From: a virus
Taxonomy: Duplodnaviria > Caudoviricetes
DNA length: 64,000 nucleotides
IMG/VR virus record: IMGVR_UViG_3300032038_000007
Location: 1 to 64,000 of that record
Direction: 5' to 3' (one strand)
In this document: in pieces, positions 1-64,000 of the stretch
Layout: the number at the start of each line of letters is the position of its first letter
Numbering within the stretch: the first letter of the stretch is position 1
Notes under the pieces: model-generated
The model's input: only the letters and a program-made list of their open reading frames with translations
Database searches by the model: none
Told to the model about the DNA's origin: nothing
Made by a program: the position numbers and the translations under genes

Positions 1-39
1 TTGAACATCTATAAAAAAAAAAAAAAAAAATAAACTGGG

Positions 40-378
40 TCATTTCTGACCCAGCACACCGCCGTATCGTGCATCAATCACCCTGTCATCATAGACCGTT
101 TCCGTTCCCATATCCTCCATCGTCATCGCCACCACATCGCCCACGTCATAGTCTTCGATGCCGTAGAACACCCAGCACAGACCCGCGCCATCCTCCACCA
201 CCACGCAATCCATAGCGTGATTCACCGACCGCACCACACCACACGAGGGGTAGATGTGAGACGCGAACTCATCCGCACCCGCTCCCTTGCCCCTCATATA
301 GCCACCCTGCGCCGCGAACACCATCACCAGCAGAACCATCACCATCACCAGCGCGAAGACCACGTTACTGTTACGCAT
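40..378 (-). CDS. Hypothetical protein with N-terminal TM/signal segment
   Basis: GGAGG SD; minus-strand promoter TTGACA(440-435)-N17-TATACT(417-412); TGA stop. Confidence 0.75.
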   Translation of the reverse strand: MRNSNVVFALVMVMVLLVMVFAAQGGYMRGKGAGADEFASHIYPSCGVVRSVNHAMDCVVVEDGAGLCWVFYGIEDYDVGDVVAMTMEDMGTETVYDDRVIDARYGGVLGQK

Positions 379-535
379 TCGTTTCTTCCTCCCTTTCTTT
401 AGTACACTCGTAGTATATCATATCCCCTTCCAAATGTCAACCCCTTTCGCACAAAAAACTTTTCTCAAAAATCTATTGACAACCCGACACATTTATGCTA
501 TACTCTATACGTGCCCAAGAAAAGGAGGAATCGCA

Positions 536-871
536 ATGATGACCTATTACAAGATGACTGGCGTGTTAGCCCCGAATTGTACCCCATGGTGCCAAGGCCA
601 CACTATCTATTACGGCATCAACTCAGAATCATGGCTTGGAGTTGAAGGGATTCGCATCAGAACTTTCGAGAAATTTGGTCTTCACAACATTCGCCAATAC
701 GGTAGACTGAATGATAAGGAAGTTTCCCCGATAAAAATGGCACTGTTACTGCTGACGGGCAAGGTCAAAGTTGGCGATGTGCATGATATTTATAAGTTTC
801 GTGAACCCGTGTATATCACTGGCAAACTCCCCCACTTGTGGACTCCCCGCCCGTATGGAAAAAGGGCTTGA
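536..871 (+). CDS. Hypothetical protein
   Basis: AAGGAGG SD before ATG 536; promoter TTGACA 476-N17-TATACT 499. Confidence 0.75.
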   Translation: MMTYYKMTGVLAPNCTPWCQGHTIYYGINSESWLGVEGIRIRTFEKFGLHNIRQYGRLNDKEVSPIKMALLLLTGKVKVGDVHDIYKFREPVYITGKLPHLWTPRPYGKRA

Positions 872-962
872 CAAACGGTTGGCCCGTATTCAGCACCGGG
901 CCATTGTAAATTAGATGTTAAACATCTACAAAAATCCTAAAATAAAAACCCCTTTCGGGGTC

Positions 963-1175
963 TTAGTCATAGTAGTTCTTCACAACCGCCACAATAGCCA
1001 CCACAAGCACAATGAGAATAGCCACCGCGAAACCAATCCACAGGGGAGCCAGCACCCACACCCACGACCAGTCAATCACACCGCACAGCTTCAGCGTAAT
1101 GAAGATAAGCGTCAGCACACTGCCGAATCCCAGACCGCCATTAGCACCGTTGTTGTTCCTGTTGTTGTTCTTCAT
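963..1175 (-). CDS. Small two-TM membrane protein of a common phage family (LKLxGxIxWSWxWVLAPLW)
   Basis: AAGGAGG SD; recognisable motif; own minus-strand promoter. Confidence 0.75.
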   Translation of the reverse strand: MKNNNRNNNGANGGLGFGSVLTLIFITLKLCGVIDWSWVWVLAPLWIGFAVAILIVLVVAIVAVVKNYYD

Positions 1176-1247
1176 ACCAGTTTCCTCCTTCAATCTTTCC
1201 CGGTGTCTCTCACCGTGATTATATTGTATCACATCCAGTGAATTTTG

Positions 1248-1719
1248 TCAAGCACTTTTTTCATTCAGTGTGAAAGAAATTTCTGTCCAGCTTTCGGAAC
1301 AATTCCTCAGTTCTTTGGTGAAGCCTTCAAGTTCAAACTTTTCCATCAACAGGGTGCGCATTTTACCGCCCCACCACGTGCAATGGACTTTCCAGAAGTG
1401 GCGGTCTTTCCTTTTGAGATACCGCTTAGCGATGCTATAATTCCAGCCCATACCGTTGTCGAAGAAGTAAAAACTTTTATCTTCGGCGTCCCAATGAGAG
1501 CGGCGGGGGAATGTAGTAGTTCAGAATTTCAGTAGCACGCTCTTCACTCCATTCTTCTTTGCTGTTGCGCCACGAGCGATATTTGCTAACCAGAATACTG
1601 CCACCCCAGATGGGGAACAGAATCACGCGCATGACCTTATAACCATTCTTACACCACCACTTGCGCGCCTTGTGCTTCTTCTTGTCGCCCTGCATTGCCT
1701 TGATAACTTCGTTTGTCAT
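1248..1719 (-). pseudogene. Hypothetical gene split by a 1-nt frameshift at a G5 run (1505-1509)
   Basis: Removing one base joins ORF 1477-1719 (...YYIP) to RRSHWDAEDKSFYFFDNG-MGWNYS... (ORF 1248-1451); could be a sequencing error. Confidence 0.6.
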
Positions 1720-2014
1720 GGTAGTTACTTCCTTTCTATCCCCTTGGGACATTCTCATTATAACATGGCGTATGAGAAAAGTCAATAACAGATTTTTAAC
1801 AAGTTAGATGTTCAACATCTATAATCAATGCTTGACTTTTATCGAATCTTCGACTATAATAATAATTGTCAGGAGGGACAAGAGGACCTCACGAAGCCAC
1901 CATCGAGTGGCTACCGCAGAGCGGTGGGTGTGAGAAATCAAATGAACCTCAAAGCGAACCTCAAAAAACCTCTTGACAAAAACCACAATCTGTGGTACAA
2001 TACAATTGTTCCAA

Positions 2015-2088
2015 GGGATGTTAGCTCAGCTGGTTAGAGCACTCGCCTGATAAGCGAGAGGTCGGTGGTTCAAATCCACCACGTCCCA
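2015..2088 (+). tRNA. tRNA-Ile(GAU)
   Basis: Full cloverleaf; anticodon arm CTCGC-CTGATAA-GCGAG; promoter at 1973-2001. Confidence 0.95.
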
Positions 2089-2143
2089 TGCGTGGGCCTA
2101 CAACGGTTGGATGTGCAGTAGGCATCTAGCCCCGCATTTCAAA

Positions 2144-2186
2144 GCGCCTGATGAGAGAGTAACGCCTCGAAACATTCATGTCGCGC
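2144..2186 (+). ncRNA. Type I hammerhead ribozyme
   Basis: GCGC-CTGATGA-GAG(agtaacgc)CTC-GAAA-CA(ttca)TG-TC-GCGC: intact core, stems I-III pair, GUC cleavage triplet ending at 2182. Confidence 0.8.
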
Positions 2187-2372
2187 GGAGTCACCCTAGC
2201 GGGGGAATAACTGGTGACCAGTCCAACCACACGGTATCCATAAGTGCGGGGTCACACCCTATGTTGCGGAGCCGCAAGCGCAATGCAAGCGTTAACCACC
2301 AGAGTAGTTGGTGCTACTCCGCTGTTGTAAGAACCACTATGGATACTGCCCCTGATACTCACAGGGGAACAT

Positions 2373-2445
2373 GGACTCGTAGCTCAACTGGTAGAGCAGG
2401 AGACTGAAAATCTCCGTGTAGGTGGTTCGACCCCACCCGTGTCCA
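2373..2445 (+). tRNA. tRNA-Phe(GAA)
   Basis: Cloverleaf; anticodon arm GGAGA-CTGAAAA-TCTCC. Confidence 0.93.
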
Positions 2446-2559
2446 TTATTTCAATTAGATGTTCAACATCTAATATCAATTCAATTTTCCCTTGACTATT
2501 TCCCATATCTATGCTATACTTTCATTGTGCTCAAGGAGCACAAGAAGGAGGAAAGAAAA

Positions 2560-2823
2560 ATGGAACTGGTCATCAACACGTGCTTCGGTGGGTTCGGTCT
2601 CTCGAAGAAGGCGCACGCTTGGCTTGGCACTAACGACACTCCTGACCGCGAAGACCCGCGCCTTGTGGAATGTGTTCGCACTCTTGGCGAAGAAGCTAAT
2701 GGCGAGTTCGCAGAGCTGGAAGTCGTCGAACTCCCTGGCGGCGTGACAGACTGGGAAGTCGAGGAGTACGATGGAGCTGAATCCGTAATTTACGTACTGG
2801 ACGGAAAAATCCACCATCTGTGA
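2560..2823 (+). CDS. Conserved phage hypothetical protein (VINxxFGGFGLS...EYDGAES)
   Basis: AAGGAGG SD; promoter 2492-2520; C-terminal motif shared with 12069-12467. Confidence 0.85.
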   Translation: MELVINTCFGGFGLSKKAHAWLGTNDTPDREDPRLVECVRTLGEEANGEFAELEVVELPGGVTDWEVEEYDGAESVIYVLDGKIHHL

Positions 2824-2941
2824 GCGTAGCTCACACTCCTTATATTAGATGTTGAACATCTAATAACTTAAAATTTCCTCTTGACTTTCTTCCCAAAGTA
2901 TGCTACAATAAAGATACCCCAAGAGGAAAGGATGAAACTGG

Positions 2942-3379
2942 ATGAAGGAAATCTGGTTCGATATGGACGGCACTGTGGCTAACCTCTATGGCGTAGAAGG
3001 TTGGCTTGAAGACTTGATTCACGAACGCACCCGCCCCTACAATATGGCGAAGCCGATGGTGAATATGGCGTTGCTTGCCCGTTATCTGCATAAGGCACAG
3101 CGCAAGGGATATAAGGTGGGCGTGATTTCGTGGACTGCCAAAAATGGCAATGACCTATACAATGGCGAAGTCGCCCTTGCCAAGATGGCGTGGCTTCACA
3201 AGCATCTGCCCTCTGTCGTGTGGGATAAGATTCACATTGTACCATACGGCACTGACAAGCGCAAGACTTGTGGCGGTGGTATCCTGTTCGATGATGAAGA
3301 GGGCAACCGCAAAGCGTGGGGCAAAGGCGCCTATACCCCTGATATGATCCTGGCTGTACTGAAAGGAGTAACAACATGA
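2942..3379 (+). CDS. HAD-superfamily hydrolase (5'-nucleotidase-like)
   Basis: Motif I FDMDGT and C-terminal ILFDD; promoter 2881-2909. Confidence 0.8.
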   Translation: MKEIWFDMDGTVANLYGVEGWLEDLIHERTRPYNMAKPMVNMALLARYLHKAQRKGYKVGVISWTAKNGNDLYNGEVALAKMAWLHKHLPSVVWDKIHIVPYGTDKRKTCGGGILFDDEEGNRKAWGKGAYTPDMILAVLKGVTT

Positions 3380-3549
3380 TGCTGATTGAAGATTTGACCA
3401 AAGCACTATGGATGTTAAATGGCGAAGAACTCGGCGCAGTCTCCGCTATCTATGGCGGAAAGATTTATATGGCGGATGGTCGTGTTGCCTTTGTGGATAT
3501 GCTTGTGAAACTTTATGACAAGACTTACAATGTCACGAATAATGTATAA
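3376..3549 (+). CDS. Hypothetical 57-aa protein
   Basis: AAGGAG SD; ATGA overlap with upstream stop. Confidence 0.65.
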   Translation: MMLIEDLTKALWMLNGEELGAVSAIYGGKIYMADGRVAFVDMLVKLYDKTYNVTNNV

Positions 3550-3646
3550 AATTCGTGACATCCTCAATAATTAGATGTTCAACATCTAACCGGAGTGTTG
3601 ACAGCCGTCCACCTATATGGTATAATCGCATTGTAAGAAAGGAGCG

Positions 3647-3883
3647 ATGAAAATGCGTGATGCGACAAAGGGTACCTACAACGGCGAAACCACCTACTGC
3701 CCTGTGAATGCCTATGGTGACTGCCCCTACTGTGACCAGTGCTGTGTCTGCCACATCGAAGACCCTATGGAAGACTGCGATGATTGGGGTATGTTCTACT
3801 CCTCGTGGTTTGAGTGGGTAACTCTGGGAGATATGGCGCCCTCTCCCGACGAACCTATCGAAGAAGAAGACCTTCCGTTCTGA
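3647..3883 (+). CDS. Small Cys-rich acidic protein
   Basis: AAGGAG SD; promoter 3598-3626; CP..CPYC..C.C cluster. Confidence 0.7.
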   Translation: MKMRDATKGTYNGETTYCPVNAYGDCPYCDQCCVCHIEDPMEDCDDWGMFYSSWFEWVTLGDMAPSPDEPIEEEDLPF

Positions 3884-3898
3884 TGGAGGACAATAACG

Positions 3899-4102
3899 AT
3901 GAGTAAGAAAACCGCAGTGCGGCAGCAAGTTGAAGCTATGGCAGAAAACTTCTGTGAAACTTTTCTTGACGATTACCAGTGCGCAGACTGGGGCGTCACT
4001 GCAACAAAATTCGCCCGCTTATGTATTGACGAATTGACTAAACAGCTTACCCAGCTTGCTTACGAACTGGATGATGAGAGGTTGGAAGATAATGAAGATT
4101 AA
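3899..4102 (+). CDS. Hypothetical protein
   Basis: GGAGG SD; operon position. Confidence 0.7.
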   Translation: MSKKTAVRQQVEAMAENFCETFLDDYQCADWGVTATKFARLCIDELTKQLTQLAYELDDERLEDNED

Positions 4103-4247
4103 GTTCACGCAGGAAGAAATGGACGCAATTGAAGTCGCCTATTATGACCACGAGGGTATTGTGCCATGCAATATTTCCCATACTCCCAAAGAAAAAGAGT
4201 ACCGAATGTTACAACAGTTGTGGCTGAAAATGGCAAAAAATAGGTGA
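4092..4247 (+). CDS. Hypothetical protein
   Basis: Overlaps upstream stop; GAGG SD. Confidence 0.55.
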   Translation: MKIKFTQEEMDAIEVAYYDHEGIVPCNISHTPKEKEYRMLQQLWLKMAKNR

Positions 4248-4398
4248 AAAGAAAGCAAAAGAATTATGGGAGGAGTAATCCTCCTTCTGCCATTAGATGT
4301 TCAACATCTAATTAAAAATTTGACTTTTATCGAAAATCGTAGTATAATCAAATCATCAAGTGAAGGAAAACACTTAAAAACCAGAAAGGACTTACCGA

Positions 4399-4758
4399 AT
4401 GAACGCTATGCAGAAGAAGATTGCCGCCCGTGCCGCCACCATCTCCGCCCTGTCCCAGATTCTCGAGGAACTCGCCGCCGTCCAGTTCGGAGACGCCAGC
4501 TTCGCGGTTCTCCAGAATGTGGAAGGTCAGGAGATTTGGACTGAAATCTCTGTGAAGGCGAAGGCGTTCACGCCCACCAAGACTTCCCCGGAATTTGACC
4601 CCTTCGTGGCCGCTGAGGAATGGAAGACTGACAAGGAAATCAAGGCCAAGGAGAAGGCCGAGAAGGCCAAGGAAAAGGCGGCGAAGATTGCCCGCGATGA
4701 AGCCCGTCGCGCCGCCAAGAACAACACCGAATCCGGAGAGGAAGAGGAGGGGGAGTAA
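4399..4758 (+). CDS. Hypothetical protein with Lys/Glu/Ala-rich helix
   Basis: Promoter 4320-4348; SD; strongly biased GC3-rich codons. Confidence 0.85.
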   Translation: MNAMQKKIAARAATISALSQILEELAAVQFGDASFAVLQNVEGQEIWTEISVKAKAFTPTKTSPEFDPFVAAEEWKTDKEIKAKEKAEKAKEKAAKIARDEARRAAKNNTESGEEEEGE

Positions 4759-4910
4759 TCCCCTTCCTTTTTCTGTAAACAAAAGTTAGATGTTGAACAT
4801 CTATTATTCTCGCCCAAACAAAAAAATTTCCTCTTGACTTTTCTCCAATATATGATATAATTCTATTTGTAAAGAGGAAGGACACCTCACAAACCGGAAA
4901 GGGATACCGT

Positions 4911-5594
4911 ATGAAGAAGACCATCATGATTCTGGACACTGAGACTTGCAACATTGAACAGACAGAACAGGTCAAAAGGGGTAATAATCTGACCTACAAT
5001 ATCGGTTGGCAGATTGTTACCCCTTGCAATGGCGAAGTCCTCGAACAGCGTTCTTACCTGATTGATGAGATTTTCCTTGGTGAAACCACCCGCATGACTT
5101 CGTGCTACTATGCGGAAAAAATTCCCCAATATTTTGATGGCTTGTGGAACGGTGAATATGAAATCGAAAGTTTCTTCGCGGTTCTGCTGAGCATTGAGCG
5201 GGCTTGCAAAGAGTACAATGTGACTGCGATTTGTGCACATAATGCCGCATTCGATGTGGATGCTCTGAACACCACTCTGCGCTATCTCACGGGTTATGAG
5301 TACATTAGGGCACTTCCGCAGGGTATCGAAATTTGGGACAGCATGAAGATGGCAAATAGCATCTTTGGCAAGCGTCCCACTTATCGAAAGTTCTGTCAGG
5401 ATAACGGTTTTATGACAAAACACGCCACGCCTCGTCCTCGCCTAACTGCCGAAGTTCTTTATCGTTTCATCACTAACGATATTGACTTTGAAGAAGAGCA
5501 CACCGCCCTTGCCGATGTCATCATTGAAACGGCAATCGTTCTCGCTTGCTACCGCTCCCACAAAAAATTCGACCGTGTTCTGTATCCGGCTTGA
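4911..5594 (+). CDS. DEDDh 3'-5' exonuclease (DnaQ-like)
   Basis: ExoI LDTET, ExoII HNAAFD, ExoIII EEHTALAD. Confidence 0.88.
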   Translation: MKKTIMILDTETCNIEQTEQVKRGNNLTYNIGWQIVTPCNGEVLEQRSYLIDEIFLGETTRMTSCYYAEKIPQYFDGLWNGEYEIESFFAVLLSIERACKEYNVTAICAHNAAFDVDALNTTLRYLTGYEYIRALPQGIEIWDSMKMANSIFGKRPTYRKFCQDNGFMTKHATPRPRLTAEVLYRFITNDIDFEEEHTALADVIIETAIVLACYRSHKKFDRVLYPA

Positions 5595-5723
5595 TGCCGG
5601 ATTTTTTCTTGGACAACTTAGATGTTGAACATCTAACAATTTCCTATTGACAATTTCAAATCCGCATGATATAATCTATACGAAAGGTGAAGGAAAACAC
5701 CACAAACCAGAAAGGGTACCGCA

Positions 5724-6020
5724 ATGTTCCTGTCTCACTATCTGCATGAAATCATCCGCACGCCCAAGAATGAGATTGTCCTGCTTGATGTGACCGACAC
5801 CCCTGACTGCGGCTGGGAAGGCGCGTATGCCATCTTCGATGAGGACGCTTTCCGCGACTGGTGGCAGGAAGCTGGGATTGATGAGGACTACACCTTCGAG
5901 GACATCTGCGAGTGCGGCGAAGAAGCCGAAGCGTTCGACAACTGGATTGTGGTCAGCAACCACCACCGTTCTCCCGAGGTTGCCGAACGGCGTCTGCGCA
6001 AGGCCATTGCCAATCTGTAA
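5724..6020 (+). CDS. Acidic hypothetical protein
   Basis: Promoter 5647-5675; SD; terminator after stop. Confidence 0.8.
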   Translation: MFLSHYLHEIIRTPKNEIVLLDVTDTPDCGWEGAYAIFDEDAFRDWWQEAGIDEDYTFEDICECGEEAEAFDNWIVVSNHHRSPEVAERRLRKAIANL

Positions 6021-6151
6021 TAGCCCTTCGGGGCTTTTTATTTTTAAGAAAGTTAGATGTTCAACATCTAATAGTCCTATTGACAATCATACTTCGCTAT
6101 GATACAATCCCTATGAAAGGTGAAGGACACACCCTAAACCAAAAGGAGGAA

Positions 6152-6397
6152 ATGGAAATGAAGAAACTGGAAATTGCACGCATCGTTGTTCTGATTCTCG
6201 GCGTGGTTGCGGTGGTGATTGCCATGTGCGTGCGCATTCCCTATGAGATGCGGGAATACAATGATGGCGTTTGCCCCGCCTGCGGTGGAATGTACCATCT
6301 GGTGGGTACTCCCACCAAAGTTGCCAACTACTTCACCTATGAGTGCGAAGACTGCGGGCATACAGTGCTGACACACCTCTGCCTTTCCGGAAAGTAA
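6152..6397 (+). CDS. Membrane-anchored zinc-ribbon protein
   Basis: N-terminal TM; CPACG...CEDCG; AAGGAGG SD. Confidence 0.8.
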   Translation: MEMKKLEIARIVVLILGVVAVVIAMCVRIPYEMREYNDGVCPACGGMYHLVGTPTKVANYFTYECEDCGHTVLTHLCLSGK

Positions 6398-6411
6398 CAA
6401 TAAAGGAGGAA

Positions 6412-6729
6412 ATGAAAATGAAGATTTCTCGTCAGGAATGTGCCTACATCATGAATCGGCCGCAGGGGTATTTCTACAACTATGAATTACAGAAAACTTC
6501 AGATATTACCTATCGTATCACTCCCATTGTCAAACTCCTTCCTTATACTCTACTGTTCATTCCGATTCATTTTTGGCAAGCACTCTGGTGCGTATGGGAT
6601 GGCGGATTGAAAGAATTTCGCATTGAGCCTCGGCGTGGTTGCCCGGACACTTTCTTCAAGCCTTGCCCCTACAACCCTAAAGATAGCCGATGGGAACGCG
6701 CAGATGAAATCTACCAGAAGCATCAGTAA
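6412..6729 (+). CDS. Hypothetical protein
   Basis: AAGGAGG SD. Confidence 0.75.
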   Translation: MKMKISRQECAYIMNRPQGYFYNYELQKTSDITYRITPIVKLLPYTLLFIPIHFWQALWCVWDGGLKEFRIEPRRGCPDTFFKPCPYNPKDSRWERADEIYQKHQ

Positions 6730-6865
6730 GGGCGCAAGCCCTTCCCAACTTAGATGTTCAACATCTAACTCCTGTTCCTCCAGCCCTATTGACTTTTCCC
6801 GCCAATATGATATAATCATACTTGCAAAGCGGAAGGAAAACCGCACAAACCAGAAAGGCAACCGA

Positions 6866-7627
6866 ATGTATATCATGGTCATGGACACGGAAACCACGGG
6901 ACTGGAAAAGTGCTTCTGCTACGACTTCGGCTATGTCATCGTTGACACGGATACTCATGAAATCGTCAAGCGTGAGCACTACATCGTGGAGCAGATTTGG
7001 CACAATCTCGCCCTGTTTGAGAGTGCTTACTACAAAGAGAAGCGCCCCAACTATGTCCAGCTGATGCGGGCGCGGAAGGCCACCATGGATAAGTGGGGAT
7101 ACATCATGCGCAATGCGGCGCGTGATATTCGTGAGTATCATATCACTGATGCCTACGCCTACAATAGCACTTTTGACGACAAGGTTATCTCCTACAATTG
7201 CGATTGGTACAAGTGCATCAATCCTTTTGATACCGTGGCAATCCATGATATTTGGGGCTATGCTTCTCAGTTCATCACAAACTCCCCTGACTATCGCGCC
7301 TATTGCGAAGAGCACTCCCGCTTTACTGATACTGGAAATTACAGCGGGAGCGCGGAAAGTGTCTATCAGTTCATTTCCCTTGAGTTCGACTTTGTAGAAG
7401 ACCACATGGGGCTGTATGACAGCGAAATCGAAGCCGCGATTCTCCTCTACTGTCTGGACAAGGGCGCGAAATTGGGCGAAGACTACAAGGTGAATAAGGT
7501 GCTGCCCAGGGTGCAGGAGAAGCCCTTCACCATCAAAGTCAACGGTCAGGTGATTTATACCGGATTGTACATCAAGAGTTACAAGCGCAATGATGTTTAT
7601 AATTTCACAACTATCGAGGGGAATTAA
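6866..7627 (+). CDS. DEDDh 3'-5' exonuclease (paralog of 4911-5594)
   Basis: MDTETTG, AYNSTFD, EDHMGLYD; shares SxYYxEKxPxY and DFxEEH-like blocks with 4911-5594. Confidence 0.85.
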   Translation: MYIMVMDTETTGLEKCFCYDFGYVIVDTDTHEIVKREHYIVEQIWHNLALFESAYYKEKRPNYVQLMRARKATMDKWGYIMRNAARDIREYHITDAYAYNSTFDDKVISYNCDWYKCINPFDTVAIHDIWGYASQFITNSPDYRAYCEEHSRFTDTGNYSGSAESVYQFISLEFDFVEDHMGLYDSEIEAAILLYCLDKGAKLGEDYKVNKVLPRVQEKPFTIKVNGQVIYTGLYIKSYKRNDVYNFTTIEGN

Positions 7628-7687
7628 TCCCCTCTAACCAAGTTAGATGTTCAACATCTAACTTTCTCTTTATAAAAAAATGGCGCT

Positions 7688-8215
7688 TTACAGCGCCAAA
7701 CAGGCATAGTCAACAATCACCGGGCGGCCACCGCGCAGACCGAAGTTCCTCCAATGAACATCACGAACATGGTCAAAAAGATACCTACATTCCTCATCAC
7801 TCAGATAGTTTTCAATTATACGGGAATCCTCGGCTTCCTCATCCCAATCCGGGGGGATATTCCTGACACGAGGCATCACGTACGCCACATACCCATTGCA
7901 CTCAATGCGCTCAATTGCGGCAAAAAGGTAACCAAATCCGTCCTTCTTTGCCGTCTCATACATTTTCACTTCTTCCTCACAGCCACCAAACATCATCCCT
8001 TCATTGCCATAGTCAATCTTAATGGCATAATCGGAAGTAATGAACACAATCCGGGTAAGACCATGGTCAACCATCACGTGCCTATGGTATTGCTGATTGA
8101 ACAGTTCAACCGCACGTTCAAACTCATATACCTTATGGCACCCCACGATATACGGGAGAAGCATGGAGAAGCATTTGAGAGCGCGCACCTGATAACTGGA
8201 CTTCATTCGTAACAC
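7688..8215 (-). CDS. Minimal protein-kinase-like (PKL/APH-fold) protein
   Basis: GLTRIVF, YAIKID, EVKMY, DVHWRNFG, PVIVDY motifs; minus-strand promoter next to palindrome 8271; true start may be ATG 8206. Confidence 0.75.
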   Translation of the reverse strand: MLRMKSSYQVRALKCFSMLLPYIVGCHKVYEFERAVELFNQQYHRHVMVDHGLTRIVFITSDYAIKIDYGNEGMMFGGCEEEVKMYETAKKDGFGYLFAAIERIECNGYVAYVMPRVRNIPPDWDEEAEDSRIIENYLSDEECRYLFDHVRDVHWRNFGLRGGRPVIVDYACLAL

Positions 8216-8299
8216 TTCCTTTCTACAATTGGAAGTATATCATAAGACCGTACCTTTGTCAACACGGAACTTAGATGTTCAACATCTAATTTGACTCTT

Positions 8300-8750
8300 G
8301 TCAAATATTTGACTAACTATAATCCCGCAACGCCATAGCCAAAATTTTCCATCCTTGTCAAATATTTGACTTATAATATCAACGAATCCAGGAGCTGGAA
8401 AAAGCTGGAAATTGGGAGCTGGGAACTATCAACCGCAGGTACCCTAAAGCTGGGACACCGCCCGCAGCTGCACCATCCCGACCGGCTTGTCAAATATTTG
8501 ACATAGGTTACATTTATAGCTCACAGTCAAATATATAACTAGCAGCTGGATATCTAAGTGACCGTACAGCGGGTGGGAGCTGGGCCACCCGCAGCTGGCA
8601 GCCTCACCCCTGTTCACATTACAGATATGCTGTCAAATACTTGACAGCGCCGGTGGAGGAGTGTATAAGCTGGACTTGTAAAATTTTTACAGCTGGCAAT
8701 AAAAAAAGAGCTGGAAGTTACTCTTCCAACTCATCCGCCTATTTAGCTGC
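8300..8750. repeat. Cluster of GTCAAATATTTGAC palindromes and same-strand AGCTG(G) repeats
   Basis: Palindromes at 8300, 8357, 8489 and 8632 (1 mismatch); about 12 AGCTG between 8393 and 8750. Confidence 0.85.
8701..8732 (-). terminator. Intrinsic terminator of the helicase-like gene
   Basis: Minus strand GAGTTGGAAG-AGTAA-CTTCCAGCTC-T7. Confidence 0.75.
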
Positions 8751-10121
8751 GACCAACTTAAAAAAATTATTATCCGCTATAACCTCAGCTTCTACCCAAT
8801 TGCCAGTAATACGATAGCAGTACACAGCATTCGCACCAGGTGTAGGACGCTTACGAGCTTTCTCTACCTTATATCCTACAGATGGCAGTACGTCCTACAG
8901 CTTATTCCAACTCATAATACGCGCTTGTCGTTTCGTCGCCTACTACTCATCAGCACTAATTTCGGGGACCGCAAGATATTCTGCGAGCCCACGGCACTAC
9001 TAAACGGTCAGCCACTTATCCTTGTACTCAGCTGGGACTTCCGCAATCAACGTCTTAACATGTCGCTAATATGGGAACGTCTAACGAGCTGCTTGTATAC
9101 GATCAGCCTAGTAAAACGAATCAACAATAAGATGCTTGAATCGCTCATCGCTAATGCTAAATCCGCGCTCAAACGCCTTAGTAATAACGACAAAATCATA
9201 TTCAGGCGGCACCATATGCAACGTTCTAATCCAATTAATTACTCGCAGCTGCTCCTCATTTAGAGGCCAATCCGCATTCTGTTCAGAGTGTATCTCAATA
9301 GCGTTAAAGCCCTATTGATTTGCCGCCCGCACAATACTCTGATTATGCTCTATCGAGGGCGAATAACACCAATAGGCAATATTTGGAAAAGGCTAAAGCT
9401 CATGTATGTGGTCGATTACATTTCTAAAGTACACATCACTAGCAGCTCGGAAACCAGCTTCAATTTTTCCTTTATTGCTAGCCTACACAAGACTAGAATA
9501 ATATTGGCGCGCACGCTCAGGAGTGGCGGATAACCCAATGCACAGTATCCTCCCCTCATTTACTATGCGCTCCCAATATCCAAGAAGTATGAGAGGCATG
9601 TAAGCTTTCTTCGTAGAGTGCTACTGTATGACAGCAAGGATCTCATTATTGGTACTTTCTGCGCTGGCAAAATCGCTGGTACGAGCTTTCTAAAAAGCTG
9701 CCGCCGCAAAATCAAATATGCTATCGCACTCATCCCAGCATATAACATCTATGGAGCTGAGAAAATCTGAGTTTCTCTTTAGGATACGCATACCAAAACC
9801 TTGATAGCACATTATACCTATTTTATTGGTATCTTCTGCCGACCAGCTGCTCTCACTCTATTCCCATAACTCATCGGCGTCGCAGCACATATCCGGGTAC
9901 TACTATATTATATCGTTTTTAAGGAACGTAGTATCTGTAAGGAACAAAATACGCCGCGGCTGATGGTCACGTGTAAACTGTACCAAATTGTTAACGGCCC
10001 AGTAAGTCTTCCCAGTCCTGACGCCGCAATCTAGTATGTTGTAATGGCCGCGCGAAAATTTTAATTCTCCAGTCTACTAAAGGTCAGTGACGGTTACAGG
10101 AGCGATTTTATCACTACTCAT
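8718..10121 (-). CDS. SF2 helicase-like protein, 467 aa with TAG=Gln (absent from ORF track)
   Basis: GAGGTGAGG SD; manual translation gives Walker A CGVRTGKT, Walker B CWDECD, motif III GLSAT and motif VI-like IQAAR; about 19 in-frame TAG and no TAA/TGA until 8718. Confidence 0.88.
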
Positions 10122-10141
10122 TTCTTCCTCACCTCACTATA

Positions 10142-10179
10142 ATTATATCATGGTATTTATTCTGTGTCAAATATTTGAC
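10142..10179 (-). promoter_or_regulatory. Consensus sigma-A promoter of the helicase-like gene; its -35 overlaps a GTCAAATATTTGAC palindrome
   Basis: TTGACA(10170-10165)-N17-TATAAT(10147-10142); palindrome 10166-10179. Confidence 0.8.
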
Positions 10180-10880
10180 AGAGAAAAACATTAAAAGTAA
10201 CATACTAAATGCTACATAATAATAATATTAACTATACAAAAATTGTAGTCACTTGAACTGTGTCATTTTTTGAATACTGCCCCCCCCCCCCTATATAGTA
10301 TTCAAAAAATAACACACATTTATAACTATAAAAAAATTATAGTTAAAATCCTATATTATATATATAGTAAATATTACGAGCAGTGCGCGTCAGCGCACTG
10401 CGAGTAATATTTACGCCGGCGAAGCCGCGAAGCGGCTTCGTGGGATCTGGTCTAATAACTAGTTAAATAAAAAATTTAATAAATTAAAAATTATTAAATT
10501 AATTAAAATTATATTAAAAAATTATTTTAAATATTTAATAATTATTAATATAATTATAATACAATTGTAATACTTTTGTAATATGTTGTAATTTGTTGTC
10601 AAATATTTGACAAAAGTTTGTGGAGAAATTTTGTAGTGAATAATACATTTTTAACTTTTGTAAGAAAAAATAAAAGTTAAATAGTTGACAAATGGTCAAA
10701 AATGTGACCACACCCATCTATTCATCCACTCATGGTCATTTTTATCCACATTTTTTCACCACACCCCACCCCATAGTCTATAATTTTTTCCGCCCATTAT
10801 TGGTATGGCTACCCGCTTTCCTTTCCTTTCTTTTACTATTTTACGATGTACCCGTATAGCTCCCATACACACCCTTTTTC
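10180..10880. other. Very AT-rich non-coding region with inverted repeats and a C12 run (origin or terminus candidate)
   Basis: Inverted repeat TTTTTTGAATACT...AGTATTCAAAAAA around poly-C at about 10280-10291; GC hairpins at about 10369-10440; palindrome at 10598; almost pure A/T at 10463-10560. Confidence 0.55.
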
Positions 10881-10940
10881 TTGACTTTTTTAAATTTTCT
10901 TGTTATAATAAATATAGAAACTGAGAGGAGGCTCAAGGTA

Positions 10941-11648
10941 ATGAACGATGCTTTTAAGTACTTCAGCAATGTGATGGATAAGCTGCTCGACAGATCTCCT
11001 GTTCTGCGTACTTACTTCCAGCATCCTTACAGTCTTACCGACTACATTGAATACCACGATGTGACGGTCTTCTTTGGAGCCACTCGCGGTTGCCTTTATA
11101 CCTACGACTACGACTATGTCGCTAAGTTTGACGTGGAGGAAGACTCTCTGGGCGGCAGCTGCTGTGAGCGAGAAGTAGAAGCTTACAATGCGGCGGTGCG
11201 CTATGGTCTTGATAAGTGTTTTACCTCTGCGACCTATCTTGGTACCTATGAGCGCGAAGTGACTGCTTATAGCTTTGAAAATATGGGCGATTGCTGCGAA
11301 GAATGCGATGAAGCGTTTCTGCGGATTGCTGAAGAGCGCGGTCTTGAAATGCATAACTACGTAATTTCAATTCCGTTGTATGGGTATGAGAAGGCTTCTG
11401 AAGCTGACATTTCATTTCCGAAAACCGAAGCCGATAGGAAGTATCTTGCCGACTCCAAAAGTCCCTTAACCCAGAAGGATATTGAGGTTGCGGCAACGTT
11501 TCTGGAATATTATGGTAAGGAAATGTATGAAGCACTGACACAGTTTTGCATTGATTATGAGATCAATGATTTGCACAATGGGAATATTGGTAGTGTTGAG
11601 GGTAGGCCGGTGATTATTGATTATAGTGGATATTTTATGGATATGTAA
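10941..11648 (+). CDS. Protein-kinase-like (PKL/APH-fold) protein
   Basis: GATRGC, YVAKFD, EVEAY, DLHNGNIG, PVIIDY; AGGAGG SD; promoter at 10881. Confidence 0.8.
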   Translation: MNDAFKYFSNVMDKLLDRSPVLRTYFQHPYSLTDYIEYHDVTVFFGATRGCLYTYDYDYVAKFDVEEDSLGGSCCEREVEAYNAAVRYGLDKCFTSATYLGTYEREVTAYSFENMGDCCEECDEAFLRIAEERGLEMHNYVISIPLYGYEKASEADISFPKTEADRKYLADSKSPLTQKDIEVAATFLEYYGKEMYEALTQFCIDYEINDLHNGNIGSVEGRPVIIDYSGYFMDM

Positions 11649-11650
11649 GG

Positions 11651-12010
11651 GTGGAATTTGATATGGTAGTGTTTATTAGTGGGCCGATGAGTGGGCTTAA
11701 GGATTTCAATAGAGAAAATTTTAATTCTGCGGAGGCAACCGCAATGATGGTAGGGTATAAGGTAGTGAATCCCGCTATCCTACCCCACGATTGGCCGCCG
11801 CATTCGTACCTGCCAGTGTGTATGGCGATGCTGGATATTGCAGATACAGTGTGGATGTTGGACGGATGGGAAGGTCATAAGGGTGCTGAAGCAGAAAGAG
11901 CGTACGCACTTGCCCAGGGCAAGACTGTAGTTTATAGTGAAGAGGAATTGCGGTATCACTATATGGAACAGATGCGGTGTTTGAGCGGCGCCAAACGTCG
12001 CCTTAAATAA
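11651..12010 (+). CDS. DUF4406-like (nucleoside deoxyribosyltransferase-fold) protein
   Basis: FISGPMSG...NPA...MLDGWExxKGAxAE pattern. Confidence 0.75.
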   Translation: MEFDMVVFISGPMSGLKDFNRENFNSAEATAMMVGYKVVNPAILPHDWPPHSYLPVCMAMLDIADTVWMLDGWEGHKGAEAERAYALAQGKTVVYSEEELRYHYMEQMRCLSGAKRRLK

Positions 12011-12068
12011 GAGAAGTAATAGTATTAGAACAGAACTATTGTAATTTCAAAAGGGGAAGAAAAAAATT

Positions 12069-12467
12069 ATGGAGTACTATTGGAACGAAGACCACGACTC
12101 TATTGCCGTACTGATTTCATCTGGCTATGGCGCTGGTTGGTCTACGTGGAATACGCCGGAGCTTGCATATGATAAGAGAGTGGTGGAATTTTGGCTTTCT
12201 CACCACAATTCAGAATGGGTTGACGAAGTATCGCGGCCGAGAAGTTGGGACGAATCTGTTCCTGAAACTGACGCCCACCGTGAAGCCCGTTTGTTCTTTA
12301 CAGAATGCGGCTATGATACGCCGTATTTTGGTGGCTATAAGAATATTAGGATGGTGTGGGTACCCAAGGATGTATACTGGCGTATCACTGAATATGATGG
12401 CGCCGAATCTATTGAGTACTTCGATAGCGCTCTGTGGAATAGGATTGACTCGGAGGAGGAAGACTAA
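12069..12467 (+). CDS. Conserved phage hypothetical protein (SxGYGAGWSTWN...EYDGAES)
   Basis: SD; motif related to 2560-2823. Confidence 0.8.
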   Translation: MEYYWNEDHDSIAVLISSGYGAGWSTWNTPELAYDKRVVEFWLSHHNSEWVDEVSRPRSWDESVPETDAHREARLFFTECGYDTPYFGGYKNIRMVWVPKDVYWRITEYDGAESIEYFDSALWNRIDSEEED

Positions 12468-12468
12468 A

Positions 12469-12657
12469 ATGAAGGAAATTGTTGATATCCTTATGCGGCG
12501 TGACGGCATTTCGGAGAACGAAGCGTGGAATATTATTGAAGAGTGCAGGAAAGAAATCCACGAAGCCATTTTGAATGACGCTTCCATCAATGTTGTTGAG
12601 GACATTATTGCGGATTACCTTGGTCTGGAACCTGATTATATTATGTACTTTATTTGA
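12469..12657 (+). CDS. Small helical protein (LGLEPDY family)
   Basis: GGAGG SD; resembles 15865-16083. Confidence 0.75.
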   Translation: MKEIVDILMRRDGISENEAWNIIEECRKEIHEAILNDASINVVEDIIADYLGLEPDYIMYFI

Positions 12658-12668
12658 GGTGGAATAAA

Positions 12669-13091
12669 ATGAGGGATATTAAGAAATATATTCCGTGGAG
12701 TTGGAAGCATCCTATTAAGACTATTATGCGGCGCCGCAAGTTCCGGAAACAGAGGAACGAGCGCGGTTATTGTGATGCAGATATTTGGAATATGGATAGT
12801 TGGTTTCTGGATGTGATTCCGGCTATGCTGCGGCAGCTAGCTGATGATGACCTTGGATTTCCTGAGCCTACATTTGGCACTTATGAGGAATGGAAGGATT
12901 GGCTGATTAGTCTGGCGGAGCAGTTTGAATCCTGTGCTGAAGATGCAATTGAAGATCAGAATCCCTATAACTGGGAACACGATGATGATAAGTATTGGCA
13001 TCGGCGCGATGCGCTTGAGGTTATTGCGCAGCAGCGGCTTGAAGATGCTTTTAAGGAAATGGCGAAACACTTTCATTCGCTTTGGAGTTAA
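12669..13091 (+). CDS. Hypothetical protein
   Basis: GAGGTGG SD; operon position. Confidence 0.75.
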   Translation: MRDIKKYIPWSWKHPIKTIMRRRKFRKQRNERGYCDADIWNMDSWFLDVIPAMLRQLADDDLGFPEPTFGTYEEWKDWLISLAEQFESCAEDAIEDQNPYNWEHDDDKYWHRRDALEVIAQQRLEDAFKEMAKHFHSLWS

Positions 13092-13105
13092 GGAGGACAT
13101 AAGAA

Positions 13106-13429
13106 ATGGATTGGCAGCATTGGGTAGTAGTAGTGGCAATTGCGCTTGCGGTTTGCGGTTTTATTGGTGTTAAGATTTATGACAACTATAAGTGGAAGCA
13201 GCAGATGGAAGCGACACGGCGAGAGTTTGAGCAGATGAAGACTAGGTACGCGGACACGCAGCACTGGCTTGAGAAGCGCCTATTTGAACTGGATAGAAAA
13301 ATAGATAAGTGTACTGAAGATTTTGAAGAAGTGAATTGGTTTGCGCGCGGACTAGAAACCGAACTATACGATACGTATGATACACTTGAGGCGATGATAA
13401 ATGGTAGCAAAAATAAAGGAGAAGGATAA
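13106..13429 (+). CDS. Membrane-anchored coiled-coil protein
   Basis: AAGGAGG SD; N-terminal TM. Confidence 0.75.
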   Translation: MDWQHWVVVVAIALAVCGFIGVKIYDNYKWKQQMEATRREFEQMKTRYADTQHWLEKRLFELDRKIDKCTEDFEEVNWFARGLETELYDTYDTLEAMINGSKNKGEG

Positions 13430-13654
13430 TTATTACTATTGTTCTTATTGCCTGATGCGCCAGCAGGAGTTGGCGCCTATTTGCTTTTTCTGCGGCGCCT
13501 GGTTTACAAATTGGGAAGAGATAATGGTAAAGGTATTTAAGGAAAAAGAAGATATGGCCCCTTGAAATTTTTTGAGGGGTTATTTGTGGTTTCTGTGTAA
13601 ACTGCCAGAGTTCCAAAGTAGTCTGATTACTCGGTATATAGGAGGTGATATAAT

Positions 13655-13855
13655 ATGACTTTAAAAGAATGTTTAGAGCGCGCAGTCAATGCTGGTTTAC
13701 CAGTAGCATTTCTTGCTAAAAATATTGGCCGCGATTCATCTACACTTTATAAGTGGCTAAGTGGGGCACGTACCCCCTCTCAAGAAGTACAAAACGAAGT
13801 TAGAGAAGAACTAATACGTTTAAAAGCAGAATGGAATAATATCGAGCTTGAATAA
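13655..13855 (+). CDS. XRE-type HTH protein
   Basis: LAKNIGRDSSTLYKWLSGARTPS; GGAGGTG SD. Confidence 0.8.
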   Translation: MTLKECLERAVNAGLPVAFLAKNIGRDSSTLYKWLSGARTPSQEVQNEVREELIRLKAEWNNIELE

Positions 13856-13868
13856 GGAGGCACATTTT

Positions 13869-14051
13869 ATGGCAGACGAGCGTAAATGTTACAAAGTGTT
13901 CACTTGGAAGTTGGCTAATAAACTTAGCGACTTAGGCTTTCGCCCAGTGGGACAGAGACTTAACTATAAAGACCCAACTAGAAAGGTAATCTTATTTGAA
14001 GATACTCCTGCGTTGCGGCAAGCAATTAAAGAGCTTACGAAAAAAGCGTAA
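13869..14051 (+). CDS. Small DUF5659-like protein
   Basis: AAGGAGG SD; VFTxKLAxxLxxLGF...N...FEDTPAL pattern. Confidence 0.6.
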   Translation: MADERKCYKVFTWKLANKLSDLGFRPVGQRLNYKDPTRKVILFEDTPALRQAIKELTKKA

Positions 14052-14069
14052 GCAAGGAGGAGCATTATT

Positions 14070-14528
14070 ATGGCATCATATATTGGCATTGGAAAAGCCG
14101 CGCCGAAACTCGCTTTTGAAGGGGACAAATGGGATAATCGCGGCACATTTAACAGAGTAGAACGACCAAACGGTTGTTTATTTGGACAGCAGCCTGCTGA
14201 AATTAGAGATTTTATAATGAATGAATTGACTGGCGCCCAAGGTAATTTATTAAAAATTATGTGGCTTTTACTGAGTACTGATGTTGGCTTCGGCGTTTCA
14301 CAACAGTGGATTATGAACAGTACAGGAATCTCTAAAGATAAATACTATGATTCTCGAATAATTTTAATTCATTTAAATTGGTTAAAATATGAGGAAAATA
14401 CCCCTGACGGTGCCTTGCTTGGTGTTAATTATACCTATCTTTGGGAGCAAGCTAAGCTTCCAAAAGAGAAGCGAGCAAATACACAGGCAAAAATAAAAGA
14501 AGCACGTCAATTATACAATCTTAAATGA
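14070..14528 (+). CDS. Putative winged-helix replication initiator
   Basis: HTH-like SQQWIMNSTGISKDKYY; directly followed by iteron-like repeats. Confidence 0.55.
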   Translation: MASYIGIGKAAPKLAFEGDKWDNRGTFNRVERPNGCLFGQQPAEIRDFIMNELTGAQGNLLKIMWLLLSTDVGFGVSQQWIMNSTGISKDKYYDSRIILIHLNWLKYEENTPDGALLGVNYTYLWEQAKLPKEKRANTQAKIKEARQLYNLK

Positions 14529-14720
14529 AAGGCAGCGATTCGTTTCCTTTCAATTATGGTGGCGAAAGGTAGCGATTCGGCTCGGAAAGGTAGCGATTCG
14601 CCAGAAAAGGTAGCGATTCGGCTCACGAAAGGTAACAAATCGCCTACTATAATAGATAATAATAGATATAATAAAAGATAAAAGTAATAGAGTCTTAGCG
14701 AGCCGCATTGCGGCTCGCAA
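14527..14720 (+). repeat. Iteron-like direct repeats AAAGGTAGCGATTCG (x5), then AT-rich tract and hairpin
   Basis: Copies near 14528, 14565, 14586, 14606 and 14628 (last four at 20-22 bp period); A/T tract at about 14648-14690; GCGAGCCGC-ATT-GCGGCTCGC hairpin. Confidence 0.8.
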
Positions 14721-14738
14721 TGATTCAAAGGAGGAACA

Positions 14739-15239
14739 ATGGAAGATAGTATTAAAACCGCGACGCCAAAGCGCAGAGGGCGCTTTGTTTTTGAGCACGC
14801 AAAATTACGCGACCAGTTTAAAAAAGAACTACTAGAAAAAATGCCGTGGTATGATAGAACGGCGGAAAATCGTATTTTATTCATAGAAGAAATACAAAAC
14901 GAATTACCAGATGATTGCGAGGTAGTTTGCGAAGATGAATGCGGTATGGTTTTTATAGCAACAATTAAAGAAATTAAAGATAAATACTTTTAGGAAGTAT
15001 ACGATGGCGGAAGTGGCGTTTATTTAGAATTTTATTTAAATCAGTGGCGCATCTGGCTTGGAAATCCGCCAGTCAAACAAATCTTGACTACCCCTTGGCT
15101 TGAAATTGATGATGTACTAAATTATAATGCTACCTTTATTAAAGATAAAAGAGTACAAAAATTCTTTACAGAAAACCACACCTTTCCTGATACAACTATA
15201 CGTAAATTTCAGCATTATTACGATGAAGAAGACGAGTAA
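14739..15239 (+). CDS. Hypothetical protein, 166 aa (one TAG=Gln at 14991)
   Basis: Frame stays open past TAG to TAA 15237. Confidence 0.7.
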
Positions 15240-15308
15240 CCTGTCCGTTCAACGGGCACCTGTCCGCTCACAGGACACCTAAATTTCAACCTAAAAAGGA
15301 GAATCACA

Positions 15309-15506
15309 ATGTCAGAAACAAACGAATACACCATTACCCCAATCACTGTCCGCCATAAGCTTTCGCCGCAATATGACCGCGAAACAGTTGCTGATGCTCT
15401 CTTTCTCTGTCTTGAAGACTACCTTTGCAAGCACGGCCTCCTCACCATTACCGAGGAAGGTGACGAACTCGTTATCACTATGTTTGCGGCAAAGCCAAAT
15501 ATTTGA
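15309..15506 (+). CDS. Hypothetical protein
   Basis: AAGGAG SD. Confidence 0.7.
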   Translation: MSETNEYTITPITVRHKLSPQYDRETVADALFLCLEDYLCKHGLLTITEEGDELVITMFAAKPNI

Positions 15507-15556
15507 CTTTTTCCGCATCTTCAACTATAATATATATAGAAAGTGAGGGAAGAAAG

Positions 15557-15862
15557 ATGCGCTACTATTCTTATGAAATCCGTGAAGTGCCGAGCAGCCG
15601 CGACCTGGAAATCGTCCACTGGACGTACACGCCAGACAATCCTTGGATGGAATATGACAACGCCACTGGTCAGTATTCATATCGTTTTGAGTACTGCACT
15701 ACCATTGGCTATCTTCGCTGGGAGAGCAAAGACGGCGGTTACTTCCGCTTTGTTTCTGTTGGTATGCGGTGGCTCGAAACCGCGCCTTCAGAAGAAATCT
15801 GCCAGCACATTTGCCGTGTTGCCGCCGACTATGAAGAGCGCTACCACAGAAGGGATATGTAA
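15557..15862 (+). CDS. Hypothetical protein
   Basis: Promoter TTGACT 15503...TATAAT; GAGGG SD. Confidence 0.7.
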   Translation: MRYYSYEIREVPSSRDLEIVHWTYTPDNPWMEYDNATGQYSYRFEYCTTIGYLRWESKDGGYFRFVSVGMRWLETAPSEEICQHICRVAADYEERYHRRDM

Positions 15863-15864
15863 GA

Positions 15865-16083
15865 ATGACAATTAATGATTTCGCGCAGCTGATTGCTAAC
15901 CGCCACAACACCAACCTGAGTGGCGCGTGGCGCCTTATCCTCAAGTGTGAAGATGAAATTGACCGTATTGTTAACGACGAGAGCGCCGATTATCGGGAAA
16001 TAAATGATAGTGTGGAGCGTATTCTCGGCGTTGATTCTTCCTATGCGACGATTCTGATGCTTGAGATGTATTGCAATGAATAA
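15865..16083 (+). CDS. Small helical protein resembling 12469-12657
   Basis: Shared AWxxIxxC and ILG pattern. Confidence 0.65.
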   Translation: MTINDFAQLIANRHNTNLSGAWRLILKCEDEIDRIVNDESADYREINDSVERILGVDSSYATILMLEMYCNE

Positions 16084-16498
16084 TGAGCACTTGTTTAAGG
16101 CGGCGCGTGAAGCCAGCTTCGCGGCCGACTATACTGGCGCAAACGCCGTGAAAATTGGTTGCGTTGTTGCCTATCGTGGTACCATTCTGGCGAAGGGATG
16201 CAACGCTGACCGCACGCATCCTACTCAGGAGCGCTTCAATCGCTTTCGTTATAAAGATGTTGGCGCACGATACCTTCCGGCCAAGGTTCATTCGGAAGTT
16301 GCCGCTGTCACAAAGATTAAGTACTTGGACATCGACTTCTCCAAAGTACACGTCTATGTGTATAGGGAACTGAAGGATGGGCGGCTCGCCAATGCACGTC
16401 CCTGCCCAGCTTGCCAAGCTTACTTGCGCTCGCTGGGTATTCGTCACATTCATTGGACAGAAGAAAGTGGTTATTGCCACCTTAATATAAAGGAGTAA
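16076..16498 (+). CDS. Zn-dependent cytidine/dCMP deaminase-family protein
   Basis: HSE and PCPAC zinc motifs; KIGCVV. Confidence 0.85.
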   Translation: MNNEHLFKAAREASFAADYTGANAVKIGCVVAYRGTILAKGCNADRTHPTQERFNRFRYKDVGARYLPAKVHSEVAAVTKIKYLDIDFSKVHVYVYRELKDGRLANARPCPACQAYLRSLGIRHIHWTEESGYCHLNIKE

Positions 16499-16502
16499 CA
16501 CT

Positions 16503-16883
16503 ATGGATTTGTATGCAACTCTACTTGACGATGATAAGCAGGTTCACGCCTACGTTATCAAGCATTACGGCGATATTCCGCGCCTTCGCGGCGTGCGCTT
16601 TATGCGCTATGAAACGCCTGATGCTTGTAGTTTTAACGATGCTCAAGGTGCTATGTGGCGAAAATATTGCGGCAAGGATGTAATTTATATTCATACACGT
16701 TGCGGCAACTATAATTATGAGGACTATGGCGCCGACAAGTGGGAGCAGTCGCATTCAGATACTTTCCTTGAATCGGTTGAGGATAGCGGCGATTGCACTT
16801 ATCGCGACCACTATTTTACCGCTGTCCTTGACGACGACTATAATAAAATTTGTCAGCTAATTGAAGAAGGAGTTTTAGGTTAA
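16503..16883 (+). CDS. Hypothetical protein
   Basis: AAGGAG SD. Confidence 0.75.
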   Translation: MDLYATLLDDDKQVHAYVIKHYGDIPRLRGVRFMRYETPDACSFNDAQGAMWRKYCGKDVIYIHTRCGNYNYEDYGADKWEQSHSDTFLESVEDSGDCTYRDHYFTAVLDDDYNKICQLIEEGVLG

Positions 16884-16885
16884 CA

Positions 16886-17128
16886 ATGGAACTATGGGAT
16901 ATTGTTGCGGCTTACGGTGATAAATATGCAGAATCGCACCCCGAATTTATCTATGAAGTAATGGATAATTACGTGTATTTTTTCCGCAACGCAAAGAGTA
17001 ATGAGAATCAGTGCCTACACAAGTTCTGGTCTATGGATCCAGACGAGCGTATTGATGCAATGGTTGATTATATTAACAGCAGTGACAACACTGAATTTTG
17101 GTGTAAAGAGCTAAAGGAGAATTGCTAA
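16886..17128 (+). CDS. Hypothetical protein
   Basis: Operon position; SD. Confidence 0.7.
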   Translation: MELWDIVAAYGDKYAESHPEFIYEVMDNYVYFFRNAKSNENQCLHKFWSMDPDERIDAMVDYINSSDNTEFWCKELKENC

Positions 17129-17130
17129 TT

Positions 17131-17559
17131 ATGAAGCGTCGTTATGTTTTTCCGCCTCAGTGTGAATATATTGTGAACGAAGAAAAGCGAACCGTTATTT
17201 GTGTTATCCATACTGGCGAACAGGATACTGAGGTAGGTATGGAGTGGGCTACCGCGCAGAATCTGCGTGATGACCTTATGGTTGATGCGTGGTATCTGAG
17301 GGATAAGTCTGCCAGACTGCCTAAGCACTTTGCCGGCAAGGCGGTTTGTAGCCCGAAGGATAAGTGGGATGTAGAAATTGGTAAGAAAATTGCCCGTTAT
17401 CGCGCACTCGAGAAGTACCACTACAGCACCATTAAGCGTATGCGCGCCCTGCTTGATAAGATGAAGAAGAAGCAGCGTGAGGTTGAGAGTCGTCTGTTTG
17501 ATGAGATCGACGCTACTAACGAATATCTTCGTGACCTTCATAGTGAAGCATTTAAGTAA
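17131..17559 (+). CDS. Hypothetical phage protein (GKAVCSPxDxWDxEIG motif)
   Basis: AAGGAG SD; ends at bidirectional terminator. Confidence 0.75.
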   Translation: MKRRYVFPPQCEYIVNEEKRTVICVIHTGEQDTEVGMEWATAQNLRDDLMVDAWYLRDKSARLPKHFAGKAVCSPKDKWDVEIGKKIARYRALEKYHYSTIKRMRALLDKMKKKQREVESRLFDEIDATNEYLRDLHSEAFK

Positions 17560-17592
17560 AAAAAAATAAGAGGGGCTTTCGCCCCTCTTTTT
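17558..17592. terminator. Bidirectional intrinsic terminator
   Basis: A-tract-AAGAGGGGC-TTTC-GCCCCTCTT-T-tract between convergent genes. Confidence 0.85.
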
Positions 17593-19042
17593 ATTGCAAC
17601 ATCTTTTCTATTGCCGCAATGCGGTTTTTAATATCTGCAAGTTCATTCTTGATTGCGGTTAAATCAGCCGCGGGTTCAGACTATTCCTTTTCTACCTCGG
17701 CTAATTCACGCTCAAGCGCCGCCCAAGACTTGGTCCCCATTACTCCATCAGCAGTTAAGCGGCAATCCTTTTGGAATTGTTTAACTGCTTCAAACGTCTT
17801 GGTGCCAAACTTACCATCTACAGTGCCGCAATCATAGCCTAAAATAGTTAGCGCATTTTGTAAATATTTGACATCTGCGCCAGTCATACCTTTTCTTAAT
17901 GTTGTCATTACTTTCACCCTCTCTTCTGGGAGTTCACTATAGAGACCTGCTGGCACTGCAAAATGTGTCCACGTTCTATCGCCTAGCGAACCCGTCTCTA
18001 CACCACAAGAACAATGGATTATTTCACCGTCTCCAATGTGAAGACCAGTGTGCGCCATCTTGCCTGTGGTTTTATTATACTTAAATACGCAGCATACTAC
18101 GTTTGGCATATCTTTTACTTCGCCGCGTAATTGCCAATTTTTGGTATTGTTATATTGTGAGGTTGCACCGCCGCCAGCCAAAACAATACCAACCTATGTT
18201 AAGCACCAATAGGTAAAGCCGCGGCAGTCAAAGGCTAGCTTACCTTTCCATTGGCATTGTTCACAATTGCCTTTTCCACTCAACACTAAACATTTTTTAT
18301 ATATGTTATCTTGATGTGCTGGATTTAATCGAGCATACTTTTTGCGCATTGCGGGAGTACATTCGGTACCCCAGGCGCCGTATACATAGGGGTTACCTAA
18401 TTGACTTTTTGCCGCGGAGATAACCTTTTCCGCCTTTTCATTAATAGTAGCCATAGCACCCTCTCCATAATTTTGTTTTAACACTGTATTAGGGTAGTAA
18501 AATTTAAGAATATCTATATAACTTACTCCTTGTGAAGCCGCATATCTTGCACCACGTTGACTCATTCCTACCCCATGTCCACTTTTTTCAGCACCGGTTG
18601 CGGCGTCCCATGGATCTTCTTGCGCTGGTAGGTATGCGCGAACACCGCCCCAGACCTCCTGAGAAGAATAGGTGCGACCGCCGTTACTAGCAGAGAATAC
18701 TGTACTAGCAGGGCCCTTGCCATAATAAAGTACATAACCAGCTGTCTCTTGTGTAGCCTATACACATTTAGGATATTTCTCTTTGTCATTTCGATTTGCA
18801 CGGTAAGCCTGCGCACTACCAGAAGCATCTGAAATTGGAGTCCCATTAAGTACCCCTCTGGATATTGCAAAGGTACGACTGGCTACAGCTTGCGCTTTAC
18901 AGGCTTCTAAGTTACCAGATGCAAGTTCAGAGGCAACTACCGCCGCGACATAATCTTCAAACTCTACTTCAACAATATCGTCTATTTTTGCGTTGAAGAA
19001 GTCCGCGTTTTCTTTCCTAGTAATTTTTACGTTAATCTTCAT
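17591..19042 (-). CDS. Multidomain endolysin: SpoIID/LytB-like, NlpC/P60 and peptidoglycan-binding domains, 483 aa (3 TAG=Gln)
   Basis: YVAAVVASE..KAQAVASRT and GHGVGMSQRGA (SpoIID); GNPYVYGA..FDCRG..HTGL (NlpC/P60); DVKYLQNAL..DGKFG (PG-binding). Three ORF-track fragments share a frame and are joined at TAG 18758 and 18194; third TAG at 17681. Confidence 0.9.
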
Positions 19043-19203
19043 AGCTATCACCTCTATAGTAAGTAGGTTATCTAAAAAGAGAGAATAGCAATTTATACAA
19101 TAAAGAAGAAAAAGATATACTTTTTTATTTGCCTTGCTTACATATATAATGAGAATACTCGTTTTCGAGTACAAGGATTCTTTTTTAAAAGGAGGTAAAG
19201 GGT

Positions 19204-22200
19204 ATGGCAGATATAACTTTTGATAGTCCAGAGTTTATTAATAATAGTTCGCCATCAAGTGTTTCTCCGTGGGGAAATGGTAATATGATAACGGCGGATT
19301 AGTTAAATTCAATGATAGATTATACTACATATGTTATTAAAACTATAATAGGGTATCCAGATAATAATTATTCTGGGACTATTATTGGTAATATTAAGAC
19401 TATTTTGAGTCAATTAGGCACTGATAATACCGCGAATAGTATTACAAAAAGATTACAAATAATTGAAAGCGATTATATAAAAAAGAATACAACTGACGCT
19501 CTTAATCGGTCAATAACTAATATTCAATCTGTAATAGGCACTAGTGATAATCCTGACACTGGTACTATTAGGAAAAGGCTGAACGATATAGAGAGTACAA
19601 TAGGCAATAGTGATAATCCTGATAATGGTACTATCCGGAAAAGACTAAATGACATAGAGACAGCTGGTTATGTAACTTCAGACGATTTAGATAACACTGA
19701 CACTGGTTATGTAAAATTAAGTTCTCTTAATGGTAAAATTGATGCTTATGTGAAATCAGAATCTACTAATGAACTGAACAAGACCTATGTAAAATTAACC
19801 GACTTGACTAGCACACTTAAGGCATATTTAAAAACAGCAGATTTAGAAAAGCGGTTATGGGAATGTAATACTATGCTTCATGTAATTGATGATATTAAAT
19901 CATTATCTGCTTCTAATTATGAATTAGAAAATGTAATTAAAAAAGCATTAGTTACATATGCAAAGCCATCAATTGAAAATTTATTTAATCCTAAAACAGC
20001 AGTTTATGGTGGATTAAGCGAGGATGGAACTGTAATCACACCAATTAATCATACATAGATGTGGACTTCTGATTTTATTGCGATAGATAAAAATACAATT
20101 TATAGTTGTAGAAATTTTGATGGAATAGATTTTGGCAGCAATAAAATTCATATTACATTCCATTTATATTCTTCAAAGGATTTAAATAGCGCCGTTGATG
20201 TTAATAACTCCGCGCCAGTAGATCTAAGCTCAGTAGATATATATACTGGAAATGATGAAGCTAATTATATACGTATTAGTATTCCAGAAGATAAATTAAA
20301 TACTGCTGTTTTTATGAAGCAAGACGCTTTTTCACAAAATGTAAGCAGTTATACCTATACATATAATGAAAATTTAGTAACAAAATCTAATTTAGACTCT
20401 TCTACTTCATCTTTATTACCTGCAGATGATACTATTACCGCCACAAAAACCGCAGTGGAAGGATTAATACAAGCTAAACTCAGTACTTATGCAACAAAAA
20501 CTGATTTAGATGATTATACTACTGAAACAAAATTAGAAAATACATTAAAAGATTATTTAAAGAAAGAAAATATTCCAACAGAACTTAGTGATTACGTCAC
20601 TAAGACAGATTTAACTAGACTCTTAGTTGAAACAATTCCTGAAAATGCAACTAAAGTTGCAACCGCATCTGAGTTCACAACCGCATTAGCAGACACGCAA
20701 GTTAATGATATTGAATTAACTGATAATATCACTCTTGATGGAAACACGCTGACAATTTCTCGTGATGTTAATATATATGGTAATGGTCATAGTATTAATT
20801 GTAACAGAACTAGCGAATCTACATCGAACGGCGGCTTACAAATTATTGACTGCTATGTTAAATTATATAATTTAACTGTCTATAAGGGCGGCGCTAGTGT
20901 TGTACGTGTAGGTAATAATACTTCCGATCCTGCAGCTTTATATGGCGGAAGATTAGTTGCTAAAAATTGTAATTTCTATGATGCCCGTGATATAATAGAA
21001 GTTCTTGGATATGGATCTGCTATACTAATTAATTGTTAGGCGCATCTAACTGGAGATAATGCTAATGGCAATGCCACTTATGATGCAATCAATGTCCATG
21101 ATTTCGGAAGAATTTTTGTATACGACTGCAAGGTTTATGATGCCTATGATGAAGGTATCTCTACTCATGATAACTCTTATGCTGAAATTTATAATACTGA
21201 AGCGTATAATTGCGGCTATCGTATTAGTAAGAATAATGGCAGCGCCGTAAGAACTATGAAGGGCGCCAATTCTTCATATGGCGGCATCCATATTGGCGGC
21301 ACAGGAATGGGCATTATTAAGGGATGCTACAGTCATGACAATGCTGCTTACGGTATAGGCGTATATTGCCTTAATCCAGACAACTCTTATGGAAAGGCAA
21401 TTTGCGTTGGCAACTTAGTTAAACATAATGGTTATATTGAGGCTGAAAACAACGGAGGAAATACTCAATCTACTAGCGGCGGCATTATTGTATATGGTGC
21501 ATTAAATCTTGAGCTATGCAATAATACTGTATTATCTAACGCTAATAAGGGTATTTACTTTGGCGCAGAAACAAACGGCAGTTATCAGAGCAAGCCTGCT
21601 AGTGCAGGATTGGTTTCTAATAACATTATCATTGGCTCTGATAATAATTCCCAAACAGAATATATAACTTCTGGCGCCGATGGCGGCTTATTGTTTAATA
21701 TTAATGGACAATACACAGAAGTAATTCCATATAATCGTATAACTTATACAAATGATGTGCCTGTAATTTATACAGATTCTACAAAAGCCAATGCAATGGT
21801 TCCCAATGAAAATATAGATTACATACTCGAAGATGAAAATCATCAATATAAGTTATGGAAATATATTGCAAATAGTTGGAAGCTAATCGCCGGTGGCGCT
21901 GGCGGCGGTGGTACAGGAACCTCTTCTGCCGTAATTGCTGCTTAGCTACCTCCAATTGGTGAAGCAGACGAAAATACAGATTATTATATTGGTAATGCTA
22001 CTGCAGGTTATACTCATTATAGAGTATTTAATGGAAATTATATTACTGTATTACCAACTGGCTTAATTAATAATATTGGAGTAACTGCAAATGGCGGTTT
22101 AACCGCGAGTAGATTTGGTAGTAATACTAATCTATTAAGCGGCTTCAACGTATTAAAGAGTGTAGGTATGGTTGAGAATAAGGAAAATGATTAGACAGTA

Positions 22201-25200
22201 TCCTATACTCTTAACTTCACCAATACCAATGGCGATGTTAATCCAATTACTTTAGCCGCAGGTGGCGGCGGAAGTGCGGCTCCAGCCGTTACAGTGAACT
22301 TAAGCCGTCTTGGAGATGCCACGATTGACTCTATATATGGTGATCCATGCACTATTGGTTTCAATTTCAGTGGTACTGATGACAATAATGAAGCAATTGT
22401 AGGTACAGCAACTTGCGTATGGTATTCTGGACAAACTCGTGTCGCTACTCAACAAATTCCAATGGGCAATGGTAGCTTTGATATTACCCCTTACTTACAT
22501 ACTGGAACCAATGAAATTAGAATGACCGCCAGTGTGACGGTCGATGGCCAATCTTATTCCCGTACTAAAAACTGGATTGTTAATGTAGTTCGATTTGCTT
22601 TGGAATGGGATTATGATGAAACCACTATTAATTCTGGCAGCAATCTTGTTTTTGATTTTATTCCGCGTGGCGATTTAGATAAGACATTACATATTAAAAT
22701 TGATGGTACTGAAGTTCTTACTCAGGCTATAACTGTAGATGGAGTATCTAGCCGCGCTACAGTTAATAATACCTATCAGCACGGAAGTCATACCGCTGAA
22801 TTATATTTAACTGCTGTAATTAACGGTACGACAAAGGATTCTAATCATATAAAGCATGATATGCTAATTGTAAATCCAGCCAGCTCTGATATAATTATTG
22901 CCTCTACATTACAGTCTAATGATGTAGATCAGTATAATACAACGGTCATTCCGTTTACTATTTATGATCCACAACATACATTTGTAACTGTAGAATTGTT
23001 AGAAGACGGTGATCTATTAGATACTCGTACTAATGTTGATAGAACTTAGCAAACTTGGAATTATACTCCAACAACCGCGGGTGAGCATACCCTAACCATA
23101 AGAGTTGGCGAAACTGCTAAAACATTAACACTAAATGTTAACGCTATTTCTATTAAAAATACAGAAATTCCGGGATATGAATTTAAACTAAAAGCTAGTG
23201 AAATACCAAGTAATGGCGCTTTATAGCAATGGAAATATGGAGAGTCTGATGATACTAAACTAATCTTCTCAGAAAACTTTGACTGGATTAATGGCGGTAT
23301 GCAAAGTGAAATAGACGAGCATGGCCAATTACGTCAGTTTATAAAGGTTAAGTCCGGTACAACAATGACCATTCCATACAAGATGTTCGCAACTGATCCA
23401 ACCAGTACCGGCAGTAATTTTAAAATTATCTTTAAGATTGAAAATTGTAGAGACTACGATGCCGCTGTTGCTTCTAGCTTGGCAGAGAACATTGGCTTAC
23501 AAATGAATGCTCATAATGCGTCTTTCCGTTCTACTTCTACTGTTCTTTCTACACAATATGGTGAAGATGAATATACAGAATTAGAGTTTGAAATTTACAA
23601 GAGCAAAACCGCGGACGGCGCTGATGCTCCAAATAGATATGTTATGGCTTGGGTAGACGGAGTTATTTCTACTGCTCGTGAATATGGCGGCTCATTTGTA
23701 CAATCTTCTAATGCAGCCACTGATATTGTTATTGGTTCTGATTTATGTGATGTATGTATTTACCTTGTTAAATATTATCCAAAGGTCTTAAGTCGTGATG
23801 AACATATCGTTAACTTTATTGCCGATGCTCCTAATGCTGTAGAAATGGTAGCGCGTTATAACCGCAATGATATTTTAGTAGATAATGAAATTGATGCTAA
23901 TAGACTAGCTGAGCAGAATCCTGATTGTCGCGTTTGGCTATATGATATTGAAAAAATGCCAACAAGCAAGGATAAAGATGCCGCTACTAAGGTATATAAT
24001 TTCTAGCAAATTTGGCGCGGTGGTACTCCTGAATATCAATTAACTGGTACTAACGCAAAATTATTAATACAGGGTACTTCTTCCGTTAACTATCGTAAAG
24101 GCGCGGCTAACACTGATATTAATTTTAATGCGAGTGGCGCAACTTTAACTGACGGTAATGGAAAGGATTTACTTGATTCAAGCTTAGACCATCCTGGACT
24201 AAAAATTAGTGATAATTCCTTGCCAATAACTTATGCCAATACAAAGGTTAACTTTGCTTCTTGTGAGCAAGTAAATAATATGTGTAATGCTGAATGGTAT
24301 CAACGCTTCCAGCCATATCCAAGTCTTTCTAATAGAGACTGTATGGACTTTGCTATGGGCGTTCAGTTCATTAAAGACCGCGGTGAAAACGAAGCGGCTG
24401 GAGAAGTGCGTTTATTTAATGAGAAACCGAATCGTTCTTCTGATAAGTATTATATGTATTCTATTGCAAATATGGGTACATCTAAAAAGAATACTCATAT
24501 ATTCCATTCTGATGATGAATGCTGCATTGAGATTACTGCAAATACTACAAGAGGGCAGCGTATGCTAGAATGGCCTACAAACTTAGATTGGTCTGGCAAG
24601 GTTGAAGGTTAGGATCACTCCTTTGAAGTCCGTTATCCAAAAGTAAACGATATGATTGAGGCAGGATGGGAAAGATTTATAACGTGGACTGCTAGTTGTA
24701 ACCCAAATGGTTATACAAATGAACCACTTGATCAACCTGCACATTTTGAGCCTTATACATTTAGAGGACACAACCGTACAATTCCCGAAGAACAAAATGG
24801 AAAATATTTTGAACAGGTTCTTCGCGGCTTAACAATCGACCGCTATGCAGGAGACTATGACCACGATACGTTTGAATATCGTATGGCAAAGATGCTATCT
24901 GAATGCGAAGATTATATGGCTATGGACTCTGTTGTATATCATTTCTGCTTTATTGAACGCCATACAATGGTTGATAATGTAGCAAAGAATACATTCTGGT
25001 CTTCTAAAAAAGAGATTGGCGGACCGAATAATGAAGAAGGTTATTGGATCTGGGATTTAAGTAAGAACTATGACAATGACACTTCTGATGGTAACAATAA
25101 CGAGGGTCAATTGGTCTTTGATTACGGTAATGAAGCTACCGATACCTATGGCGCAAAAACTGTATTTAATGCGGCTGACTCTGTGTGGTTTGTATTTGTT

Positions 25201-28200
25201 AATAATTTGTATGAAGCCTGCCGCACCATGTTCATTAACCGCGAAGCTAAGGGTGCGTGGAATGCAAAAAATTATCATAACTTCTTATTAAGTGAACAAA
25301 AGAAGGTACCTGAACGGGTTTGGAATGAATGCTATTGGTATGATTATTTACGTACTTATGAGAATGGCATTGATACAAGTTGGATTACATTCTTGGACGG
25401 CGGTCAAAAGATTCATCAACGTAATCACTACGAAACTTATCAAGAGGTCTATGAAGCTTCTAAGTATATGTCAGCTTTAAGCACTTCTAATATCGTGACA
25501 ATGCGCGGTTATACTCCACCTTCCGGCTCTTGGGCTGGTGTGGAGCCAAAGACAGTATTCAACAATATAAAAATGTATAATAAGTGTTATCTTACTATTC
25601 ATGTTGACGACGCCTATAGACAGATTAAGTGTGCTAAGGGAGAGACTTATACTATACCGTTCTATATTAATAATAATCCTAGCCAAGGATATATTGAAAT
25701 GAACGATGCTGTTATAAAGATAGACACTGCACAGATGATTCAAGAAATTGGAGACTTGTCTTGCTTATATCTTGGAAGTAGTTCATTCGGTAGCGCAACT
25801 CGTTTGCGTTGGTTACAGATTGGCTCTAGTGTAGAAGGCTATAGTAATACCAATATGAAAACCACAGAAGAATTTACCTTTACCAATCCAATGTTAGAAA
25901 CATTACAAGTTCAAAATCTACCATATACCGCATATAATTTGAATTTAAGTAGATGCCCAGAATTAAGAATTCTTGACGCAAGAGGTTCTGGTTTCACTGG
26001 ATTTGAATTTGCAAATGGCGGTTTATTACAAGAAGCTCATTTAAATAATCCAAGTAGCTTAATTATGCGTAACCTTAACCAGCTAACGTTAGAAAACTTT
26101 ACGTTGGCAGATCCAACCGCAGTAACGTTATTGCGGCTTGAGGCTGGTAGGTTATTTGATAATAAAGCTTTTATTGAGACTTTAACCAATTTGCGCACAC
26201 TACGTTTAACTGAGATCGACTGGATTTTAACCGATACAGCTATTCTTGACAGGCTATTAACTCTTATGGGTATTGATAATACAGGTGCTATAATTAATCA
26301 ATCCTATTTATCTGGTGTTGTTGATTGGCGTGGCATTGTATATCAAGGTAAAGAGAACACATATAATGCAGCTTGGTCTCCAGACTTAACAATTATTACT
26401 AGCAATCACACTGAATATATTACACAGCACTTAGTCACGTATAAAGATGAAAGTGGTAATATATTATATACTTGCTATATTAATGCTGGTGATCCAATTA
26501 TTGATCCATATCCCACTTATATAGACATGCCAACAAAAGATCCAGATGTTCAATACTCTTATCAGTTTGGTGAATTAGTTTAGAATGCTTATCAGCCGTT
26601 ATCCGGTTGGAGACTAGCTAGTGAAACTACACCAGTGCCAAGTAATTACAGTGTAAACGGGCCAGTAACTGTTATTACTAACTTTACTAAGACGCCCCAA
26701 CGCTATTATGTACGTTGGCTATTAGATGCAAACACTCCAGTTTATACGACTTCTTCAGCTTATAATTATGGCAGCGTAGCTGCGGAAAGCGCGCCAACTA
26801 TAGCTTATATACACGATGTAGCAGGAAAATCTACTTATACTTTTAGTGGCGATGAGACTTCTTGCAGCTATAGCATTATGACAGGTTGGGAAAAGTTGCC
26901 TACACGTATTGCCCCAACTGTTATGGGAGGAACATACGACATCTATGCAACCTGGCTAAGAAGAGAAAATGTAACGTATGCTGATCTATTTAGCAGTAGT
27001 AACAGTAATAAATATAGCGTTGCTGAAAAGTTATTAGTATTAAGTAAGAGCCAAGCCGCAAGATCGAATAGTAATTATTTATCCCTATTCAAGCAATTTG
27101 ATATTCAAATGGGATATAATGGTACTGTTGCTGGAGTAGATTTAATTGATTAGCCGACTAGATATACTGGAGCTTCAGCTCCTATTGATGAATATACTCC
27201 TCTATCTGCGGATGAATCCTTTACAATTGCAATTGATTATAGATTTGAAGACTTTGCTTATAGCAATATTGTAGATGAAGCAGTATTGTTCTCTTGCTAT
27301 AGTACTGCTGGCGGTTCTACACAAGGATTTAAATTATACTACAAACCCAATGCTAGCGCTGGTTCATATACTCCTATGATTAGTTTTGGTAGCACAGCAT
27401 CTTCTAGCTATAATAACGTTGCTGTTATTGGACAAAATAAGACCAATCGTGGAATGGTTGTTTTGCGTCACTAGGCTGGAAGCTCTATATTATATGTATA
27501 TAGCGGTGCTTCCTCCAACGGATTATCTATTGACTATTCTGGCGATGCATTTAGGCAGGCTCTAGAATACAATTTTGTGGCTACAGACACAGCGAAATTA
27601 GTACTTGGCGGAATTAATGCTGGTACAGACACGTCATTAGCTAATGCTCGCGGTACACTTTATTCCGTTAAATATTGGAACCAAGACTTGGGAGAAGGCG
27701 AATGCGTGCAATTGGCTAACTGGTGCCATGAAACAATGACGTTTGCAGTTAGCGACTATACTGCGATTAACCCCCCAGTACATAGCGCGATTAATACAAC
27801 ATTAAATGCAAATATTGTCTTACATACCTTAAATGCTTCTTCTATGGGTGCGATAAGTGAACCGGTTGTGTCAAGAACTTCACCGCCTAGTACAATAGGT
27901 TGGGGAAGTTCTACTATACGAAATTTCTACAATAACCGTATATATCTTGGATTGCCAATAACTATGCAAAGTATAATGTCACAAATGAGTGTTCCATATT
28001 GTGAAGCTAACTTAACCGAAGGTGGATATATATTATCTAATAATGCTCATGAAGCTCATGACTACATTTTTGCTCCTTCTGTACTTGAAGTTGGAAAAGT
28101 AGAAACTTCTTCTCCAAATCATAACATTGAAGCTGCAGGGCCATTCCCATGGTACAGTCCTCAAATGAAAATTAGAACATATGCTGCTGGCTCATTTGGA

Positions 28201-28635
28201 CAAGCTACTTCTGATGGTACTAGCCAATATACGAATCTCAGATTCATTTATCGTAAAAATGATATGAATAATACTGTCACAATATATAAAGATTATCCAG
28301 CTACTGGCTCTAGTTTTTATAATTATGCTAGTAATACATTGTCTACTACATTATAGACTGGTGACATATTAATTCCAGCTGGTTCAGAGACACCTATCGC
28401 GTACATGTATGTTGATGCGACAGAAGTAGTAAAGGGCGCGCCAATAATAAATGGTACCGCATGTTTCCAAACAAATAATGGCGGATGGATTGAGGCGACA
28501 AGATGGTGGACTAGATCAGTATTAAATTAGAACTATTCTAATTCAAACTATAAATTCTTCTATGTTAAAACTGATGGTAGTGTACCAACTGATAATCAGC
28601 AGACTAACGGAATAGTCTTCTCTATTGCACTATAA
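19204..28635 (+). CDS. Giant virion/tail protein, 3143 aa: beta-helix, Ig-like, CotH-like, LRR-like and LamG-like regions (at least 14 TAG=Gln)
   Basis: AAGGAGG SD; ten ORF-track fragments in one frame separated only by TAG; TAA at 28633 followed by the SD of the next gene. Confidence 0.88.
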
Positions 28636-28649
28636 GGAGGTGGGAATAA

Positions 28650-29390
28650 ATGAAATACTATAAGATAGTTTTAGATAAACAGATAATCGGAACAAGCACT
28701 TCAGCATACTGCTATAAATATAATAGTGATTATCACATGATTCAAAGATGTGAACCAGAAGTATGTGAATATATAACATGTGATGAAAAACTTTATCATG
28801 CCCTATGGATGGCTGGTATAAAAACTGATAGTTATACTTATACTACCGCAGATGTAATTGCGATAGATCAAGCATAGTATGACATTCTCACCCCGATGGT
28901 TGAATTTACGCCTGTTGCTGAGGAGGAGCAGCCAGATATACTGGCTGCCCCTCCAGCGGAGGCTATAAATGAAGACCTAGAGATTACTCTTGCTTTCTTA
29001 AAGGAAGCAAAGACTAATCAAATGTCATAGGAATGTAATCGAATTATTGAGCAAGGCTTCGACCTTGAGCTATCGTCTGAAGCCCATCACTTCTCTTTGA
29101 CAGTACAAGACCAGCTAAATTTGATTACATTATCTCAAATGGCGGCTGAAGGTCAGCAGCAAATACCATACCATGCTGATGGAGAATTATGTAAATTCTA
29201 TACACCAGAAGAAATCAATGCAATTGTTAATGCCGCAACAAGGCATAAGACCTATCATACAACTTATTATAATGCACTAAAAGCCTATATAGCTGATTTA
29301 GATACCATTGAAGCAATTAATCAAGTATTCTATGGTATAGAACTACCAGAAGAATATAAAACTGATGTATTGCGGGCGATTTAGCAATGA
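28650..29390 (+). CDS. Tail-fibre-associated protein (DUF4376-like C-terminus), 3 TAG=Gln
   Basis: Read-through ends in TGA overlapping the next ATG (ATGA at 29387); DQLNL..PYHADGELC motif. Confidence 0.8.
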
Positions 29391-29800
29391 AACATATAAC
29401 AAAAAATTTATTTTTATTTATAATCTTTGGCTCTATTTACTTTTTAATAGAGACATTATGGAAGGGCCATATAACCCATTGGAGTATGTTTTTACTCGCT
29501 GGTGCCGCCGGTTTATTAATCGGCGGCATCAACGAATATTTGCCTTGGGAAATGCCTTTTATATTGCAATGTGGTATAGGTATGGCTATTTCTACAGTGC
29601 TAGAAGGAATTACTGGTATGATAGTTAACGTATGGCTCCACTTGAATGTATGGCACTATAACAAGCTTGCCTTCTGGTGTAATCAATGCAGCGTATATTA
29701 TTGTTTAGCGTGGTTTACTCTTTCTGGCATATGTATATTATTAGATGACTGGCTACGCTGGAAATGTTTTGGAGAAGATAAACCGCATTATACGCTTTAA
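29387..29800 (+). CDS. Multi-TM membrane protein (putative ABC-permease-like phage family)
   Basis: IETLWKG..HWSMF..E.ITG..N..L.VW.Y pattern; about 4 TM. Confidence 0.8.
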   Translation: MKHITKNLFLFIIFGSIYFLIETLWKGHITHWSMFLLAGAAGLLIGGINEYLPWEMPFILQCGIGMAISTVLEGITGMIVNVWLHLNVWHYNKLAFWCNQCSVYYCLAWFTLSGICILLDDWLRWKCFGEDKPHYTL

Positions 29801-29866
29801 ATAATTGACTTTTTATATCTTTTATGGTATAATAAATTATAAAGAAAAGGAAAACGAGGTATATAA

Positions 29867-30064
29867 ATGAAGTACTACGATTATGATACTGATGAAGAAA
29901 CTACTGAAGAGGTAGTAACTACAGAAGAATACGGTTGCCCCTTTTGCTGGGACAAGCGCACACGTCGCGAAAGAGAACTAAGTTATTTCGACCATGCGAA
30001 TAATCTACGCATTTGCCGCTATTGTCCAAATTGCGGCCGAAAATATGAGGCGGTGGATTACTAA
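29867..30064 (+). CDS. Small zinc-ribbon protein in its own sigma-A transcription unit
   Basis: CPFC...YCPNCG; promoter near 29807-29834; terminator 30091-30118. Confidence 0.75.
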   Translation: MKYYDYDTDEETTEEVVTTEEYGCPFCWDKRTRRERELSYFDHANNLRICRYCPNCGRKYEAVDY

Positions 30065-30166
30065 TAAAGTAGAGCAATTTTACGACAACCTAGAGGGCTT
30101 ATGCCCTCTATTTTTTTATACCCATGTGAAAATACAAGAAACTTTTAGCTGATTAAAAACTTATTA

Positions 30167-30400
30167 TTGAAAAGGATTTAGTGGGAGCAATCAACTAAAT
30201 AGTTATTACAAAATTCTTGCCATGAACTTCAAGAATTGCAGGAAACTGCGGCTGAAGTTTATATACAATCCAAAGTTCAGGAAGTAACTAAGGAATTGAA
30301 AAAGGCTTATCAAGAATTTTTAACTTTAGAGTTGGTCAATTATGACTTAAGTGTCATTTTTGAGCGACAACAATATTACTTGAAAAAGAAGGGTCGGTGA
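30167..30400 (+). CDS. Possible small protein (2 TAG=Gln)
   Basis: Open frame ending in a GTGA overlap with the next gene; no clear SD. Confidence 0.35.
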
Positions 30401-30405
30401 AAGTT

Positions 30406-33400
30406 ATGATTAGACTTATACAACGACGCTTAATTATCCCACGCGGTGATACCGGCTCTTTTACCGTACCGTTAATAGCCGCTGCTAATTCTGGTGATGC
30501 AGCAGTTTTTACCATATTTAGTTTAGCAACACATAAAAAAATATTTACTAAAGTTGTTACAATTGAAGAAGATCCAATTACTATTGACTTTAGTCATGGT
30601 GAGACTGTTAATTTACCAGTCGGAAGATATGTGTGGGATATTAAGTATTATAGAAACCCGGTTATAGAAAATGAAGTTTTAATTAATGGCGATGAAATAA
30701 CTTCATATTATGCAGCTTTTGAATTGCCAATATGTGAAATTAGAGAAACAGGAGACGTGTTACTAACCGCTGACAATGCTCCAACAAGTTTAGTGGCTCC
30801 TGAATATTTAAATATTATTGATGCGGCGATCAGTCATGTTAATGCAAGTAAAGCGGCAGCAGAAACAGCCGCGACTTCTGCTCAAGCCGCAGCTGAAGCC
30901 GCAGAGCAAGCTTTAGATGACTTTAAAAATTTATCTGTAACCGCCGAAACATTAGAGAGCGGCCAAGATGCTACCGCTACTTATAACTTTGATACGGGAA
31001 TATTAACTTTGGGTATCCCACGTGGACAAGTAGGCAATGGAGTATCTAGCGTACTTTTAAATAATGATTATACTTTAACATTAAATTTTACTGATGGTAC
31101 AAGTACAACAGTTGGCCCAATTCGTGGTGAAAAAGGTGATACTGGTGAGATACCCACGGAATGGAAAGATGAGTTAGATTCGGTCGCGGCAGATGTTGAA
31201 AATTTAGCTACTGTTGCAAGCACTGGTAGTTACAATGATTTAAATGATAAACCTACAATTCCAACTAAAGTTTCAGATTTAACTAATGACGCGGGATATA
31301 TAAGTGAATATACCGAAACCGACCCCACCGTACCAGCGTGGGCAAAGACGGCGCAGAAGCCAGCCTATACTGCGGCGGAAGTTGGGGCAACAACTGAACA
31401 ATAGGTTAGCGGTATGATTGCAGAGGCCATTGGAGACATTCATTCTTTTGATATGGCGGTTGTGCAAGAGTTGCCTACCACAGATATTAGCACTCATACT
31501 ATTTATTTAGTACCTAAAACCGGGGAAACAAATGATGTGTATGATGAATATATTTATGTTAATAATGCGTGGGAAATGGTTGGGAATACGCAAGTAGACT
31601 TAAGTGATTATGCACTTAAATCTGAATTACCAACCAAAACCTCCGACCTAACTAACGATAGCGGATTCTTAACCTCCTATACAGAAACAGACCCAACTGT
31701 TCCTCAATGGGCTAAAGCCGCGACGAAGCCGAGTTATACGGCAACAGAAGTTGGAGCCTTACCAGCCAACACCCATATTCCAAGTACTACAGCCGAGCTA
31801 ACTAATGATGCTGGCTTTATTACTGACGCGGATGTGCCAGTAAAGAGCGTAAATGGGTAGACCGGCGCCGTACAAATAGACGCCGTTGATTACACCAATG
31901 AGCAAAATTTAACTGCGGCACAGCAAACAATGGCGCTTGCCAACTTAGGTTTGAATAGTAGTAATGTAGAGACAGGAAATGATTTGTATAGGTATAGAAC
32001 TGTTTCTGGCGGAAATAAGGTTAAAATTGATAAGGTGATTGGTGGGACGGTGGCGTGGAATTAGCTCGACTATCAGCGAGAAGGAGCAGCATTCACCGGA
32101 CGGTACTCGCCTATGTGGCAGCTTACGGCATCAAACGCGCCGTACATCTATTCTGGGCATATCTATCTGTGCAGCTTCGTGCAACCTACTTGTGCTGTAT
32201 ATCGGCAGAATGTTCCAGCTTTGCCAGCTGGTTATAAGGTATATCCCGCGCCGACAGTTGAGACAAGGCAAGAGTTTCTTGTTCAAGCAAGCGACAATCG
32301 CGCACCCAGTGAGATAACTATATCTTTCGCTGGGATAATCAGCAAACACGCGACAACAGAAGAAAGCTACGCGCTCAAGGACAAGCAAATTTTCGACCTG
32401 ACGCAGATGTTCGGCGCGACCGTTGCACAGCATTTCCTCGATCTGGAGACCGCAACCGCTGGCGCTGGCGTGGCTCTGTTTCGGCAGATGTTCCCGGAAA
32501 GCTACTATCCGTACAATGTGGGAGAGCTTGTCAGCGTCCAGACGAGTTGCAGGAAGACGGTCGGGTTCAACCAGTGGGACGAGGTTTGGGAGTCAGGCAA
32601 CATCAGTTCCAACACGGGCGTGAACATCGTAACCACCCTTCAGATTCGCTCGAAGAACTACCTCCGTGTCATGCCGAACACAACGTATTACTTCAAGAGC
32701 GTTGCTAAATCTGGCGGCGGTTATGCCTATTACTACGATAAAAACAAGGCATTCGTTGTTGGCGGCATTAGCATTACTCGAAATAGTTCTTTTACAACCC
32801 CCGCTGGCGTTTGCTATATGCGGTTTGTTGAAGGACAGTCATATGGTACGGCCTACAATCACGACATCTGCATCAACATCTCCGATCCCTCCCGTAACGG
32901 CACATATGAACCGTACAGCGCTCACACTTATCCTCTGGGCAGCACTTTGACGCTTCGCGGTATCCCGGTTCTGACGGATGGCAAAGTGGCGTATGACGGT
33001 GACCAGTACGCGCCGGACGGGACTGTGACGAGGCGATATGGTATTGGTCAAATGACCTATGAATATATCAATGGATTAAATGAAGATTATATTGGTTATG
33101 ATAGTGCAAGAAATGCCGTATGGGTAAGGAATTGGAATTATACTGATTTAGCAGCAAGAAAGAAGGGCGGTATAAACGCAATTTGTAATATTTGTGAAAT
33201 TTCAGCTCATAACATTGATATATTCGCAAGTCAATATAGAATATATTTCCTTGGGTTTAATTCTGTTGAGGATTTTAAGGCAAAAATCCAAGCCCAGGAA
33301 ACATCGGGCAGCGGCCTTTATATCGTTTATGAGCTTGCTACATCCACGGCTGAAACCGCCGATCCATACGAATCCCTCCAAATCGCCGGTAGCACCGAAG

Positions 33401-34677
33401 AATTCATTGATGCCGGTGAGCGTGATGTTGCAGTACCTGTTGGCGTAACAGCAGGTTATTACAATGCTGCTACAATTGATTTGGATATTGATGTTGGGGT
33501 GTAGGATGTTTAGGTTAATGGGACTTCTGTAGTTTCTAATGGAATTGCGAATGTACCTCTCGCCGCCGACACTACACTTGGTGTTATTCAGGCGAACGGT
33601 AACTATGGTGTGTACGTTGATAGTAATGGTTATATGCGCACGTCAACCTGTTCATCTGCAGCCGTCAAGGGCGGAACAGAAAGCTACCGTACATTAAAAC
33701 CGAGCAATCAGCACGAATCTACTTTCTACGGTCTTGCTAAAGCCGCGGGCGCAGATATGAAAAATTCTGATAATGCAATAGGTACATATACCGCTGCAGC
33801 AAAAAGTGCTATCCAAAAAATGCTCGGCGTTACAGACCTTTTCGGTAATGAAGAGAATGGCATAACTGCTAGCCGCGCTTATGCTGCTGGTGAAGCATTT
33901 TTTGCCGATAGCAAGCTTTATCGGGCTACTGCCGCAATTGCATAGGATGGCGCGATTGTTACTGATAGTAGTGGGGCGAATTGTGAGGAAATTAGTATTA
34001 CAGAGGATTTTGTTAAGAAGACGGATTATGCAACTAGCTCTACTGCAGGTGTAGTTAAAACTAGTCAAAGCTATGGTACTACAATGTCCAATGGCGCGCT
34101 AGCCATTGCGCCCGCAAGTAACGATAATATAAAAGGCGGTACAAATGCTTATAAACCAATTGTGCCAGCGAAATAGGACTAGGCAGTATTCTATGGCCTA
34201 GCGAAAGTAGCGGGAGCAGATTTAGCTAGTGAGACTGTAACATTAGGAACGTATCCTGATGCTGCGAAAACCGCAATAAAATCTATGCTAGGAATAGCAG
34301 ACAGTTTTCCTGTTACATCCACATTAACCGACGATTTTTATTCTGTAAAAGTCACAAACGGGACTTCAACGCTAGTTAAAGAAACCTTTGATGCCCGTGC
34401 TTATGGTGCAGATGCTGGCGGAACTGGCGGCGCTATTAACGTTGAACTACAACGTAATCAGCGTCTGGTATATGGCGAAATGCTTGATATTCAAATTATG
34501 ACTGTGCCGTCTTATGGACTATGCGGTCTTACATTTATTAGTGGAAGTACGCCAACCGTTTTAACATTACCAGATACTGTAGTGATGCCAGAATGGTGGA
34601 TCGGCGCGGAAGCTAACCGCAGATATGATATAATGTTCTTGGATGGACATGGGGCGGTGATGTCATGGCCGCTATGA
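30406..34677 (+). CDS. Tail fibre/baseplate-upper-like protein, about 1423 aa (TAG=Gln)
   Basis: IPRGDTG N-terminus; collagen-like GEKGDTG; repeated ETDPTVPxWAK and SDLTNDxG; five ORF fragments in frame via TAG; TGA overlaps next ATG. Confidence 0.85.
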
Positions 34678-35828
34678 TGCAAGAATGGTTTAATATGATT
34701 GCGGCCTAGCCGCATTTAGAAACTGTTGCTAGCGGTAATACAGGTTACTGCGATGCAATTGCACGATTTAAAACTAATTTAACTTTGCCGTTAAAAGAAG
34801 CAAACATCACACTGTCTCCCATTTAGGGAGGCAGTGGCGACCCTTCCCCGACAAATGTACGAGCTATTAGTGGTGTAGATAGTATTTAGGTGACTAAAGC
34901 GGGTGTTAATTTGTTGGAGTGTGATACTTTTAGTAATGGTACTGACTAGGGAATTACTTATACAAAAACTGTTAATGATTCTAATCAAATTGAATCTATT
35001 TAGGCGACTGGAACAACTTCAAGTGGTAATGTTTTTCGTAATTTAAATTATACACAAACTACCTTTAAACTTTTAGAAGGCACGTTTGATTTTTACGGCT
35101 ATTCTACATAGGTAGCTGTAATTCCAGTGCATACCAATACTCATTATAACGATATATCGGGCAAGTGGGCATCTAATTTTACAACAGTAGATTGGGATAA
35201 ATATAATATTACTAAACAAGCATCAGCTTGGGCAAGGCTTTAGGTAGTACCATATGCTTCAAATATAGAAGTTAATACAACAGTCTATCCAATGATATGT
35301 TTACCGCAAGATGAAGGATGCGATTATGAGCCGTTTAAGGGTATCAAATATAATATATCTTTTCCATCTACTATTTACAACGGCGCTCTTGACCTACTTA
35401 CTGGCGCTTTAACCGCAACACATGCTTGCATTACATTTGATGGCAGTTCTGATGAGCAATGGAATGTAGAAACTATATCTGCCGGAACTAATTTCTATAT
35501 TCAAGTTGCTGATGCAGATTATGAAGATGCCATAGGAGGAACTCAAATATGTAATATGGCTGTAAAAAGAGGTACAAATGAATATGCTTAGGGAAGATTT
35601 TTCATCTCTTCGTCTAAAAATTTTAACTTAGCAATTGGTGATTTAATCAATGTTACAACGCCTAGTGCATTTCGTGAGTGGCTAACAACTCATAATGTTC
35701 AATTATATTATAAATTAGCTACTCCATTAGTATATCAACTTACCCCGCAAGTAATTCGCACCTTCCGCGGTGTAAACAACATCTGGTCAGATAATGGAAT
35801 TATGAATATAAAATATTGGACTAATTAA
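34674..35828 (+). CDS. Tail/receptor-binding-associated protein, 384 aa (about 8 TAG=Gln)
   Basis: GSGDPSPTNVRAISG and YKLATP..LTPQ..GVNNIWSD motifs; open to TAA 35826. Confidence 0.85.
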
Positions 35829-35872
35829 TTTGCGGCATCCGCCGCGTATTTCTCATCAAGGAGGAATTTATT

Positions 35873-36184
35873 ATGAATCAATACTATATTATTGAAATAC
35901 AACAATATCTAAATGGCGAATATGGTCATATTGTACACTATGCGTATGACCAAGACCCAACTCGCGCTCGTTTATTAGCAGAATCTAAGTACCACGAAGT
36001 ATTAGCGGCTGCTGCTATAAGTGAACTACCAAGTCATAGCGCCACCTTACTAACAGCAGACGGACGCTCTTTAATGAATCAGTGCTACCGTCACGCTGTA
36101 CAGCAGACTGAGCCAGAAACTGAACCTGAGACTGAGCCAGAAACTGAGCCTGAGACCGAGCCTGAGACTAATGAGGAGACTTGA
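35873..36184 (+). CDS. Hypothetical protein with (EPET)n tail
   Basis: AAGGAGG SD; 12-bp tandem repeat at about 36107-36170. Confidence 0.8.
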   Translation: MNQYYIIEIQQYLNGEYGHIVHYAYDQDPTRARLLAESKYHEVLAAAAISELPSHSATLLTADGRSLMNQCYRHAVQQTEPETEPETEPETEPETEPETNEET

Positions 36185-36653
36185 TTGGAATCGAGAAAGG
36201 TGGCGCACTCGTGATTTATTATTAGAATATGATACTGCGATTATGCCTCCTCATCCGCGGGCTGGTGGAATAGCAGTAGTTTATCCGTGGGGGTCATCCT
36301 ATTATGACAACGTAATAGATTATTCTGTTCCACATCTACCTCATACTACTAGCTTATCTATGATTTATCCATGGGAAAATACTTCATTAAATATACTCAA
36401 TCATTAGTTATATTTAATTGCCGTACAAAATGGTTTCGATGGCACAGAAGAAGACTTTAAAGATTTATTCAGGGGCTATGTAGGGCCACGTAGTATTCTA
36501 TTTGCTACTTACGAGAATTTTCCTGAAACTGGTATTCAAGATAAGTTATATTTTGACTTGGAAACTAAAATTTTATATTATTGGAATAATGAATACATTC
36601 CAGTTAATGCAATGCTAATTGCTGATACTGCACTTGATGGAGGCGGTGCCTAA
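36171..36653 (+). CDS. Hypothetical virion protein (1 TAG=Gln)
   Basis: Read-through to TAA overlapping the next ATG (TAATG). Confidence 0.75.
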
Positions 36654-37351
36654 TGGCTACAAATTCAGTAAAAGTTACATTATAGATTAGGCATGACATA
36701 GCCTCAAATTGGACAATAAGAGACCCCGTACTCGCCCAAGGCGAGTACGGCCTCGAGCAGGATACTTTTTTAATTAAAGTTGGTGATGGTGTACGCACTT
36801 GGTCTAATCTTCCATATTTAAATAAGTTAAATGCAACTTACTTCAAATTACTAGAAGACGGAACTATGACCTTTAGCGATGAATTCATGAACACCATTGC
36901 GGCACTTGAAGCCGCGGCTGGTCAAGCTATCACTAAATTAGAGGTCACTGATCCTCCAGTAAAAGATATAGATGTACCAAATAAAAAGTATGTTGACGAT
37001 GCCATTAGACAAGCGGGACATTTACATAGAGAAGTTGTAAACGCTCTACCAGACGCGGCTGAAGCTGATGAAAATACATTGTACATGTTATTGGCTACAG
37101 ACGGTAATCATTATGAAGAATATATGGTCATTAATGGCGTTTGGGATATGGTAGGAAGTACTGGGGATGGTACTGGAGTATATGAGTTACCAATCGCGAC
37201 TAACGCTCGTCTTGGTGGCGTTAAATCTTCAACAGCAGACGATTTTATTGCAGTAAATCAAGACGGATTTATGACTTTAAATAACGTTTCTACTACAAAA
37301 CTGTATGTTCCAACGGGGGATGTATTTATTATTTACGGCGGCAGCGCTTAA
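36653..37351 (+). CDS. Tail-fibre protein with Mtd/hyaluronidase-type N-terminus (1 TAG=Gln)
   Basis: PVLAQGEYG..KVGDGVRTWSNLPY motif. Confidence 0.85.
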
Positions 37352-37364
37352 GGGGGTGCAATAA

Positions 37365-39305
37365 ATGGCGGAACATATGATTGAAGCACGCATATTATTG
37401 CGCTATGATACCTATTCTAACTGGATGAATAGTACAACTATTTTAAAATAGGGCGAAGCAGCGCTCGCCGCCTTTCCCCTTGATACAAATATTGCTGGCA
37501 CTAATACAGCACCAGAGCATACACCGCCAGCTATTGGGATGAAAATTGGCGATGGCTATCATAGATTTTCAGAGCTCCCTTGGCTACAGGGCGTTGCCGC
37601 CGATGTATATAATTGGGCAAAACAGGTAAACAAGCCAACTTATAGTGCCGCCGAAATTACAGGATTAGAGCAATTAATTGAACAATATGTTAGAGAAATA
37701 AGCGGAGGCGATATTACAATTGAGCCAAAAGCTTATCGGCTATATCAAGGCACTGGCGATGATAGTGAAAAATATTTTTTATAGTCTCGCGGTTCTAATG
37801 ATGTAACTTGGGTAACAGATACTAATAACTATATTGATTTAACGAAATATTCCGATGCAATCAGTTGGTTAGGTACTGCATATGAAAATTATTGGACATT
37901 GGCTGGTTATATTACTAGCCGTCTTAACGATAAATTTAGTGCCTTAACGGTAGAAGATAATGCAGTACAAAATTAGTTTGTTACTTCTGTTAGTGAATCA
38001 AATGGCGTAATTACTGTCACACGTTCTTCAATAAATGCTTCAATGATTAACGGGGTTTTGAGCGTTGACCATGGCGGTACAGGCATATCAAACATTCCCT
38101 CTGGGCATGTTATTATCGGTAATGAGGCTGGCGCTGTAACTACCACAGAAGTAGTTAGTAGATTTGAGTATGGATTAGATTCTAATTTAGCAACTGTAGG
38201 GGCTATAACTCGTTACGTGGACAACGCAACTGCTGGTCTCACCGGCGCAATGCATTTTATAGGTGAAGCTACCGTTGTTATTACGCACAATTCTAATGTT
38301 GACCCCCGCATTAGTGGATATGATTTTCGTTAGGCATAGCCCGGCGATGTTATTTTAAGTCCTGATAAGGCTGAATATGTATGGACTGGCGCCAATTGGC
38401 GGCTACTTGGTGATGAGGGAAGTTATGCAGTTAAGGGCAGTATTACTAATGTTGATATTGCTGACAATGCAGAAATTGATTAGTCTAAAATAGCTAATTT
38501 AGACAGCTCTTTATTTTCTAAAGTCGATAAAGTTAGCGGAAAAGCTTTAAGTACAAATGACTATACCGACGAAGAACAAAATAAGTTAGCCAGTATTGAA
38601 GAGAATGCGCAACGAAATCTTATTGAACACATTTTCCTTAACGACGTTGAAGCGACTCCTACCGTGCGCGAAGGGAAGCCTAACTCTATTTCAATACGTT
38701 TAAGTTCGTTAACGCCCGATGAAGAAGAAAAATTGCGCGGTATTGAAAGTTATGCTCAAGTAAATACTATTGAGCATATATTTTTAAATGGCGTTGAGCT
38801 TGGAATAGGACGAGTTAATTAGATTGATAAGGCTGTTAATATTGAATTAATTGAATTTACCTAGCAAGAAAAAACCAAGTTAAACAATATTGAAGCAGGA
38901 GCTTAGGTAAATACTATTGATGGTATTACAGTGAATGGGTAGTACATAATACCCTCGCAAGACAAAATTGTAGACATCACTGTACCAGACCATGCCGACC
39001 ATATAAATAAAATTGAAGAAATATGGTTGAATGGCGTAAAATTAACGCCAAATGAGAGCAAATAGGTAAATATAGTAATTGATACAGCGGCTGTCAATTT
39101 TACTGTTATTGAAGGGGCTAGAGTTCCTCTCACAGATAACACTTACGAAAATGTAGATATAGTAGAAGATAATGGGCATAAAAAATTAGAGTTCTCAAGA
39201 ATTGCAAAGACTGGTAGTATATACGATATAAATAATACTCCAGCTTCAAATACAACGGATTATTTAATTTTAAATTGCGGCGATGCTTCTACATTTATTG
39301 ATTAA
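37365..39305 (+). CDS. Tail-fibre protein with Mtd-type N-terminus and AQVNTIE repeats, 646 aa (TAG=Gln)
   Basis: KIGDG..LPW; GAMHFIG; WRLLGDE; frame open to TAA 39303. Confidence 0.85.
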
Positions 39306-39338
39306 ACTTGGCTGGAATGATGCCGAGGAGGAGTTTTC

Positions 39339-39896
39339 ATGGCAACAAAAACCGTGAATACAAGAATTCAGTTGAAAAGTGACACTGAAGCAAATTGGCT
39401 AAAAGCAGGGCCTAAAGAAGGGTCTACAGGCTTCGTGCCACTTAAGGGTGAGCTCATCATCTATTCGGCTGATGGGGCTCACCCTTTTTCTCGTTTAAAG
39501 GTGGGGGATGGAGAACATAATGTTACTGCATTGCCGTTTATTGATGCGGGAACTGTTGGAGGACAGGTTCTTTCTTAGGTAATTCTTCAATATGACAATA
39601 TAAACTCATTCCCTTCTATAGGACAAGAAGATAAAATGTATATTGATTTAGCCACTAAAGCAATTTATTGTTATAAAGCTAGTACAGGATATGCACGTTT
39701 ATCTCATTTTACTTATACCGCCACGACAACAAATATTCCTATTATTTCTAGTTGGGATAAAGGTGTAATGACAACGGCATCAATAGATGGAACTGCTTTA
39801 GCTATTGAGAATGGCCGTGAGCCAGAACTAACATTCGTAGACGGCGGTTTAAATGTAGTTACAGGTATTAGCGAGGTGAATAATACAAATGGCTAA
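39339..39896 (+). CDS. Tail-fibre protein with Mtd-type N-terminus (1 TAG=Gln)
   Basis: PLKGELIIY..LKVGDG..LPF; two ORF fragments in frame. Confidence 0.85.
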
Positions 39897-42243
39897 TGGA
39901 TATATAGGTTAGGTTCGTATAGGAACTAATGATTATAAAATAGGCTCTACATTATATGCAGTTTGTAGTGAAACAGGGCAAAATAGAACTGTTGTAATTG
40001 AGGGATTTGCTATAAGTACTGGCGTTACAGTACATATTAAATTTGAACATGGATATACTGATACCGCAAATGCTCCTACTTTAACAATTAAATCCAGCAG
40101 TAGTGACTCAGACGCGCTTCCTTTTGATATTATTAATGCTAATGGCCCCGAAACATGGAGCGATGGTAGTGTAATTTCTTTAACACTTACAGGAACTTCA
40201 ACAGATAATTATAAATGGGCTATAAATAGCAGTGCTATTGACGGCTCTTCTATTTAGAATCTTTCTTTAGGTTAGATAACTAGCGCCGGCAAAATTGCCG
40301 GAAAAGCTTCATAGGCTGTAGTAACAAATGCAAGCGCGGAAATTACTGCTATTAATTTAGCTGTTGCAGACCCGGATGCTGATGGTACTGGTTTAACTTT
40401 TATTGATACTATTTCTTAGAATTCTTAGGGTAAAATTACAGCCACTAAAAGAACAGTTTAGAGTGCTTCTCGTGAGCAGGCTGGCGTCATTCAGTTGCCT
40501 AGTGGTACTACTACAGAAAAATTTCTACGTGAAGATGGAACTTGGATAAAACCTTCATATATAGCAAATACAGATACTAAAATACGTGTTTATTTAGCTA
40601 CTAATTCCACTGGCGTAGAATTACCATTAGTTGGATTAAATAGCGGCAATGCCACCGCGGCTTATGCTACTCATACTTCTGGCACAAAAGATGTTTATGG
40701 TGCAATCCCTAATACTGTTGCTAATCGTGCGACAATCAATTCCAAAACTGGCGCCATTACTGTGCCAGGGGGTATTATTGGTAATGCTTCTACAGCAACT
40801 AATTTCTCAGCGGCAAAAAATATTGCCTTAACAGGCGATATTACCGGTAATGCAGATGGCGGAGCTTCTGGCGGATGGTCAATTTCTACTACAATTGGAG
40901 CAGGCAAAGTTACTAATGATATGCTAGCAGGCTCAATTGCCATTACTAAATTAACCGCTTCTACAATTGCTATTGGCACTTAGACTAAATCATTAGGGCA
41001 ATCTTTTGATACCGCAAAATTAGTAACAGATTTAGGCTTGTCATCAGCGATGAAATATAAAGGTGGAGTCGCTTCTTTGCCAACGGCTACTAGCAGCACT
41101 ACTTTTAGTACTTATAATGCGGGTGATGTAGTAACTATTACTGGAACTACTAATCAAGGAAAAGAATATGTATATAATAAAGGTGCAACAGCCGCGGCTT
41201 CAAGTTGGGTCGAATTAGGAGACGAAAGCTCATATAAGGTAAAGCAAGATGCAGTAACAAGTCCGTCAGTACCAGAGTCAGGCCCCAATTCTGAGACTGC
41301 TTTTATTGATACTATTACTTAGGACGTTAATGGCGTTATAACCGCGACAAAAAAGAATGTTAATTTCCCAGTGACTTCTGTTGCAGGAAAAACCGGCGCG
41401 GTGACACTAAGTAATACGGATGTCGGCTTAGGTAAGGTAACCAATCACGCATAGGTTACATCAATAACTTGGAGTAATAGCACTTTAAAGCAATCTATTA
41501 GTGGCGGAACTGCTACTGATATTGTTACGGCTAGTACATTAAAAAGCGCAATGTCCTTAAGTAATGTAACTAATGATGCACAAATTGCAAAATCTATTGG
41601 TACAACTAAAGGCGATATAATTTATTTTGATGGGGCTTCAAGCCCAAAGAGACTAGATATTGGGACAGCAGGACAAGTTTTAACTGTTTCTGATTCAGGA
41701 ATACCGGCTTGGGAAGCTAATGCTTCAACTGATGAAAAGGTTGAACAAATTCCATATAATGATGGCACAAATGATAAAACTTTTAATCTTTTATTTAAGC
41801 ATACAAATAATGATACAAAAGAAACTAATAATGTATATTATTCTACTGTATCTAGCAAGAAATTAACATTTAATCCTAAATCTGGTACTTTAAGTGCTAC
41901 AAAATTTAGTGGTAGCGGCGCTGGATTAACTACAAAGTCAGTTCCTTTAACTGCATTAGCTGATTATGATGGAACTGGGACTAAATTTTTACGACAAGAT
42001 GGATGGAAAACAGTTAGTGTATCGTTAACTGGTTCTACAAGTACAAGTAAGACTGTAGTTACTAATGTTACATTTAATCAAGGTAGTTTTCCAACTTTAG
42101 GTGAATCAGGCAAGGCCGCAAAATTTAACGTTAGCAACGGTGTGCTAGAAATTACAGCTGGTAGCGATGCCGCATTAAGCAGTGGCACATTGCCTTCTCT
42201 CGGAACAATTAGCAGAGCAACATTAGGAATTACAGGAAGTTAA
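39889..42243 (+). CDS. Tail-fibre protein, 784 aa (TAG=Gln)
   Basis: GAGGTG SD; Thr/Ser/Gly-rich; AMKYKG..WVELGDE; fragments in one frame. Confidence 0.85.
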
Positions 42244-42256
42244 GGTGGTGAATTAA

Positions 42257-45200
42257 ATGGCAAGTAAAGTAGGCGGAATGGTCTAGAAAATAAGCTTTGA
42301 TGATGTAACGTACGGAATAGCTTCAACCGCATATGGAGAGTGTGAAACACCAGTTGATACGGCTGCAAAAACAGTTGCTATGACCGGCTTTACCTTGCTA
42401 GAAGGCACCACGGTGCATATTAAATTTATAAATGGCAACAGTGCTACAGAGCCAACTCTTAATATATAGAGCACAGGGGCAAAGCCTATTATAGGTACTT
42501 CTGATACTAATTGGAATGCAAATGAAGTAGTAGAATTTACCTATGATGGCGCGAATTGGGTTTGTAATACTGGTAGCTCATTAGGTATAGGTACTGGTCT
42601 TACTAAAGAGTCAAATAATATAGTTAAAAATTATCGTGGCATTGAATACATACGTGGTGAATGGACTGCGAACACAAATGTTTGGGTCGCAACAAGTACA
42701 GATAATGAATTATATGACGGCAAACAAATTCTATTATATATGCCTTATTCAGGCAATGGCTCTAATGTAACATTAAATTTAAATCTTGCGGACGGCACTA
42801 CTACAGGCGCGAAGAATGTTTACTATGAATCTACTACGCGCTTTACAACACACAAGAGCGCATATGCATAGTTACATTTAATCTATCATGAAAATCATTC
42901 TATTAACGGCACTAATTATACCGGATGGTGGTATGTGGCAAATAGGGATACTACTAATGTCGATGATTTACGAATGGCCTTCAGCTCTTTCAAAGCAAAA
43001 ACGGTAATTTATAGATACCAACTATTATTAACTTATGATGAGGAATATTTATTACCTATAAATACAGTAAATAATAGTACAGCAACTAATAAGACACTAA
43101 CAACAGAATCATTTAATCCTTTGGCGTCTGTATATTTTTATAATGCTACAAATACAGTGAATGCTGACGACGTAATCGGAGCGTACAGGATTTATGTTAA
43201 TTCTGGTCAGGCTAATTTAAGTTATTCATTTAATATTAGCCCAGGTTTAGTATCAAATAATTCTGTCTATTTGGTATGCGTACCGCAAGATGGAGGAAAG
43301 GCAAAATTACATCCATCCGCGCCGCTGGCTTAGATGTTGCCAAGCACTGAAGATGGTTATATATATAAATATTTAGGACAGGCTAGAAACACCAATACAA
43401 TATAGTTATAGCCTTATTAGCCATGTTATGTTTATCGTAATGGTTCAATTTAGCTGTATATACAAGATTCTCAAACTGTTAATGGTCATACTGTTGACGC
43501 TAATGTCCCTTCAAATGCAATCTTTACAGATACAAATAAATACCATAAATCAGGTTCATGGAGCGGCTTAACTTATACTGCAACAGCGGTTAATAGTGCT
43601 GATGAGTTAAAATTTACTATTCCTGATAATTATGGTGATACAAAGAATCCTTATGGGACAAAAGCAAAAAATCTTGTCCTTGCGGGGCCTTCTAGCGGAA
43701 GTAACGCGGCGCCAAGTTTTAGGGCGCTAGTTGCGGCTGATATCCCAAACTCTATTTTAAAATGGCAAACTACTACCGCAGAAAGTACGGCATTATATGA
43801 TTTTGGCGTATATGTTAATATGAATCATGCTAATGGTAGTGGCATGACTGGTAATAATTATTTTAGTATTTTAAATATACCCTATAGAAAAGCTTCTGGT
43901 AACACAAAGGCAGATTGGGGTTGGTAGTTGGGCAATATTACGGATAATGATGGACGATTATGGTACCGTACAGCAGGAGATAATGTATGGGGAGATTGGC
44001 AAACAATTGCTCATGCAACATAGAGTACAAATGATATTGGAAGTTCTTCACAGCCAGTTTATATGACTAAAACAGGTGTTATAACCGCAGTAACCGCCGT
44101 TGGAGCCGCGTATGGTGGAACTGGTAAAACAACATTAAAAGATAGTGCTAATACATTAATAAATGCTTTAGATACTGGCGCTTCTAATTTAACAGCGAAT
44201 GATTATGTAATTACGCAATACGTTGACGGCGGAACTACTACAACGACTTATCATAGACGACCAGCAAGTAAGGTGGTTAATGCTACTTTAGTAAAGGCGG
44301 CATTGGGCACAGTTTCTACAACCGCGAAGAAGTTCTTAAAAGATACCGGCGATTGGGTATAGGTTGCTTGGAGTGATTTAAGTGGCGTACCAAGTACATT
44401 TACACCTGCAGAACATACGCATTCAGAATACGTTACATTGGCTACAGATCAAACGATCTCGGGTACAAAAACATTTTCTTCTATTCTAAACTTTTCTAAA
44501 CCAACCTCCGCTGGCTAGTTAAGAGGATTTAAATTTAATGGTGTTACGGATAACGCGGCTTTATATTATTTAGAGCCTAATTTAAATGATGATGGTCGTT
44601 TACGTTTTATTATGTCAGATAACGATACTGACTCCATTGAAATGGCTTGGTCGCTCTATAGATCTTCGGGAAGGGAAATTCCAGGATAGCATGTTGTACA
44701 TTCATTTAATGCATAGGGGTATGTCATAACTCCCATAACAGAAGCAGATGGGACAGTTAATACTATTACTTTGAGACCAGGTATTACTAATAAAGGTAAT
44801 TTAGGTAGTACTTCATATTACTGGAATAATGCTTATATTACCAATATAAATGGCGTTACAGTTGGTTCTTCTCCAAAATTTACTGATACTACTACTTTTA
44901 CTATAACAGCAAATGCATCTGATGGTCTATGGGACTTAACTGGTACTAATGGGACAAATGCAGTTACCTATTCACTTGCGCCATATAGTGCTAAAGGTTC
45001 GACCGCAAGGTTTTATACAGCCGCAACTAATCCTACTTTAACGACTAGATTAAATTATGATGGTTATTTATATGCCACTAAATTATATAGTGATGGAAAA
45101 GAAGTATTAACATCTCACTAGAGTTTAGCAGATTATGCTACCCTCGCTTCTCCAGCTTTAACAGGTACTCCTACAGCACCAACCGCAGAAGATGGTACTA

Positions 45201-48200
45201 ACACTACTCAAATTGCTACTACTGAATTTGTAATGAGTTAGTTTAAGTATAATGATGCCATGATTTATAAAGGCGTGATTAATGCTAATTCAGATTTACC
45301 GGCTACACATTATCAAGGATGGACGTATAAAGTAGGCACGGCTGGAGAATATGCTGGCATTTAGTGTGAAGTTGGCGATATGATTATATGCAATGCCGAT
45401 GGCACAGCCGCAAATAATGCTCATTGGAATGTTATTTAGACTAATATTGATGGCGCGGTTATAAGTTCTTCTGCTAGTTCTACTGATAATGCAATCGCGC
45501 GATTTGATGGAACAACAGAAAGAATTATTCAAGATAGTAAAATTACAATTGATGACAATGGTAATTTACTTATTTCACATGCGGCTTCTGCTACAATGAC
45601 TGCAGCTTCTACTAATCCTAAAATTACTTTTGCTGAAAATGGCTCACAACCTGTACATTTAATTTATAGTGATTGGGATAGTTATCGTTCCCCAGCTGGT
45701 TTAAAAGTTGTTGGTGGAACAAGTGCATCGCCAGCGTGGTTTGAAGTTGAAGGAAATACTTGGTCAGCAGGATTTAAAATTACTGGCACAACCACTTCAT
45801 TAACAGATAACAGTTTAACCTTCTCGCAAGGCGGCGGCTGGTATATGAACGATGTTTCGTGGATTCGTACAGTAGGCGGTAAATCTGTTTATATGAATAC
45901 AGGTATTTTTAGAAATGATGGCACTACATAGTTAAGACTATTGCAGCATATTAATGCTAATAATACTACTGATGGTGCTTGGCAAACCGGTGCAACTGGT
46001 ACAGACAATAGCGGAGATGGTTATGCTACACAAGGCACGCTTGGCACATCAATATTATCCATCGGCAATGCTATTGCCAGACCGGCTGCTGGTACCGCAG
46101 GCGGTAAAAATAATTCTAAGGGTTATTTGCGTATTTATGGTGAAGGAACAGGTTATGGTGAACTATCATATGACGATTATAGGCTCGTCTCTAATAAATC
46201 TATCTATTTAACCAATACTACAAATGATGGCATTAGCAATGAAATTCGTGGTCTTACTGCCACTAATGATTATTGGCGCATTGCAGGTGGAGCAACAGCA
46301 TCTAATGCAGGATATATGGAAATTGCAACTGCAGATGATAGTAATGAGCCTATATATGTAAGACAGTATAGTGGTACTTTTTCTACTTTAAAACGAACAG
46401 CAACATTATTAGATGCAAGCGGTAATACAGAATTCCCTGTACAAGTTACAGCACCAAAATTTATTGGAGCATTATAGGGAAATGCTGATAGTGCAGATTA
46501 TTTAACCACTATAGATGTTACTAATTCAACAATGAATAGTACTGCCGGCTCTTTTGCCTTTAAAGGTGCTGGTGACCCATGGGCAGGTACCGACTGGGTA
46601 GGATTATAGATAGGTAGCGCTAATGATAAATGGTAGTTAGTAGCTGGCGGTTCTGGTAATAATAGTCTTTAGTTTAGACAAAATGATAACGGTGGTACTA
46701 ATACTACTTGGAAATCTTGGCAGAATATAGCACACGCGGCGACTGGTGCTGCTATTGGCGGTGAAAAGCAACCTGTTTATATGGCAGCGGATGGTACTAT
46801 TACTGCTGGTACAGCTCTAAAAAATTTAGCATATAAAGATTCTCTTACAGCAAATGATATACCAGATATTAGTGGTACTTATTTACTAAAATCTGGCGGA
46901 ACAATGACTGGCGCACTAAATTTTACTGATGGCGAGGATTTGAATATAACTGTAGATCCTAGTACTGGTACCATTTCGGCGTCTAATTATTTAGGTAATT
47001 GGAATGGATGGCTTAATACAGAAGTAGGAGATTGTTTTACATATAAGTACTCTATGACATATACTACCGAAACCGCTCCAATGGAAGACTGGTATTTAAA
47101 AGTTATATTTGAAACTAATTATCCATCTGTACGATCAGCAATAAGACTTAAAGCATTTTATGCTAATATTATCGGTACTGTATATATGTACTGGGATGGA
47201 TATACTACTGATAACTGGTATGCATATAAATCATTTTACAATGGCGGAAATGTTCTTGCATTAAAACATGGAAAAGCTAATAGTCGCCATGAATTATATA
47301 TAAAAATGAAAGCAACCAGAGAATATCCAACTGGTCAATTTGACCTAGGCAAACTTGAAGTTCTCAGCCCATATCGAATAATATCCATTGAACAATTAAG
47401 TACAGAGCCAGACGGCTTAGTGACTCTCAAAGATAACGGCTATACTTTTTATGGAGATAATATAGAATTTAAATCTGCGAATAGCTTCACGTATAGCGGC
47501 ATTGGAGCAGCAGGTGATAATTCCTCTAGGACAATATGGTTCAGTCATAGTAGTGCTAGAGGACGTCCAGTCTATGATGACGACTTTAAATACAACCCAT
47601 CTACTAATGTATTAACAATCGGTACAGGAACATTAAGCGACACCGAGTATAGCGGAAACGCGGCAACTGCTACAACTGCAACAAATGTAGCATGGAGCGG
47701 TATAACAAGCAATCCTATTACTTTTACAAGTGCTGCCTATGGAACAACAGGATGGAAGCAACTTGGAGGACGTTCAGCTAACAAATCTTCTATTGTTGTT
47801 TTTAAGCCAACCGGTACTACTGCTACTTGGGGTACTGCAGCCCATTCTGCAGTTATTGCATGGGGATGCGGTGATACTAAGGGAATGCTTGATGTAGCAT
47901 ATAGTAGTCCTTTAGTTAGTATTGCAGGCGGTAATAATGGTGGCTCAACTGATGGTGCACCTACATGGTATTTTAAACTATCTGCAACATCAGGTCAAAC
48001 TTATACATTCCCAACTACTAGTAAAACGCTTGCCGCGGCAGATGGTTCCAATGCAAGTGGTACTGAATGGGCTATTTCAATTACTGGTTCATCTGCTTCT
48101 TGTACTGGAAACGCAGCAACTGCTACATCATTTGCGGCAGCTCAAAAAGTTTATGTAACTCTTGGAACCGCTTCAACAACAACTACAATTCAAGGCGGTA

Positions 48201-48868
48201 GCGATACCGCTCAGACAATTGGCGTCAATGGCACATTAGCTATCTCCAATGGCGGCACTGGTTTAACTAGCGCTGACCCGCATAAAATTCTTATAGGCCC
48301 TGCTTCTGGTTCGGCCGCGGCTCCTACTTGGCGTGTACTTGCTGCGTCTGACTTACCTATTGCAACAAGTAGTGCGGTCGGTGCAGTATCAGTAAGCACT
48401 GGGCTATCCGTATCAACCGCCGGCGCTTTAACATTAAATATTGCTAAATATAATAGTCTTGGTGGATTAAAACCAGCATACACTAGTACCGGCGCGGCTA
48501 GCGGATTTACAGCGGCTTCAAATAGTAGTACACCTGCGTTGAACGCGCGCACAACAACCACTGGTCGATACTATGCGGTTGAAGCAGATAAAAATGGTGT
48601 ACCTTTTGTAAATGTTAACTGGACTGATACTAATACTTTAGTTAATTATACACTAGGCACTACCACTAAAGCATACTTAATGGCATGCCAATCTGCTCCT
48701 ACTTCTACTACAACCGCTCGCGCCGCACATGGAGACACTGGAGTTTATCTTACTTCAACAGCAGGCGAGCTAAGTTCTGAACGTTATTCATATAATGTAG
48801 GCGGCACGGAAAAAGTTTATACATATTATAATGCCACCGATAAGTCTATTGATTTTGTATTCATCTAA
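42257..48868 (+). CDS. Long tail-fibre protein, 2203 aa (TAG=Gln)
   Basis: AAGGTGGTG SD; six ORF-track fragments in frame; fibre repeats (SPALTGTPTAPT, GNAATAT, GGTG). Confidence 0.88.
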
Positions 48869-48880
48869 GGAGGGGTAATT

Positions 48881-51226
48881 ATGTTAAAACTATGGTTACC
48901 CCTTCTTGGGGATTTTAAACAGCAAGGATGCAGTGATATTATACCAGAAATTTTTGGTAATATAGTTTCTGATGATTACGGGAAACTTGGAAAATGTGTT
49001 TCATTTGATGGAACCACTGGTAATTATATTAGAATTCCACCAATGCTTACTGCAAATAGTGAATTTTCTATAGCATTTTGGTGTAAATTTTCTTCTCTCT
49101 CTCACAATCATTGTCTATATAGTCAAAGAACAAGAGTAACTGATACGGGATTTACTATATTTTTATCAACAAATAAAAATATTATGTTTGATGCAGGCGG
49201 ACGTTTAAATGCCGCAAGCGGTTTTGTAACAAATACTTGGTACCATGTATGCTGTTGTCGTGATAGTAATAAAACGTATATTTATATTAATGGCGTTTTA
49301 GCAGCTTCTAGAAATAATGCTACAATAGAATCAACTAATGTAAATGGAAATTATTCTCTAATCGGAGGAAGTGGTAGCAACGCAGCGGGAGCAGCACCAA
49401 GCGACAATTATTTAGAAGGATGCTTAAACGATTATCGTATTTATGATAATTGTTTATCCGCGGCTGAAGTCCATGAATTATCGCAAGGTCTGTTTTTGCA
49501 TTATAAATTAAATGGGCCATTTAATGGAATAGGTACTAATTTATTAGCCAATAGTAATAGGTCATGGACTTGTACAAAAGAAAATACTACAGCGCGTACA
49601 ACTACTTTTTACTTGGTTTCCGATTTTGATGTTTCTACATTAACTAATAAAACTATAACCGTATCATATCTACGCTATAGACCCGCTGGGGATTCTGTTA
49701 GCACAAGTAGCGGCGGCGTAAATAATAGATTCGGGGCTCATTTTAGTGTTACTTGGACGAATGATGAAGGAGAAGCATCTACTACTCGTTATCCAGCTCC
49801 ATTAATATTAAGTGCAGCCACAATTACAGACCCAATTTAGCGAGTGTCTGCTTCATGGACGGCTACCCCACCGGAAGGTTACACAAAATTAAGAAGCTTT
49901 TCAATCGCGTGGCAAATGACTGCTCGTCCTGCTGATAGCAATGATGACGTTTGGGTGATGGGTTATCCAAAGTTAGAAATTGGTAACTATGCAACTGCAT
50001 ATTAGCCAGCAGAGACAGAAGGCAATGTTATTGTTGATAACAGCGGTTATGGAAATCATGGAACTGTAAATGGTGATTTAATATATGCATCAGATAGTAA
50101 AAAATATTCTGCGTAGACTTATATTGGAAATGGCACTGCTCAATCAGTTACTGTTCCTAATATTCCATTTGAAAATTTCTCAGAAGGAACATTAAGTATT
50201 TGGATTAATAGAAAATCTACAAACTCTAATTGGCGGTTGTATACTATATTCTCTAATGGTTATAATTGGACTGGCAAAGGTAACGATTTTATAATCATTG
50301 GAAGTACAGGCGGCTTGGTGGTCACATTAGACTGTTGTAGTAATACGTATGGTTTTGTTCCTAACTTAAATGAATGGAATATGTATACTATTACATGGAA
50401 TTTAGTAACTCATGAAGCTAAAATGTATGTAAATGGAAAATTGAGGGCTACAAAAAATAGTGAACGTATAGATACAACTTATGCGTCTAAGCATAATTTG
50501 CATTATTTTGGTAACAGGAATTTAAGTAATTCTACATATACCGGAGACTATTTACTTTCAGATGCACGAATATATGCAACTGAATTATCTGAACAGGATG
50601 TTATGCAGCTTTATAACACCGCTATGAAAGTAGATAACGTCTACAATGCTCATATAGATGAAATTGTTGAATCTGAATCTCAGACAAAATTACTCTCTAC
50701 AGGCACATTAATGTCGCCCGGATTTGTAGAAAGTGGTATGACTTTTAATGAGACATCAGGTTGGTCATATAATCCAACTGGCGGGTATAATTCTACTACT
50801 GGAGGATAGTCTATTGTAGTAGATTTTTCTCCTTTAGTAGATTTACATGCGGATGTAACAGTCGAAATTGAATGCGATTTAACTTGGTCAAATTTTACTC
50901 CTGTTGAAGGTCAAACTCCAAAGGCTTTCTTCCAAGGAACTAATTAGTCATTAAATGATTCGTGGGTTTGGTCCGGAAATAACTATACACTTCCAGCCTC
51001 TAGCGTAGTTTCATTAATGACCGCCGACTCTTCCGGCACTGTTCATTATAAAGTATAGAAAACAATACCAGCAAGTTGGTTTGATACATATAAAGGTTCT
51101 CATGTATCGTTTAGAGTAGACTATGCCACTGGAACTATTACTTTAAGTAATTATAAAATAACTATCGCAAATTCGTTTAAAATACTCCAAGATTATATTG
51201 GAAGTAATGAATTTATTGAAATATAA
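48881..51226 (+). CDS. LamG/concanavalin-A-like domain virion protein, 781 aa (TAG=Gln)
   Basis: Two LamG-like units (WYHV..YING..LNDYRIY; WNMY..YVNG..SDARIY). Confidence 0.85.
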
Positions 51227-51239
51227 GGAGGCTCAACTT

Positions 51240-52985
51240 ATGGCTTTATTAAAAGATACTACAGTCTCCGGGAGCCTCCGGGCAACCGATTCTATTTTTA
51301 CTACTGAATTACAAACATAGATATTAAACGCACCACTAACTTCTAATGGTACAGAGTATGGCCCCGGTACAGACGGCCATATATTACGTTCAAATGGAGT
51401 ATCTTCATACTGGGGAACTGTAGCCGCATCCGAGGTCGGCGCTGTTCAAATAACCGGCGATACAATGACTGGTAATTTAGCCATTGATTCTCTAACCAAT
51501 ACGCCATCGTTAATATTATATCCTGTAACTAAAACTAAGATATATTAGGGACAGTTTGATACGGATGGATCAGAAGGCTCGGTATCTATTGGCGGTTGGA
51601 ATAATTCATCTGGTACGATTAGAAGAAAATTGTTAGTGCAAATGCCAGGCAATAGTATATATGGTGATTCATTAGATCAAGCTATCCGCCTTGGCGTTTC
51701 AGAGAATGGCGGCACGACATGGACAGGTTATCATGTATATCATTCTGGTATGAGTGGCATTGGCATTCAATCTGGTACACAACTTTTTGGTGGAATATTT
51801 TTTGGGACATGCTCAACCGCGGCGGCAACTACACAAAAAGATGTTGTATGCGCTAACTTTCCTAGTTATACTGAAGCGCCGCCTACTGGAATTATGATTA
51901 ATGTATTATTTGATAATGCTAATACGGGCGCCGTGGCCAACTTAACATTAAAAATTAATAATAATACTCCCACATTTCCAATAAAGCAAATTAACAATAG
52001 TAATAATACAGTTACTAATTTGTCTACTGCAAAACAATTAACCGCTGGCGGCATAGTAACATTTGTTTTTACTGGTGAAGTTTGGCAAGTAGTTGGTATA
52101 AATTATGACTCTAATAGCAATACATTATTGAGAACATACCATCTATCTACCGATGTTGAATTACCTCTTGCGGCAATTGGTGGAGTCTCTAATAATACTA
52201 CAGCTAGTGTTCAAACCGTTAACTCTAGTCATTATCACGAGGGTTATGGAATAACAGCAACTACTAACACGCCAACATTAAATCCATCTACTGGAAAAAT
52301 TACTGTTGCCTCACTTACTATAACTAGCAGTAATAACTCCGAATTGAGTTGTACTACAGCAGCGCCTATACATATTAGTTCTGGCCAAACTGCTGCATGG
52401 AATGGTATTATAGGAGCTAAAACAAAAAACGGTTATATAGGAATTTATACTGCCGCGCATAGTACAAACGGTAATGATTAGCTTAGATTTGCTTATTCTA
52501 ATGGCAGCGCTATACAGCATAGAATGACTTGGAACGGCGCGACTGGTGAATTAGTTGCTACAAAATTTACTACCAATAGCTCAAACGACTACGCCGAATA
52601 TAGAGCGCGAATTGACGCTAAACCTGGTACAGTAGTGGTAGATAAAGATAACGGCGAATTGGAAATTTCTTCCAAGCGGCTAATGGCAGGAGCGCAAGTA
52701 ATTTCTGACACATTTGGTTTTAGTATGGGCGGAGCTGATACAGATACTACTCCAGTTGCAGTAGCCGGAAGAGTATTAGCATATCCATACCAACCACGAG
52801 AAAATTATCACGCCGGTATGGCAGTATGTTCTGCGCCAAATGGTACTGTTGATATAATGACGCGTGAAGAAATACGCGATTATCCCGACTGTATTATAGG
52901 AATCGTTAGTGAAATTCCACAATATGAAGAGTGGGGAAATAATAAGATTAGTGTTAATGGTCGTATTTGGATTAAAATAAAATAA
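51240..52985 (+). CDS. Tail-fibre protein with C-terminal DYAEY intramolecular-chaperone/peptidase-G2-like domain, 581 aa (TAG=Gln)
   Basis: NDYAEY..VISDTFGF..PVAVAGRV motif; fragments in frame. Confidence 0.8.
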
Positions 52986-53053
52986 AAAGACATAAATACA
53001 CTTACATATCTATAGAACAAATGAGTTTAACTCATTTATGAGGAGGGATATAT

Positions 53054-53257
53054 ATGCCGCATGCAATGACACAAAGAGGAAATCAAGATAATATTGTTAC
53101 ATATACTCACTGGTGTGATACTAAGGCAGATATGGAAGATATAGAAGAAAGCACTATTACGTTAGGTACTGTCTGTGTAGTGTTAGAAGATGAAAGTTCC
53201 AATGGTGGCCTAGAATTTTACATAGCTAAATCAGATAAAACCTGGGTTAAAGCATAA
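53054..53257 (+). CDS. Hypothetical protein
   Basis: GAGGAGG SD. Confidence 0.75.
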   Translation: MPHAMTQRGNQDNIVTYTHWCDTKADMEDIEESTITLGTVCVVLEDESSNGGLEFYIAKSDKTWVKA

Positions 53258-53271
53258 GGAGGGAAGATACT

Positions 53272-55320
53272 ATGGCAATAGATATAGTTGACATCCTTCT
53301 TGCTCGCGCAAAATCTTTTACTGGAGAAACAAAAACTCTAGTATAGCAAGCTCAGGCTGCAATGTCTGATGCTAACGATATAGTCGATAGGCTATCTGAA
53401 ATACAATAGGACACGCAAGAAGCTAACGAATCGGCTCAGAATGCGGCGGATCGCGCGCAAGAAGTTGCTAGTGACTTAGAACAAATGCGTAATGACGTTA
53501 CCGCCGCAGCTCAAGAATTAATAGATGACTCTATAACCGCAAGTTTAGTTGATGTAAATTCAGATATTACTGAATTGCAAAATAGTATTACTAATATTAA
53601 TAATACTGTTGTTCCAGAACTACAGGCTCAAATTGCGGCCGCGGCTCAAAGTGGCGGTGACAAGGTTACTATTAGTGATAACAACAGTAATGCCGCAAAA
53701 ATACGTAATGCAGTTATTAATGACTCAAATTCCTATGTAGTAGAAAAGAATTATACTTCTACTGGATTAAATGAAGACGGCTCCATGACACAAAAGGCTA
53801 TTACTAATGCCTTGACCGCAACCAAAAATGAAATTGAAGCGGCTATTGATGCAAAATTAGCTAATATTACTATCAGTGGCGGTGGTGGAACTATTAATCT
53901 TGGTATTGATAATGAAGGGCATTTAGTAGTTATTGGTGTAAACGGACAGCCGATTGCGGCGGCTGTAACAGAAACAGATGTAATTGAATCTCTAATTAAA
54001 TCTGGTTCTTATCATTTAGAAAATACTGTCGGCTTAGAAATGGATTATGAAAATAAGATTTTTACTTCAACTTAGGACAATATGTCTACAGAAGAAATCA
54101 ATAAATTACCAATGTTTGGCGGCAGAAAACGTTGTAATGTTGCAGATGATGGCACTATTACTGCTTTCTACGGCGAATCTAATTATCGCGAGGACGGATC
54201 AAATGGCCAAGTAATGGTATACCAGCCGAAATTCTATTATCGTAGGGTTATTACTAAATCAATTTAGGCAGCTAACGGGCAGGTTTCGAAAAAAGAAAGT
54301 CTAATTATTTCTCCAATAAAACTGACTTCTAGTTTTAAAATTCATCCATTATTTATTAATGAATTAGGGGAAGAAGTTGAATATGTATTGTTGTCTGCTT
54401 ATGAAGGTAGCATTTATAATACTTCGTCTAGTAGTTATGATTTAACTTCTGAAGCAGAAATTAATCTTGAAACAGATAAATTAAGCTCTATTGCAGGCGC
54501 TAAGCCAGTCACTGGTTATACTCATCCTAATTTTACAATGTTAAATGCAGAACATCTTGCAGTTAATAGAGGTACTGGATGGCATATAACTAATCTTGCT
54601 TTTGAAAGCGCTCAACAAATGCTCATGAGCATAGAGTATAGTACTTTAAATGGATAGGCAGCTTTAAAACAAGGAATTGTAAACCTTCCAAGCGCTTCTA
54701 ACGCTAATAATGCTTGCATCACAGGTTCTACATCTGCATTAGGCAATAGCAGTGGTGAAGCCGAGTCTTCAACTGGAAGTATAGACGGAGTACAATAGAC
54801 ATATACAGAAGAAGGTAAACTAGCAATTACTTATAGAGGATTAGAAAATCCATGGGGAAATACTTGGAGATATGTCGGTGGTTCTTTTGCATATGGTACT
54901 GGATTGAATACTGGCGGCAAGCTATATATCAATACTGATTTTAATTATAGTTTGAACGTATCAGCGGCGAATATTTATCATTTAAACTGCACTCTTCCTG
55001 GCGGTTATAACTGGGTTTCTTCTGTCTTTGCTTTTGAAGATTAGGATGACTGGATTTATCTACCTGCAGAATTTTCATCTGCAAATAGTGCCTTACCAAT
55101 TGGAGATGTACTGTGGACAACGCCATATTTAAATGGAACTAATTCATTGCTGGCCGGAGGAGACTGGGATAGTAAATTAGAAGCTGGACTTTACTCTTAC
55201 GCTTGTGATAGAAAGGCTGATACAGTATCTAGTAGTATTAACGCTCGTTTAATGTATATTCCAGTAAAGAACGCTTCATATACTGCAAATATAACAAAAT
55301 GGTAGGCGCTGGGGGTGTAA
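53272..55320 (+). CDS. Coiled-coil plus C-type-lectin (FGE/Mtd-like) receptor-binding protein, 682 aa (TAG=Gln)
   Basis: VMVYQPKFYY, IHPLF, SAYEG, YRGLENPWGNTW, LAGGDW...ARL motifs. Confidence 0.82.
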
Positions 55321-55323
55321 TAT

Positions 55324-55581
55324 ATGAAAAATTATGGACTTGTTTATAGCTTTTCTCGCCCGACAGAAGTTGAATTAACCGATACAAAAGTATATGTTGC
55401 TACAAATATTGAAGAATGTATAATTGAAAAAAGCGGGCAGGAACTGAATGGCTTTAAGTATAATTATTATGGCTATACAAAAGACGAATACATTCAGAAA
55501 ATAACTGAAGATAATGCCAACACTGTATCTCAATTAGAAGAAGAATTAAATGCTACTAAGATACTACTGGGGGTGGAGTAA
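55324..55581 (+). CDS. Small tail-associated hypothetical protein
   Basis: GGGGTG SD; YTKDEYI motif. Confidence 0.75.
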   Translation: MKNYGLVYSFSRPTEVELTDTKVYVATNIEECIIEKSGQELNGFKYNYYGYTKDEYIQKITEDNANTVSQLEEELNATKILLGVE

Positions 55582-55582
55582 A

Positions 55583-55993
55583 ATGACATTAACCGAATTA
55601 GCTCGTAAACTCCGCCCACTGATTGAAAAAGCCGCGCTTTCGTTAGATGATACAGACGCGCTTGAAGCAGTAGAATTATATCCACGTTGGTCAGGAAAAG
55701 GCGTTGATTATATTAAAGATCGACGGGTATCATTTAACAATGTTTTATATAGAGTATTGCAATCGCATACTTCACAAGAAACTTGGATGCCAGATGTAAC
55801 GCCAAGCCTATTTGCAAAGGTATTAATTCCAGATCCAGATGTTATTCCAGATTGGGAATAGCCAGATAGCACCAATCCATATATGAAAGGTGATAAAGTA
55901 AGATTCGATAATAAGATTTATGAATCTGCAATTGATAATAATATTTGGTCACCTACTGCATATCCGGCAGGCTGGATCGAAATACCAGAGTAA
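55583..55993 (+). CDS. Carbohydrate-binding (CBM5/12-like) protein (1 TAG=Gln)
   Basis: LYRVLQSHTSQETWMP...WE(Q)PDSTNPYMKGDKV..NIWSP..YPAGW. Confidence 0.8.
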
Positions 55994-56091
55994 AATATTT
56001 GACTTTTTTAAAAAATTCTTATATAATATATATAGTGATGAGGGAAAGGAACCTGAATCACTAAAATAAAAAAATAAGGAGAGGACCTTAT

Positions 56092-56439
56092 ATGAAGTAC
56101 TATAGTGAAAAGACACAGAAGATCTATGACAACATTGAAGATTGTGAAAAGGCAGAGCATGAAGCCTTGGCGAAGGAAGCTGCCGAAAAGGCCAAGCGAG
56201 AAGTAGCCCTGGCGGAACAGAAGGCAAAGCAAGAAAAGCTTGCAGCTGAACGCAAGGAAAAGGCGGCTCACATTGATGAGCTACGTAAAAACATGGTGAA
56301 AGCGCAGCGCGAATACAGCGAAGCCATCACAGATTTTGTGAAGACTTATGGTACCTATCATGCCAGCTTTACGAACAAGGAACCAATTCCTACTCTATTC
56401 GACATCTTTGACGTCCCTAGACTACTGGATTTGCTGTAA
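56092..56439 (+). CDS. Coiled-coil hypothetical protein
   Basis: Sigma-A-like promoter near 55999; AGGAGAGG SD. Confidence 0.8.
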   Translation: MKYYSEKTQKIYDNIEDCEKAEHEALAKEAAEKAKREVALAEQKAKQEKLAAERKEKAAHIDELRKNMVKAQREYSEAITDFVKTYGTYHASFTNKEPIPTLFDIFDVPRLLDLL

Positions 56440-56469
56440 TACATGGGTATCGCTACGGCGATACCTTAC

Positions 56470-56543
56470 GGCCTGATAGCTCAGGTGGATAGAGCAACAG
56501 CCTTCTAAGCTGTAGGTCAAGGGTTCAAATCCCTTTCGGGTCT
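56470..56543 (+). tRNA. tRNA-Arg(UCU)
   Basis: Anticodon arm ACAGC-CTTCTAA-GCTGT. Confidence 0.93.
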
Positions 56544-56804
56544 CTTAGCGGTCGTCTGTGACAGCCGTCTGCAGAAAAAGCCACAGACGTATAGTGAGTC
56601 AACGTGAATGACTACCGGTAGTTCTACTATAACGTAGTTAGTCCGGAATAACATAGTAGGCAGTTTCCATATTTGCTGAACAAATATGGAAGTGCGCGGC
56701 AGCTTTTGAGAATGAGCCGTCTGGTTATGCGAAATAACTCGATTTGAGGAGCGTCGAATAGCTTCTTAGCCATGCTATACGAGGGTTATGGCATGGCTTT
56801 ACAT

Positions 56805-56894
56805 TGGGGCGTAGTTCAATGGCAGAACACCGGTCTCTAAAACCGTTATATCCCTCTGAAGGAGGTGGTCTGGGTTCGAGTCCCAGCGCCCTAG
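56805..56894 (+). tRNA. Amber suppressor tRNA (anticodon CUA), inferred Gln; Trp-like body with 23-nt variable arm
   Basis: Acceptor TGGGGCG/CGCCCTA plus G73; D-arm GTTC/GAAC; CGGT-CT-CTA-AA-ACCG (anticodon 56837-56839); T-arm CTGGG-TTCGAGT-CCCAG. Confidence 0.9.
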
Positions 56895-56943
56895 CTTACT
56901 CTATTAAAATAAAAATAATATGGAGCGTTTATCGCTCCACTAC

Positions 56944-57016
56944 GCTCCTGTAGCTCAGTTGGTAGAGCATTTGACTTTTAATCAAAGCGTCGGCGGTTCG
57001 ATTCCGCCCAGGGGCA
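56944..57016 (+). tRNA. tRNA-Lys(UUU)
   Basis: TTTGA-CTTTTAA-TCAAA. Confidence 0.93.
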
Positions 57017-57060
57017 CTTTTTATATCTCTTACAATTAATTAGAATAGGAGGTATGATAA

Positions 57061-57318
57061 ATGCGCCCGTTAGCAGAGAAACGACACAACGACTTCAAGA
57101 AAGCAATTCGGAAGAGGAACATTGACCGCGAAGTAAGACAATTTACAGACAAAGATTGGTATGATAATCTGCACCAATATAGTAAAAACAAAATTCATTG
57201 TTCTTGTCCACTATGTTGCGCTAAAACCGACCGTAATGCCAAGGAAGGAAATCCGATTCCTGACCGCCGCAAGATAGATGCAATGGATGAACAGGAAAAA
57301 GAACTTGAAGAAATTTGA
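57061..57318 (+). CDS. Basic hypothetical protein (HCSCPLC motif)
   Basis: AGGAGG SD. Confidence 0.75.
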   Translation: MRPLAEKRHNDFKKAIRKRNIDREVRQFTDKDWYDNLHQYSKNKIHCSCPLCCAKTDRNAKEGNPIPDRRKIDAMDEQEKELEEI

Positions 57319-57369
57319 CTTAAATCAATTTTCTTGCTATAATATACTTGTAAGAAAGGGGAGAGGAAA

Positions 57370-57732
57370 ATGCTTCACGAATACAGCATGAAATCCCAGA
57401 AGCGCCGCAAGCATCAGAGGTGGCTCAATAGGCTTTGCCGCAGAGTAAACCGAGTAATTGAAAATGATAGTCTGTGGCAGGGACGTTTCGTGGTTGGACA
57501 GGTCTCAACACAGATGGAATGGTTTGAAGATGGCGGCGGTCTGATGTATTGCAAGCTTGTCTTTGTCGATAAAAAGACTGGTCGCCGCAGTTACTGGGAC
57601 ACGAGTTGCCTTGATGCTGAATTTCATATGTGGGAACGTATGAACGACTTTATTGTAAAAGATTGCGCCGTTTGGGAGAATGAGCATCCTCTTCAGGAAA
57701 GGAAGGATTATAGAAATGTTAGTGCATTTTAA
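57370..57732 (+). CDS. Hypothetical protein
   Basis: Promoter near 57315; SD. Confidence 0.75.
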   Translation: MLHEYSMKSQKRRKHQRWLNRLCRRVNRVIENDSLWQGRFVVGQVSTQMEWFEDGGGLMYCKLVFVDKKTGRRSYWDTSCLDAEFHMWERMNDFIVKDCAVWENEHPLQERKDYRNVSAF

Positions 57733-57925
57733 GGTAGATTTTTTTGACACTATTGACAATAAGATGGCCAAGGATAGTGGTATTCTTGCTGGCGCGGATT
57801 GGAACGAAGTTATGGACATGATTGAAACTTACTATGGTAAGGATGATGTGTCTGGTGTGTACGTCTGCCCGCTCGAGGATGTTCTTACTGCCGATGACAT
57901 TCGTGAAATGTTTAAGGAAGATTAA
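57716..57925 (+). CDS. Acidic hypothetical protein
   Basis: AAGGA SD; overlaps upstream gene. Confidence 0.7.
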   Translation: MLVHFKVDFFDTIDNKMAKDSGILAGADWNEVMDMIETYYGKDDVSGVYVCPLEDVLTADDIREMFKED

Positions 57926-57989
57926 AATTTGACTTTTAATAAAAAACCAGCTATAATATATACAGAACGAAAGGAAAGGAGCTAATAGG

Positions 57990-58232
57990 ATGGATGAGTT
58001 AGAATATATGACACCCGATGTGATTGCTTCTTGCTGCCCGCTTGAAAAACGTTCTGCCATCTATGATTGCTGGGAAGATTCAGATGGGGTGTGGGTAATG
58101 CTTGAGGAGGATTGGTTTACTGCCGATGGCACCCACACCATTTCTCTTGATGGCGCCGACCAAGGTTGTTCTATCGTGACGCGTATTGGGATGCTTAATC
58201 AAGAATTTGCCGCAATGACGAAAGGAAAGTAA
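57990..58232 (+). CDS. Hypothetical protein
   Basis: Promoter near 57929; AAGGAG SD. Confidence 0.7.
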   Translation: MDELEYMTPDVIASCCPLEKRSAIYDCWEDSDGVWVMLEEDWFTADGTHTISLDGADQGCSIVTRIGMLNQEFAAMTKGK

Positions 58233-58233
58233 T

Positions 58234-58527
58234 ATGAAGATTGAAATTATGAACCATCTTGACCAGTTTGTCGAATATGAGGTTGGCGATCTACGAGATA
58301 TTCGCTGTATTGAACTGCATATCAATGGCGGCGACGAAGTACTTTATGTGTATTATCACTCTGGTGAAACTGCGAGTTTCGATAGCGGCAACCCGGCTGA
58401 TATGGAAAGTTGCTATGAGGGCGAATATATTATTTATAAGCCCGCGGTTGGAATCAATCTGCTGAATGATACAAAGTGGCTGTCTCGTGTAGACCCCTAT
58501 GATTATCTGTATGAAGAGGTGGAATAA
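58234..58527 (+). CDS. Acidic hypothetical protein
   Basis: Coupled to upstream stop. Confidence 0.7.
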   Translation: MKIEIMNHLDQFVEYEVGDLRDIRCIELHINGGDEVLYVYYHSGETASFDSGNPADMESCYEGEYIIYKPAVGINLLNDTKWLSRVDPYDYLYEEVE

Positions 58528-58528
58528 A

Positions 58529-58705
58529 ATGATGAAGCGTTCGTTTGGTTTTTGTCTACTGTCTATTTGCTGGCTAGGTCTGGGTATTGCTAGTATTATG
58601 GGTATGCCCGCTAATTATCAGGTGTTGTTTGCGGTAGCTAGTCTTGCACTAACAGTTGGATGCGGCGTTCGTGCGGCTGAACTTTGGCATTCTGCCAATA
58701 AGTGA
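58529..58705 (+). CDS. Small two-TM protein
   Basis: GAGGTGG SD; hydrophobic. Confidence 0.65.
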   Translation: MMKRSFGFCLLSICWLGLGIASIMGMPANYQVLFAVASLALTVGCGVRAAELWHSANK

Positions 58706-58717
58706 AAGGAGAATAAG

Positions 58718-58921
58718 ATGCCTACTTCTAATGAATCGGTAAAAAATACTTTTAATTTTGAGTTTTATCCTGACTCTGAGCACGAACATTGTGTGCGGCT
58801 AAGTTTTGATATGGAACCAGACCTACATATCTCTGAAGTTCATCGTATGTGCCGAGCTTTTGCGGTTGCACTTGGCTATTCAATTAAATCGGTGGATGAA
58901 TATTTTGGCGAGGAAAAATAA
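58718..58921 (+). CDS. Hypothetical protein
   Basis: AAGGAG SD. Confidence 0.7.
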   Translation: MPTSNESVKNTFNFEFYPDSEHEHCVRLSFDMEPDLHISEVHRMCRAFAVALGYSIKSVDEYFGEEK

Positions 58922-59245
58922 ATGTTTGAAGGAAAAGAAAACCAAATTACAGCTGAACACCTGAAAAACGGTGAGGTCTGTAAAATTATTGGATATGGCT
59001 AGTCAATGACGCCTATCCTTAAATCAAGACAGCCTGTAATTGCCGCGCCAATAACGCCAGACACAATGTTAGAAAAAAATGACATTGTCTTCTGCAAGGT
59101 TAATGGGCATTATTATTTGCATAAAATTTCCGCGATAAAGAAGGATTCATATCAAATCTCAAATAATCACGGGCACGTAAATGGAACTATCTCTCGCAAC
59201 CAAATTTTTGGTAAAGTGATAGAAATCCTACAAGAAAAAATTTGA
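58922..59245 (+). CDS. S24/S26 peptidase-like protein (1 TAG=Gln)
   Basis: G-(TAG)-SMTP motif and DIVFCKV..LHKI; GAGG SD before ATG 58922. Confidence 0.75.
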
Positions 59246-59299
59246 CTTTAATTAAAATTTCTAGTATAATATACTTACAAACGGTGAAGAGCCGTGCTT

Positions 59300-59370
59300 G
59301 CGCGATTAGTGTAATGGTAACACTAGACCCTTCCAAGGTTTCATTGACGGTTCGAGTCCGTTATCGCGCT
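59300..59370 (+). tRNA. tRNA-Gly(UCC)
   Basis: AGACC-CTTCCAA-GGTTT. Confidence 0.9.
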
Positions 59371-59375
59371 CTTAT

Positions 59376-59446
59376 GGGGATTTCGCTAATCGGAATAGCT
59401 CGCGGCTGTTAACCGCGCCAGAAAGGTTCAACTCCTTTAATCCCCG
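59376..59446 (+). tRNA. tRNA-Asn(GUU)
   Basis: CGCGG-CTGTTAA-CCGCG; somewhat atypical D-arm. Confidence 0.85.
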
Positions 59447-59450
59447 CTAT

Positions 59451-59527
59451 GGCGTATTAGCTCAGAAGAGTAGAGCACCAGCCTGTCACGCTGGGGGTCA
59501 CGAGTTCAAGTCTCGTATACGTCGCCA
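59451..59527 (+). tRNA. tRNA-Asp(GUC)
   Basis: CCAGC-CTGTCAC-GCTGG; encoded CCA. Confidence 0.93.
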
Positions 59528-59732
59528 CTATCCAAGACAGTGAGGATGTAAAACTACGCTGCGGCTTCTCGCCCGAAGACAGTGGAAGGGCGTGCGCTAC
59601 ACTTCGGAAATGGGAAGTGGGGATAAGTAAAGACCAGACCTGATGCTTTATGGCGGCTGCCACGTAGGATATTGGATGCCTACATTAAGTGGAATAAGGT
59701 AAGTCCGTTCATGGGGCTATATGGAACAATGA

Positions 59733-59807
59733 TGCGGTGAGGACAAACGGTAAGTCATCTGGCTCATACCCAGAGAATAGTGGGTTCAACTCCCGCCGCC
59801 GCAACCA
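59733..59807 (+). tRNA. tRNA-Met(CAU), initiator-like
   Basis: TCTGG-CTCATAC-CCAGA; 3' end CGCCGCAACCA. Confidence 0.88.
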
Positions 59808-60156
59808 ATCGCGCAAACTGTATGGTTTCGAGTGCATATACCAGATTGCTCGGCGCGTTATAAAAGAAGAGCAAAGTAAGCACACGGGATGGAAGGAAAC
59901 GAGTCACGTCCTTACCGGCCCTGAGTAGTTACAACGAAACGGGCGGGAGAAGCAGAAATAGTAACTGCACCCACATTACTTGGATTGTGGCTGAGCGCTA
60001 TATAGCTCGCCTAGTATGGGATGGAGGTTGGGGATGTTCCCCACCTCGGAACATAAAAGTAATGCTGTTCCAGTATGCAGTATTACTTAAAGTTCATAAG
60101 GGTTGCGTGTGAACCTCAAACTGGATAGGCCAAAAGCCGAAAGAAAACACGCATAT

Positions 60157-60232
60157 GGGAGCATAGCTCAGTTGGGAGAGCACTTGCCTTACAAGCAAGG
60201 GGTCATAGGTTCGAGCCCTGTTGTTCCCACCA
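60157..60232 (+). tRNA. tRNA-Val(UAC)
   Basis: CTTGC-CTTACAA-GCAAG; encoded CCA. Confidence 0.95.
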
Positions 60233-60533
60233 TTCAACCGCATAAAGCCTGAATTGACAGGATATGACCGGCTGGTTGAGGTCCAGCGGCGGGAGGTTCC
60301 TCGCGTCTCGTGAGCGACGACGGCAGCGGTGAGGTTAGTCTGTACCGACAAGCGTTGTAAAAACAGACAAGTGTGCGGAAAAGATGGATTCTCACTAAAC
60401 TACCACCGGCGCGAAAGCCGCAGCAGAGATAACTCTGCAATATGAGTATTCTTAGGCGGCTCAGTAGCGATATGTGGCTTTGTCATTTAGCAGCACACTA
60501 TAATAAAAAGACAACGAAAGTAAGTGAAAATAC

Positions 60534-60880
60534 GCGGGTATGGTGGAATAGGCAGACACCACAGACTTTTGTAAAACAAAGAGCACTAGAATAGGAAACT
60601 TTCTGAGTGAATGCTGGCTAATTCGGTGAAAGTCCTTATGGGATAACGCCGAGCTAAATAATTGGTTTGCTAGACAGATAAATGTAAGCAATTAAATGAG
60701 TGTACAAGAGTCTCCTCAGCCAATTTAAATGTGTAGAGACTATATACCAGCCACCTAAGTCGTAAGATAAGGTGAAGACATAGTCCAGACTACAACGCGA
60801 AAGCGGCCATAGTAATATGGAGTAGTAAGAAAATCTGTTGCTCTCTGAGCGTGCCGGTTCAAGTCCGGCTACCCGCACCA
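60534..60880 (+). tRNA. tRNA-Leu(UAA) interrupted by a group I intron (exons 60534-60568 and 60830-60880)
   Basis: Spliced anticodon arm ACAGA-CTT|AAAA-TCTGT; long variable arm; ACCA end. Confidence 0.9.
60569..60829 (+). ncRNA. Group I self-splicing intron, 261 nt, no ORF
   Basis: P1 CUU/GAG with U-G at the 5' splice site; P3 GCTGG/CCAGC; P4 TTCGGTG/CGCCGAG; P7 elements GTAGAGACTA...GAAGACATAGTCC; terminal omega-G at 60829. Confidence 0.9.
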
Positions 60881-61158
60881 TTTAAAGTAATAGGAGTCTT
60901 GAGACGGCTATTAGACTTAATACTCGGTCGTACTACGCGCGCTAGTAAAAACAAATCCTATTGCCATCACGCATCTGCAAATGCGTGTGAGTCTGTTGCA
61001 GCGGACAAAAGCGAAGCGACGAATGAACTGGTACTCTCCCAGTCCCAAGGGAATATGTCGCCGGACACCTCGCCCGTTGAGGAGGGAAATGTGAGGAACG
61101 TCACTAAACTCACTACCAGAACGTAAGGGCATACGGAATGGTAAATGTGACTTTATAA

Positions 61159-61235
61159 GCCTCTCTATCCCAATTGGCAGAGGAGATTGACTCAAAATCA
61201 ATACAGTCTCGGTTCAAATCCGAGGAGAGGTACCA
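61159..61235 (+). tRNA. tRNA-Leu(CAA) with short variable loop
   Basis: ATTGA-CTCAAAA-TCAAT; 5-nt variable loop; ACCA end. Confidence 0.85.
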
Positions 61236-61311
61236 ATGGCATTTAGAACAAAAGAGGTTAGCCGTGCACAAAACCCATATGTCGTAGCGCTGACGTTAAG
61301 GCGCACCATAT

Positions 61312-61399
61312 GCAGATGTGGCTGAGTGGTCGAAAGCAGCGGTTTGCTAAACCGTCGTACTTAATAGTACCGAAGGTTCAAATCCTTCCGTCTGCGCCA
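61312..61399 (+). tRNA. tRNA-Ser(GCU)
   Basis: GCGGT-TTGCTAA-ACCGT; long variable arm; GCCA end. Confidence 0.93.
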
Positions 61400-61446
61400 A
61401 CAACTCTTGCCGTGTATATAATCTATAAGAAAAGGTGAAAATAAAT

Positions 61447-61986
61447 ATGAATGAACCAAGACTAAAGATTCTTCCCCCGTGGACTATTCTAGTAAGAAAG
61501 CTAGAAGCGCTATTTGATGGCGACCCTCAGATTGCTTTTAATGTTGACTTTAGTGGTGAGCATCCTGCTGTTGTTCTTGCTTGTAACAATGGAGATAAGA
61601 TTGCGGCCCTAAGCCAGATTCTACCAGATGAAGTGAACTTTGGAAATGTAACACTAAAGATTCTGATTGATGGCGAACCAAGCAACCGTGCCTTTACTAG
61701 TAAGGTTGAACTATTTGATACTGCTTTTGCTAAGAATCCTGCTTATGCTTATTCTGTTTGCCCCGCAGAAGAGGGATACCAGTGGATTGGTACTACTTAT
61801 GTTGTCTTTAATAATTGCGTAGTGCAGTTCGCGGCTGATAATCTAAATGATTGCCACGGTGTTATTAGTACCCTATATGAGACCATTGCTGATGAGCTTC
61901 TAACTGGCCCCGCTACTGAGGGTGTATTCTTTAACACTAATGTTGAGCGCGCGAACCTTGGTCATCCTCTAGGCGAGTGGCCGTAA
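61447..61986 (+). CDS. Hypothetical protein
   Basis: AAGGTG SD; about 179-aa open frame with biased codon usage. Confidence 0.8.
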   Translation: MNEPRLKILPPWTILVRKLEALFDGDPQIAFNVDFSGEHPAVVLACNNGDKIAALSQILPDEVNFGNVTLKILIDGEPSNRAFTSKVELFDTAFAKNPAYAYSVCPAEEGYQWIGTTYVVFNNCVVQFAADNLNDCHGVISTLYETIADELLTGPATEGVFFNTNVERANLGHPLGEWP

Positions 61987-62051
61987 TAAATTTGACTTAT
62001 AACAAAAATTTTGTTATAATATAACTACAGAGCGGAAAACCGCTCTCTTGA

Positions 62052-62125
62052 TGTCTCGTAGCTCAATTGGTGAGAGCAATCGCCTTATAAGCGATAGGTT
62101 CTGGGTTCAAGTCCCAGCGGGACAA
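62052..62125 (+). tRNA. tRNA-Ile(UAU)
   Basis: ATCGC-CTTATAA-GCGAT; promoter near 61992. Confidence 0.9.
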
Positions 62126-62313
62126 CTGTGCCACGCACGCTTAGACTCACCCGTGTACGCGGACCAAGCGTGGACTTACAAAAACGGAAAATCGTCGCCG
62201 TTTACAAGGACGCGACGGTCGAAGTGATTATCGACTCGATACGACCTGACTTTCGTAGGGCCAAACGGGATGCCGAAAAGAAAGCCTAATCAGCGAGTAT
62301 TTTCGGCTATTGA

Positions 62314-62386
62314 TGGGGTATAGCCAAGTTGGCAAGGCAACGGACTTTGACTCCGTCATTCGCAGGTTCAAGTCCTGCTGCCCCAG
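62314..62386 (+). tRNA. tRNA-Gln(UUG)
   Basis: ACGGA-CTTTGAC-TCCGT; U1-A72, G73. Confidence 0.93.
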
Positions 62387-62395
62387 CATTTATAT

Positions 62396-62469
62396 GGTGG
62401 GTATAGCTCAATTGGTAGAGCGTCAGATTGTGGCTCTGAATGTCGTGGGTTCGACTCCCGCTACTCACC
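62396..62469 (+). tRNA. tRNA-His(GUG)
   Basis: TCAGA-TTGTGGC-TCTGA; G-1 and C73. Confidence 0.93.
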
Positions 62470-62472
62470 CAC

Positions 62473-62537
62473 GCCGGGTCTGGGAGAGCCGCGGTTTTAT
62501 AAACCGCAGGTTGTCGGTTCAAATCTGACACCCGGTT
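62473..62537 (+). ncRNA. D-armless tRNA-like RNA with UAU anticodon
   Basis: Acceptor GCCGGGT/ACCCGGT; GCGGT-TTTATAA-ACCGC; T-arm GTCGG-TTCAAAT-CTGAC; 11-nt loop in place of the D-arm. Confidence 0.7.
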
Positions 62538-62552
62538 CTTAATAAAGGAGGA

Positions 62553-62699
62553 ATGACTATGTATCCTGAAAATACTCCCCGTTATGACAATTACGAATAT
62601 TATGATGATGAAGGACGCCCTGTTCACATTAAATACACTCCTCGCTATGATGACTACGACCGCGATGAGCGAGATGACGAGGATGATGACAACGATTAA
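62553..62699 (+). CDS. Small, very acidic protein
   Basis: AAGGAGG SD; internal TPRYD repeat. Confidence 0.6.
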   Translation: MTMYPENTPRYDNYEYYDDEGRPVHIKYTPRYDDYDRDERDDEDDDND

Positions 62700-62758
62700 A
62701 AACTTGACTTAAATTAAAAAATCATTTATAATTATAAATGAAAGAGAGGGAAAAGAAA

Positions 62759-63037
62759 ATGGATTGGATGCACGGTATTGAGATTAGTGATTGGCAGCGT
62801 TTCATTGCTCTGCGCAAGGCGTTTTCTCTGACACACAAGGACATCACTCCTTGTAGTGGCGATATGCTCATTGACCTATACATCCCGCACGACGATTCTG
62901 AAGCCCCTAGTTGGGGTATTCGTGCCTGTATGGATGACAGTATCACTGATTTCCGTGTTTATGGTAAAACGTTTCACGAAGCACTGCGTAAAGCGGAGGA
63001 AGGCATTTATGAGTGGATTGCTGAACATCAAGAATAA
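62759..63037 (+). CDS. Hypothetical protein
   Basis: Promoter near 62704; GAGGG SD. Confidence 0.7.
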   Translation: MDWMHGIEISDWQRFIALRKAFSLTHKDITPCSGDMLIDLYIPHDDSEAPSWGIRACMDDSITDFRVYGKTFHEALRKAEEGIYEWIAEHQE

Positions 63038-63215
63038 GTTGGCGCCCTGCTTTCGTTGCGGCGAACCCTATCCAGAAATTTTCAAAATTGGTCATCGTTG
63101 GCAAATTCGTTGTCTTTGTTGCGGCACACGTACTGTAGAGTCGTTATTTCTACGACGGGCGGCCGCAATCTGGAATCGTAATACTGATTTAAGCGGTAAT
63201 GAAATGATTATGTAA
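63009..63215 (+). CDS. Lar-like zinc-ribbon protein
   Basis: LAPCFRCG...CLCCG...AAAIWNR pattern; GGAGG SD. Confidence 0.6.
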   Translation: MSGLLNIKNKLAPCFRCGEPYPEIFKIGHRWQIRCLCCGTRTVESLFLRRAAAIWNRNTDLSGNEMIM

Positions 63216-63288
63216 CTGGGTGTAGCGCAGTTGGTAGCGCGGGTGCCTTGGGAGCATCAGGTCGTGCGTTCAAGTCGCACCACTCAGA
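63216..63288 (+). tRNA. tRNA-Pro(UGG)
   Basis: GGTGC-CTTGGGA-GCATC. Confidence 0.92.
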
Positions 63289-63298
63289 CGAAAGGAGA

Positions 63299-64000
63299 AT
63301 GAAAATGGACAATACCTTCACTAGTGCGGCTCGTCGTACCGCAACTTATACTACAACTGAAAATGGTCATCTTGCGGCTAGCACCACTGGTGAAGCGATT
63401 CTTGACCTATATGGCGTTGTTGGTGCTCTGCGTGATGCCGATGAGCAGCGTATTACATCGTTGTTTGAAGCCGCGGTTGCTGACAATAAGCTTCTAACGG
63501 CAAAAACTATGTTCTATGCGCGTGATATTCGCGGCGGAGTTGGCGAACGTGATTTGTTCCGTACTATGCTTCACTACGCCGCAATCCATCATCCCGAAAT
63601 GGTTAAGCCCAATCTTAAACTAATTCCTGAGTTTGGCCGCTGGGATGATATGTACGCGCTAGTTGGCACCACACTGGAAAAACCGGCGTTTAATATTATG
63701 TACGAGCAGTTTGTAACAGATTTTAAGGATATGCGTAATAATAAGCCTATTAGCCTGCTAGCAAAGTGGCTAAAAAGTGTAAACGCATCTTCTACTGAAA
63801 CTCGCTATCTTGGCCGCCGGACAGCACTGCTTTTTGGACTTACTGAGCCTCTTTATCGTAAGAAGCTAAGTGAAATGCGCGCTTACCTCAAAGTGCTAGA
63901 AACACAGATGTCTAGCAATCAGTGGTCTAACGTTGAGTATGATAAGGTGCCTAGTCGCGCTGGTCTTATGTACAGAGAAGCTTTCCTGCGTCACGATGAG
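63299..64000 (+). CDS. DUF2828-family (TROVE/Ro60-like) protein, truncated by window end
   Basis: TENG..ST..LDLY, FYARDIRGGVGER, IPEFGRWDD, LLAKWL, YDKVPS motifs; AAGGAG SD. Confidence 0.82.
   Translation, partial: MKMDNTFTSAARRTATYTTTENGHLAASTTGEAILDLYGVVGALRDADEQRITSLFEAAVADNKLLTAKTMFYARDIRGGVGERDLFRTMLHYAAIHHPEMVKPNLKLIPEFGRWDDMYALVGTTLEKPAFNIMYEQFVTDFKDMRNNKPISLLAKWLKSVNASSTETRYLGRRTALLFGLTEPLYRKKLSEMRAYLKVLETQMSSNQWSNVEYDKVPSRAGLMYREAFLRHDE

Follow-up and report, generated by a model that had tools for sequence, protein, structure and literature searches.

A palindromic word phased with early promoters marks the seams of small-gene cassettes in an uncultured TAG-recoded phage

The window analysed here is a stretch of 64,000 nucleotides from the 166-kb record of an uncultured rumen-type phage, which is TAG-recoded and not T4-like. 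At its start lies an array of small gene units separated by copies of a 19-bp palindrome. Matching to TTAGATGTTNAACATCTAA locates 12 copies in the window, at 911, 1804, 2455, 2845, 3571, 4293, 4786, 5618, 6053, 6750, 7643 and 8271; nine are exact, three carry a single mismatch at the last base, the spacing between copies is 390-893 bp, and 100 shuffles gave no match. The census of a first-pass annotation, 12 copies and a half copy at the window edge with none past 8289, is thereby borne out. The array does not begin at the first base of the window. The last ~138 bases of the record repeat its first bases, except for an A-run of 12 versus 18, which makes the map circular or permuted; the half copy at 1..12 is thus the right half of a site at genome 166472-166490 (full site TTAGATGTTGAACATCTAT), a promoterless copy with a convergent terminator on either side. 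The whole genome holds 39 sites in a single block of ~21 kb (153756..166472 joined to 1..8289), fairly evenly spaced at ~300-900 bp, and a scan of the 166-kb record found no copy of the palindrome in the other 145 kb. The same confinement of the sites to a single block is repeated in 8 further complete or near-complete relatives.

Promoter and terminator scans give each unit a common layout, that is, a terminator hairpin, the palindrome, a consensus -35/-10, a leader and the small gene or genes. At nearly every junction a terminator hairpin occurs together with a promoter that agrees with the consensus at 11-12 of 12 positions. No unit lacks a consensus sigma-A promoter of its own, most also have a terminator of their own, and some are reversed. 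The promoters being of the sigma-A type, the host is of Gram-positive type. The site at 911..929 (one mismatch) lies between convergent 3' ends and is promoterless. It is followed by a reversed, minus-strand unit at 930..1803, with promoters at 1223-1251 and 1757-1785 and genes at 963-1232, 1248-1451 and 1477-1785; a protein family match places a phrog_1374 membrane protein within this unit. The palindrome at 1804..1822 separates divergent promoters, with the minus-strand -35 18 bp to its left and the plus-strand -35 (at 1832) 9 bp to its right, and the latter opens a plus-strand RNA cassette (1832..2446; promoters 1832-1860 and 1973-2001) made up of a tRNA-Ile (2015-2088), an unassigned stretch of ~280 nt and a tRNA-Phe (2372-2446). 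The sites at 2455..2473 (-35 at 2492, gap 18 bp) and 2845..2863 (-35 at 2881, gap 17 bp) come next, the second heading a cassette with a 5'-nucleotidase-like gene (2942-3379), then those at 3571..3589 (-35 at 3598, gap 8 bp), preceding three small genes, and 4293..4311 (-35 at 4320, gap 8 bp), preceding a gene (4399-4758) whose family is found in 23 of 28 arrays. The copy at 4786..4804, with one mismatch, stands 29 bp from the -35 at 4834, upstream of a DEDDh exonuclease-like gene (4911-5594); those at 5618..5636 (-35 at 5647, gap 10 bp), 6053..6071 (-35 at 6080, gap 8 bp) and 6750..6768 (-35 at 6789, gap 20 bp) follow, the last upstream of a second DEDDh exonuclease-like gene (6866-7627). The perfect copy at 7643..7661 is promoterless, lies between convergent terminators and may be the scar of an inversion. 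Beyond it, a reversed single-gene cassette (7662..8270, minus strand; phrog_4301 gene 7688-8215, promoter 8234-8262) leads to the palindrome at 8271..8289, 8 bp upstream of the minus-strand -35 at 8262, with which the array ends. The self-contained units, the promoterless copies at 911 and 7643 and the two reversed units of the earlier description are thus all seen in these scans. The site is dispensable for promoter function, since the promoters at 412-440 and 476-504, both within the block, are not accompanied by a palindrome.

The conserved word is TTAGATGT-N3-ACATCTAA, two symmetric 8-bp arms, with half-site centres 11 bp apart, around a free 3-bp centre; of the 19-bp palindrome first described, the conservation of the arms stands and the full 19-bp symmetry does not. 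The arms are invariant across relatives that share the word, although the core proteins of these phages are only 40-70% identical and only about a tenth of the array DNA aligns between them, at ~70%. The two halves vary independently: free assortment predicts 19.0 symmetric sites among the 38 of genome G008, and 19 are observed, which fits two half-sites contacted by a protein and not a selected hairpin. In this genome about 35 of the 39 copies are phased upstream of a sigma-A -35, with gaps mostly of 8-10 bp and otherwise of 17-20, 28-29 or 39 bp. In ~27 related contigs, with ~700 sites altogether, the gaps concentrate at 9, 19, 29 and 40 bp, with hardly any in between, and lineages that carry other words show the same stepping (for example, 12/23/33/44-47 and 13/23/33). 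The ~10-bp steps are those expected of a factor that acts together with RNA polymerase from a single side of the helix, and the phasing indicates that a protein works with the polymerase at these sites. The view that the array fits a simple operator poorly is contradicted by a gap to the -35 that is fixed at 8-9 bp or moves in steps of ~10 bp. A phased sigma-A promoter accompanies 87% of 684 sites; in the same set, imperfect copies make up 23% of the promoterless sites versus 8% of the others (Fisher p = 4e-5). Still, 77% of the promoterless copies retain the perfect word, which may therefore have a second, promoter-independent role, or else the inversions may be recent.

Comparison of related phages shows that the palindrome is also where cassettes are joined. 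The two closest phages are 96% identical, and at 8 of the 9 junctions between them the alignment switches, at the palindrome edge, between near-identity and no homology. Of the 194 ends of homology blocks in 13 pairs, 44% fall no more than 20 bp from the centre of a site, versus 8% for random positions; because the pairs are related by descent, some of these events are not independent of one another. Breakpoints also cluster, in a second and smaller peak, within the conserved leader 60-79 bp downstream. Cassette order differs between relatives, and the cassette of gene 7688-8215 is found forward in 8 related contigs and reversed in 7, flanked on both sides by palindromes every time. The pattern of cassette exchange is real over evolutionary time. 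The first-pass annotation had proposed symmetric recombination sites of an integron-like system that adds, deletes or flips accessory genes, to be checked by whether breakpoints between related phages fall at the palindrome; they do, and the gain, loss and flipping of cassettes hold good, with homology starting and stopping at the palindrome edges, whereas the integron-like mechanism is not supported, as the site is an invariant word, every cassette has its own promoter and no recombinase is encoded. No recombinase had been visible in the window, and this extends to the whole genome, where searches found no serine recombinase and no match to the tyrosine recombinase family PF00589 in 166.6 kb (controls were positive in 14 of 14 genomes). 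The phage is without an integrase. What it does encode is a Sak4-like annealing protein, a RecJ-like exonuclease and a two-subunit type II topoisomerase, beside which lies the gene of a winged-helix protein with a basic, Ala/Lys-rich tail. Two further assignments were rejected on genome searches, a REP/RAYT system, since no Y1 transposase/RAYT gene (Y1_Tnp, PF01797) was matched, and a KorB/ParB-type global operator set, since no ParB-family protein (PF02195) was.

We favor, with a probability of about 60%, a reading in which TTAGATGT-N3-ACATCTAA is the predicted binding site of a dimeric, sequence-specific protein on early promoters and also a homology seam for cassette crossovers. As in the operators of dimeric regulators, the symmetric half-sites lie one helical turn apart, each half tolerates change independently of the other, and the position is phased relative to the core promoter (gaps of 8-9, 18-19, 28-29 and 39-40 bp). 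The protein would sit at about -53 (or -63, -73 or -84), on one face of the helix, and would act on the sigma-A RNA polymerase at nearly all early promoters of the ~21-kb early-gene block. Because the promoters are already near consensus, we infer that the protein would most likely not activate them but switch off the early burst, or set its timing, in a coordinated way. Most likely a shared regulator site, the word is at the same time the exact seam at which relatives gain, lose, move and flip small early genes. It is the longest exact repeat common to unrelated cassettes and reads identically on both strands, and for this reason general or annealing-type recombination, possibly by way of the Sak4-like protein and the RecJ-like exonuclease, would cross over inside it. 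Crossovers between copies would lead to deletion, duplication, exchange or inversion of the intervening promoter-gene-terminator unit. After an inversion, the copy at one end would be promoterless and flanked by convergent terminators, and the copy at the other would have divergent promoters on its two sides. This arrangement is found at 7643/8271 and at 911/1804. A tract of 19 bp is short for crossovers by classical homologous recombination.

The breakpoints could instead be the primary fact, the word being the core site of a dedicated site-specific recombination system, an integron without an integrase that actively excises, inserts and inverts cassettes through an unrecognised recombinase, with the adjacency to promoters secondary. 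Such a system would account for breakpoints placed exactly on the palindrome edges, for a cassette found in both orientations yet always between two sites, as a symmetric site permits both deletion and inversion, and for promoterless copies that are mostly still perfect; lineage-specific words would fit a co-evolving recombinase. We consider it unlikely, given that the circular map, 95% complete, contains no tyrosine or serine recombinase and no Y1 transposase, that the 10-bp stepping to the -35 is left without explanation, that the extra breakpoint peak at 60-79 bp suggests homology and not a fixed point of cleavage, and that every cassette has its own promoter. Phasing argues likewise against the sites as regularly spaced points where a factor with a structural or topological task would load or bind, be it host gyrase, the type II topoisomerase of the phage, or a protein that coats or protects DNA; such a factor would manage supercoiling or shield the heavily transcribed early DNA, which is possibly injected first. 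Copies do lie between every pair of strong transcription units, the convergent ones included, at fairly even intervals of ~300-900 bp, and the type II topoisomerase adjoins the winged-helix protein with the basic tail. However, neither a fixed helical phase with the -35 nor the decay of promoterless copies is predicted by such a role, and the same winged-helix protein is present in relatives with no detectable array. We hold this to be quite improbable; the related suggestion in the first-pass annotation, that a protein coats or protects the injected DNA, finds no specific support and leaves unexplained both the phasing and the confinement of the sites to the vicinity of promoters.

A structure in the nucleic acid itself, a cruciform or hairpin in the DNA or a hairpin in the RNA of read-through transcripts, could serve as an insulator, terminator booster or processing site: as DNA, the word can fold into a stem of 8 bp closed by a 3-nt loop (-5.1 to -8.6 kcal/mol), it directly follows terminators, and the terminator scan flags one copy (7640-7664) as terminator-like. 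This is very unlikely, as the stem is weak, AT-rich and invariant, with no covariation, the independent assortment of the halves would put a stem mismatch in half of the sites of G008 and about a third of those of G005, and the site falls outside normal transcripts, past the terminators and before the start sites. We give equally little credence to the word as the operator of a host transcription factor, exploited by the phage to time its early genes, despite arms that are invariant across phages with 40-70% core-protein identity and the fact that no universally conserved phage-encoded binder was found. More distant relatives have other words in the same geometry (TTAGGTGG, TTAGACGT, TTAGACGA, TCGTACGT, GTAGTCTG, TTATCTGT and TTACTGTA), and bacterial genomes hold the word only at chance frequency (118 stretches in 596 Gb versus ~139 expected); arrays in them are seen only on tiny contigs of metagenome-assembled Oscillospirales and look like mis-binned phage DNA. 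Differing words between lineages together with bacterial hits at chance level argue for a phage-borne factor and not a host regulator.

The binder invoked in the preferred reading, the dimeric regulator, is thus probably phage-encoded. The best lead is a family encoded in the array itself, with 2-4 paralogues per genome and a predicted winged-helix fold (pLDDT 92.8), whose top fold matches are the DNA-binding domains of Fur, SmtB, PerR and MarR, at weak E-values, and whose neighbours in a protein atlas are HTH_24, HARE-HTH and Mnd1. The TTACTGTA and TCGTACGT lineages have a different recognition helix in this family, which was not detected in four lineages with the same architecture. Other candidates are two HTH_3 proteins, which are not conserved among genomes sharing the word, and a core MarR-like winged-helix protein, whose recognition helix is identical in genomes with different words. 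Conceivably, the word and the array winged-helix paralogues form a self-contained, phage-borne cassette system, in which one complex both times early transcription and actively promotes exchange, inversion and capture, with one word-protein pair per lineage. We regard this as rather unlikely; if true, it would be a functional counterpart of the integron, built without an integrase.

Several known systems resemble the array in part. The inverted-repeat sites upstream of the phi29 promoters A2c, A2b and A3 lie on a particular face of the helix and bind p4, a small dimeric early protein that contacts RNA polymerase and acts as a repressor of strong early promoters. The likeness lies in an inverted-repeat site helically placed upstream of sigma-A promoters; in phi29, however, there is a handful of sites in one regulatory region, against 39 sites across 21 kb here, and the p4 sites have no known role in recombination. 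The stoperators of cluster A mycobacteriophages such as L5 are dozens of intergenic copies of a short repressor-binding word, and share with the array the principle of one word in many copies, with one protein over many transcription units. They are asymmetric and orientation-dependent, lie within transcribed DNA and block elongation through a temperate repressor, whereas the sites here are symmetric, upstream of promoters and confined to the early block of an integrase-less phage. The attC/IntI integrons have small accessory-gene cassettes, palindromic junctions and gain, loss and reordering in common with the array. However, attC sites are variable, imperfect palindromes with a conserved structure, in contrast to one fixed word whose halves do not covary, and integron cassettes are promoterless, in one orientation and driven by a common Pc promoter, in contrast to cassettes that have their own promoters, mostly their own terminators, and both orientations. 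With no IntI-type integrase (none matched PF00589), no attC-type sites and self-promoted cassettes, we reject membership in the integrons.

The closest known analogue is the promoter-early stem-loop (PeSL) cassettes of T4-type phages, from which mini-circles are excised by exchange between neighbouring motifs (Arbiol et al. 2010, PMC2839356; Comeau et al. 2014, PMC4122927). In both, a composite of terminator and strong host-type early promoter recurs in a plastic region between early genes that are small and for the most part unknown, and insertions, deletions and replacements between relatives are bounded by the motif, recombination between motifs being the proposed driver. The PeSL stem-loop, however, is variable in sequence and in where it sits relative to the promoter and is itself the terminator, whereas here an invariant 8+3+8 word, separate from the GC-rich terminator hairpins, stands phased between terminator and promoter and changes as a whole between lineages. 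The present phage also differs in its Gram-positive-type host, indicated by the sigma-A promoters, and in being TAG-recoded and not T4-like. Here, moreover, crossovers map to the 19-bp word and the inversion of a cassette is documented.

The palindrome TTAGATGTTNAACATCTAA is matched 12 times in the window, from 911 to 8271 (nine matches are exact and three carry one mismatch, at the last base), and not once in 100 shuffles of the sequence; half of a further copy occupies window bases 1-12. The 12 copies and the half copy at the window edge reported in the first-pass annotation, which was made from the sequence alone, are thus borne out. The window is the opening part of a record of 166,616 bp, the first bases of which recur as its last ~138 bases, except for an A-run of 12 versus 18 residues. 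The genome map must therefore be circular or permuted, which makes the half copy at 1-12 the same site as the one at 166472. The whole genome holds 39 sites, in a single block of ~21 kb (153756..166472 joined to 1..8289), and none in the remaining 145 kb; the array placed at 1-8289 in the first-pass annotation does end at 8289 on the right, but runs on leftward across the end of the record. The G+C content is 46-49% in this early block versus 35-40% in the late region, and late genes, and only those, were translated with TAG as glutamine.

Listing all 39 sites with their flanks reveals a repeated design. A GC-rich terminator hairpin with its T-run is followed, a few bases on, by the palindrome; 8 bp further comes a -35 hexamer (TTGACW or TTGCWW), and 17 bp beyond it a TG-extended TATAAT. 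A leader, which often forms a small hairpin, and a Shine-Dalgarno sequence then precede one to three small genes. An independent consensus scan of 1-8700 places promoters matching 11-12 of 12 positions after nine window sites on the plus strand, and minus-strand promoters of the same strength next to the sites at 1804 and 8271, at distances of 18 and 8 bp. The gap between palindrome and -35 is mostly 8-10 bp in this genome, and otherwise 17-20, 28-29 or 39 bp. Four of the 39 sites lack a promoter. Those at 166472/1, 911 and 7643 lie between convergent terminators, as had been noticed for 911 and 7643 in the window, and a degenerate one, at 154864, has a 1.3-kb AT-rich stretch next to it. Four promoters of the block (412-440, 476-504, 1223-1251 and 1973-2001) have no palindrome. 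The cassettes carry the usual contents of an early accessory region: two DEDDh exonuclease-like paralogues (phrog_20187), a 5'-nucleotidase-like protein, a small membrane protein, tRNA-Ile, tRNA-Phe and, for the rest, mostly proteins without family assignment. Pfam gave just a weak 5'-nucleotidase match and a membrane-protein match for 20 array proteins, and neither Rfam nor tRNA scans of the array's left part gave a match.

The exact word is found in 67 stretches from ~27 IMG/VR contigs (11-190 kb), with 8-41 sites per contig, and nine complete or near-complete genomes likewise have all their sites in a single block. Array DNA of the relatives is ~70% identical to that of this genome, with at most 2.9 of 23.5 kb aligned, and core proteins, compared among five complete genomes, share 40-70% identity. 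Even at this divergence the 8-bp arms do not change, while the central three bases vary and are often asymmetric, so the true motif is TTAGATGT-N3-ACATCTAA; the conserved part of the 19-bp palindrome first described is confined to the arms. Using a conserved exonuclease-like cassette gene as bait, we collected 79 loci and counted inverted repeats there de novo. Other lineages have their own words, with the 8+3+8 geometry kept: TTGGATGT, TTAGGTGT, TTAGGTGG, TTAGACGT and TTAGACGA, as well as TCGTACGT, GTAGTCTG, TTATCTGT and TTACTGTA. Each lineage shows one dominant gap to the -35 plus steps of ~10 bp (for example, 12/23/33/44-47 and 13/23/33), and the gap over ~700 sites has its main peak at 9 bp and minor ones at 19, 29 and 40 bp, with nearly none between. 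A related 169-kb phage (IMGVR_UViG_3300021399_000004; L120) has ~35 copies of the same arms around a 4-bp rather than a 3-bp centre, a natural spacer variant that bears on how a putative binder would read each half. Megablast of the block against deposited phage genomes returned nothing beyond a tRNA match, and a full-text literature search on the half-site words yielded no relevant paper, and none describing the word. Bacterial genomes (596 Gb) hold the word in 118 stretches versus ~139 expected by chance (596e9/4^16), and the sole arrays in that collection are on tiny contigs of metagenome-assembled Oscillospirales genomes. Short contigs (L272, L303 and L334) binned as Acutalibacteraceae, Oscillospiraceae and Bacillota MAGs hold 2-5 copies of the palindrome. 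Such contigs probably represent phage DNA that was mis-binned, and they hint, weakly, at Oscillospirales as hosts.

Where two words mix in a genome, the half-sites assort independently: 19 of the 38 sites of one related genome (G008) are symmetric, free assortment predicting 19.0, and another (G005) has many hybrid sites. This argues against a selected stem and fits two half-sites that are each read separately. Moreover, the hairpin of the word is weak (-5.1 to -8.6 kcal/mol as DNA), the palindrome lies outside normal transcripts, a phased promoter is present at 87% of 684 sites, and imperfect copies are threefold more frequent among promoterless than among promoter-linked sites (23% versus 8%, p = 4e-5). 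A hairpin promoter of the N4 type, a Chi-like site and a homing-endonuclease target were all considered, and were dropped because a consensus sigma-A promoter lies 8 bp off, because of the phasing and because the half-sites are independent. A simple operator had been judged a poor fit in the first-pass annotation; the ~10-bp-stepped gaps to the -35 contradict this, and the sites behave as an operator set, to which the p4 sites of phi29 and the stoperators of mycobacteriophages are analogous. Together, the chance-level count in bacteria, the lineage-specific words and the half-site and promoter evidence point to a phage-encoded dimeric factor that would bind the palindrome and act on RNA polymerase from a single helical face. 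Weak -35 hexamers limited to the proximal position, which would be a sign of an activator, were sought and that pattern was not found. Since 82% of the proximal promoters are at most one mismatch from TTGACA, we infer a negative or timing role for the putative factor rather than activation.

The word is also where the arrays of relatives part. In the closest array pair (96% identity), with both members aligned around every homology-block end, the sequences stop being nearly identical and lose all similarity at the palindrome's first or last base in eight of nine junctions. For 13 pairs (at least 85% identity), 44% of the 194 in-array block ends fall within 20 bp of a site centre versus 8% at random, although the pairs have common ancestry and the 194 ends are not 194 independent events. 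Upstream block ends cluster at the upstream edge of the palindrome and downstream ones at its downstream edge, with a lesser peak 60-79 bp beyond, in the shared leader. Clustering of the array ORFs finds cassettes reordered and flipped between contigs; eight contigs have the single-gene cassette at 7688-8215 in forward orientation and seven have it reversed, always with two palindromes flanking it, and other cassettes behave likewise. Breakpoints at the palindrome and changes of cassette order and orientation among relatives, which the first-pass annotation had proposed to look for, are thus both present. Exchange inside two copies of the symmetric word would invert the unit between them; one copy, now without a promoter, would then lie between convergent terminators and the other between divergent promoters, and this arrangement is found at 7643/8271 and at 911/1804.

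An integron-like mechanism, part of one of the readings offered initially, is not supported for the array, for which every test that defines an integron came out negative. Searches of the whole genome detected no recombinase of the tyrosine or serine type, no ParB and no Y1 transposase of the RAYT kind that accompanies REP palindromes, control genomes being matched as expected, so that the remark that no recombinase is visible in the window holds genome-wide for the tyrosine and serine enzymes. The phage encodes a Sak4-like annealing protein, a RecJ-like exonuclease, a two-subunit type II topoisomerase, a DnaB-like helicase and a primase. The lack of a recombinase, together with the Sak4-like protein, suggests that exchange would be driven by homology or annealing, at the longest exact repeat; less probably, a dedicated enzyme of an unrecognised kind would be responsible. 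Homology- or annealing-type recombination has also been proposed for the promoter-early stem-loop (PeSL) cassettes of T4-type phages (PMC2839356; PMC4122927). These form the closest described system, alike in their promoter-terminator composites, plastic early region and motif-bounded indels. In contrast to PeSL cassettes, only the array described here has an invariant, lineage-specific and helically phased palindrome distinct from the terminator, with crossovers that map to this word, and here cassette inversion is documented.

As to the binder, the best lead, a tentative one that we consider rather unlikely to be correct, is a winged-helix family of ~110 residues encoded in the array itself, with 2-4 paralogues per genome (here 160483-160824 and 165217-165552). 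Its protein-atlas neighbours with a Pfam name all belong to winged-helix families, its AlphaFold model (pLDDT 92.8) has a long N-terminal helix and then a winged helix, and its top Foldseek matches, with weak E-values, are the DNA-binding domains of Fur, SmtB, PerR and MarR. The TTAGATGT, TTGGATGT and TTAGGTGT lineages share a conserved recognition helix in this family, which differs in the TTACTGTA and TCGTACGT lineages; the family was not detected in four other lineages with the same array design. A core MarR-like protein (genome 90749-91096; L116:6749-7096) was set aside, as it does not covary with the word: its recognition helix is identical in TTAGATGT, TTGGATGT and TTAGGTGT genomes, a test tempered by the finding that these three words are interchangeable. 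Of 25 relatives, 21 retain it, including some in which no array was detected. This protein combines a MarR_2/HTH_24 winged helix with an Ala/Lys-rich basic tail, and its gene immediately follows the pair of type II topoisomerase genes. Two HTH_3 proteins (window 13655-13855; genome 83760-83957) are poor candidates because they are not conserved among word-sharing genomes, homologues being detectable in just one and two of five. They belong to two paralogous three-gene modules (window 13655-14528 and genome 83760-84491), each with a small HTH_3 protein, a ~60-residue protein (with a 'FEDTPAL' motif common to the paralogue) and a ~110-150-residue protein; by eye, these resemble replication-origin or organiser modules.

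If these readings hold, a single short word would be one handle on ~35 early promoters of a large lytic phage, and the same word would make early 'host-takeover' genes modular, to be swapped, duplicated or flipped with their expression signals intact. Two questions usually kept apart would be joined, early shut-off in large phages of Gram-positive-type hosts and the rebuilding of fast-evolving accessory regions. Moreover, since the word varies by lineage at constant geometry, the family would offer a natural set of orthogonal operator-protein pairs; the design recurs in many TAG-recoded, uncultured phages sampled from rumen and gut.

Some stretches of the block and its border stand apart. In an RNA-only cassette, ~280 nt without family assignment (window 2089-2371) run from tRNA-Ile to tRNA-Phe and probably belong to the same transcript as the two tRNAs. 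The AT-rich 1.3 kb (genome 154883-156141; L077:2383-3641) directly after the degenerate promoterless palindrome has no ORF with a ribosome-binding site; it may have been inserted, or may be what is left of a cassette in decay. Three palindrome-bounded units of 190-360 bp each (genome 156142-156692 and 156988-157238; L077:3642-4192 and 4488-4738) have a good promoter and no credible ORF; being negative with Rfam and ARAGORN, they may encode small RNAs. Finally, a second palindrome, TGTCAAATATTTGACA, occurs in six or seven copies versus 0.08 expected by chance (window 8298-8647, 10164-10181 and 10596-10613), beginning right after the last site of the early array and flanking a minus-strand gene (8718-10179). 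These copies may serve a further regulator as its operator set, where the early block gives way to the next region.

Follow-up and report, generated by a model that had tools for sequence, protein, structure and literature searches.

The window, the whole stretch of DNA analysed here, comprises positions 1-64,000 of a 166.6-kb phage genome, and all positions are given in its numbering. Near its left end, a minus-strand frame with helicase motifs stands behind a perfect host-type promoter and is crossed by many TAG codons. The locus raises three questions, namely whether this frame is a gene, when its protein would be made, and on which DNA it would act.

Reading frame and predicted fold

The preliminary description, made from the sequence, had proposed a 467-aa minus-strand frame with Walker, SAT and QAAR motifs and a basic C-terminal region. 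With TAG read as Gln, the ORF listing gave exactly this, as a single ORF. The gene and the elements that bear on its expression are as follows.

8718..10121, minus strand: SF2 helicase-like gene of 467 codons, with 19 TAG read as Gln and stop codon TAA, encoding two RecA-like domains and a C-terminal domain of ~110 aa
10124..10135, minus strand: Shine-Dalgarno-like GAGGTGAGGAAG directly upstream of the ATG, as read from the sequence
10142..10170, minus strand: consensus sigma-70 promoter TTGACA-17-TATAAT with extended -10 TG, matching at 12/12 positions; the genome has 11 such perfect sites
56805..56895, plus strand: tRNA with anticodon CUA, a predicted suppressor, with a sigma-70-type promoter upstream at 55999-56027

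In this translation, the recoded codons are 15, 16, 73, 74, 88, 144, 167, 213, 243, 270, 338, 347, 352, 374, 375, 393, 394, 409, and 461. The 30 Gln codons of the gene comprise 19 TAG, 5 CAA, and 6 CAG, which makes exact the earlier estimate of about 19 in about 30. The four TAG-TAG pairs are also as described, with the first at codons 15-16 and the others at 73-74, 374-375, and 393-394. They account for 4 of the 6 Gln-Gln dipeptides versus ~2.4 expected at a TAG share of 63%, an excess that is not significant by this simple arithmetic.

Across 44 distinct homologs with 356 TAG cells, Gln makes up 40% of the other sequences at TAG columns, compared with 3.3% in the background. At codon 347, in motif VI, the column contains 14 TAG and 30 Gln and is thus an invariant Gln. 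Between the gene and its counterpart in a relative of 96% protein identity, there are 128 synonymous and 18 non-synonymous codon differences, and the seven TAG changes are all (7/7) exchanges with CAG or CAA. The frame is interrupted solely by TAG, with TAA, TGA, and frameshifts absent, and hundreds of full-length homologs were found. Non-Gln residues or frame disruptions at the TAG positions of homologs had been named as signs of decay; instead, Gln is enriched there, and the frame itself has no frameshift. A decaying pseudogene broken by stop codons, as the fragments of at most 61 aa that table 11 alone yields over 8718-10121 would suggest, has practically no chance and is refuted because TAG stands on the invariant Gln of motif VI, TAG changes lead to CAG or CAA, and the synonymous to non-synonymous ratio is 128:18, and it is further opposed by the intact frame, the full-length homologs, the tRNA-CUA of the genome, and the TAG codons throughout its late genes. 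Collectively, these comparisons indicate that the helicase gene is intact and under purifying selection and that its TAG codons are read as glutamine.

For annotation, this means that standard-code gene calling breaks the helicase into fragments. Many short fragment entries are present among the database matches, which is consistent with such splitting. Separately, one metatranscriptome run contained a small share of the sequence words, which is not counted as expression evidence.

The predicted protein contains GVRTGKT (residues 33-39), DECD (130-133), SAT (198-200), QAARQ (343-347), and a basic KARKRP stretch (421-426). Motifs I, II, III, and VI (GVRTGKT, DECD, SAT, and QAARQ..R) are invariant or nearly so across 121 homologs. 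Pfam ResIII (PF04851) matches residues 36-137 with 25.6 bits (cut-off 22.5), and Pfam Helicase_C (PF00271) gives no match to the helicase at E up to 1. One distant relative shows a sub-threshold Helicase_C match, and the second RecA fold is present in the AF2 model. This model, the check that the preliminary description had called for, has a mean pLDDT of 78.5 and consists of two tandem RecA-like domains, which support an SF2 core. Foldseek matches it with probability 1.0 to the cores of NS3, DEAD, DEAH, and RecQ, and VIA-align with Z 11-12 to SF2 helicase cores; these structural matches fix no subfamily, and the class assignment stops at the superfamily. Neither the single protein nor a profile of 121 sequences matched anything in PDB by sequence, a search for longer fused forms found none, PADLOC gave no match, and NCBIfam returned noise alone, including CyRepA1 plasmid replication at E = 0.068. 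Collectively, the motifs and the model indicate that the product of 8718..10121 is a superfamily 2 helicase/ATPase-like protein with predicted unwinding activity. For the C-terminal 112 aa, almost all structural matches are winged-helix DNA binders, albeit weak ones (best Z 4.4; Foldseek E of at least 0.3; model pLDDT 69), so this domain of ~110 aa may be a winged helix.

Repeats, hairpin, and palindrome around the gene

The non-coding DNA on both sides of the helicase contains the following features.

8300..8645: palindrome copies interleaved with the CCAGCT array, exact at 8300, 8357, and 8489 and degenerate at 8526 and 8632
8393..8714, minus strand: polar array of 10 CCAGCT copies (AGCTGG on the plus strand) with additional CAGCTG variants, all in helicase orientation
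8698..8732, minus strand: intrinsic terminator with a 10-bp stem and a T run, which overlaps the helicase stop codon and holds the first CCAGCT copy in its stem
10165..10180: 16-bp palindrome TGTCAAATATTTGACA, with the -35 box as its right half
10259..10316: 20-bp inverted repeat around a homopolymer run of 12 nt at 10280-10291, read as G on the helicase strand
10357..10424, plus strand: long hairpin, AT-rich in the lower and GC-rich in the upper part of its stem, capped by GCGTCAGC; ssDNA fold of -21.2 kcal/mol, z -6.2
10415..10450, plus strand: GC-rich island with two GCGAAGC mini-hairpin words (10419, 10427) in a gap of 25-33% GC
10598..10708: palindrome copies at the distal end of the 5' gap, exact at 10598 and degenerate at 10676 and 10695

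Outside this array, CCAGCT forms no cluster in the non-coding DNA of the genome. A second cluster, at 154331 in genome G000, was found to be coding. Beyond the helicase locus, genome G005 has no such cluster and genome G004 has one, which alternates in strand. Among 49 loci, an array of CCAGCT/CAGCTT lies 3' of the helicase stop in ~33, always on the strand of the gene, and is absent upstream.

On the 5' side, the hairpin at 10357..10424 keeps its place, shape, and cap in relatives, while its stem sequences vary. For ten hairpins from helicase loci, the ssDNA folds have z values of -5.2 to -10.5 and a common architecture; these are single-sequence folds, and RNAalifold on a roughly cut, poor alignment gave no structure. 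The homopolymer run recurs with 7-14 nt at an equal distance from the helicase in several relatives. Moreover, counts of GCGN(N)AGC are 68 on the strand opposite the helicase and 13 on the helicase strand, with ~2 expected. All cap variants (GAA, GTA, GGA, GCA, GTTA, and GTCA) fit GCGN(N)AGC on the opposite strand, so a DNA hairpin is favoured and an RNA with UUCG tetraloops disfavoured, an RNA role being still possible. Rfam over 7600-11000 gave nothing credible, and the neighbouring small genes have no informative family match. An N4-type hairpin promoter, served by an injected RNA polymerase, was unsupported, as the 5990-aa ORF encodes a tape-measure protein and matches no polymerase.

The helicase is the sole gene on its strand here, with a gap of 500-900 bp on either side, and array and hairpin are kept down to ~57% protein identity. 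This layout of gaps, polar array, and hairpin has survived rearrangements of the DNA around it; relatives at a greater distance (E 1e-36 to 1e-88) are without it. Collectively, the locus comparisons indicate that the helicase is the centre of a conserved module, with a 3' polar CCAGCT array and a 5' AT-rich gap containing a capped hairpin, and this central position of the gene is what is new here. Physical linkage alone could hold repeats next to the helicase gene.

The perfect sigma-70 promoter, which resembles those of the early and middle genes of the phage, and the palindrome that overlaps its -35 and recurs on both sides of the gene had both been seen correctly in the preliminary description. 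GTCAAATATTTGAC has five exact copies in the genome (8300, 8357, 8489, 10166, and 10598), all at the helicase locus, and degenerate ones at 8526, 8632, 10676, and 10695; shuffled sequence gives 0.34 matches at up to 2 mismatches. The exact palindrome is limited to this phage and its 96% relative and is missing from several relatives in which both the helicase gene and the CCAGCT array persist. At 15503, 55999, and 80523, near-copies lie across the -35 of unrelated promoters, a pattern that suggests one regulator common to a class of promoters. On these sequence grounds, the palindrome is a weak candidate for the binding site of the helicase itself, and the autoregulation once proposed through it is not supported; the array and the mini-hairpin-capped hairpin, neither of which enters the earlier interpretation, are far better conserved.

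Several features at the helicase are origin-like: the gap of 25-33% GC, the CCAGCT array, the palindromes, and a stable hairpin beside a replication-type gene. In 3 of 5 genomes, the cumulative GC skew has its minimum no more than 1.5 kb from the helicase ATG; in the other two, where a 33-kb block is inverted, the minimum is off the helicase locus. The maximum is always 100-106 kb away. Because the inverted gene block displaces the minimum, GC skew appears to track transcription; it follows gene direction and is weaker origin evidence than it first appeared. The only exact DnaA box of the genome, TTATCCACA, is at 10742; DnaA boxes form no cluster in the genome, and in the homolog gaps they occur at about chance frequency. 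Another origin candidate in the same genome is a 1.3-kb stretch at 154.9-156.2 kb with 17-20% GC.

TAG load and the timing of translation

The helicase contains 4.07 TAG per 100 codons versus 0.45 in the 3143-aa tail gene, a difference in the direction described earlier. The genome maximum is found elsewhere, in a RuvC-like gene (4.49) and a putative 195-aa ORF (6.15). Counted per gene with TAG as Gln, as had been suggested, TAG makes up 63% of helicase Gln codons versus 27% in all other ORFs of the genome (p = 2.7e-5) and 33% in the other TAG-bearing ORFs (p = 8e-4). The neighbours of the helicase are TAG-free or nearly so, again as described. In the replisome, the genes for the DnaB-like helicase, primase, DNA polymerase, topoisomerase II, ligase, and RecJ have 0 TAG. 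The RuvC-like resolvase has 11 TAG in 245 codons, a GIY-YIG endonuclease has 9, and the methyltransferases of the phage also bear TAG.

Whether homologs share this density had been asked at the outset, and they do: the helicase is TAG-denser than its flanking ORFs in 34 of 36 recoded loci, with loads of 2.18 versus 0.51 per 100 codons. The first TAG stands at a median codon of 14.5. In standard-code relatives, whose portal gene is without TAG, the helicase is also without TAG. These close relatives, with the same helicase and 0 TAG, provide a natural control.

The early-type promoter combined with 19 TAG codons implies that full-length protein is expected only after the genetic-code switch of the phage. 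The earlier proposal that the product would need efficient amber suppression is consistent with the host promoter, the 19 TAG, and the TAG-free neighbours. The mRNA could be made from the start of infection; ribosomes would halt after 14 residues until the phage tRNA-CUA outcompetes release factor 1. The full-length yield would be ~s^19, where s is the read-through efficiency, giving 2e-6 at 0.5, 0.14 at 0.9, and 0.83 at 0.99. With a yield following roughly the 19th power of read-through, the helicase would be late-acting despite its promoter.

It is quite possible, although we lean against it, that the TAG load is passive rather than an evolved timer. AT-biased CAG to TAG mutation would then proceed in any gene unneeded before suppression, the helicase would simply be one such gene, and the number of TAG codons would itself carry no regulatory meaning. 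The poorly conserved and quickly turning over TAG positions, with seven TAG and CAR exchanges at 96% protein identity, fit such drift, as do the range of 1 to 25 TAG per helicase among recoded relatives and the pooled share of TAG in helicase Gln of these relatives (43%), which is close to the 41-44% of the giant tail gene of G000 and G004. One relative has 0 TAG in its helicase and in-frame TAG in two neighbours, and that phage may or may not be recoded. Drift alone accounts less well for the 63% share in this helicase, above that of other TAG-bearing ORFs, and for the TAG within codons 1-20 in 22 of 36 recoded genes. Moreover, drift or not, the outcome would be the same, with no protein before suppression.

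Role of the helicase and comparison with known systems

The reading that we favour, tentatively and with belief and doubt nearly balanced, is that the helicase is late-acting and translation-gated and works on the adjacent sites of an origin-like region, in a logic nearer to T4 UvsW than to an initiator. The flanking module would then be a DNA control region resembling an origin, and the helicase would come to it late, possibly to shut down or restructure what early initiation has formed and to favour a late mode linked to recombination. Its partners would be the RuvC-like resolvase, which is just as dense in TAG, and the methyltransferases that bear TAG, and the gate would be the genetic code in place of a late promoter. 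Helicase, junction resolvase, methyltransferases, and homing endonuclease would make up a small group of DNA functions delayed in a similar manner, and the polar array with its capped hairpin may mark an origin in a large group of uncultured rumen phages. A bolder version is unlikely, in which helicase, polar array, and hairpin form a self-contained replication-control module where the protein binds or loads and switches replication from an early, origin-driven to a late mode, with the code change and not transcription as the clock; if so, some other timing control would run the same module in standard-code relatives.

Rather doubtful is a general, structure-recognising recombination or repair helicase that acts only late, in branch migration or fork regression as do T4 UvsW, T5 D10, and RecG, and for which the repeats and hairpins would belong to promoters, regulators, or an origin not specifically recognised by it. 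A gene alone between its gaps, with the same array and hairpin to ~57% identity despite rearrangements, is hard to reconcile with such a role, as is an array found nowhere else in G000 non-coding DNA or in G005, the single further cluster in G004 aside. In its favour, the SF2 core is generic and no specificity domain reaches significant scores, the RuvC-like resolvase has a similar TAG load, UvsW and D10 are SF2 proteins of this kind (PMC3016281, PMC5180179), and the flanking layout is missing in more distant relatives.

The preliminary description had seen in the protein a UL9-like initiator that binds GTCAAATATTTGAC, represses its own promoter, and starts replication once suppression is strong. 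We consider this improbable, even though an SF2 core is followed by a C-terminal domain that may bind DNA, the palindrome lies over the -35 with all five exact genomic copies flanking the gene, and the AT-rich 5' gap lies at the skew minimum. The Pfam scan gave ResIII only and no Herpes_ori_bp match, and the PDB sequence searches were empty. The palindrome is absent in several relatives with gene and array, and its near-copies sit at unrelated promoters. Furthermore, a sole initiator that is untranslatable early clashes with a wholly TAG-free replisome, and for this reason an initiator role fits poorly. What stands of the earlier interpretation is a real, conserved SF2 gene with TAG as Gln and a TAG pattern repeated in recoded relatives; UL9 family membership does not. 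The helicase resembles herpesvirus UL9 in its SF2 ATPase core, followed by a putative DNA-binding part, and in its proposed link to an origin. In contrast, UL9 acts early as an initiator and binds palindromic boxes, whereas here translation is predicted to be delayed and the conserved elements are direct repeats and a hairpin.

In phage P4, the alpha gene, like the helicase gene here, lies between two sets of cis sites (ori/crr iterons), and its C-terminal winged-helix domain binds the origin. This domain (1ka8) is among the weak structural matches to the helicase C-terminal domain, at Z 2.8, far below significance, and P4 alpha, unlike the helicase, is a primase with an SF3 helicase. For the hairpin, the closest parallel is the GCGNAGC / GCGNNAGC DNA mini-hairpin motifs at the ssDNA priming sites of phages G4, St-1, and alpha3 and of RSF1010 ssiA (PMC13037366). 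Here, too, the cap sequences fit the consensus, and do so on a single strand; the gap around them is AT-rich, and a primase is encoded by the phage. Those cases are ssDNA phages and a plasmid, however; the stem here is much longer and priming is putative.

Expressed from a late promoter, T4 UvsW unwinds R-loops at origins and carries out branch migration (PMC3016281), and it and T5 D10 are SF2 branch-migration helicases (PMC3016281, PMC5180179). The helicase would be held back, as UvsW is, while the replisome is early. Its gene also adjoins an origin-like region, as the UvsW gene lies ~0.9 kb from oriF, and, as in T4, its partner junction resolvase would be late. The gate of UvsW is a late promoter and not codons; what UvsW recognises is the structure of DNA, and an iteron array is absent. 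hhalign of the helicase with UvsW gives a probability of 3.7% over 101 columns in the motif I-II region only, and full-length profile similarity to the UvsW family was not found.

Finally, Borges et al. (bioRxiv 10.1101/2021.08.26.457843) described stop-codon recoding of TAG to Gln as a gate on late phage genes, with some gene families preferentially recoded. In their account, in-frame stops in a homing endonuclease within an early gene should delay it until late, and the recoding of replication genes is called only 'variable', with no helicase named. Like their phages, this one encodes its own tRNA-CUA and keeps early and replication genes in the standard code, with TAG in structural and lysis genes. 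Recoding has so far been argued to delay lysis and virion genes. In contrast, the gene predicted to be gated here encodes a helicase-like enzyme of DNA metabolism, stands behind a consensus host promoter alone among TAG-free early genes, and repeats this pattern over a clade of 160-190-kb rumen-type phages.

Recoded genome and the helicase-like gene

The complete phage genome (G000) is a single contig of 166,616 bp with overlapping ends and a GC content of 38.8%, and the window is its first 64 kb. Translation of TAG as glutamine gives long ORFs that terminate solely in TAA or TGA, including tail, portal, and terminase-like genes as well as a 5990-aa tape-measure protein. The phage is TAG-to-Gln recoded, of the type covered in the survey of Borges et al. 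(bioRxiv 10.1101/2021.08.26.457843). Its relatives were drawn from viral contigs in IMG/VR and from metagenome assemblies in ENA and Logan, one with a pig gut label; sequencing runs sharing words with the helicase stretch carry bovine or sheep gut labels, and the word shares are small. Two of the five complete genomes (G001 and G004, compared with G000, G002, and G005) have a ~33-kb block, composed mostly of tail genes, in inverted orientation; with respect to the remaining blocks, the helicase module retains its position and direction.

Features of the window and of the stretches of G000 beyond it (L053, L054)
8718-10121, minus strand: SF2 helicase-like gene
10170-10142: helicase promoter TTGACA-17-TATAAT with TG ahead of the -10 box, score 12/12
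56805-56895: tRNA with anticodon CUA
G000 109683-110420 (L053:5683-6420), plus strand: RuvC-like Holliday junction resolvase, 11 TAG in 245 codons
G000 119211-137183 (L053/L054): tape-measure ORF, 5990 codons, 152 TAG, matching tape-measure protein families

Under table 11, the helicase stretch yields only pieces of at most 61 aa. With TAG read as glutamine, it is one ORF of 467 codons, in which glutamine is encoded by 19 TAG, 6 CAG, and 5 CAA, with TAG-TAG pairs at codons 15-16, 73-74, 374-375, and 393-394. A GAGG-rich ribosome site lies downstream of the promoter, and the stop codon is overlapped by an intrinsic terminator. Every element of the preliminary description, which had read an amber-locked SF2 gene here, was found in the sequence, and the table-15 gene call and per-gene TAG fractions it had proposed agree with it: TAG supplies 63% of the helicase glutamine codons, versus 27% in all other ORFs (p = 2.7e-5) and 33% in other TAG-bearing ORFs (p = 8e-4). 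The density of 4.07 TAG per 100 codons is among the highest in the genome, being exceeded by the 245-aa RuvC-like gene (4.49) and by a 195-aa ORF from the tRNA region (6.15), itself unverified. The latter (61378-61965, minus strand) overlaps the tRNA cluster, carries TAG at 12 of its 13 glutamine codons, and had no match in a family search; recoding may be extreme here, or the ORF may be spurious.

The structure prediction suggested in the preliminary description was made with AlphaFold2 (121 sequences; mean pLDDT 78.5) and has two RecA-like domains. NS3, DEAD, DEAH, RecQ, and Snf2 cores matched it equally well with Foldseek and VIA-align (Z 11-12), so no single SF2 subfamily is singled out. 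Pfam detects ResIII alone, and the PHROGs label is 'DNA helicase'. Membership in the T4 UvsW family was not supported by profile comparison. Folded alone, the C-terminal 112 residues (pLDDT 69) give two helices followed by a beta hairpin whose wing is basic. Their matches are weak (Z ≤4.4) and nearly all to winged-helix DNA binders, including a winged helix of MCM and the origin-binding domain of P4, which makes a winged-helix DNA binder a lead only.

Helicase homologs number 469 in the clustered database, where the 120 best listed share 57-96% identity with the protein, and an exhaustive search matched 507 representative clusters; motifs I, II, III, and VI show little or no variation. We gathered 49 homologous loci, of which 44 are distinct, and the distinct set has 356 TAG cells. 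At TAG columns of the distinct loci, other sequences have glutamine in 40% of cases versus a background of 3.3%, and the codon 347 column within motif VI contains 30 glutamines and 14 TAG and no other state. Compared with the locus whose helicase shares 96% protein identity, 128 codon differences are synonymous and 18 change the residue, while all seven TAG-involving changes are TAG<->CAG or TAG<->CAA. The pseudogene reading is therefore ruled out: the non-glutamine residues or frame disruptions that such decay would leave at TAG sites did not appear.

The helicase TAG number ranges from 0 to 25 across relatives. In three relatives without helicase TAG, the portal gene is likewise TAG-free, and in two with 8 and 15 helicase TAG, the portal has 10 and 8; because the two genes agree, the helicase TAG load follows the code of the genome. 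In 36 distinct recoded loci, the pooled helicases contain 2.18 TAG per 100 codons (43% of glutamine), and the pooled flanking ORFs contain 0.51 (16%). In 34 of the 36, TAG density in the helicase exceeds that of its flanks, in line with the high density in homologs for which the preliminary description had proposed to look, and the median first TAG is at codon 14.5. Collectively, these data make the TAG load a family trait of the helicase.

TAG-free genes and genes probably withheld by the code

Both topoisomerase II subunits, the DnaB-like helicase, primase, RecJ-like exonuclease, 1334-aa DNA polymerase, and ligase have zero TAG in G000. Sigma-70-type promoters (TTGAC-17-TAnAAT) number 53, nearly all in early and middle regions with few in the structural blocks, and 11 are perfect, that of the helicase among them. 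The TAG-rich non-virion genes are the helicase, the RuvC-like resolvase, a GIY-YIG homing endonuclease (9 TAG; own promoter at 107307), and two putative Dam-like methyltransferase ORFs (7 and 5 TAG), which suggests that the gate spans a small DNA-processing set beyond lysis and virion genes. The resolvase closes the plus-strand block, immediately ahead of the gene-block convergence. A 446-aa ORF with 6 TAG (G000 150157-151497; L055:6157-7497) matches a phage sigma-factor family, with a C-terminus resembling HNH/endonuclease VII; the product could be a code-gated late transcription factor.

Assuming independent read-through of each TAG with efficiency s, full-length helicase is made with a yield of s^19, namely 2e-6 at s = 0.5, 0.14 at s = 0.9, and 0.83 at s = 0.99. 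Since the tape-measure gene with its 152 TAG needs s of ~0.98-0.99 for any product, giving a late read-through floor of ~0.98, we infer that the helicase gate must be fully open late in infection. The tail would be extraordinarily long if this single 5990-codon protein sets its length.

Non-coding module and palindrome

In relatives, the helicase is usually isolated on its strand, bounded by two non-coding gaps of ~500-900 bp, and has mostly small, opposite-strand neighbours. The 3' gap contains a one-directional CCAGCT array (variants TTCCAGCT, CCAGCTC, and GCAGCTT), with 10 copies in 320 bp in the window. At least four copies of a CAGCT word occur in ~33 of the 49 loci, invariably on the helicase strand and with essentially none upstream of the gene. 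The array is the only such cluster in the non-coding DNA of G000 and the sole one anywhere in the relative G005, while G004 has one more, strand-alternating cluster; it is also present in standard-code relatives.

The 5' gap has 25-35% GC with a GC-rich island 205-340 nt ahead of the ATG, where the words GCGNAGC or GCGNNAGC are found 68 times on the opposite strand to the gene and 13 times on its own (~2 expected). In ~20 loci, a long hairpin is topped by this mini-hairpin word; its stem is AT-rich below an internal loop and GC-rich above it. The sequence of the stem is wholly different among relatives, with cap, shape, and position retained, and ten such hairpins folded as ssDNA gave z-scores of -5.2 to -10.5. 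The caps agree with the 'mini-hairpin DNA' consensus described at the priming sites of G4-type phages and RSF1010 ssiA (PMC13037366). Additionally, several relatives have a 7-14 nt homopolymer run ~150-180 nt before the ATG, which in this phage is the loop of a 20-bp inverted repeat. In a distant relative (profile-search E-value 7e-88), a different array, of ~12 tandem ACGTTT/ACGATA hexamers, and GTCAAGTATTTGAC-type palindromes lie ~1.3 kb beyond the helicase gene (L081:2856-2927).

The palindrome GTCAAATATTTGAC does recur on both sides of the gene, as first described: all five exact copies in the genome flank the helicase, and four degenerate copies are close by. Its reading as the helicase's own autoregulatory site fared less well. 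The palindrome is much less conserved than the array and hairpin, being exact only in this phage and the 96% relative, with one-mismatch copies scattered in some others, and near-copies overlap -35 boxes at unrelated promoters, among them the one that precedes the suppressor tRNA. It resembles an operator shared by a class of promoters and not a site of the helicase's own. The promoter at 55990-56027, upstream of tRNA-Arg and tRNA-CUA, has a 13/14 match over its -35, and one regulator might act on both it and the helicase promoter.

Origin signals and proposed function

We rotated the five complete genomes to the helicase ATG and computed cumulative GC skew. The minimum lies within 1.5 kb of the ATG in three genomes and is displaced by the inverted 33-kb tail-gene block in the other two; the maximum lies 100-106 kb away in all five, at the gene-block convergence. 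As skew follows gene direction, this evidence for an origin at the helicase locus is suggestive only. DnaA boxes gave no origin support: the sole exact TTATCCACA in the 166-kb genome (10742-10750), at the distal end of the helicase 5' gap, is not conserved in relatives. A non-coding stretch of ~1.3 kb at G000 154850-156150 (L055:10850-12150) has the lowest GC of the genome (17-20%) and ~10 spaced copies of a AAATCCTAAAAC-like word, perhaps a further origin candidate or a repeat array of some kind.

Our proposal, to which we give a little under an even chance, is that the helicase stays untranslated through the genetic code and acts late on the neighbouring CCAGCT array and hairpin in an origin-like region. 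Its task there would be to remodel or silence the structures of early initiation and, with the TAG-dense resolvase, to support a late mode linked to recombination. Three rivals are weighed against this late-acting helicase. It may be a UL9-like initiator, as the preliminary description held, or a general structure-specific helicase unrelated to its neighbouring elements; alternatively, the TAG codons may have accumulated passively, with no value as a timer.

Recoding as a gate is an established principle, and individual families are already known to be recoded preferentially. The novelty lies in the gated target, a helicase-like DNA enzyme whose promoter is of the early type, in its recurrence across a clade that also supplies standard-code controls, and in the non-coding module conserved around it; literature searches not aimed specifically at the family or the module found no paper describing either. 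By analogy, the closest logic is that of T4 UvsW, an SF2 helicase expressed from a late promoter that unwinds origin R-loops and performs branch migration, in a phage whose endonuclease VII removes branches ahead of packaging (PMC3016281). The uvsW gene lies ~0.9 kb from oriF in T4.

Follow-up and report, generated by a model that had tools for sequence, protein, structure and literature searches.

The tRNA(CUA) gene and its variable arm

The window analysed here, a 64-kb stretch of phage DNA, constitutes the first 64 kb of an IMG/VR record of 166,616 bp that is estimated to be 95% complete. All 17 tRNAs of the record are located within this window, and a single one of them, at 56805-56894, carries a CUA anticodon; no other member of the 17 could account for amber decoding, a circumstance on which the original prediction of an amber suppressor at this locus depended. 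ARAGORN calls a 91-nt tRNA with anticodon CTA on the positive strand (56805-56895), and 56805-56894 scores 56 bits with the Rfam tRNA model RF00005, whose gathering score is 29 (E = 3.1e-10). Together with the reading of TAG as glutamine described below, these calls uphold the identification of the gene as an amber suppressor tRNA. Its features are listed in Table 1.

Table 1. Features of the tRNA(CUA) gene, with positions in the 64-kb window.
Feature	Position	Strand	Evidence
tRNA(CUA), 90 nt to discriminator G73, no encoded CCA (next bases CTT)	56805-56894	+	ARAGORN; Rfam; MFE cloverleaf; family covariation in acceptor, D and T stems
Acceptor stem, 5′ strand UGGGGCG (partner 56887-56893; U1-A72, G2.U71, G3-C70)	56805-56811	+	Sequence reading
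Anticodon arm CCGGU-CUCUAAA-ACCGU (anticodon CUA 56837-56839; top pair C.U mismatch 27.43)	56830-56846	+	Sequence reading; ARAGORN
Variable-region hairpin, putative spare anticodon arm, UUAUAUCC-CUCUGAA-GGAGGUGG-U	56846-56869	+	Fold; conservation and covariation across 28 distinct arms
Arm apex CUCUGAA, anticodon-loop look-alike (Gln anticodon CUG at 56856-56858)	56854-56860	+	Loop columns across the family
T arm CUGGG-UUCGAGU-CCCAG	56870-56886	+	Sequence reading; ARAGORN; compensatory changes at all five T-stem pairs in the family
Discriminator G73	56894	+	Sequence reading; G in nearly all family members

The gene has the conserved positions of a tRNA cloverleaf (U8, A14, G18G19 and the T-loop UUCGA), as called by ARAGORN and read directly, with a D arm of the class I type consisting of a 4-bp stem and a 7-nt loop. 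The anticodon stem comprises four base pairs and the C.U mismatch at 27.43, its loop is CUCUAAA, and ARAGORN, Rfam and the MFE fold agree in assigning CUA as the anticodon. A hairpin is formed by the 23-24 nt of the variable region, as had been expected, and U1-A72 and G73, the glutamine-type acceptor end that had been pointed out, are read in the sequence. A promoter and terminator scan around the gene returned nothing above chance upstream on the positive strand.

The tRNA-Pyl label given by ARAGORN was rejected. This name derives from the anticodon alone, the gene has a standard cloverleaf with a long arm, and TAG aligns with Gln; tRNAs of the Pyl type have a 3-nt variable loop and a small D loop. 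By its anticodon the gene is not a genuine tRNA-Gln either, being CUA rather than YUG.

TAG encodes glutamine in the phage genome

TAG is read as glutamine in this 166,616-bp phage, in agreement with the original assignment to code 15. When TAG is translated as sense, broken frames join into open reading frames of up to 5990 codons with 152 TAGs. In-frame TAGs are abundant in the late genes, and the early and replication block (approximately 81-110 kb) is almost without them. The portal gene was translated with X at its 10 TAGs and aligned with 120 full-length homologues (62-73% identity). Glutamine occupies 679 of the 1200 cells in the TAG columns (57%, versus a background of 4.4%), followed by E (240), K (109), S (28) and L (1), with no W or Y, and five of the columns are near-invariant Q. 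In the terminase large subunit (TerL), the sole conserved TAG column of a more distant alignment (column 74) has Q in 53 of 55 sequences. The locus combines, as code-15 suppressors do, a CUA anticodon with in-frame TAGs at Gln positions of conserved genes.

Profile searches of the 95%-complete genome identified no GluRS/GlnRS or TrpRS/TyrRS (class Ib/Ic catalytic domains), no GatB and no RF-1 domain (RF1/RF2). Host enzymes must therefore charge tRNA(CUA), and the suggestion that the arm recruits a phage synthetase is not supported. Most genes of the phage are without known function. The host is probably a Firmicute, as judged from the relatives of TerL, which is 31-36% identical to the terminases of the large Firmicutes siphoviruses Geobacillus E3, Bacillus PBC2 and FADO, and Enterococcus H1, from the Shine-Dalgarno sites preceding the phage genes, and from the phage's own tRNA-Gln(UUG) (62314-62387), which we take to be Firmicute-like. 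The arm has a single match in bacterial genomes, on a 15.8-kb contig from a Bacillota MAG; no GlnRS-type domain was found in this MAG, which is possibly incomplete.

Tryptophan-like D and anticodon arms with a glutamine-like acceptor end

The 5′ half of the gene had been described as close to bacterial tRNA-Trp with CCA changed to CTA, and database comparison bears this out. The best blastn match in 5425 of 5426 complete E. coli genomes is trpT (query positions 2-41, 37/41, 90.2% identity), and the matches in cultured phages are likewise tRNA-Trp genes. With the arm removed, the core finds its best match in a tRNA-Trp(CCA) among 239 other tRNAs of related phage loci, although in comparison with phage tRNAs its 5′ 26 nt show no particular likeness to tRNA-Trp. 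The anticodon arm is that of the tRNA-Trp(CCA) of a related phage (L002), CCGGU-CUCCAAA-ACCGU, including the mismatch, and differs from it by C35U alone. Dissimilarity to the phage's tRNA-Gln(UUG) in the D and anticodon arms was also found as described, though the first five acceptor pairs and G73 match that tRNA except for G2.U71. Judged from its sequence, tRNA(CUA) is a mosaic of Trp-type D and anticodon arms, a Gln-type acceptor end and a hairpin with a Gln loop, since Trp-like D and anticodon arms coexist with the acceptor pairs and G73 of a tRNA-Gln. The Trp-like body is no trait of the wider family, in which the same arm also occurs on tRNAs whose D arms and acceptor stems are very unlike these.

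The arm apex is conserved across a diverged family

Relatives were collected from IMG/VR with three scans. The first, with a query made up of the anticodon arm and a portion of the D stem, matched 13 loci, 8 of which hold CUA tRNAs of 91-95 nt with an almost invariant arm and differing acceptor stems. A scan with the arm motif alone added members with other D and T arms, including four relatives whose suppressor gene is interrupted by an anticodon-loop intron; of these introns, only that of L028 reaches the Rfam group I threshold. The 3′ end of the L030 intron is the same as that of the group I intron in the tRNA-Leu of the window. The third scan was unbiased with respect to the arm, fixing only CCGGTCTCTAAAACCG and TTCRA with 16-31 free bases between them, and yielded 46 loci, which after dereplication provided 28 distinct arms on class I-type bodies.

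In these 28 arms, the apex columns corresponding to positions 32 to 34 of an anticodon loop are C (25) or U (3), U (27) or C (1), and C (20) or U (8); columns 35 to 38 are U (28), G (28), A (27) or C (1), and A (24) with four others. Position 34 of the arm varies between C and U only, giving both Gln anticodons. The genuine tRNA-Gln genes of these phages have the loops CUUUGAC and CUCUGAC, and the arm described here has CUCUGAA; read against these loops, the apex is a look-alike of the tRNA-Gln anticodon loop.

Base pairs within the arm were counted outwards from the loop, as the MAFFT alignment displaces the arm of indel variants by one column and makes both pairing registers look alike. In the register with a 7-nt loop, the closing pair is present in 28 of 28 arms and so is the second pair (CG 19, UA 4, GC 4, AU 1), the covariation of the arm resting mainly on one pair; the third pair is present in 22 of 28 and is followed by A.G and then by U.G and A-U pairs. 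With a GAA triloop, by comparison, the second pair fails to form in 6 of 28 arms. For the arm of the window, the triloop, in which C34 and U35 are paired, has a folding energy of about -6 to -7 kcal/mol versus about -2 to -3 kcal/mol for the 7-nt loop, so that an anticodon-like loop would require induced fit or a minor conformer. The MFE folds of other Gln variants place YUGA in loops of 4-5 nt. Whichever the loop register, YUGA at the apex of the arm is the constant. The 5′ strand of the arm is pyrimidine-rich and the 3′ strand purine-rich, so several registers pair well.

The bodies that carry the arm have diverged extensively. Among 30 distinct relatives, double changes occur in 7 of 7 acceptor pairs, 3 of 4 D pairs and 5 of 5 T pairs, and 92.5% of the cells in the standard helices are paired versus 72.4% in shuffles. 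By this pattern of compensatory change the family consists of diverged, functional tRNAs, and because covariation runs through all three of the acceptor, D and T stems, the arm owes its constancy to selection and not to recent shared descent. The C.U mismatch on top of the anticodon stem is found in 30 of 30 members. Pair 1-72 is UA in 9 members, AU in 6, GU or UG in 2 and mismatched in 13, with no case of G-C or C-G; nearly every member has G as N73. A weak 1-72 pair with G73 is the acceptor-end signature of E. coli GlnRS substrates (PMC9976931). The A.C or U.U found at 1-72 in many members is a misfit with the U1-A72 rule of GatCAB. CUA tRNAs without the arm exist too, phage phAss-1 having one next to its long-armed CUA tRNA, so the arm is not indispensable for all amber suppressors.

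Two other readings of the arm were considered and rejected. Its 3′ strand, GAAGGAGGU, is a perfect Shine-Dalgarno sequence, yet the variants GAAGAGGG and GAAGCAGG lose this resemblance and keep YUGA. Three of the six non-tRNA matches of the arm motif are ribosome-binding sites. Ser, Leu or Tyr identity conferred by a long arm is contradicted by the residues in the TAG columns and by the type of D arm. SerRS and LeuRS ignore the anticodon, and the CUA tRNAs that do have Ser/Leu-like class II bodies carry ordinary class II arms that lack an anticodon-like loop.

A tryptophan-type arm accompanies TAG read as tryptophan and occurs in UGA suppressors

A natural control is provided by a second, related TAG-recoded phage, G001 (locus L071; 146,105 bp), whose single CUA tRNA lies 8 nt after a tRNA-Trp(CCA) and has the acceptor stem, T arm and G73 in common with it. 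The arm of this suppressor, GAGGU-GUCCAAA-GCCUC, consists of a 5-bp stem and a Trp anticodon loop. In the G001 endolysin, aligned with 84 homologues, four of the five TAG columns have W in 84, 84, 79 and 56 sequences, the last with F in a further 26, and the fifth is a linker column. In a second protein with 67 homologues, W occupies 61, 62, 62 and 48 cells (the last column with F 12) and the fifth column has F 47 and W 17, for a total of 250 W in 335 cells. TAG is tryptophan in G001. With the same CUA anticodon, the Trp-type arm goes with TAG as Trp and the Gln-type arm with TAG as Gln; in both phages the amino acid assigned to TAG is the one whose anticodon loop stands at the apex. The control with a CUA anticodon and a CCA arm is a single lineage: in a scan for more such tRNAs only that of G001 is real, the other seven matches being due to chance. 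An 8-nt loop, GGCCAAAA, was noted by the same scan in the 607-kb phage of locus L046. The TAG-to-Trp control with a CCA arm appears to be new.

The same layout, with a stop-reading anticodon in the normal arm and a sense anticodon in the extra arm, occurs in opal suppressors. A motif-selected scan, which required UCCAAA in the variable region of a UCA tRNA, matched at least 117 loci; among the matches listed there are 37 distinct UCA tRNAs, and in 27 of these a 7-nt NUCCAAA loop is closed directly by a stem of 4-7 bp, no two stems being alike. The opal arm resembles a second, tandem anticodon arm. In an opal scan unbiased for arm sequence, which gave 71 distinct long-arm UCA matches, all 42 tRNAs with Trp-like bodies have UCCA at the apex of the arm, and the remaining 29 are tRNA-Sec-like or chance matches. 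The opal arms are of the Trp type, with well-defined stems (4-7 bp) and loops of 7 nt; the Gln arm of the window is short and ambiguous in register.

Proposed role of the arm and alternative explanations

Charging by host enzymes and the weakened recognition that comes with a CUA anticodon make one reading the best supported: the spare hairpin is probably a surrogate identity element for the host GlnRS or GluRS, and the CUA arm would be left to decode UAG. The identity set of GlnRS comprises U35, G36, pairs 1-72 and 3-70, G73 and pair 10-25, and B. subtilis GluRS reads chiefly the modified U34 (PMC9976931). Enzymes that charge Gln, whether GlnRS or a non-discriminating GluRS followed by GatCAB, read U35 and G36 or U34, which a CUA anticodon no longer offers them. 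The spare hairpin would present the cognate anticodon to the anticodon-binding domain of the synthetase, and the weak 1-72 pair with G73 would complete the Gln identity set. On the ribosome the CUA anticodon arm would read UAG, the long arm being tolerated as in class II tRNAs, and Gln would be inserted into the late proteins. The U1-A72 of the tRNA fits both GlnRS and GluRS with GatCAB, and the A.C and U.U of many relatives fit GlnRS better. We infer binding of the arm by a synthetase, and it is not obvious by what geometry a hairpin leaving the core at the variable position would reach the anticodon-binding domain with the acceptor end in the active site. Two precedents bear on this reading: an amber tRNA-Ser with the long arm retained was turned into a GlnRS substrate by two changes in the acceptor, and ThrRS recognises anticodon-like hairpins in the thrS operator (PMC9976931).

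The original prediction favoured a different route to glutamine, in which a tRNA-Trp with a CUA anticodon is charged by the host GlnRS through U35, the weak 1-72 pair and G73, as in the E. coli suppressor Su7, and the arm is a steric anti-determinant against TrpRS, SerRS or other synthetases, or is trimmed during maturation. TrpRS binds its tRNA from the side of the variable arm, so a long arm could clash with it. The Trp-like 5′ half, the anticodon arm that equals a phage tRNA-Trp arm with C35U and the Gln-like acceptor end all accord with this route, and the charging of amber tRNA-Trp with Gln is known (PMC9976931); these Su7-like sequence features are borne out. The role that the prediction gave to the arm fared less well. 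A steric block needs no fixed sequence, yet 27-28 of 28 arms share U-Y-U-G-A at the apex, in the form of a Gln anticodon loop, on stems that vary, and the same arm is carried by members whose bodies are not Trp-like. In G001 and the 42 opal suppressors, moreover, a Trp anticodon arm is borne by tRNAs that must take Trp, the opposite of excluding TrpRS. Taken as a whole, this route is considered unlikely. A similarly low probability is assigned to a partner other than a synthetase, such as a phage protein, a modifying or processing enzyme, EF-Tu or the ribosome, or to a hairpin that shields against host anticodon nucleases; the anticodon-like look of the loop would then be of use to that partner. 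Strong conservation of the arm and the many phage genes of unassigned function would suit such a partner, and decoy loops could in principle distract anticodon nucleases. It leaves unexplained, however, that the triplet of the arm tracks the amino acid of the stop codon, being Gln where TAG is Gln and Trp where TAG is Trp and in UGA suppressors, and the arm is found in unrelated lineages (the large phage described here, with a terminase of the Firmicutes-phage type, and phAss-1) among which no common neighbour gene was noticed; the Shine-Dalgarno likeness of the 3′ strand is lost in the variants mentioned above.

Two further explanations are less probable again. The tRNA might be two-headed, with either hairpin able to take the anticodon position, so that it decodes both CAG and UAG or is charged in one fold and decodes in the other. 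The hairpins, with the loops CUCUAAA and CUCUGAA, are adjacent and alike, a mismatch invariably tops the anticodon stem, and an extended arm stem can take in U43; but the three structure predictions all place CUA as the anticodon, a hairpin between the D arm and the anticodon arm is without precedent, and the phage already has a normal tRNA-Gln(UUG), and we regard this explanation as very doubtful. Finally, the arm could be a functionless, neutral relic of a duplication or insertion. The resemblance of the opal arm to a tandem copy of the anticodon arm suggests an origin by duplication, but an apex that stays invariant through compensatory changes in the acceptor, D and T stems, on arms whose own stems covary, makes a neutral relic highly improbable.

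The surrogate-identity reading may well extend to a general design in which the decoding anticodon and the identity anticodon lie on two hairpins of one tRNA and the spare triplet sets the meaning of the stop codon: CUG or UUG for TAG as Gln, and CCA for TAG or TGA as Trp. A spare hairpin of this kind would give a concrete answer to how the stop-reading tRNAs of recoded phages are charged. If true, it would also provide a sequence rule by which the genetic code of a phage can be read from the arm of its suppressor; for G001 the rule predicts TAG as Trp where pipelines would assume code 15, and the Q seen at conserved W columns in a few public homologues may reflect code-15 translations. Synthetases that depend on the anticodon would then be steerable by a hairpin outside the anticodon position, with bearing on the theory of tRNA identity and on genetic code expansion, and orthogonal suppressors could be obtained by swapping arms.

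Comparison with known systems

Phage amber suppressors as such are well known, and the form with an arm belongs to a wider design that is apparently undescribed. A phage suppressor tRNA-Sup(CUA) and phages that recode TAG to Gln under code 15 were reportedly treated by Peters et al. The code-15 phages of Borges et al. (10.1101/2021.08.26.457843) and phAss-1 (PMC10607447) likewise have a phage-encoded CUA tRNA, TAG at Gln positions in late genes, early genes in the standard code and no synthetase. The 88-nt tRNA-Sup-CTA annotated in phAss-1 is a direct homologue of the tRNA described here, including the arm (89.9% over positions 14-82). Charging of the suppressors was left open in the work of Borges et al. 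and in the phAss-1 paper; Borges et al. noted that synthetases are rarely phage-encoded and supposed that host GlnRS and TrpRS are "repurposed" (10.1101/2021.08.26.457843), and the theta-ribozyme preprint predicted the Trp isotype for 19% of tRNA-Sup. The long arm and its anticodon-like apex are not mentioned in Borges et al., the phAss-1 paper, the zeta crAss-like paper, the theta-ribozyme preprint or the 2025 screen of 213 phage suppressor tRNAs, and the spare-arm design is apparently undescribed in publications.

The E. coli suppressor su+7 (supU), a tRNA-Trp with a CUA anticodon that is charged with Gln, resembles tRNA(CUA) in its Trp-type anticodon arm with C35U, its G73 and the insertion of Gln at UAG. 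It has a short (5-nt) variable loop and, in E. coli, A1-U72 as first pair. In contrast, the tRNA at 56805-56894 has neither a short variable loop nor a Trp-type first pair, showing instead U1-A72, G2.U71 and a 24-nt variable region with a Gln loop, and has relatives with the same arm on bodies that are not Trp-like. Class II tRNAs (Ser, Leu, bacterial Tyr and Sec) also carry a base-paired arm between the anticodon arm and the T arm that is tolerated by the ribosome, and SerRS reads the length and orientation of this arm. They differ from tRNA(CUA), whose D arm is of the class I type (4-bp stem, 7-nt loop) and whose apex is conserved in sequence; nor does TAG stand for Ser, Leu or Tyr in this phage.

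A further parallel is provided by the thrS operator of E. coli, where a hairpin outside the anticodon position also bears the cognate anticodon loop and its triplet decides the synthetase, as a Met-like triplet switched control to MetRS (PMC9976931). The thrS mimic sits in an mRNA and represses translation, whereas the hairpin described here lies within a decoding tRNA and would promote its aminoacylation.

Introns in the tRNA genes

The tRNA-Leu(UAA) gene of the window was overlooked by the plain tRNA scan and recovered with the intron option of ARAGORN, and its interruption also matches the Rfam group I model (table). The 3′ end of this intron (…CCATAGTAATATGGAGTAGTAAG) is identical to that of the intron in the suppressor gene of IMG/VR locus L030 (around 4340-4730). 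This is one of four loci (L030, L022, L032, and L028) in which a spare-arm suppressor, a CUA tRNA whose variable-region hairpin resembles an anticodon arm at its apex, is split after the CUCU of the anticodon loop, by introns of approximately 190-310 nt. Among these split suppressors, the Rfam group I threshold is reached by the L028 intron only (50.5 bits). The 5′ exon of the L030 suppressor is identical to nucleotides 2-34 of the window suppressor, and its 3′ half is near-identical.

Features of the window, of locus L022 and of phage G001
Feature	Sequence	Positions	Strand	Remark
Spacer, 260 nt, tRNA-Arg(UCU) to suppressor	Window	56545-56804	+	
drum RNA (RF02958)	Window	60049-60155	+	75.8 bits; gathering score 43
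tRNA-Leu(UAA), split in anticodon loop by 261-nt group I intron	Window	60534-60880	+	ARAGORN with intron option
Intron_gpI (Rfam), within tRNA-Leu(UAA)	Window	60559-60809		62.8 bits
tRNA-Ile(UAU)	Window	62052-62126		
tRNA-like call, Ile, 66 nt, anticodon UAU at position 26	Window	62473-62538	+	29.9 bits, exactly the Rfam threshold
cow-rumen-4 RNA (RF02948)	L022	7110-7174		73 bits
CUA tRNA	G001 (IMGVR_UViG_3300028805_000058; loci L071-L081)	10262-10354		

Other elements of the tRNA cluster

A drum RNA lies within the tRNA cluster, its 3′ end two bases upstream of tRNA-Val, and the short tRNA-like call is perhaps a copy of tRNA-Ile(UAU) that has been truncated or has degenerated. The spacer preceding the window suppressor holds no credible open reading frame, and scanning it for promoters and terminators gave no match above chance. 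In L022, a cow-rumen-4 RNA precedes the split suppressor by approximately 600 nt; on the corresponding side of the window suppressor, this RNA has no more than a weak match at 56032-56081 (29.9 bits, below the gathering score).

Decoding of TAG in other phages

In alignments of proteins of the 146 kb TAG-recoded phage G001 with their homologues, TAG codons fall at columns occupied by tryptophan, not glutamine, in nine of ten cases, aromatic columns counted. The single CUA tRNA of this phage carries an arm with a CCA loop and looks like a tandem derivative of the G001 tRNA-Trp to which this arm was added. Pipelines that assume code 15 would mistranslate G001. Among the aligned public homologues of P0274, a G001 protein, four to six have glutamine exactly where all others have tryptophan; at these columns the depositors' code-15 setting has probably turned TAG codons from related phages into glutamine.

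Other phages (L048, L047/L061/L065, and L053) encode CUA tRNAs whose bodies are truly of class II, some Ser-like (GGAGAGAUGCCGGAGCGG…) and others Leu-like, and whose anticodon arm is the same as in the spare-arm suppressors, which suggests that these phages read TAG as serine or leucine, or as glutamine by way of the acceptor end. Arm-less CUA tRNAs of 72-75 nt (L006, L008, L009, L010, and L012; L020 1410-1484) have the D arm and anticodon arm in common with the spare-arm suppressors, but G1-C72 and A73 at the acceptor end. Two CUA tRNAs stand side by side in the 607,744-bp phage G002 (L046 4091-4256), the 88-nt member having the arm GGGC-GGCCAAAA-GCCC, with CCA inside an 8-nt loop, and an acceptor end of G1-C72 with A73. 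In the code-15 phage phAss-1, the short, arm-less CUA tRNA has a U1.C72 mismatch and G73 and adjoins the long one.

Follow-up and report, generated by a model that had tools for sequence, protein, structure and literature searches.

The group I ribozyme of the Azoarcus pre-tRNA-Ile(CAU), which belongs to the IC3 type, carries GAAA tetraloops on P2 and P9 and an 11-nt-receptor-like P8, and is devoid of P5abc. In the bldA system of Streptomyces, TTA codons are very rare and confined to a few regulated genes. As regards phages, all introns known at the time of the review by Hausner et al. (2014; PMC3984707) were located in protein-coding genes, despite the many tRNA genes that phages possess, and Devoto et al. 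(2019; PMC6784885) stated that introns in phage tRNAs had not been reported previously and termed those described by them enigmatic. In the literature searched, which covered few subscription journals, no earlier report was found that describes group I introns within the tRNA genes of phages, or the phage family considered here. The presented analysis concerns the window, i.e., the whole 64,000-nt stretch of DNA under study, which is the first 64 kb of a 166.6-kb IMG/VR record estimated to be 95% complete. The window contains a tRNA-Leu(UAA) gene split by a group I intron, and the sequence comparisons make it probable that this is a working tRNA-Leu(UAA), the loop of which has been invaded by a compact group I ribozyme, a selfish passenger and not a purpose-built timer.

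The split gene was recognized by ARAGORN when introns were allowed, the 261-nt intron beginning at tRNA position 36, and it is overlooked by the same program without the intron option. The coordinates of all features are collected in Table 1. The insertion is placed within the anticodon, between U34 and A35, and the joining of position 60568 to position 60830 gives an 86-nt class II tRNA that has the loop CUUAAAA and a long variable arm, carries A73 and ends in a CCA encoded by the gene. The splice junction could be fixed independently, because a scan of IMG/VR with the ligated-exon sequence revealed an uninterrupted tRNA-Leu(UAA) in six contigs, and four of them (L092, L094, L096, and L097), with acceptor stem, D, anticodon and T arms nearly identical to the window exons, read …CAGACTT/AAAATCTG… across the same point (the slash marks the inferred junction here and below). 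Exon 1 of the window is 100% identical to the intronless alleles L096 and L097, and the base at which exon 2 starts is the same in the intronless alleles. A spliced transcript would read …CAGACUU/AAAAUCUGUUGCUCUCUGAGCG… across the junction, and the ligated-exon RNA with the variable arm of this phage is predicted to be …CAGACUU/AAAAUCUG…. When the whole split gene was compared by blastn with 50,697 GenBank phage records, no close relative was found, the sole match being a 51-nt tRNA 3'-half of Salicola phage SCTP-2. No credible ORF was found in the intron, either with table 11 or with TAG read as Gln. The identity of the intron is agreed upon by ARAGORN, the RF00028 match, the U.G at the 5' splice site, the terminal G and the intronless alleles. 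Therefore, the observation made in an earlier note, that an ORF-less group I intron separates anticodon bases 1 and 2 of a tRNA-Leu(UAA) gene, is confirmed at the level of sequence, with exact coordinates.

Table 1. Coordinates of the features discussed in the text (window positions, unless given as genome positions or in kb).
Feature	Position	Strand	Remarks
Split tRNA-Leu(UAA) gene	60534-60880	+	ARAGORN with introns allowed: tRNA-Leu(taa)
tRNA-Leu(UAA) exon 1	60534..60568	+	Acceptor 5' strand, D arm, anticodon stem 5' strand, C32 U33 U34; ARAGORN -i
tRNA-Leu(UAA) exon 2	60830..60880	+	A35 A36, anticodon stem 3' strand, long variable arm, T arm, acceptor 3' strand, A73, encoded CCA; ARAGORN -i
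ORF-less group I intron, 261 nt	60569..60829	+	RF00028, covariation, MFE z-score
P1	60566-60570/60579-60583	+	U60568.G60581 at splice site
P2	60584-60609	+	GAAA loop
P3	60613-60617/60747-60751	+	Long-range, part of P3/P7 pseudoknot
P4-P5	60623-60652	+	
P6	60653-60654/60731-60732	+	With 76-nt extension
P7	60736-60742/60781-60786	+	
P8	60753-60773	+	CCUAAG/UAAGG receptor-like motif
P9	60796-60805	+	GAAA loop
P9a	60807-60820	+	
Consensus host-type promoter-like motif TTGACT-17-TATAAT	59242..59270	+	Consensus scan
TTGACT-N17-TATAAT sites in window	1832, 4320, 10881, 15503, 29805, 55999, 57315, 57929, 59242, 61992, 62704	+	
Early genes (GC-rich, small + strand genes)	150-166 kb, 1-19 kb, 56-66 kb		GC3 0.50; TTA 9% of Leu; ATA 14% of Ile; AGA 10% of Arg
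Middle genes (very few TAG codons)	66-110 kb		GC3 0.27; TTA 40% of Leu; ATA 20% of Ile; AGA 25% of Arg
Late genes (recoded)	19-56 kb, 110-150 kb		GC3 0.24; TTA 52% of Leu; ATA 28% of Ile; AGA 30% of Arg
Members of the 12-gene set	Window 63248-64819, 61435-61986; genome 72575-74309, 81848-83119, 91204-93140, 108862-109683, 138191-139177, 142941-144026		

The match to the Rfam model RF00028 extends over positions 60559-60809 (62.8 bits with a gathering score of 50, E 1e-13 to 1e-15, model positions 1-253). In the Rfam alignment, P1 pairs the end of exon 1 with the intron guide sequence and places U34 (U60568) in a U.G wobble with G60581 at the 5' splice site; the last intron base, G60829, stands directly before exon 2. 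Covariation was evaluated in an alignment of the window intron with 21 other short family copies (22 in total), in which the helices were hand-written from the Rfam alignment and the sequence. Standard pairs were present in 90% of cells, compared with 33-40% in a control in which the 3' partners were slid by 1-3 columns. Changes on both sides were found in 30 of 52 pairs, and the observed covariation was reached by none of the 500 shuffles. P3 (110/110 paired cells, with up to four pair types per position), P9 (65/65) and P9a (110/110) combined compensatory changes with 100% pairing, and 109 of 110 cells were paired in P4. A conserved P3-P9 core with compensatory changes is therefore present, with P7 excluded as evidence, since its invariance is uninformative when the search pattern itself selected for P7. 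The MFE z-score of -4.3 indicates that the whole precursor folds well below shuffled controls, and this fold keeps the acceptor, D, anticodon and T stems plus P2, P4/P5, P8, and P9. The ribozyme thus appears to be under selection. Its compact core with P2 and P9 tetraloops, the P8 receptor motif and the lack of P5abc would correspond to the bacterial tRNA-intron type, which may be called IC3-like, the IC3 label being assigned by resemblance; by its insertion point, the intron is of the site class 'Leu.3Ug'. The P8 motif of the family, CCUAAG/UA(U/A)GG, resembles the 11-nt tetraloop receptor, and the window intron has UAAGG in place of the family's usual UAUGG. This departure could be taken to mean that the intron no longer splices and that the tRNA is a pseudogene. 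Such a loss of function is, however, extremely unlikely, because the same variant is common to three other family members, the window intron follows the family consensus at every column conserved at 90% or more, including all conserved core positions, all helices pair, and exon 1 is identical to that of intact intronless alleles.

The family to which the intron belongs was collected with one pattern derived from the P7/P3'/P8/P7' core, with variable gaps, and the same intron core was found in 73 IMG/VR phage contigs and 15 MAG contigs (GTDB genomes). Compared with these relatives, the window intron shows an identity of 69-93%. The junctions were re-derived for each copy from the anticodon stem. 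About 62 viral copies read ACTT/…G/AAAATC, which corresponds to tRNA(UAA) split after U34, six viral copies read ACTC/…G/AAAAT and represent tRNA-Leu(CAA) with C at position -1, the 'Leu.3Cg' arrangement, and two viral copies are suppressor tRNA(CUA) genes split after U35. The ARAGORN calls of tRNA-Phe, Ser, Lys, Gln, and Stop for family copies were rejected as boundary slips, nearly all re-derived junctions being of the tRNA(UAA) type. The 'Leu.3Cg' arrangement was encountered by Williams (2020) in Proteobacteria only, and doubt was cast there on its splicing. In the tRNA-Leu(CAA) copies (L008, L040, L044, L049, and L076), the C before the 5' splice site gives a C-G pair in P1 and no U.G wobble. 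Introns were also seen in short tRNA(UAA/CAA) genes of L020, L036, and L040, which resemble the 77-nt gene at 61159-61235 of the window. The 'bacterial' MAG contigs with the tRNA(UAA)-type intron may be binned phage contigs, because no housekeeping genes were found in the flanks of L089 and L090, which carry an intron of this type, and L085 contains a dense tRNA array.

The intron lengths in the family fall into two groups, one of 200-350 nt and the other of 710-900 nt (a bimodal distribution). In the long copies, an ORF on the sense strand encodes 147-209 aa, with a helix-turn-helix at the N-terminus and a motif of HNH nucleases, and an HNH homing-endonuclease gene is present in about half of the family copies. 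Because the long copies encode such proteins, the family is taken to be mobile by the usual homing-endonuclease route, the window copy being an ORF-less derivative. The site is polymorphic for the presence of the intron, which is found in L004, L005, and L006 (contigs of 77-180 kb with the same tRNA and the same intron, 320-327 nt long and with a different P6 extension) and is absent from L092, L094, L096, and L097. The near-identical alleles without the intron in relatives, along with the homing endonucleases of the family, are the reason for which the intron is thought to be a selfish passenger. The P6 extension of the window intron (60659-60726) is identical in L024 and L066, the cores of which differ, and this suggests an exchange of peripheral modules among introns. 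In L024, for example, P3 has a different sequence, with full compensation.

No remnant of the family HNH gene was found in the window intron, no homologue of the family HNH proteins was found anywhere in the phage genome, and a Pfam search of the flanking ORFs revealed no free-standing HNH adjoining the tRNA-Leu(UAA) gene. The window intron therefore cannot move unaided, and for this reason the retention of the immobile copy could reflect some benefit. A possible benefit is immunity to homing, in which the ORF-less intron destroys the HNH cleavage site of the introns of co-infecting phages and thereby keeps the tRNA cluster safe from cleavage and from marker exclusion. Among the introns of T-even phages, this principle is well known. 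HNH-encoding copies and intronless targets do occur in the same kind of metagenome-derived phage contigs, and the ribozyme core of the window copy is fully intact, although this copy has neither an ORF nor a genomic HNH homologue. As an account of the locus, immunity is nevertheless unlikely, since HNH cutting at the site is putative and the idea, which is compatible with the passenger model, explains persistence only.

The suppressor tRNA(CUA) gene of the window (56805-56895) is intronless, and its split homologue is located in L005, a 180-kb IMG/VR contig (L005:4341-4735), where a group I intron is inserted between U35 and A36. The two suppressors match base for base on either side of the insert, and the junction of the L005 suppressor is thereby fixed too. 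In the tree, the L005 suppressor intron groups with the tRNA-Leu introns of L024, L022, and L058, away from the Leu intron of L005 itself, and this clustering with the Leu introns of other phages points to a transfer between phages plus a change of site. A second split suppressor, with a 669-nt intron, was seen in L064. The nrdD gene, encoding an anaerobic ribonucleotide reductase, is interrupted by a second group I intron of the phage studied here at genome positions 104675-105372 (outside the window; L002:1501-1760; L100:675-2464). It matches RF00028 with 46 bits, just below the threshold, and has an HNH endonuclease ORF upstream. The presence of this second group I intron with an HNH ORF in the same genome makes a splicing-competent setting plausible for the tRNA intron as well.

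When TAG is read as a sense codon, the ORF coverage increases from 65% to 92%, which indicates that the phage recodes TAG. A single ORF of 5,990 codons with 152 in-frame TAG codons lies in the late block (genome 119211-137183, - strand), preceded by ORFs of 2,049 and 732 codons, also with TAG codons. A Bacillota host is plausible, because the only relatives of the virion-module protein encoded at 142941-144026 come from phages of gut metagenomes and from large phages that infect Enterococcus, Lactococcus, Bacillus, and Clostridioides, in agreement with the previous description of the phage as Bacillota-type. The gene of the anaerobic ribonucleotide reductase points to an anaerobic habitat. ARAGORN made 18 tRNA calls in the genome, 15 of them at 56-63 kb; one is a truncated tRNA-Ile(UAU)-like sequence at 62473, which leaves 17 tRNA genes, one of them split. 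The tRNAs with U34 comprise Leu UAA, Ile UAU, Arg UCU, Lys UUU, Gly UCC, Val UAC, Gln UUG, and Pro UGG. Among them, the tRNA-Ile(UAU) (at 62052) and tRNA-Arg(UCU) (at 56470) noticed earlier as matching heavily used codons are both present. In general, the tRNAs of the phage fit the codons ending in A or U on which it draws heavily. A tRNA with the Leu anticodon CAA at 61159-61235 (77 nt, 5-nt variable loop) has a class I shape and not the long-armed class II shape of bacterial tRNA-Leu. A drum RNA (RF02958, 75.8 bits) is located directly upstream of tRNA-Val, at 60049-60155, and in the tRNA arrays of L005 and L006 there are matches slightly or somewhat below the threshold, namely to ROOL (98.1 bits with a threshold of 99.1, confined to the 3' part) and to cow-rumen-3 (72-74 bits with a threshold of 86.7).

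The earlier note had also considered that the intron protects the precursor from anticodon nucleases. In a broader form of this idea, the precursor or the gene, as long as it is split, would be hidden from the anticodon nucleases of the host or from other defences that sense tRNAs. Phage tRNAs are believed to take the place of those host tRNAs that defence nucleases have cleaved (literature cited in PMC7824862), and the insertion is located within the anticodon itself, but nothing specific to this idea was found in its favour. The spliced tRNA would have an ordinary anticodon loop and be equally exposed, one of 17 phage tRNA genes is split, near-identical intronless alleles persist in relatives, and the family carries homing endonucleases. 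The chance that evasion of defence is the right explanation is thus quite remote.

The promoter-like motif at 59242 is the nearest of its kind upstream of the run of tRNA-Gly, Asn, Asp, Met, drum RNA, tRNA-Val and tRNA-Leu(UAA). The exact TTGACT-N17-TATAAT sequence occurs at 28 + strand sites in the whole genome, in the early, middle and tRNA regions; of the late blocks, that on the + strand contains a single site (29805), and that on the - strand (110-150 kb) is devoid of the motif. Because the tRNA run follows a motif typical of early and middle genes, it is suggested that transcription of the tRNAs by the host polymerase would begin early, at variance with a gate that acts late. Such a gate, similar to bldA, had been proposed in the earlier note; on this reading, slow or conditional self-splicing would delay tRNA-Leu(UAA) and hold back the TTA-rich late genes. 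For the codon analysis, genes were called with TAG as sense and an amino-acid-composition score, a procedure that recovers 4399-4758 and 61435-61986, and were grouped by region into three classes; a first greedy ORF set was rejected, as antisense frames had been picked in GC-rich regions.

Several of the observations behind the gate proved correct. The three genes named as free of TTA contain none (0 of 4 Leu codons in 4399-4758, 0 of 17 in 61447-61986 and 0 of 51 in the DUF2828 gene, the last against roughly 17% expected at GC3 0.41 by hand extrapolation from the fit), and TTA is indeed very common in the recoded late genes, being their commonest Leu codon. The supposed split between early and late genes stood in one part: TTA is rare in, and nearly absent from, the GC-rich early genes (6.5 per 1000), but it makes up 29-61% of the Leu codons in the TAG-free middle genes, which encode topoisomerase II, DnaB helicase, primase and DNA polymerase. 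With 1,477 codons, TTA is the most used Leu codon in the genome, and is thus neither rare nor confined. The binomial model for TTA, in which GC3 was measured on other codons, attributed to GC3 a likelihood-ratio of 568 out of about 590, and the gene class added 22 (late +0.29, early -0.41 logits). Correction for base composition therefore accounts for most of the claimed codon contrast, and a small residual remains. The occurrence of one or more TAG codons in a gene added a likelihood-ratio of 31 for TTA, 83 for ATA, and 3.5 for AGA (overdispersion 1.5-2.6), and after GC3 correction the TAG-containing genes were enriched in TTA (odds ratio about 1.6) and ATA (about 2.7). Because this enrichment survives the correction, some coupling between codon use and phage tRNAs exists.

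The residual left after GC3 correction is for the most part due to a 12-gene set containing no more than one ATA, in which TTA makes up 14% and CTA 35% of Leu codons and one TAG occurs in 3,790 codons, the set being almost free of ATA, TAG, and AGA. It includes the Ro60-like DUF2828 gene, a DNA ligase, a ClpP-like protease, a permease, a Sak4-like protein, a dUTPase and two virion-module genes, so that early, replication and virion genes are mixed in it, and it is possibly highly expressed or host-tuned. CTA as the favoured Leu codon of this set is unusual. The real split is one of base composition plus a small gene set that avoids the codons of the phage tRNAs, and it is not defined by timing. 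The scarcity of TTA in early genes, the DUF2828 gene, the enrichment in TAG-containing genes and the fact that the amber suppressor of relatives is split by the same kind of intron are what can be said for a splicing-dependent gate. It is disfavoured by the replication genes, by the virion genes at 138191-139177 and 142941-144026, which avoid TTA, ATA, and TAG, by the location of the tRNA array behind the same host-type promoter motifs as early and middle genes, by the near-identical intronless alleles and by the homing endonucleases of the family. The gate is therefore very unlikely, and the idea of TTA as its target does not survive the codon counts. There is likewise only a slight chance that splicing is slow or condition-sensitive (guanosine or Mg2+) and sets when phage decoding starts, of UUA here and of UAG in L005 and L064; if this were true, the moment at which the phage changes over to its own set of codons would be determined by a ribozyme.

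In the probable case of a working tRNA with a selfish intron, a host-type promoter would drive transcription of the precursor along with that of the tRNAs beside it, pairing of the exons would form the anticodon stem, P1 would present U34 in the U.G wobble, where guanosine attacks, and the terminal G60829 would direct exon ligation, with the 86-nt class II tRNA with A73 and CCA as the predicted product. The mature tRNA would help to read UUA, which this AT-rich phage uses more than any other Leu codon, both in its middle and in its late genes. The U34 tRNAs of the phage serve A-ending codons, and one of them has apparently been invaded by a mobile self-splicing intron, the family of which probably spreads among phage tRNA genes via intron-encoded HNH homing endonucleases. 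The window thus adds one clean ORF-less group I intron in a phage tRNA gene, along with a large, mobile family linked to HNH genes. This family resides in tRNA genes of big phages from rumen and gut, among them those of the suppressor tRNAs that bring about the recoding of stop codons. Standard tRNA finders miss such split genes, and studies of codon use and tRNA supply in phages will be in error if introns are not taken into account. With a length of about 200 nt, the small copies represent natural compact ribozymes. The new elements are one more member of the family, an intronless suppressor linked to its split homologue and a negative test of the TTA gate.

With respect to known systems, the locus shares with bldA the tRNA species, tRNA-Leu(UAA), and the scarcity of TTA in one gene class, but in this phage no Leu codon is more frequent than TTA, which occurs in the replication genes as well. 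The introns of T4 td, nrdB, and nrdD and of the SPO1 DNA polymerase gene are likewise phage-borne, self-splicing and often endonuclease-mobile, but they interrupt mRNAs, whereas the window intron interrupts a tRNA. The Azoarcus pre-tRNA-Ile(CAU) intron is a similarly small tRNA-borne ribozyme with a similar layout, a likeness that concerns the architecture, and it differs in the tRNA and in its site after position 36. The tRNA introns of Lak megaphages also reside in tRNA genes of stop-recoding gut phages, but they have been assigned to no intron class (PMC6784885), whereas the window intron is a clear group I ribozyme. A counterpart at the same position is the cyanobacterial trnL intron. Group I introns were sought in 100 genomes of the phylum holding one MAG hit, 24 genomes matched, and 18 fetched loci were tRNA-Leu(UAA) introns with the junction GGACTT/…G/AAAATCCG; these 18 examples show the same junction as the window intron, so that the earlier claim of a site shared with the cyanobacterial and plastid trnL(UAA) intron holds. 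Both have the same gene and site, CUU/…g/AAAA (U34/A35), with U at -1 and a 3' G, a compact core of ~200-300 nt and exon pairing in the anticodon stem. The window intron differs in being located in a phage and not in a cell or organelle, and many members of its family carry HNH genes. Its identity to the cyanobacterial trnL introns is 46-51% over ~200 columns, at which distance the alignment is uncertain, and is no higher than that to cyanobacterial introns from other tRNAs. In a maximum-likelihood tree of 204 shared columns, with the family ascertained by one core pattern, the phage and gut-MAG introns formed one clade with 100% SH-aLRT on a long branch, apart from the cyanobacterial trnL introns. 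Therefore, the window intron shares its site and architecture with the cyanobacterial and plastid trnL introns, but it appears to belong to a lineage other than theirs.
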